20,000 nt of DNA from Monosiga brevicollis MX1. Taxonomy: Eukaryota. A program made the translations under genes and the position numbers. The stretch spans positions 189,162 through 209,161 of the forward strand of contig NW_001865085.1 of assembly GCF_000002865.3 (NCBI RefSeq), written 5' to 3'. The notes beneath the pieces were generated by a model. That model was not told the origin of the DNA. It ran no database searches and was given only the letters and a program-made list of their open reading frames with translations. This document shows positions 1 to 20,000 of this stretch, piece by piece; the stretch's first letter is position 1; the number at the start of each line of letters is the position of its first letter.

Positions 1-36
1 CAAGGCCTTTGCAATGCCGGAAGGGATTCGACGCAC

Positions 37-1039
37 AGAAATGTGTAGGTAGCCACCAATAACCGACAGGCTGGCCAAGCCATTCAAATTAACCAGGGCT
101 CCGTTTCTCTGAGACCCACACCAAGCCGCGGAAGGGTGCCATGAAGATGGGCAGCAACGGGCGAGGAGGGGAATGGCGGATGCGTAGTTCCTTCCCTTGA
201 CATGCATCAAGGGAGATCGGATGACAGACCTCTATCCGGACGTTTCCGGTGACGTTGCGCAGCTCGACAAGTACGAGCAGGTCGCTCGCTAGCAGAGCAC
301 TGCAACCAGACAGGATAAGATCGCCTCTTATTTCCGTGACGCCAGCAGGCACATTGCTGAGGCTGCACGAGCTTATATTGGGCGAGATCACGGGCTCAAG
401 ACTTGTGGTTGTGGGAGCTGGTGAGGAGGTGAAGATGCTGGTGGTGCGGCCAGCCAGCGCAGCGACAGCCTGCTGCAAGATCGCGAGCTCATCCAGCAGC
501 GGCAACCCATTGACTGATACTTTCCCGGATCTGCTGCTGTTGAGAATGACATTGCCAAGGGGGTCCAGCGTCATTTCGGCCTGAACGGTTGGAGAGTTGG
601 CCATGACGCCGGGAGGCGACGATGTAAGCGCTGGGACAAGAAGCTCTATTTGCGCTCGCAGCAGCAACAACTCGGCGCGGACGTCAATGCCATTGAAAAG
701 AACCGTGCTGCCATTCAAGTGCAAGCCACCGCCATCATCGACGCCAACGGTGACATCCTCAACACTCGAACCAGCCACAGGGGTGGCAGCCGGGGTCGAG
801 GTCGAGGTCATGGCCGTGGGGGTAGTCCAATCAGAGAAGGCGGCCGTGGCATTCTGTTTCAGGGCGCCTAGCTGCGCCACAACGTCAACGCCATCAACCA
901 ATACACGTTTCGAGCAGTTGACATGCAGTCGACCTGAATCGTCCACAATCAAGTGGCCATCCAGCACCAGCGCCCTGATACCACCGATCAGCAACACCGC
1001 CGCCAGCAGCTGCAAAAGCCGTACCCCTCTCCATGCCAT
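37..1039 (-). CDS. Paralog A (partial, runs off the window start): secreted receptor-L-domain-like repeat protein. Exon 1 is 1039-230, exon 2 is 108-37.
   Basis: ATG at 1039 gives the signal-peptide-like MAWRGVRLLQLLAAVLLIGGIRA, then three 'DxxGxLxLNxxxxVxxNGxDxxxxLxxL' motifs with S/T/P linkers and an L-domain start (IRGDLILSGC...LRNVTGNVRIE). A GT donor follows at 229. Exon 2 is a 72-nt phase-0 exon RNGALVNLNGLASLSVIGGYLHIS flanked by CAG and GTGCGT. Confidence 0.85.
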
Positions 1040-1131
1040 CACCGAACACTTTGGAGTAATCTTCGTCGTCGACCAAGTCCACCCCTGACATCCCAAGCCA
1101 TGGATCGGCCAGCGCTCAAACAGGACCGCCC

Positions 1132-1164
<33 letters not shown>

Positions 1165-1350
1165 GTGCATTTGTCGAAGTTTGTCTGACAACTTGGAAAC
1201 TGAGATGATGAAGAGAGGAGAGAAAGGGAGAGGAGAGAAAGGGAGAGAAAGGTAATAACACAACTACCACATGTAAAGGGGGATCAATTGGAGAGGGTAT
1301 ACACAATGACACTAACTACCACATGTGACAACAGGAAACAAAAGAAACAA

Positions 1351-1410
1351 GAGAGAGAGAGAGAGAGACGAAAAGAGAGAGAGAGAGAAGAGAGAAACTG
1401 AGAGAGAGAG

Positions 1411-1464
<54 letters not shown>

Positions 1465-1507
1465 ATTGGTTTGGTTTGGTCGGTTTGAGAAAGAGAGAGA
1501 GAGAGAG
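1351..1507. repeat. (GA)n microsatellite in the divergent intergenic region between paralogs A and B
   Basis: Long interrupted GAGAGA tract, directly visible. Confidence 0.95.
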
Positions 1508-1783
1508 CGTGTGCGTGAGATAGGATGAGGGAGTGGAATCAAAGGAACCAGCAGTAGGAGGAGGACATGGGCTGGAAATGGCGGCGTGGACGAGGAGATT
1601 GGGATGGCGGTGGCACGGGGCTGGAGTGCCAGAGGGGATGGTTGTCGGAAAAGTGGGCAATGAGAGGAGCAGCAGGGGGTGATTGGATACCCAACGGTTA
1701 GCTCAATACCAGCGTGTGTGTGTTGTGTTGGTGAGTGGTGTGTTTCATGCGAACATGGCGTGGCTCATTTTTTTTGCGTGGGC

Positions 1784-3341
1784 GTGCTCCTCTTCTTGGG
1801 AGTGATCGATCGATCGCGGTGATGGGGCGCCAGAGTTGCAAGTCGCAGCAATGGGGCCGGTCCTTGGTGCTCATGGCCCTGGCCATGCTGCTGGCCGGGA
1901 CGGGAGCACGGCCGACCATGCGCTTGGATGCCGTTGGGAACTTGCGCATCGACACCGGTCCGACCGAGACGGCTGCCAGCGTCTTGCTCAACGGCGTCGA
2001 TGCCGTTGGGGCCCTGACCACCCTGCGGCGGGCGATTGCTAATCTGGGCGGCCACATCATCGAGCCTGCTCCCCTTATCAAGGAGCCTGTCGAGGCAGCC
2101 AAGGCTCGCTTTGCCCTGAATGAGTGTGGCCATCTCGTCCTCAACAGCAGCGCGGGCCGAGGCGTTCTGTTGAATGGGATGGACGTCCTGCACGAGCTGA
2201 CGCTCCTCCAGCAAGCCACAGAGGCCCTAGCGTCGAGTGCTGCGATCGAGACGGCCTCCACGGCCTCAAGCGCCTCGGTGGCGCCTGTTTCCGCTTCCTG
2301 TTCTAAGCTGATGGATGCGAGGGCCGAAAATTCCATCACGGTCGACTCTGTGGGCAACGTTCATCTCAATTCGAGCGGGATGCAGGCCATATGGCTGAAT
2401 GGGCTGGATTTTCTCAGCGCGCTGACCGAGCTGCAAGCCGCGGTCACCCGTCTGGAGCAAGCCACCACGGCGTCTCCGAGCACCTCACCGGTCCCCGTCC
2501 ATGTCCATGTGGGCAACGTGGGCTGTGACCTGTCCGCAATCCCGCCCACCACTGCCACCATCCAGGGGAACCTGATGCTCGACCAATGCGGGGACGCGTT
2601 CACGGGGGCCGGGATGATGGTCTTGAGCCACCTCCAGCGGGTTGAAGGGTCTGTATCCATTTCGGTGCGTCGAATTCGGCACCAACCCAACCTCTTGAAT
2701 GCGACCATGATACACGATGCTGTCTGGGACGGTGCTTCACCCTGAGCCCCTCTTGTTCGACGCTAGGGCAATGCTGCTTTGACCCACGTGGATGGTCTGA
2801 GCAACCTCTATTACATCAGTGATAGCCTGACGATTGGCGTACGTGCTGTCGATGCCGTCCAACTGACGCAACCGTTCTTCTTGTGTTTCTGTGTTTCCGT
2901 GTTTATTTACTGACACTTTGATTTTTTTTTCTCCTTGGCAGAACAATGCTGCTTTGACCAGCGTGGATGGTTTGGGGCATCTGATCGACATCGGCGGCTC
3001 CTTGACAATTTCTGTATGCCGACACACACCTATTTTACAGCAAAGCGGCGTGCAAGGTCATGCCCGCATGTTCTCAACCACAATAATGGGTCTGTGTGAC
3101 AGGAAAATATGCAGCTGACCGACATTGATGGCTTGAGTGGTCTCAAGTCTATTCCTGGCCATGTTTATCTCTCCGTACGTCAGACGCATCATTCCGAGCT
3201 TTGCAAGGAAAAAGCCGGGACGCTCTTTGGATGGGTATCACCCCTTCAATCATACTCACTCTGGTTTCAACGGTATTATTATCAATATCATTTTTATGTT
3301 TTTCGCAGAACAATGCCCAGCTCACCAATGTATATGGCTTG
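1784..3341 (+). repeat. Near-identical segmental duplicate, copy 1 (copy 2 at ~6507-8057)
   Basis: Identity starts at GTGCTCCTCTTCTTGGGAGTGATCGATCG (1784 and 6507, offset 4723). It covers exons 1-4 and introns 1-3, weakens late in intron 4, and ends within exon 5 after ATGGCTTG. Confidence 0.95.
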
Positions 3342-5481
3342 AACAATCTCCACAACATTAGCGGCAGCTTGCAGATTAACGTGTGTACCTTTGTGACGGT
3401 TTGCCCTGCCCCTGGGCACCATGGCGCTGTCACCCGTTCTTACTTCCTTCTTGGCATGTTTGATCCCTTTGTTCGCAGAACAATGACAACTTGTTGAACG
3501 TGGATGGCTTGAACAATCTCCACATCATTGGCGGCGGCCTGCAGATCAACGTGTGTACCTTTGTCGCGTTTTGATCTGCCCCTGGGCGCCATGGCTGTCA
3601 CCACACGTTCTTACTTCCTTCTCTTTGCATGTTTGATCCCTTCGTTGGCAGAACAATGACAACTTGTTGAACGTGGATGGTCTGAGAAACCTCAGCGCCA
3701 TTGGCAGCTTCTTGGCAATTTCGGTACGATTACAGCAAGTTTGCGTGCACTCAACCCCAAATGCATGATCGGCTTTTCTCAACCACCAATGGTCCACGGG
3801 ACAGAGCAACATGTTACTCACCAACGTTGATGGGTTGAGCGGTCTTGGATCCATCCCGGGTTACCTTAATCTTTACGTACGGTACAGAGCCTGCCTTGCA
3901 ACAAAGCAATCAAAGTGTCCTTTGGAAGAATGATTGTTCTTACAAGGCATATTTGCGTAGAACAATGCCGCCCTGTCCAACTTACGCGGTCTGAACAGCA
4001 TTTCCTCCATTGGCCTAGACCTGGCGATTTCTGTATGTGCTGGCAGCAACCTTGGTGGCGTTCTAATTTTGTCCTCACCCTGTAAAACGTTTTTCGGCAG
4101 GCCAATGCCGTTTTGAGCAACGTCGACGGGCTTGGCAGTGTTACGAGCACTGGTGGTCGCTTGTATCTCCAGGTACGTTGTTGAGGGTGTCTCATGCTGA
4201 TGTTGCAGGGTTGGGTCCTGTCCGTCACATTTGGTGTTTCACTGGCTTGATCAGACCAATGTTGCCCTGTCCAATGTTGACGGGCTTGGGAATATCATCA
4301 GCGTTGGAGGTGACTTGATCGTGCGGGTATGTTTCTGTCCGAGCAAGCCGCGGGTCTAGCCCTCAACCCAATTGGGCTGGTGGTGCGCACTTCTGAGCGT
4401 CTCATGCGGAGGTACATTGCTGGCTGGTAAAGAACAATGTTGCGCTCACCAATGTGGATGGGCTTCGGAGTCTTATAAGCTTTGTTGGCGACTTGGTCAT
4501 CTGGGTTTGTCGTCGTTTGCGAGCATGTCATGCCAATGTTTTGTCTGCGCGAGAGCAGTTCGCATTATTTGAAGGTGTACTTTCAAACGTCTTATGTGAT
4601 GCTCTACTGATCGGGGCAGGGTAACGTCGCCTTATCCAATGTGAATGGGCTCATGGGCCTCACAAACGTTGGTTACCTCTTCTTCCACGTACGTTGTCGC
4701 GTGCTGGCGCCATGGCGGTGCTGTGGACTGGTGGACGGAAAGCCGATCAGGATAATGACGTTCCTTCAGGCGTCTCATCGGTTCTTTCTGCTGACCGGAC
4801 AGAGCAACCACGCCCTGACCAACGTGTACGGGCTTTCGAACCTCCAAAGCGTCGGTGGCTATTTGTTGATTGATGTATGTTGCGCGAAGGCTTGGCGTGC
4901 TGATGTTACAGTGTTGAGTGATGATCGGCGCAACGGGTGAAAATGTATAATCGTCTTGTGCTTTTGCCGGCTGGTGCAGTACCATGCCAGCTTGACCAAT
5001 CTTGATGGGCTGGGAAGGCTCACAAGCGTTGGTGACTACTTGAGCATCAATGTACGTTCTGATCTGAGAGCAACGTCGATGATGTGAGGGCGTGATATGA
5101 GATGGTGGTGTGCACGTCTTACTTACTACCTTGGACAGAACCTTGGCGCCCTGACCGATGTGGATGGGCTTGGAAATCTCACAGCCGTTGGTGGCTCCTT
5201 GGCCATCTTTGTACGTGGCTGAGGTTCAAGGAACATGCTGATCTTGCGGGTGTGGCCGAGTGCATCCTCATATGTAGTTGTAAACATCTCATTTCCCGAT
5301 TTGCCGGCTCGTGTAGTCTAATACGGCCCTGAGCAATGTGCAAGGGCTTGCAAGTCTTACATCCGTCGGAGCCGACGTTCAAATTTGCTCGAATCCTCAA
5401 CTAGACCTATTATCGGTGCCTGCATCGGTTCTGTCGCTTGGCACCTGCCAGGTTATTGGCGGAACATGCAGTCCCTGTTGA
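1822..5481 (+). CDS. Paralog B: secreted receptor-L-domain-like (24-aa LRR-like) repeat protein, 17 exons, ~694 aa
   Basis: Exons read by hand, all bounded by AG/GT in phase 0: 1822-2664, 2767-2838, 2942-3013, 3103-3174, 3309-3380, 3479-3550, 3652-3723, 3805-3876, 3961-4032, 4101-4172, 4255-4326, 4433-4504, 4620-4688 (69 nt), 4803-4874, 4980-5051, 5139-5210, 5317-5481. Repeat consensus xNxxLTNVDGLxxLxxVGGxLxIx. Hydrophobic signal LVLMALAMLLAGTGA. Cys cap C-x19-C-x6-CSPC-stop. No transmembrane segment seen. Confidence 0.9.
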
Positions 5482-6149
5482 ATTGCTGCTGTAGCTCGCG
5501 TTTGGCGTGATCTTGATGCTTTGCAGCATGTGGTGGGACTTGTTTGAGCCACAAAGTGTGGAGATTAGTCTGTATCTGAACCAAGCGCGCGAGCGGTGGG
5601 CCGCTTGGGAAGTGAGCGAGAGACCGTTAGGACGGAGCAGGAGATTTGATGGTGGTGAATGTCAATTCAAGCGGTTTGGTGACTAGGCTGCTGTATCTCC
5701 CGCACACATTAGGGTTGTTTGATTCGGAGGACAAGAACATTTTACACTTGTGTCAAACCGCAGGTGTAACTGCAAAAAAGTGGCAAGAGGTAGCCACGGG
5801 CTTTTGGCACACAAGGCAGTCTACTCGCAAGTTGTGACGCATTTAAGGACATGCGAGGTCCGACGCGTATCCCGCCAAACTTGCGCATCAGAGAGAGTTT
5901 GTAGGTATGCATGCGTGAATGCAACCAGATCAACAATAAGGAGTTGGACAATGATAGCTGTGTGCGCACCCAGAGCAAGTCTTTGACGATCGGATTTGAA
6001 GCCAGAGGTGGTTCATTAAAAAAATGGCTAAATTCGTGCCATAGATGAACGATCGAGAAACAAAGAGAGACGGAGAGGCAGGGGAGGCGGAGGTGGACAA
6101 ACGCTAAGACACCAGAAGGGCATGGAGACAATGGAGAGAGAGCTAGTTG

Positions 6150-6358
6150 GAGAGAGAGAGAGGAAGAGAGAGACAGAGACAGAGAGAGAAAGAGAGAGAC
6201 AGAGAGAGAGAGACGAGAGAGAGACGAGAGAGAGAGATAGAGAGTCGAGAGAGACAAAGACAGAGAGGCAGAGACAGAGGACAGAGACAGAGAAAGACAG
6301 AGAGAGATAGAGAGTCGACTGAGACAGAGACAGAGACAGAGAGAGCCAGAGAGGCAGA
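6150..6358. repeat. GA/GACA-rich microsatellite upstream of paralog C
   Basis: Interrupted (GA)n/(GAGACA)n tract. Confidence 0.9.
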
Positions 6359-6506
6359 GCCAAAAAAAATAAACAAAAAGGCGAAAGAGATGTCATACAC
6401 ATTGGAAAATGGAGGACATGTTGACTCGTTTGCTTGAAGGCAGTCACAAACATGACGTGACTCTGGATGTTTTTTTTTTTATGCGACATAGTGGAAAATT
6501 TGTGAA

Positions 6507-8057
6507 GTGCTCCTCTTCTTGGGAGTGATCGATCGATCGCGGTGATGGGGCGCCAGAGTTGTCAGTCGCAGCAGTGGGGCCGGTCCTTGGTGCTCATGGC
6601 CCTGGCCATGCTGCTGGCCGGGACGGGAGCACGGCCGACCATGCGCTTGGATGCCGTTGGGAACTTGCGCATCGACACCGGTCCGACCGAGACGGCTGCC
6701 AGCGTCTTGCTCAACGGCGTCGATGCCGTTGGGGCCCTGACCGCCCTGCGGCGGGCGATTGTTCATCTGGGCGGCCACATCATCGAGCCTGCTCCCCTTA
6801 TCGAGGAGCCTGTCGAGGCAGCCAAGGCTTGCTTTGCGCTGAATGAGTGTGGCCATCTCGTCCTCAACAGCAGCACGGGCCGAGGCGTTCTGTTGAATGG
6901 GATGGACGTCCTGCACGAGCTGACGCTCCTCCAGCAAGCCACAGAGGCCCTAGCGTCGAGTGCTGCGATCGAGACGGCCTCCACGGCCTCAAGCGCCTCG
7001 GTGGCGCCTGTTTCCGCTTCCTGTTCTACGCTGATGGATGCGGGGGCCGAAAATTCCATCACGGTCGACTCTGTGGGCAACGTTCATCTCAATTCGAGCG
7101 GGATGCAGGCCATATGGCTGAATGGGCTGGATTTTCTCAGCGCGCTGGCCGAGCTGCAAGCCGCGGTCACCCGTCTGGAGCAAGCCACCACGGCGTCTCC
7201 GAGCACCTCACCGGTCCCCGTCCATGTCCATGTGGGCAACGTGGGCTGTGACCTGTCCGCAATCCCGCCCACCACTGCCACGATCCAGGGGAACCTGATG
7301 CTCGACCAATGCGGGGACGCGTTCACGGGGGCCGGGATGATGGTCTTGAGCCACCTCCAGCGGGTTGAAGGGTCTGTATCCATTTCGGTGCGTCGAATTC
7401 GGCACCAACCCAACCTCTTGAATGCGACCATGATACACGATGCTGTCTGGGACGGTGCTTCACCCTGAGCCCCTCTTGTTCGACGCTAGGGCAATGCTGC
7501 TTTGACCCACGTGGATGGTCTGAGCAACCTCTATTACATCAGTGATAGCCTGACGATTGGCGTACGTGCTGTCGATGCCGTCCGACTGACGCAACCGTTC
7601 TTCTTGTGTTTCTGTGTTTCCGTGTTTATTTACTGACACTTTGATTTTTTTTCTCCTTGGCAGAACAATGCTGCTTTGACCAGCGTGGATGGCCTGGGGC
7701 ATCTGATCGACATCGGCGGCTCCTTGACAATTTCTGTATGCCGACACACACCTATTTTACAGCAGAGCCGTGTGCAAGGTCATGCCCGCATGTTCTCAAC
7801 CACAATAATGGGTCTGTGTGACAGGAAAATGTGCAGCTGACCGACATTGATGGCTTGAGTGGTCTCAAGTCTATTCCAGGCCATGTTTATGTCTCCGTAC
7901 GTCAGACGCATCATTCCGAGCTTTGCAAGGATAAAGCCGGGACGCTCTTTGGATGGGCATCACCCCTTCAATCATACTCACTCTGGTTTCAACGTTATCT
8001 TTTCTTCTTTAAATTTTTTCGCAGAACAATGCCCAGATCACCAATGTGGATGGCTTG
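6507..8057 (+). repeat. Near-identical segmental duplicate, copy 2
   Basis: Direct comparison with 1784-3341 shows only scattered substitutions and small indels. Confidence 0.95.
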
Positions 8058-8827
8058 GCTAGTATCAATTATATTGCTAGTCACCTCAGCTTGATTGTGC
8101 GTTTGGTCCGAAGAATTATTTGGCTCAGTACTTGGCCTCGGTTGACAAACACGTTTTTTATCAAGACCATGACGTTGTTTTTTTGCTTACAGGGCAACAC
8201 TGCTTTGAGTCAAGTCGATGGTCTGCGAAGCGTTACTAGCGTGCCCGGGCACCTCACCATTACGGTACGCCAACTCATGACATTGCTTGCCCTGCGACTA
8301 TCACAACTATTGTATCATGACTCCTTGCGTAGGAGAACGATTCAATAACAAACGTGGATGGACTTGGCAGTTTGGCTGGCGTTGCTGGTAACTTCGACTT
8401 GAACGTACGAAAATTGTGCTTGTGACCCTGCTTGCAACCATAGTGCCTCTTTTTTTTTTTTTGGCGCATTGTTGCAATTGGCTGATGATGACCCACGCAG
8501 TTTAACACTGGCTTGACCAACGTGGATGGACTGAGCAGTCTGGTTCGAGTCGGTGGGGATCTCAACTTGAACGTACGATAGCGTTGTGGTATTGACCCGA
8601 TGGTTGGCATGTGCTAACTATATTTGCACGCATTGCCGGTCCAACTGCCCTCCTTTTAGGCCAATGATCATTTGACCAGCGTCAGCGGTCTAGCTAGCCT
8701 GGACTCTGTTAATGGAGCCGTGCGTGTTTGCTCCAACCCTCACCTTGACCTTTGGAGCGTTCCCCTTGAACTAAATTCTCTCGGCGCCTGTCAAGACATC
8801 ACCACCGGAACGTGCGGCTCTTGTTGA
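6545..8827 (+). CDS. Paralog C: secreted receptor-L-domain-like repeat protein, 9 exons, ~504 aa
   Basis: Exons 6545-7387, 7490-7561, 7664-7735, 7825-7896, 8025-8096, 8193-8264, 8333-8404, 8501-8572, 8660-8827, all GT-AG and phase 0. Same repeat consensus as B. Terminal exon ends ...VCSNPHLDLWSVPLELNSLGACQDITTGTCGSC-stop. Confidence 0.9.
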
Positions 8828-9567
8828 TGACGCACCGCTACTCGGGCCTGATTGCACACAATTGCTCGGGTGTTTTTTTTTTCCCTCATGCCTGAATTTG
8901 ACTACAAACAACCTTAATATACTATAATGATCTCGAACCAGCTTTCGCGAAGATGAACCAAACACTTGGACCCATTCATCGCCAGATGAAACACGAGCCC
9001 TTCATTCCACTCCAAGGGCCAATGGGAATGACAGCTGATCTTCCCGTGCCGTCTCGGCCAATACTGTATTCAGATGCGTCATGTGGCCCGTGACGTGAAG
9101 GATGCGTCACAGCCGAACGCTGATCGAGGGGGACCTCAGCAGCTATCAACATTGAATTTTCATCTGATCTTCCTTTTTGCTTCTGGCAGACTCGCCGGTC
9201 GGGCTTTCCGATTACAAAAGGGGTGAAAGACTCCTCGCCGTGGCGGTTATTGGAGGCGAGAAAAAAGGTGAATGATGCTGCTCGTTCCCTTTGCGTTGCC
9301 GATGAGCTTAAAGTTGGCTCGCTAGCCGTCAGGAATGGTCGCTCGCATCCGGCAGTCAGCCACCGGGCGTGTAATACCATGGCTGGCAACGAGGCAGTAC
9401 ACGTTGTACGCACAAGCCCCGGATTTGCGGTGCTCTGGAAGCTGCTCGTAACAGGCGAGCTATCATGGCAAGCAAAGGGACAGTCCGGTTTTGCAGCGCT
9501 TTGGAAACTTTTGCTGTTGTGTTTTAGACTTTGATGATGAAAACAAAAAAAAAGACTTTGTGAAAAA

Positions 9568-9589
9568 GTGTGTGTGTGTGTGTGTGTGT

Positions 9590-9623
<34 letters not shown>

Positions 9624-9628
9624 CTGTG
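9568..9628. repeat. (GT)n microsatellite
   Basis: GTGTGT tract, directly visible. Confidence 0.95.
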
Positions 9629-10118
9629 TTCTTTACATTTTTCCTTTGACTCTTCTTCCTCTTGCTCTTCTTCTTCTTCTTCCCCTCTCTTTGGCGTTGG
9701 TATCATTCTCGGCATCGGCGGGTTGCTCGACGTGCCTTGCTTGTGTGCGTGGTGGCTGACTGCTTGTGCTTGGTACGGGACTCTCCTGGTCGTGGCCTTG
9801 CGGCGACGCCAGATCGCTTGATTGAGAGCATCGCTGCCATTTTTTTCCGTGGTGTGAAACCACTGATCTCGCCTCGCAGTCATCAGCGTACGCTTGGGCA
9901 AACAAATACACCGGGCCGCAACTGTCACCGAGAACTGTTGGCCAAAGGTGAGTCGCTTGACGACGTGCTGCCCGATGCAAACATGTACATCCATGGATGT
10001 ACGTCTGCTGTTTGGTATGCAGTTGTGTGGTATTGGCTACACTTTGAATATGTCACTGAGTAGGGTGACGTTATGGTATAACATGGGACATATACTGCAT
10101 GTTTGCATCATCCCACAG

Positions 10119-11889
10119 GATGGCTGGACACCACTGCACTGGGCCTGCATTCACGGTCATCCCACGGTGGTAAAGATGTTGTTGAAGCACGGTGTTGATT
10201 CTGACGCCAAGGCCAACGTCGGTACAGTACCTCCCCCTTCTCGTTACCCCTCTGACTGCTGCTCTTGCTCCCGTTGCTCGTCGCCTTTGCCCCGTCCCTC
10301 CTCTCCTCTACACCCTGCCCACCCGTGCGCGTCCGTTCTTCCCCCTGGCTCCTTTTTTCTTTCCCGCTATCCCTCTTTTCCCCCGTTTTGCGTCCGCCCG
10401 TTGTCGGTGCTCCCCGCGCCCCGACCCTGCGCCCCGCTGGTGTCTTCCGTCTGCCGTCCTTGCTCTCCCCTTTTCTACTCTATCCAGGCACCACTCCACC
10501 CTTTGCCGTTGCGCCTCTGCCTCTCTCGCTCGCTTCAGCGGCTTTTGGTGGTCGTTTCTTCAGTTTTACCCATCACACTGAGCTTTCCCTTTCTTTTTTT
10601 TTTTTCTTCCCCTCTCCAAACGCGCCTCCTTTCGAACCCCTGCTACCTGCCCGTACCATTTGTACACCACTCGCGCGTCTGGCGGCTTCGGCACACTCAA
10701 AAGAATTTTCGCCTGTGTTCTGAGAAAACAAATGCACGTCGCCCAACTCAGCCCTCGCGTCGCTGCCCACCTTACACGCTCCAATCACATGTTCTCAGAG
10801 TGGCGAAACGCCCCTCGAATGCGGACGTCGCAACGGACATGGCGACGAGCTGGAGCCCGTGTTTGCTGCTCACGAGGCTTGCCTGTCACAACCACCCGCA
10901 TCCCTCGCTCCGCCCACGCCGGCACCGCCTTCAGCCTGGCTGCCGTCTCTGCCCACCACCCCCACCCTCGAGGTCAGCCTGCTCTCCCATCTTATTTTCC
11001 CAATGCAGTTACTACCCCAATCCCCACGGCCTTATCCAACCTGATCACGACCAATGGCACCACGCAACCCTTATTTAGACCACGGCCTCTGTTGTGGTGG
11101 CAGTGGACAGGTGGCTCAAGCCGCTCCTGCCCGCGCACACCACCACCCATCCCCTCTCTCACCTCGATGCATTTATCAACGGTGCTGCCAAACAAGACCC
11201 CAATCTTGGAACGGCAGTTGCTTCAATCCGCAAAACCATCGATGAAGCTCGACCAGATTGTCCCGCCATGGACTGGGCTACCTTTCAGGCGACCATTACC
11301 CAGGTTCTCAACGCACTCGACCAGGCACTGGCAGCGCCCAAAGCGTTGAGCAACCGCTTGAAGCAATTGGACCCCAACACTGACAACCTAGAATCAATAC
11401 TGCAAGAGCTGCATGGTGCCACGACTGGATTTGAGCTGCAACCAGCTTTTCTTGAGCTTCAGACCTTTTTGGCAGCATGCCCCGCTCCACCCACCACGCC
11501 AGTGATTGCGCCCAAAACGCCACCCTCCGACCTAGCGGCGGCCCTGAGCAAAGTCATCGTTCTGAGCGGCGTGGAACCCAAACGTCAAGAGCTGCTCACC
11601 AGCGCCAACAGCAACCTCAAGCGCTTGGTGCTGGCCTTGATTGATGCCCTGGGTGCCGTGGCAAGAGCGGGAACCAATGACACGATTCATCGCGTGGAGA
11701 CGCTAGGGCAGTGCGCGCGATGCGTGGATGCGAGTGCGCCGCCGCCAGCCGAGGCATTGCCCGAGGCCTGGGAGGAGCTATGCCAAGCTCACGGGAAGCT
11801 GAGCCTAACGCTATGCAGAGGCAAATGTCATACATGTGTTTTGTTCTGCCCCCTTTTAGGCTTGAGCTGTCGAATGAGAAACTTACATG
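10119..11889 (+). pseudogene. 5' part of an ankyrin-repeat + Pro-rich + alpha-helical domain gene, interrupted by the mobile element
   Basis: A 99-nt phase-0 ankyrin exon at 10119-10217 reads DGWTPLHWACIHGHPTVVKMLLKHGVDSDAKAN. Exon 10799-10972 reads SGETPLECGRRNGHGDELEPVFAAH (capping ankyrin-like) followed by a Pro-rich stretch. An exon from 11079 (TTASVVVAVDRWLKP...helical...MRNLH) is open up to the TTACATG repeat. Upstream exons (~9880-9998) are unresolved. Confidence 0.65.
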
Positions 11890-14268
11890 TTAACAAATCT
11901 ATCCCCCGGGAATGCCACGGCCTGCAAGCAGAACTCAAGTGTGACATCATGTTTTGTCTTTTTCCACACGTCAATCCATCCTCTTTCAATCCATTCTCGC
12001 CTTGCTCGTATCCTCTGTTCACTCGGCCCGCCAACGCTTCGAGCTATCGTCATTCAACACACCCAGCCATGTCAAGGGCGCAAGAGAGCGTTTGCTTGCA
12101 CTGCAATATCACCTTCCACAGTCGTGTTGCAAGAGATCAACATGTTTCTTTGGTGCGTGGCGTGCATCATGAATCTGTCTGATTGTTCTCCGAAAAAAAA
12201 AAAAAAAACACCTCATCACCTCATCATCATTCGTGAACATGTAGGTGCACCAGAAGAGAACACGGATCAGGTTGAACGGAGAAGTGATCGTTCGACACCG
12301 GGAGAATGACGGCTTTTTTCATTGCCGAGTGGCAGGGTGCCACTACCGCCACAAACGTGCGGTCACTCTCAAGTCTCACCTTCGACACCAACATGAGGAG
12401 CGGGCACCACCCATGCCGGCAGTGATCAACAACCATCCGCCTGCTCGCCAAAAACCCGCTCGAACGCGCACGAGAAAGCGCGTAGTCAGGCTTGACCGAG
12501 GCCTAGGCATTGCTGGGGCTCGGCAGTTCATGGAGGGCATTGGTTGCTTGGTGAGCCCTGCTGTTGCATCACTGGTCTGTACGCATTGTGGCCATGTCCT
12601 GAGCGGCAGGGTACTCCATCACATCCTCAACAAGCACCATGTAAGGTGTAGCCAAGAAGATATCGACGCAGCCACGGCACTCCTGCGCTCCCTGCAGCCT
12701 GAGGAGCCGCCAATTAACCTCGGGCCAGAATCAGGACCTTGTTTGCCTGTAGAAGGCATTCCTATTCTTGACGGTGTGGGTTGCCCCTTATGTCAAGCAT
12801 GCTTTACCTCGAGCGGCAGTCTCAAAAATCACGTTATGGCAGAGCATCCAGATGAACCAGGGGCCTAGCAGTCGCCACGACTTGTCAAGCTGCAAAAGCC
12901 GTTGCGTGGAGCTGGAGTTCGTTGTGTCGAGGTCATTGTCGAAGAGAGCCACGATGCTTCGGCAGCCGATGTAAGCGAAAACGAGCAGGAGCTCGAGGAG
13001 CAGCAGCGGTTCAAGCACTTTATCTCAAGCACCCAGGCCATGGCCTCAGAGGCTGAGGATAAGCGATGCCCGCACGGCGTTCACCAGATGCATCCGTTCT
13101 ACGACAGCGTGGGCATGACGCTGGTCATTAACGAGCTGAAGTCAGAGCGCATGGTCGAACTGGGCCACAACACCCCGTCGGCACTCCTCGAGTCGGGCAT
13201 GCATGAGCTGTTCTGGACGGCCTACGAGCAGCTCTCGGATCAGGGCCTGGCCGCCGCTGCGGTGACGCGTCTGTTTGACGACAATGAAGGGCAGTATCAG
13301 CATCGCCCCATGCGGCAAGTACAGCCGCAAACCGTCAGCAGGTACCTGAGTCTTGGAACACGCCTGGTCCAATTTTTGCTGCTGCTGGAGGCCATGCCAG
13401 CCCCCGATCCGTCCAGCTTTCTGGGCCAGGTGCTTGCCAGCCGTGGCCCTGCGGTAATCAATGCCACCGCGGCTCTGAGTGCGGCTCTGGACGCTGGAAT
13501 GACCAAGAAAGAGCTGGTCGAGCCCCTGACGTCTCTGTGGCTGGCCCTGGTGGAGGTGGAGCTGAGCCTCTTTGACAACGACAAGGTGCACTTTGTCAAC
13601 GTCTTCCTATTGTGCACGGCCGTGTCCAAAGGAAGCGGCATCCTGCAAGACATCAGGCAGTGGACCACGACGCCCGCTGGACTGCTGTACGTTTTCAAAT
13701 TGTTCCTGCTTCGCCGTGGCAAGAATGAGTCGTGGTCAGTGGCCAACGAGTTGAGGCCGTATATGCAGCCCGGGCGATTGGTGCATTTCTTGAGCCAGCG
13801 CATGAGCATGGCACGAACAGCGAGCATGGCCGAGGGGCAGGCTGGAGTCGACGTCGAGGTCCGAGCCGATGGCGACGTGACGGACGAGACGCTGCACACC
13901 ATTGTCTGTCGAGGCATTGAGCTCAATGTGGAGGAGCTTGGGGCTGCCTTGGAGCAGATGCGCAAAGACATGACGGAAACATTGGACAAGCACCTCTTGT
14001 TGGTCTCAGGCCTGCGGACGAAGTACGAGAACGAAAATGAGCGGCTGCGATTGAAGGAGGATCGGACCAACAGGGTCAAGAACTGGTGGGTGGGCCATGG
14101 CAGTCCAGCCGAGAACGCGCTGTTTGATCACATTGGCCAGACCCCGAGTCTGCGGCAAGAGTTTATCCGAACGGAGCATGGGTCCAGTGGCGAGCTGACC
14201 TTTCGAGAGGACAGGGTACGGGTATGGCTCCGATATGTGCGCAGGTTCAACGAGCTAGCACTCACCTA

Positions 14269-14312
14269 CACGCACATTGCCGGAGGTACGATTGAATCAA
14301 GCCGTCTCTTGG

Positions 14313-14345
<33 letters not shown>

Positions 14346-15213
14346 TTCCTGCCACTCATGCCTGCTTGCCTTTGACTAGGTCTGCCGCCACGAGCCTCTG
14401 TGTATCAAGGGCTGTCCTACAAAAACGGCGTGGGCCGGCAACGAGCCGCGTTTTTTTGCCGAGAAGCAGCTCTCCATATTGACCCGCGTGAGCAAGACCT
14501 ACTGGCTGTCCCTGAACGAACAGCACACCTTTCGATACGTAGACCAGGAAATCAGCACGCCTGCGATCCATGAGAGAAGCAATAACAGATCAGGAAGAAA
14601 GAGGACGTGAGGAACAATGATGATCTAGATAATGAAAAGGGGGCTGATATTCATGTATTTACTGCTGTGCAAGCCTCTGGAGCACATGCTGAGCAGCTGG
14701 CTGCAAAAGCGGGGCGGGCTGGACACCCCCGACGACGAGAACGGCATTCACAATGCCGAGCAGGACGACGAAGATTTCCTCGACGACGAGCTGGATGAAG
14801 ACCACATGAGCCACGACGAGACGATGACTTTGCGACGCGAGGTCCGGGACGCTCGAAACCACTACAACAACAGCCACCTGCTCTTCAACATTGCGCCCCT
14901 GCAGACGATGGTCAGCCCAGCCACCATATATGCGACATTTCGTCGACAAATGACCACGTACCTGCATCGGCCAAAGCTGGGGGTGGCCACGTGGCGACAC
15001 GCCGCAACCTTCTGGATGACGACGTTTGTGATTAACCGACTGTCGGCCGAGACGACCGGCGCCCTGGGCAGCCTGATCCACACTCAAGCTCAACACTCTG
15101 GGGACACCGCCCAGCGGGCCTATGCACGCACAGCCAGTGACCATGTGCAAACCAAAATGTCGTCGCGATTGATGCATCAAGTGGCCTCGCAAAAATGGCA
15201 TGCTTTGTTTGGA
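14269..15213 (+). other. Tyrosine-recombinase-like catalytic domain within the polyprotein
   Basis: Candidate catalytic residues occur in canonical order: R in GGLPPR (14391-14393), K in TRVSKT (14494-14496), WRH (14992-15000), H in QAQHS (15094-15096), Y in RAYAR (15121-15123). Assignment is by motif recognition, not by a profile search. Confidence 0.65.
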
Positions 15214-15399
15214 CTAGATCGCAAGCGCAGCATAGCCGAGTTGACCGCGAACCAAGAAGCATTGAAAGCTCGCTATCCCATCAGCTGGAACCCGGTGACT
15301 GACCTCTCACCCGAGGCAAACGGGCGTATCATCATGAACACGAGGGCCGAGCATGACGTACCCTACATGACCCAGCTGGCCAAGCAGGCGAGCATCTCG

Positions 15400-16631
15400 T
15401 GGGGCCACAGTTTCAACAGCCAAGAACAGTTGGACCTGGCTGCGGCTATTGACCAGCACCAGCCGGAGGATGGATGGCTGATTGTTGTTGCACCGACAGG
15501 CATGGGCAAAACATTTTGTACCCTGCCCAAGCTGGGCTGTCGCCCGCATGCCGGTACGGTGCTGTGGATTGTGCCGTTTGTGGCCGTGGCCAACGATTTA
15601 TTGCGGCGATTTCAAGGCGCAGGTCACAGTGCCCAGCGATGGCTTGGTCCCTCTACACAGGTGGCAGATGGCCTGGACGTGCTCATCGTTACGACCGACA
15701 TGTTTGTCCGCGTGGGATCTGAATCCCTACATGGGAAGGTCTGCTTTCAGCGCATCCGCACCGTGGTGATGGACGAGGCGCACACACTCATCTCAGATGC
15801 CAGCTACCGAGATGTGATGGACGAAGTCGCAGCCAGTGTTGGCTCTGGCGGATGGACCAACATCAAACGCGTGGCGTTGACGGGCACACTTTGCATCGGG
15901 GACCAGGAGCATCTGTTTCGAAAGCTGGGTCAGCAAGTCGGGGGCAAGGTGTACCGTCTGGAGACGATGCGTCGCGATCTGCAGCTGCGTGTGCTTCACG
16001 GAAATCAGCTGAACTTTTTGTCGCATGTGCAAGACACTGTGGACACGCAGCGGGTGATGCGTCAGGCGAATGGGGAGCGTGTGCACATGATGGTCTTTTG
16101 CGACACTGTGAACGAGGTGAAGCTGCTGTGTGACCAGCTGCACGCACGCGGCTACATGGCCTTGCCCTACTACACCGACCTGGAGGAGAAGGCGCAAAAG
16201 GACCACGTGGCACAGTGGCAACGGGGTGAATGCGACGTCATTGTGGCCACCAGCTGCCTCAGCACGGGTGTGGATCTGCTCACCATTCGCCACGTGCTGT
16301 GGTATGGCAACGGCTACAACGTCTATACGCTGGCCCAGGTACGTTGTTGCTCAAACAGTCGTGTGACTGTATGGAGTTGAAAACAAAAAAAAAAATTCAA
16401 TTGTTGGTTTTGCTGATGGTGTACATGTGCTTGGGCTAGGCATTTGGTCGGGCTGGTCGCGATAAACAGGGAGGAACTGCCGAGCTGTGGCTACCAGTGA
16501 GACGTGGGCCAGCACCGGGCATGGAAAAGTTTGTCGAGGGCAATGCGTGCCGCAGCTGGGCGCTCGGCAAGTTGCTAGATCCCCGCGCCGCGACATGCTT
16601 TGCTGCCGGCCAGTCGCTTTGTGACGTGTGC
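15400..16631 (+). other. RecQ-family SF2 helicase domain plus RecQ-type Zn-binding motif
   Basis: Motif I APTGMGKT (15490-15513), Ia IVPFVAV, II DEAH (15772-15783), III LTGT, IV MVFC, V VATSCLSTGVD, VI QAFGRAGRD (spliced), then CR..LD..C..CDVC. Confidence 0.92.
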
Positions 16632-18753
16632 GCAGGAACAGCACAGCGCCTGGAGCCAGCAATAGCTGCGCGCCAGCAGCGCGCTGCCCAAGCGTTGAGT
16701 GTGGGGCATGTGGAAGCAGAGCCCGAGGCGATGGCGGAGGAGGAAGATGTGTTGTCTGAGCCACCTGCAGCACGGCTCGAGGAAGAAGAATCGATCGGGC
16801 CAGAGTCCGCTTTGGATGTAACTTCAGCATCGAACGTTGACACAGTCGCGTCCCCAGGACCAGGTGCCGTTGCAGCGCAGTCGAGCAGAAGCACTCCACG
16901 TGCCCAGGACACGGCTGTGGTGGCGACAAATGGAGGGCCAATGACGGACGCTGCTGTGCCACGGATACAGACGAGTGCTGCTTGGATTGATGAGGCAGAT
17001 ACAGCACCCATGTCGGTGCCAGCTTCACCCATGGTCTCTGATGCTGATGGCGAGGCGCCTTTACAGCAAGACGCGCGTGGCCCGGCGCAAACCACGATGG
17101 CAGAGGGCGAGAGCACGTCACAGCCAGTCGTGCAGTCAGCAGCACAGCCAACCCCCACGAAACACGCGCCAACCCCGTCGGCCTCGATCATTTGCGTGCC
17201 AGTACCATCGGCCTCGGGTTCAACCTCGTCTCCGGCGCGATCGGCTGCAAGCTCAGCCTCGGGTACACTGCGGCGTAAGCGAGTGCCGCTGGCTGCTGAA
17301 AGTACATGTACCCCTGGGTCTGACAATCATGACGATGGCAACGGCATCGCTACCAGCCCTGCTGCCTCAACATCCAAGCGAACGGCATCGGATGTCACGT
17401 GCACAGCTGTTGCTTCTTCAACAGCGGCGCAAGCAGCGGAGTCGCCTCTTCCCGCAGCAAAACGAGCAGCATCGAGTGGCACGCGCACCGCTACCGTTGC
17501 CGCTACTGCTATCACTCGCTCTGAAGCCCCGGTATCTGCTGCGGCTACGCCACCGAATCGGCACAACGTCGCCCCAATATTTCGGTCGAAATCGGGGACA
17601 AAAAAAAAAATCTGATGAACAACGCGGCGGCTGACAAGTTTATTGGCGTTCTGAAGTTGATGGATGATTACTGCATGCGATGTACCATTCGACAGGCGAA
17701 ACCCGTCCTGAAGGCTGGGCATCAATGCGTATGCAATCGTGTTTGTGAGCGGTGTCACTTCGGAGGACACGAGACAAGTGAATGTTCAGTGCACCTCGCA
17801 TACCCCGACAGAGCCTGTTGCTACGCTTGTGGAATGCCAAGGAAGATTCGTGGATGGGATACATGGAATCACCGTTGCAGGCAGTCTCAAGGACTGGATT
17901 CGGGCCTGAGCTGTCTCCTCCTTTATTCGGACTGTAATCCGGGGCTGCGCGACCTGGCCCACCGGATGGGCTACAACTTGAGGGAAAGGACATTGAAGGA
18001 TATAAAAACGCGCGACTTGTTTGTCAAGTGGCTGTACTCGTCCGGTCCTTGTCCATTTCCAGGGGATGGGCATTGGCGTCTTGTGGAATTTGTGTTTGAA
18101 AGTGCGAGGATCCTGCTTCCCAGTGCGGCGGAAGCCCAAGTCGGCCCCCTCGACAGCTTTCGCTAAACACACACAGGAAGCCCTTTTGAGAATCAGAACA
18201 CAGAACCGAATGTCAGAATGTCATCATCTTTTGTATCTTCAATAACTGCTGAATAGACTGCATCTTTTTACTTGGAATGGCCATGATCAGCTTCAATTAA
18301 TTGAAGCTTTGCTGCATTAACCTCTTGCCTCTATATCCTTCCCTTTGCTGTTGACTTCATTTTTTTTTTTTCTCACAGACGCGCCACGATGAAGCGGGCC
18401 ATGGGCGGGGCGCGCGCGCACTCCTGGTGGTGCGTTGTCGTCGTTGTGGCGCGACGGGCAAGTGCTGCCGAGGTGCAAGCGACGTCATGGATGAACGGGT
18501 GGCCAAGCGACATTGCCGCGTGACCGTCATGGATTTACCATTCTTGCTGATCTCGTGTTGGGCTGCCATTTGTTGTCAAGACAATTCCTCGCTCTGACCC
18601 ATGAAGAGCCGCGATGGCTCGTGCGCTGATGGACGCGCTAGCGAGGCCCAAGAGCCACGGTGCCTGGTCAGATCCGGCACGAAGCACTCCCGCTCAAATG
18701 CAGGTGAGAAACCGATCTTAGGCCCGCTTTTGAAGATGCTATCCATGTTGCCC

Positions 18754-19088
18754 NNNNNNNNNNNNNNNNNNNNNNNNNNNNNNNNNNNNNNNNNNNNNNN
18801 NNNNNNNNNNNNNNNNNNNNNNNNNNNNNNNNNNNNNNNNNNNNNNNNNNNNNNNNNNNNNNNNNNNNNNNNNNNNNNNNNNNNNNNNNNNNNNNNNNNN
18901 NNNNNNNNNNNNNNNNNNNNNNNNNNNNNNNNNNNNNNNNNNNNNNNNNNNNNNNNNNNNNNNNNNNNNNNNNNNNNNNNNNNNNNNNNNNNNNNNNNNN
19001 NNNNNNNNNNNNNNNNNNNNNNNNNNNNNNNNNNNNNNNNNNNNNNNNNNNNNNNNNNNNNNNNNNNNNNNNNNNNNNNNNNNNNNNN
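18754..19088. other. Assembly gap (335 N)
   Basis: Run of N. Confidence 1.
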
Positions 19089-19089
19089 G

Positions 19090-19501
19090 GCCCGGCTGCC
19101 ATTTGGTGTTGGCCAAGGAGCCAAGGCGCGCCTTTGGTTTTTTTTTTTGGCCGTTGAGCGGGGTGCTAATGATGAGGCTGTCGTGTCACAGGATAGCCAC
19201 AGGTGGATGAGGACTCCATAGTGAGCAGCGAAATCTCGTGAAGAATGAGAGGTAAGCTTTGTTTTGACGTTCGCCGAAAATTGTGACCAGGAGCCCGGCT
19301 GCCATTTGGTGTTGGCCAAGGAGCCTTAGGCGCGCCTTTGGTTTTTTTTTGCCCTTGAGGGGGTGCTAATGGTGGGGCTGTCGTGTCACAGGATAGTCAC
19401 AGGTGGATGAATACTTCCCATTGAGCAGCGGAAGCGTGCGAAGAATGCGTGGTGAGCTTTGTTTTGACGTGCGCCGAAAATTGTGACCAGGGGCCCGGCT
19501 G
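19090..19501 (+). repeat. ~200-bp tandem repeat (two full units plus the start of a third) near the right end of the element
   Basis: Units start with GCCCGGCTG at 19090, 19293 and 19493 (periods 203 and 200). Shared blocks include GCCATTTGGTGTTGGCCAAGGAGCC, GTCGTGTCACAGGATAG and CGCCGAAAATTGTGACCAGG. Confidence 0.92.
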
Positions 19502-19586
19502 TCACTCGGTCTTCGCAAATGGCCCGTCGCTCGCATTTGTTCAATTTTTGGGTTCTTTTTATCGTGGTGGCCATTAATTTTACATG

Positions 19587-19907
19587 ACAAGTCAACGTTC
19601 GAGCTTTTGGTGCGCTGTACTGTCGGTACTCAATCGAATCATTCGGGATGTTTATTGTCATGTGGGTTCGGCGCAACCGCTAACAGCGACACGATCGGAG
19701 GCTAACCGCTAATGCGTTGGTGAAAGGATTGTTGAAAGACATCAATTTATAATATCAAGGCGAGGAAGCAAAAGTTTGAAACGCGTGCAAGGATACAAGT
19801 CGAGAGAAAGGGAAGCAGGTGGCGTGAGGACGGTACCGGATCATTGAGCGTGAAGTAGGAATTGAGGAACAAAGCGGCGGAGAGGAAGATGAAGATGCGG
19901 CAATCAG
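19587..19907 (+). pseudogene. Probable resumed 3' part of the interrupted ankyrin/helical gene (exon pieces 19587-19609 and 19687-19907)
   Basis: Reads DKSTFELL, then a 77-nt GT-AG intron, then RHDRRLTANALVKGLLKDINL*YQGEEAKV*NACK...IIEREVGIEEQSGGEEDEDAAI. The frame has strong G bias at codon position 1. There are three stops (19750, 19777, 19825), each one C>T change from a sense codon. Donor GTAAAA at 19908. Confidence 0.45.
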
Positions 19908-20000
19908 GTAAAAATTAGGAAGTATGCAAAGCAGAGGGATTTGAGAGAGCAGGACGGGGAGGCAGCGTTTGGCAAAAAGTGTGATTGAAAGAGCAGCAAG

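What the first reader, a model, noticed from the sequence alone, without database searches (positions are those of the whole stretch)
11883..19586. Candidate new class of DNA transposon: a tyrosine recombinase fused to a RecQ helicase, inserted inside a host gene
Seen: a ~7.7-kb block sits between two TTACATG repeats, has no TIR or LTR, and carries one intron-containing polyprotein with Zn fingers, an R-K-RH-H-Y motif set and a complete RecQ helicase. Known: Cryptons are intron-containing eukaryotic tyrosine-recombinase DNA transposons with short terminal direct repeats and no helicase. The DUF3505-...-RecQ architecture is familiar from fungal telomere-linked/telomere-associated RecQ helicases, which are usually annotated as host genes. 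Inference: the protein is the transposase/replicase of a self-mobilising element that integrates by YR crossover at a 7-bp core and may be amplified as a circle by its helicase. That would also recast the fungal proteins as mobile elements. I do not know of a named superfamily with this architecture, but I cannot search the literature.
Basis: partly seen in the sequence, partly recalled or inferred. Interest (0 to 1): 0.92.

Follow-up and report, generated by a model that had tools for sequence, protein, structure and literature searches.

The report
Recombinase hidden in choanoflagellate telomere helicase

Summary
The protein observation holds; the ends do not. The gene is a pseudogenised copy (four lesions) of the Monosiga brevicollis telomere-linked helicase (TLH) family: 24 gene models on 22 scaffolds. 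Two AlphaFold models of a 90-93% identical paralogue match tyrosine recombinases (XerA Z 12.0, rmsd 3.0, 171 residues; first 32 rows all of that superfamily). R-K-R-H-Y is complete in 90 of 105 relatives. Ten literature searches found no paper calling the TLH domain a recombinase. This scan noted it earlier in fungal windows; I retested it here outside fungi. TTACATG is one of 14 chance 7-mers. DNA past the proposed right end is also high-copy, no empty site or circle appears, and a related contig lacks the left TTACATG. A better left end lies at 11804-11807, where two different flanks (an ankyrin-kinase gene here, another TLH copy in run X9) meet the same sequence through CCT. Most likely: a Y'-like terminal element that captures chromosome ends by recombinase crossover plus helicase-driven copying. 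Mobility and activity are inferred, not shown.

The parts
10119..11806 (+). Upstream ankyrin(-kinase) family gene, cut off at about 11806; the left flank, not part of the element
   Evidence: Ank repeat at 10119-10220; 11079-11807 is 84% identical to residues 157-401 of P0004, an Ank-kinase-PARP-like model that runs on for over 600 residues; other copies continue differently behind 11804-11806
11804..11806 (+). CCT shared by two different left flanks and the element: candidate crossover core; candidate true left end at 11807
   Evidence: X9 contig 23 (399 nt, depth 14): 27 letters matching TLH exon 2 at 12759-12785 (24 of 27), then 11804-12155. One contig of one run; shorter side under 30 letters
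11807..12069 (+). 5' non-coding leader of this TLH subfamily
   Evidence: single contig in X1 and X2, one related contig in X9
11883..11889 (+).
   Evidence: 7 letters left out at 11883 in the X9 contig; one of 14 shared 7-mers
12070..12152 (+). TLH exon 1 (start, first half of a C2H2 finger)
   Evidence: like the N-terminus of P0013
12245..14285 (+). TLH exon 2: C2H2 fingers, OrsD/DUF3505 (12572-12847), predicted recombinase core-binding domain (about 13187-13834), start of the catalytic domain
12866..12868 (+). Premature TAG of this copy
13835..15213 (+). Predicted tyrosine-recombinase catalytic domain (the 'TLH domain'), across intron 14286-14379; R 14391, K 14494, R 14995, H 15094, Y 15121
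14380..16338 (+). TLH exon 3, with a frameshift near 14451 and an 84-bp insertion at 14559-14642; RecQ-type helicase 15475-16338
16440..18166 (+). TLH exon 4: helicase motif VI, Cys cluster, low-complexity linker, frameshift near 17599, C-terminal Cys/His-rich region
18167..20000 (.).
19580..19586 (+).

Best explanation
This is a broken copy of the multi-copy telomere-linked helicase gene of Monosiga brevicollis, whose middle domain is predicted to be a tyrosine recombinase and which likely is the motor of a chromosome-end element that spreads by capturing other chromosome ends. Shown: gene structure, four lesions, many copies, conserved R-K-R-H-Y, high-copy DNA beyond 19586, an upstream gene cut at 11806. 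Predicted: a complete core-binding plus catalytic recombinase module. Inferred mechanism: the zinc fingers and recombinase of an intact copy bind the element's left end and make one strand exchange with a subtelomeric target that shares a short core (CCT here). The fused RecQ helicase then drives branch migration or copying out to the telomere, so the recipient's distal end is replaced. One crossover is enough, which leaves a truncated gene upstream and no matching right junction. This copy would depend on intact copies or on ordinary subtelomeric exchange.
For: Fold: XerA Z 12.0/rmsd 3.0/171 residues; XerH, IntI, Cre and Tn1549 Int align over both domains (259-282 residues); first 32 rows are of the recombinase/TopoIB superfamily, first unrelated row Z 4.3; second model best Z 9.3, first 28 rows. 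All five residues in 90 of 105 rows, most at 15-24% identity, and in both Monosiga families (P0014, P0019). Copies: 24 models on 22 scaffolds, never more than two on one; body contigs at depth 318-462 against 13.5. Left junction: two flanks, one breakpoint, shared CCT. Relatives: a gene followed by a terminal TTAGGG array (L011); TTAGGGT upstream in 6 of 15 loci, 9 hits against 0.97 expected, 0 of 300 resamplings; Fusarium units sit singly or in arrays with telomere repeats on both sides; Botrytis has 14 copies in one strain and none in two others.
Against: No activity, mobility or right end was seen. The left end rests on one 399-nt contig of one metagenome run, 27 letters on the short side; microhomology repair could make the same joint. 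Most copies have other 5' regions, so this end is not shared family-wide. No telomere repeat lies in the window and the genome was not available, so the terminal position is inferred. Foldseek gave no hit at E <= 0.001 and Pfam shows no recombinase family. The His of the usual H-x-x-R box is missing. A subfamily with changed catalytic and Walker A residues also sits on four scaffolds, so copies spread or persist without their own enzyme. Summed contig depth is not a copy number.
Confidence: 0.5

Rival explanations
1. Host telomere-maintenance gene. The recombinase-fold domain works as a TopoIB-like nickase, junction cutter or telomere resolvase for recombination-based telomere upkeep, and the copies spread passively by subtelomeric exchange.
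For: TopoIB (Z up to 9.6) and protelomerases (TelK 6.2, TelA 5.0) are among the fold hits. S. pombe tlh genes are induced in, and help recovery from, telomerase loss (as reported). No TERT was found in M. brevicollis (PMC5405514). A catalytically changed subfamily is on four scaffolds.
Against: Xer-type recombinases rank above both, and the core-binding domain aligns with them. Magnaporthe ends lacking TLH are stable and two Botrytis strains lack it. Many copies are broken. One breakpoint with two flanks is not expected from random exchange.
Confidence: 0.27
2. Two-ended element that excises as a circle and reintegrates, like a Crypton or yeast Y' circle, with its real right end beyond the window and telomere repeats as attachment site.
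For: Fusarium arrays with telomere repeats on both sides; TTAGGGT relics upstream of fungal genes, one as an inverted pair with a 6-bp spacer (L012); the only CCTAA of the window is at the left junction.
Against: No contig joins other sequence of the window's 3' region to 11807-12039; none of 19 fungal loci is a circular contig; the cut ankyrin gene has no second half within the window.
Confidence: 0.18
3. One reading: a 7.7-kb transposon between TTACATG repeats, inserted in one host gene.
For: The 7-mer occurs only at these two places; splice-like signals flank both.
Against: 14 such 7-mers are shared; the right flank is high-copy; no empty site or circle covers 11820-12039; X9 lacks the left 7-mer. 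The joined flanks gave stop codons in the one phase translated.
Confidence: 0.05

Closest known systems
[quoted passage not shown]
   Same: C2H2 fingers, TLH domain, RecQ; many copies, many broken; tandem repeats beside the gene; gene pointing to the telomere in a relative (L011).
   Different: Nothing at family level: this is a member. New is the reading of the TLH domain as a recombinase and a candidate defined left end; the papers seen treat TLHs as host genes of unknown function.
Xer/Cre/integrase-type tyrosine recombinases (XerA 4a8e, XerH 5jjv, IntI 2a3v, Cre 1kbu)
   Same: Predicted core-binding plus catalytic fold; R, K, R, H, Y in order.
   Different: 11-17% identity, large insertions, no His at the H-x-x-R position, fused to zinc fingers and RecQ; no Pfam PF00589 hit.
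Cryptons (recalled)
   Same: Eukaryotic, intron-containing recombinase gene; no TIR or LTR.
   Different: Helicase fusion; proposed short terminal repeats fail; Ndc10 (Crypton-related, recalled) scores only Z about 5; copies appear tied to chromosome ends.
Starships, DUF3435 captains
   Same: Recombinase-mobilised eukaryotic DNA elements with the recombinase gene first.
   Different: No DUF3435 hit in any relative scanned; no cargo block seen; found outside fungi.
Yeast Y' elements
   Same: Subtelomeric helicase units, single or in arrays.
   Different: No recombinase domain is reported for Y' in what I read; not tested here.
AcademH / KolobokH helicase-bearing DNA transposons
   Same: Transposition enzyme paired with an SF2/RecQ helicase.
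   Different: They use DDE transposases with TIRs and TSDs (recalled); none seen here.

Membership tests
TLH | N-terminal C2H2 zinc fingers | tested here: met
   (OrsD E 1.2e-9; zf-C2H2 hits under their cut-offs)
TLH | TLH domain upstream of the helicase | tested here: met
   profile of 113 fungal relatives, a set in which two proteins are named tlh1/tlh2-like, hits paralogue P0014 at E 1.6e-12 among 20 proteins; I did not see the published domain alignment
TLH | RecQ-type helicase | tested here: met
TLH | Multi-copy | tested here: met
TLH | This copy lies next to a telomere | tested here: inconclusive
   no genome, no telomere array in the window; at most two models per scaffold, tandem repeat and ankyrin neighbour fit
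Tyrosine recombinase superfamily | Core-binding plus catalytic fold | tested here: met
   on predicted models; Foldseek same direction but not significant (78, 86)
Tyrosine recombinase superfamily | Catalytic R, K, R, H/W, Y conserved | tested here: met
   90 of 105 rows; assignment by order and motif, residue-level superposition not seen
Tyrosine recombinase superfamily | His of the H-x-x-R box | tested here: not met
   column is S 28, A 25, Q 21, R 14, L 8 of 108
Tyrosine recombinase superfamily | Cleavage through a phosphotyrosine | not testable with these tools
   needs biochemistry
Crypton | Short direct repeats at two defined ends shared by dispersed copies (recalled) | tested here: not met
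   for the proposed ends; a right end beyond the window is untested
Crypton | Recombinase as sole enzyme, no helicase (recalled) | tested here: not met
   but 42 of 88 relatives show no helicase motif after the Tyr, fragments included
Starship | DUF3435 captain | tested here: not met
   no hit in 6 proteins at E 5 or 38 at E 0.01
Protelomerase / telomere resolvase | Closest fold and hairpin-telomere substrate | tested here: inconclusive
   TelK Z 6.2, TelA 5.0, ResT 3.8, below XerA 12.0
Named Repbase/Dfam family | Match to a curated consensus | not testable with these tools
   libraries not held

The most novel reading that the evidence does not exclude
TLH units of fungi and choanoflagellates are an unnamed class of autonomous DNA element: a tyrosine recombinase-RecQ fusion with one defined end that transposes by capturing chromosome ends. 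In M. brevicollis, where no telomerase gene was found, they may also maintain the telomeres.
Probability: 0.4. Interest if true: 0.9.

Novelty: new variant of a known kind. Interest (0 to 1): 0.68.

Why it matters
The TLH domain has had no function since 2009, and why these helicases sit at chromosome ends is open. A recombinase fold with a conserved tyrosine turns both into a one-residue experiment in S. pombe or Monosiga. The family is large (4131 clusters at E <= 1e-10; the profile includes zinc fingers) and would explain truncation and shuffling of subtelomeric genes. Its presence in a choanoflagellate, on its own long branch, takes the fusion beyond fungi.

Tried and rejected
TTACATG as termini and the interrupted-host-gene model: rejected. 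Whole genome: not held. Monosiga-like loci in JGI metagenomes: 70 pattern matches, none confirmed. Sequence profiles against PDB found only zinc fingers and RecQ, no recombinase. Foldseek on PDB and viral models: no hit at E <= 0.001; XerA, XerH, IntI and phage integrases appear at E 0.2-1.7 among unrelated rows. ESM Atlas: nearest clusters unnamed fungal proteins (0.97); a cluster with 17% Phage_integrase at 0.86 is a lead only; a second Atlas look-up did not complete. No circular contig among 19 fungal loci. No Rfam match in 18100-20000. No source of the 84-bp insertion within the window. Horizontal transfer from fungi: not supported; six Monosiga rows form one side of a long branch (SH-aLRT 100, quick tree, unrooted, 106 of 109 rows kept, most others unlabelled). 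Cryptons and DUF3435 proteins were not on hand, so no tree with them. Expression: run X17 carries the unbroken form of exon 3, but its RNA nature is a guess, so not used. One search was too loose to inform.
Full report
Source and gene. The closest proteins are Monosiga brevicollis models: 20 of 21 hits, 17 at 66-98% and 3 at 32-35% identity. A second search added four more, giving 24 models on 22 scaffolds, at most two per scaffold. The gene runs from ATG 12070 to 18166 with three GT-AG introns and carries OrsD/DUF3505, C2H2, DEAD and Helicase_C; the helicase is RecQ-type. Against contigs of other copies this copy has a TAG at 12866, an extra base near 14451, an 84-bp insertion at 14559-14642 and a missing base near 17599. 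It cannot make the full protein as assembled; the two single-base changes lie in or near homopolymer runs and could be assembly errors.

Known family. TLH genes are described from fungi and from M. brevicollis, with C2H2 fingers, a TLH domain of unknown function and RecQ (bioRxiv 2024.02.27.582403, parts 1-3 of 4 read). A profile of 113 fungal relatives hits the paralogue P0014 over this domain (E 1.6e-12 among 20 proteins). Robertson 2009 was not held; I saw its title and citations. That ankyrin and kinase genes accompany the Monosiga helicases at telomeres is recalled from its abstract; it fits models P0004, P0010 and P0011, which fuse such genes to TLH parts, though these fusions may be prediction errors. 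Two pairs of models share a scaffold with numbers 219 and 105 apart on 1.05 Mb and 0.61 Mb, as expected for opposite ends; this is inference.

The middle domain. I folded P0014, 90-93% identical to the window over this region and unbroken. The whole-protein model (76 rows, mean pLDDT 67, pTM 0.60) gave XerA first (Z 12.0, rmsd 3.0, 171 residues). XerH, IntI, Cre and Tn1549 integrase align over 259-282 residues from about residue 134-175 to 717, so both core-binding and catalytic domains are present. The first 32 rows are recombinases, TopoIB, protelomerases or Ndc10 (SroF, MrpR and Ndc10 placed there from recall); the first unrelated row has Z 4.3. A second model of the catalytic part from another alignment (pLDDT 75, pTM 0.78) gave Xer first (Z 9.3, rmsd 3.6, 163 residues) and 28 such rows. 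Foldseek pointed the same way without significance. R500, K534, R673, H706 and Y715 are all kept in 90 of the 105 rows that cover them, of 109 aligned; single columns hold R 105/109, K 106/109, R 106/108, H 92/105, Y 104/105. The His of H-x-x-R is absent. The profile finds 8632 clusters at E <= 0.001 and 980 at 1e-30; 46 of 88 diverse relatives have a helicase motif after the Tyr, the rest are fragments or helicase-less.

The ends. TTACATG occurs just twice in the window, but the two end regions share 14 7-mers. In runs X1 and X2 a 586-nt contig identical to 11750-12335 has depth 13.5 and 11.7 and is the only cover of 11820-12039: no other copy shares the proposed left end at 80% or more, and no empty site or circle passes through it (contigs drop rare forms). 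Body contigs have depth 305-462. A contig over 19670-20000 has depth 227 with one difference, so the repeat runs past 19586. No joint between the proposed ends is among the 15 shown of 38. A contig joins 18728 to the repeat at 19450 in both runs, so the two sides of the gap belong together in at least one copy.

A better left end. The upstream ankyrin-kinase gene matches P0004 up to 11807 and then stops matching; other copies of it run on differently behind 11804-11806. In run X9 a contig aligns to 11804-12155 with 5 substitutions and 4 indels, one being loss of the 7 letters at 11883. Its first 27 letters are TLH exon 2 (24 of 27 as 12759-12785, two of the differences being common variants), and CCT follows in that exon as at 11804. 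Two different flanks thus meet one sequence at one point through a 3-bp core. This is what a defined end would give. It is one contig, with under 30 letters on the short side.

Mechanism. Best supported (0.5): a terminal element whose recombinase makes one exchange at its left end and whose helicase carries copying to the telomere. It accounts for the cut gene with no second half, nesting in another TLH copy, the shared 3' side and about one copy per end. Fungal relatives fit: L011 ends in a TTAGGG array 320 bp after the match, TTAGGGT is enriched upstream (6 of the 15 loci with upstream DNA, of 19), Fusarium units form arrays with telomere repeats on both sides, Magnaporthe units share the gene-to-telomere part and have tandem repeats (PMC1635262, passages), and Botrytis strains have 14 or none (bioRxiv 2022.03.07.483234, passages).

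Novelty. Searches for TLH or telomere-linked helicase with recombinase, Crypton, Starship, DUF3505 or Monosiga found no paper that makes the link; one search returned none with all four terms. 'Recombinase' does not occur in the main text of the Botrytis preprint, PMC12857005, PMC8381367 or bioRxiv 721753 (term counts and passages). PMC10799480, PMC3627910, PMC9940879 and bioRxiv 2026.05.30.728154 were seen as passages and do not bear on it. Subscription papers, Repbase, Dfam and all supplements were not seen. This scan noted the same domain in eight fungal windows; none for this genome or sequence. My reading was written before that look-up and the fold was tested afterwards.

Noticed in passing
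window 1849-5490 and 6593-8826 (+), 89-1315 (-): Tandem paralogues of a secreted-looking protein with a repeated unit, one short exon per repeat; the first exons gave no Pfam hit. Likely a subtelomeric surface-protein family.
   Followed up: partly
window 11804-11809: The only CCTAA of the window, five letters of the telomere C-strand, sits exactly at the candidate left end, inverted relative to a telomere on the right. May be chance or one arm of a recombinase site.
   Followed up: partly
L012 85-104: TTAGGGT and its reverse complement around a 6-bp spacer, about 945 bp upstream of a fungal TLH gene: the geometry of a tyrosine-recombinase site. L004 and L007 share a related motif about 600 bp upstream.
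   Followed up: partly
P0007, P0008, P0012, P0281 (and P0284, P0285): A Monosiga subfamily with changed recombinase residues and a changed Walker A motif, present on four scaffolds: possible non-autonomous class.
   Followed up: partly
P0286: An 884-aa Monosiga protein with the finger and recombinase-like region, no helicase and lost catalytic residues: possibly domesticated.
   Followed up: partly
P0175, P0203, P0205, P0207, P0222, P0243 and others: Many 860-950-aa relatives have OrsD plus the recombinase region and end soon after the Tyr: possibly a helicase-less class.
   Followed up: partly
window 19127-19728: Very high contig depth in run X17 (650-1090) that falls to zero after 19728, where other runs go on; if X17 is RNA, the 200-bp repeat is transcribed.
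   Followed up: no
window 14559-14642: The 84-bp insertion has two ambiguous letters at its joint and reads on the other strand like a pyrimidine-rich intron end; source not in the window.
   Followed up: partly

What the first reader, a model, noticed from the sequence alone, without database searches (positions are those of the whole stretch)
14269..15213. Cryptic tyrosine-recombinase active site hidden by an intron, a frameshift and an insertion
No single ORF in the track shows this domain. After splicing 14286-14379, removing one T at 14451-14457 and removing 14560-14643, it reads THIAGGLPPRASVYQGLSYKNGVGRQRAAFFAEKQLSILTRVSKTYWLSLNEQHTFRYVDQEISTLIFMYLLLCKPL...LGVATWRHAATFW...IHTQAQHSGDTAQRAYAR...SQKWHALFG. 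The order matches YR box I Arg, beta-hairpin Lys, the (H)xxRH motif and the box II (G)H-x8-Y nucleophile. The His of HxxR is replaced (ATWR). An acidic loop (DDEDFLDDELDED) is inserted between the boxes.
Basis: partly seen in the sequence, partly recalled or inferred. Interest (0 to 1): 0.8.

Follow-up and report, generated by a model that had tools for sequence, protein, structure and literature searches.

The report
Recombinase hidden in telomere-linked helicase
This is a broken copy of a choanoflagellate 'telomere-linked helicase' gene whose long-unexplained middle domain is predicted to fold like a DNA cut-and-rejoin enzyme (tyrosine recombinase) and keeps five such active-site residues across distant relatives, so intact copies likely cut and rejoin DNA themselves, which would explain how these genes spread among chromosome ends.

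Summary
Observation confirmed. The stretch is the 'TLH domain' of a Monosiga brevicollis telomere-linked helicase (TLH) gene: zinc fingers/OrsD, helical region, this domain, RecQ-like helicase. The intron, extra T and 84-nt insertion are real; paralogs read through without them. This copy is dead (at least four lesions). Motif order alone is chance-level (1094 of 2000 shuffles). The real support: R, K, R, H and Y are all kept in 69 of 71 distant relatives, found with a query that lacks three of them; and a model matches Xer/Cre recombinases best among 48,161 structures (Z 11.9; best unrelated 3.3). The missing His is family-wide. Against activity here: the box I Glu is Val in Monosiga, and the tyrosine's position was not resolved. 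A Monosiga subfamily has lost Arg, His, Tyr and the helicase P-loop together. Best reading: a recombinase-helicase that spreads TLH units among chromosome ends (0.55); rival: a topoisomerase-like telomere enzyme. Mobility is not shown; no element ends were found. Ten literature searches found no such assignment. This scan noted the same idea before on fungal and moss DNA.

The parts
12245..12865 (+). TLH gene 5' part: C2H2-type fingers and OrsD/DUF3505 domain; true start not resolved
   Evidence: Pfam PF12013 E 1.2e-9; matches N-termini of P0016, P0018, P0021, P0022
12866..12868 (+). premature stop TAG; paralogs have Lys here
12869..14191 (+). large helical region before the catalytic domain; fold not identified (possible DNA-binding/core-binding part, inferred)
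   Evidence: confident helical model, P0003 residues about 100-460; no Pfam match; Atlas hits only unnamed, mostly ascomycete clusters under 0.9
14192..15213 (+). TLH domain = predicted tyrosine-recombinase catalytic domain (P0003 residues 465-745), interrupted in this copy
14286..14379 (+). spliceosomal intron 1
   Evidence: GT..AG; spliced in X12 contig
14391..14402 (+). box I: Arg (14391-14393) and Val (14400-14402) where 98 of 103 relatives have Glu
14451..14457 (+). T run with one extra T (frameshift)
14494..14496 (+). conserved Lys (matches Cre K201 in register, not significant by itself)
14559..14642 (+). 84-nt insertion with stops, not an intron, origin unknown
   Evidence: skipped in 4 of 4 runs; no second copy in the window
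14722..14820 (+). acidic, disordered loop, present in Monosiga families and few others
14986..14997 (+). box II A-T-W-R: Ala at the His place, conserved Arg 14995-14997
15094..15123 (+). His (15094-15096) and Tyr (15121-15123), 9 residues apart as in Cre, lambda Int and XerC
15475..16338 (+). RecQ-like SF2 helicase core (Walker A Lys 15508, DEAH 15772)
   Evidence: Pfam DEAD E 6e-13, Helicase_C E 2.7e-12; motifs aligned
16339..16439 (+). spliceosomal intron 2
   Evidence: GT..AG, spliced in X12 contig
16440..17599 (+). helicase motif VI, a Cys cluster, then a long low-complexity linker
17600..17610 (+). A run one base short (frameshift)
   Evidence: extra A in contigs of 3 of 4 runs; frame change against P0015
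17609..18166 (+). C-terminal Cys/His-rich domain and stop

Best explanation
The stretch is the damaged 'TLH domain' of a Monosiga telomere-linked helicase gene; the domain is predicted to have the tyrosine-recombinase fold, and intact family members likely cut one DNA strand through a phosphotyrosine link and rejoin it to a partner, which would let TLH units spread and reshuffle among chromosome ends as a selfish recombinase-helicase element. Shown: gene structure, lesions, many paralogs, conservation of R-K-R-H-Y (and of the box I Glu outside Monosiga). Predicted: the fold. Inferred: catalysis; site choice by the zinc fingers and helical region; strand exchange between an element end (or excised circle) and a telomeric or subtelomeric site; unwinding or branch migration by the fused helicase. 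This copy cannot make the enzyme. Odds by step: recombinase-fold homolog 0.9; active in intact relatives 0.8; used for element spread 0.55.
For: Five residues kept in 69 of 71 distant rows, found with P0012, which lacks three of them. Best matches XerA Z 11.9 (rmsd 3.2, 154 aligned), XerH 9.7, Cre 9.1; best topoisomerase IB 8.3; protelomerase 4.1; best unrelated 3.3. Foldseek ranks 1-15 are all recombinases. Glu of R-x-x-E in 98 of 103 rows; PMC2943603 calls this residue unique to recombinases and absent from TopIB. Cre H289A is active; a Starship captain also differs at both the Glu and His places (PMC12506042). 14 of 36 long relatives end within 137 aa of the Tyr with no Walker A motif, so the domain may work without the helicase. 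P0069 hits PF00589 at E 3.4e-4. Transposon-like traits: 24 protein clusters of this family, 21 named Monosiga models, many broken; a second 30%-identical family in the same genome; in Fusarium, TLH units are flanked by telomere repeats on both sides and form arrays; in Botrytis they are present in one strain and absent in two.
Against: No element ends, target site or empty site was found; the upstream ankyrin gene is multi-copy too, which fits a subtelomeric block copied by ordinary recombination. No TTAGGG repeat in the window. Foldseek E-values were 0.05 or worse, the whole-protein model gave no significant match, profile comparison with Cre, XerC and Int was not significant (probability under 1%), the alignment found no PDB sequence, and 0 of 44 members hit a recombinase Pfam family. 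The Tyr segment is unresolved in both models. Monosiga copies carry Val for Glu, and Cre E176V is very weak; with His also gone their site looks like TopIB. Arg-Lys and Arg-His spacings (34, 33) are about 6-11 longer than in Cre, Int and XerC. S. pombe tlh genes help telomerase-minus survival (as cited), which points to a host role. Helicase-less forms may be truncated gene models.
Confidence: 0.55

Rival explanations
1. The domain is a real phosphotyrosine enzyme but works like a type IB topoisomerase or junction resolvase for the fused helicase: a host-serving enzyme that relieves torsion or resolves recombination intermediates at telomeres, with no mobility of its own.
For: The five kept residues are exactly those shared with TopIB (PMC2943603). 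His II is missing family-wide and Glu I in Monosiga. TopIB scores Z 8.3 and 7.7. 21 of 36 long relatives keep a Walker A motif downstream. A Monosiga subfamily lost both active sites together, as expected if they act as one machine. tlh1 aids recovery from telomerase loss (cited).
Against: Glu I is kept in 98 of 103 rows; Xer recombinases score above TopIB by 2.5-3.6 Z; a helicase-less clade (SH-aLRT 97, 9 rows, quick tree) keeps all five residues where covered; patchy presence among Botrytis strains.
Confidence: 0.27
2. The fold is real but in Monosiga it is a relic or a DNA-binding module only; copies multiply passively by homologous recombination between subtelomeres.
For: Val for Glu plus Ala for His in family A; subfamily B (6 of 24 proteins) keeps long reading frames with Arg, His and Tyr replaced; flanking ankyrin genes are multi-copy; inactive recombinase-fold proteins exist among the matches (Ndc10, MrpR; roles recalled).
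Against: Two Monosiga families only about 30% alike both keep the box II Arg, His and Tyr; the short branch of family A against B in the tree (0.089 vs 0.27) fits constraint on A.
Confidence: 0.15
3. The motif match is chance in an unrelated helical domain.
For: Loose pattern in 1094 of 2000 shuffles; sequence-profile tests not significant.
Against: Conservation ranks and the unbiased structure search.
Confidence: 0.03

Closest known systems
Telomere-linked RecQ helicase (TLH) family: M. brevicollis, M. oryzae, F. oxysporum, B. cinerea, U. maydis, S. pombe tlh (10.1101/2024.02.27.582403, parts 1-3 of 4 read, figures not seen)
   Same: C2H2 motifs, a roughly 250-aa 'TLH domain' just upstream of a RecQ-like helicase, many near-identical and often broken copies; the paper lists M. 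brevicollis as a member.
   Different: The paper gives the TLH domain no enzymatic identity; here it is assigned to the tyrosine recombinases. Monosiga copies add introns, an acidic loop and Val for Glu.
Xer/Cre/integrase tyrosine recombinases (XerA 4a8e and 5hxy, XerH 5jjv, Cre)
   Same: Predicted fold (Z 9-12), order and identity of Arg, Glu, Lys, Arg, His, Tyr, His-Tyr spacing of 9.
   Different: No His II; longer spacings; 10-16% identity; fused to zinc fingers and a helicase; core-binding domain not shown.
Eukaryotic tyrosine-recombinase DNA transposons: Cryptons (PMC3212892, passages) and Starship captains (PMC12506042, passages)
   Same: Intron-bearing or fungal-type recombinase genes in many decayed copies; the Sanctuary captain also departs from Cre at the Glu and His places.
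   Different: No Pfam match to their families in 44 and 27 proteins scanned; only a weak Atlas lead to NDC10_II (0.87); the words helicase and RecQ do not occur in the Crypton paper; transposition and ends not shown here.
Type IB topoisomerases and protelomerases
   Same: Same fold class and the R-K-R-H-Y set (TopIB per PMC2943603).
   Different: Lower Z (8.3 and 4.1); TopIB has no Glu I, which this family keeps.
Academ transposons that carry a RecQ helicase (mentioned in PMC3627910, passage; the AcademH paper was not held)
   Same: Precedent for a RecQ helicase in a eukaryotic DNA transposon.
   Different: Academ uses a DDE transposase (recalled), not a tyrosine recombinase.

Membership tests
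TLH family | C2H2/OrsD N-terminus, TLH domain, RecQ-like helicase in one gene | tested here: met
   same layout in relatives
TLH family | multi-copy gene family | tested here: met
   24 clusters; X1 contigs over the gene have depth 351 and 462 against about 13 on unique flank (the tool warns that depth is no copy number)
TLH family | location next to a telomere | tested here: inconclusive
   no TTAGGG pair in the window; gap at 18755-19089; no genome held
Tyrosine recombinases | catalytic-domain fold | tested here: met
   predicted model, Z 11.9 to XerA, ranks 1-32 all of this fold class
Tyrosine recombinases | [quoted passage not shown] | tested here: met
   69 of 71 rows
Tyrosine recombinases | Glu/Asp I (R-x-x-E/D) | tested here: inconclusive
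   met in the family (98 of 103) but Val in this gene and its Monosiga paralogs; 95% acidic in recombinases, yet not essential in Cre
Tyrosine recombinases | His II of H-x-x-R (usual, not required: 87% conserved, Cre H289A active) | tested here: not met
   H in 2 of 86 rows; tolerance from PMC2943603
Tyrosine recombinases | five residues cluster in one pocket | not testable with these tools
   no coordinates served; Tyr segment pLDDT under 50; the alignment end 247 to Cre 320 implies His to W315 and Tyr to Y324 only if ungapped
Tyrosine recombinases | N-terminal core-binding domain | tested here: inconclusive
   helical region modelled but whole-model Foldseek found nothing significant; the region was not folded alone
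Tyrosine recombinases | 3'-phosphotyrosine intermediate and strand exchange | not testable with these tools
   needs biochemistry
Crypton or Starship transposons | their recombinase families (Pfam match) | tested here: inconclusive
   no such family reported for 44 plus 27 proteins; weak Atlas lead only
Crypton or Starship transposons | defined ends with short direct repeats, filled and empty sites | tested here: inconclusive
   no bracketing repeat among those shown; no related loci with flanks recovered
Type IB topoisomerases | R-K-R-H-Y set without Glu I and His II | tested here: inconclusive
   fits the Monosiga copies, not the wider family, which keeps Glu

The most novel reading that the evidence does not exclude
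TLH genes of fungi and choanoflagellates are an unrecognised superfamily of eukaryotic DNA transposons whose single protein joins a tyrosine recombinase to a RecQ helicase and inserts at telomeric repeats; hosts such as fission yeast use them as a telomerase backup, and Monosiga keeps a doubly inactivated subfamily that may act as a dominant-negative brake.
Probability: 0.35. Interest if true: 0.88.

Novelty: new variant of a known kind. Interest (0 to 1): 0.72.

Why it matters
TLH genes sit at most chromosome ends of many fungi, including crop pathogens, and in a close relative of animals; their shared domain has had no function since it was named. A recombinase assignment gives single-residue tests (Tyr to Phe, Arg to Ala) in fission yeast tlh1 and turns 'why are these genes at every end, and why so unstable' into a direct question. 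It would add a recombinase-helicase fusion to the short list of eukaryotic tyrosine recombinases. The Monosiga case extends the pattern outside fungi and supplies a natural control: a subfamily in which both active sites were lost together.

Tried and rejected
No genome was held for the window, so copies and ends could not be mapped. Word-based homolog searches reached only Monosiga-type proteins. PDB sequence searches found nothing relevant. Profile-profile comparison with Cre, XerC and Int was no better than two control proteins; the Cre alignment did put Arg, Glu and Lys in register. Whole-protein Foldseek gave only helical noise; the viral library ranked phage integrases first, none with E under 0.026. 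The wide structure search of the whole model and a homodimer prediction never ran, so the core-binding domain and oligomer state stay open. Scans for related loci found none in metagenome, prokaryote or viral collections; the phage search with P0069 matched only the helicase. Two relatives labelled bacterial lie on contigs of 5.5-6.4 kb and were not found in the prokaryote genomes, so I treat the label as unproven. The 84 nt as a third intron: rejected (ends, and absence from DNA-type contigs). Extra T as a pure assembly error: rejected (an X12 contig and model P0015 share it). The tree is the quick version (careful search unfinished) and left out rows covering fewer than 215 of 300 columns. 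Literature: ten searches; 0 papers hold both 'telomere-linked helicase' and 'tyrosine recombinase'; 3 hold 'TLH domain', 6 hold 'DUF3505'; of these I read four in passages or most of the text, and none ties the domain to a recombinase. Rehmeyer 2009, Robertson 2009 and the AcademH paper were not held; Repbase and subscription journals are not searched; bioRxiv supplements and figures were not seen and may bear on the identity of the TLH domain boundaries.

Full report
What the window is. The stretch lies in a eukaryotic gene of about 6 kb (12245-18166, + strand). The part after the insertion is 97-100% identical to several gene models of the choanoflagellate Monosiga brevicollis (22 proteins, 19 named Monosiga models, 3 unnamed; one search adds two more models). 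Pfam finds OrsD/DUF3505 and C2H2-type fingers at the 5' end and DEAD plus Helicase_C domains 3' of the finding. This is the layout of telomere-linked helicases (TLH). The Fusarium TLH preprint (10.1101/2024.02.27.582403; parts 1-3 of 4 read) names M. brevicollis as a member and describes a conserved stretch of about 250 residues just upstream of the helicase, the 'TLH domain', with no function given. By position the finding is that domain; I could not see the paper's alignment figure.

Observation. All three edits are real. The intron 14286-14379 is GT..AG and spliced in one contig of run X12; the 84 nt are skipped in 4 of 4 runs; one T of the run at 14451-14457 is absent in 3 of 4 runs. Models P0001, P0002, P0003 and P0007 carry all five motifs in one reading. 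The copy has two further lesions: a stop at 12866-12868 and an A run one base short at 17600-17610. It cannot encode the enzyme. The motif order alone proves nothing: 1094 of 2000 shuffles match a loose version of it.

Conservation. I searched 1.84 billion representatives with P0012, a paralog that lacks the box I Arg, the His and the Tyr (118 hits). Of 111 new proteins, 106 were kept by an iterated profile of the domain; five matched only the N-terminal part. Among 107 rows under 40% identical to P0003 (four are Monosiga-type), Arg I is kept in 100 of 103, Lys in 102 of 106, Arg II in 83 of 84, His in 74 of 77, Tyr in 76 of 77; all five in 69 of 71 rows that cover all five; they rank 4, 6, 1, 7 and 2 of 245 columns. 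Since the query lacked three of them, and most hits were scored on the N-terminal half only, this is not circular. Glu of R-x-x-E is kept in 98 of 103 rows but is Val in this gene. His II is present in 2 of 86 rows. An extra Arg (R517) is nearly invariant; a role in DNA contact is a guess. The relatives are mostly unnamed; two named ones are from the fungus Sorochytrium, and the nearest Atlas clusters are mostly fungal (0.93-0.96), with weak leads to Phage_integrase (36% of members) and NDC10_II at 0.87.

Fold. The model of P0003 465-751 has pLDDT 79 and pTM 0.74; residues 245-255, which hold the Tyr, are under 50, as in the whole-protein model. Foldseek ranks 1-15 are XerH, IntI, XerA, Tre and Cre, but with E 0.05-0.72. 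The search that does not lean on Foldseek, over 48,161 chains, gives XerA Z 11.9 (rmsd 3.2, 154 aligned), XerA 10.8, Brujita integrase 9.8, XerH 9.7, Cre 9.1; ranks 1-32 are recombinases, type IB topoisomerases (best 8.3), protelomerases (best 4.1) or proteins that I recall as recombinase-fold derivatives; the best unrelated row has Z 3.3. The aligned range ends at model 247 against Cre 320, which puts the His on W315 and the Tyr on Y324 if there is no gap (inference; Cre numbering from PMC2943603, checked on the fetched sequence). Sequence-level tests are weak: 1 of 27 long relatives hits PF00589, below its cut-off; 0 of 44 shorter ones do; profile comparison with three recombinases is not significant.

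Can it work without His II and Glu I? PMC2943603 (12 passages) reports Cre H289A active and E176V very weak, and that both residues are recombinase-specific and absent from TopIB. PMC12506042 (passages) reports a Starship captain with other residues at both places. So the family as a whole looks like a working recombinase; the Monosiga version may be weak or topoisomerase-like.

A natural control. Six of 24 Monosiga-type proteins form subfamily B. It replaces Arg I by Gln (4 of 4 models that include it), His by Pro and Tyr by Phe (6 of 6), and breaks Walker A (5 of 5 that reach it). Of 14 highly conserved columns where family A has the consensus, B differs at exactly three, all catalytic; by hand, the chance that three changes among 14 fall within the five catalytic places is 10 in 364. 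Both active sites were lost together while long frames persist. A second Monosiga family, about 30% identical (P0027, P0029, P0030, the N-terminus of P0001), keeps Arg II, His and Tyr in P0027, P0030 and P0001, not His and Tyr in P0029. In the quick tree the Monosiga rows group together (SH-aLRT 88).

Is it mobile? Not shown. For: many copies, many broken; 14 of 36 long relatives stop soon after the Tyr with no Walker A motif; Fusarium TLH units are bounded by telomere repeats on both sides and form arrays; Botrytis has 14 copies in one strain and none in two others (10.1101/2022.03.07.483234, passages); a repeat-finding pipeline called Colletotrichum's helicase/DUF3505 subtelomeric repeats transposable-element families (PMC5576322, passages); lineage-specific helicase-bearing subtelomeres in Fusarium (10.1101/2023.02.05.527183, passages). 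Against: no ends found; the ankyrin gene upstream is multi-copy as well and is fused to TLH in two models; no telomere repeat in the window; no flanked loci could be fetched.

Mechanism. I commit to a recombinase-helicase element (0.55): zinc fingers and the helical region pick a site, the Tyr cuts and is linked to DNA, strands are exchanged with a telomeric or subtelomeric partner, and the helicase unwinds or moves the junction. All of these steps are inferred. The main rival (0.27) is the same chemistry used as a swivel or resolvase for telomere upkeep; the two are not exclusive.

Novelty. The gene family and the enzyme superfamily are both known; their link was not found in ten searches of the held library (listed under Tried and rejected). 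Other papers opened gave nothing on the point (passages only: PMC9940879, PMC3522703, PMC3627910, PMC3212892, PMC13451438, PMC10799480, PMC4522978, PMC8381367, 10.1101/2025.11.13.688278). The founding TLH papers, Repbase and subscription journals were out of reach, so prior notice cannot be excluded. Eight earlier notes of this scan reach the same reading on fungal and moss DNA; my reading was stated before I saw them, and they are not independent support. New here: the choanoflagellate case, the loss of Glu I, the doubly inactivated subfamily and the second family.

Noticed in passing
window 13709-13818, 14012-14199, 14862-14961, 16180-16283: Contigs of run X12 skip four stretches that read GT..AG on the minus strand: spliced antisense RNA across the TLH gene or its paralogs, one contig each. 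Possibly part of silencing.
   Followed up: partly
proteins P0010-P0014, P0021: Monosiga TLH subfamily with recombinase Arg, His, Tyr and helicase Walker A all replaced, frames long and multi-copy.
   Followed up: yes
proteins P0027, P0029, P0030, P0001 residues 1-300: A second Monosiga OrsD-recombinase family about 30% identical; in model P0001 a piece of it lies directly upstream of a family A gene.
   Followed up: partly
window 10040-11900: Ankyrin-repeat gene of a multi-copy family with high contig depth and spliced joints in X12; joined to TLH in models P0002 and P0007; follows a TLH fragment in P0028.
   Followed up: partly
window 1784-3300 and 6507-8000: Tandem duplication (spacing about 4723, 97-98% identical) of a gene with many short, repeated exons of about 90 nt; a third related N-terminal piece lies on the minus strand at 89-1315.
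   Followed up: no
window 14559-14642: Purine-rich 84-nt insertion of unknown origin with a 2-base overlap at the junction; no second copy in the window.
   Followed up: partly
window 11804: An X9 contig joins TLH OrsD-region sequence to position 11804, and model P0016 has the OrsD region twice: internal duplications among copies.
   Followed up: no
window 18755-19519: Assembly gap followed by two 200-nt spaced repeat units (84% alike over 160 nt).
   Followed up: no
proteins P0060, P0161: TLH-type proteins labelled as bacterial genome bins, on contigs of 5.5-6.4 kb; possibly eukaryotic contamination.
   Followed up: partly
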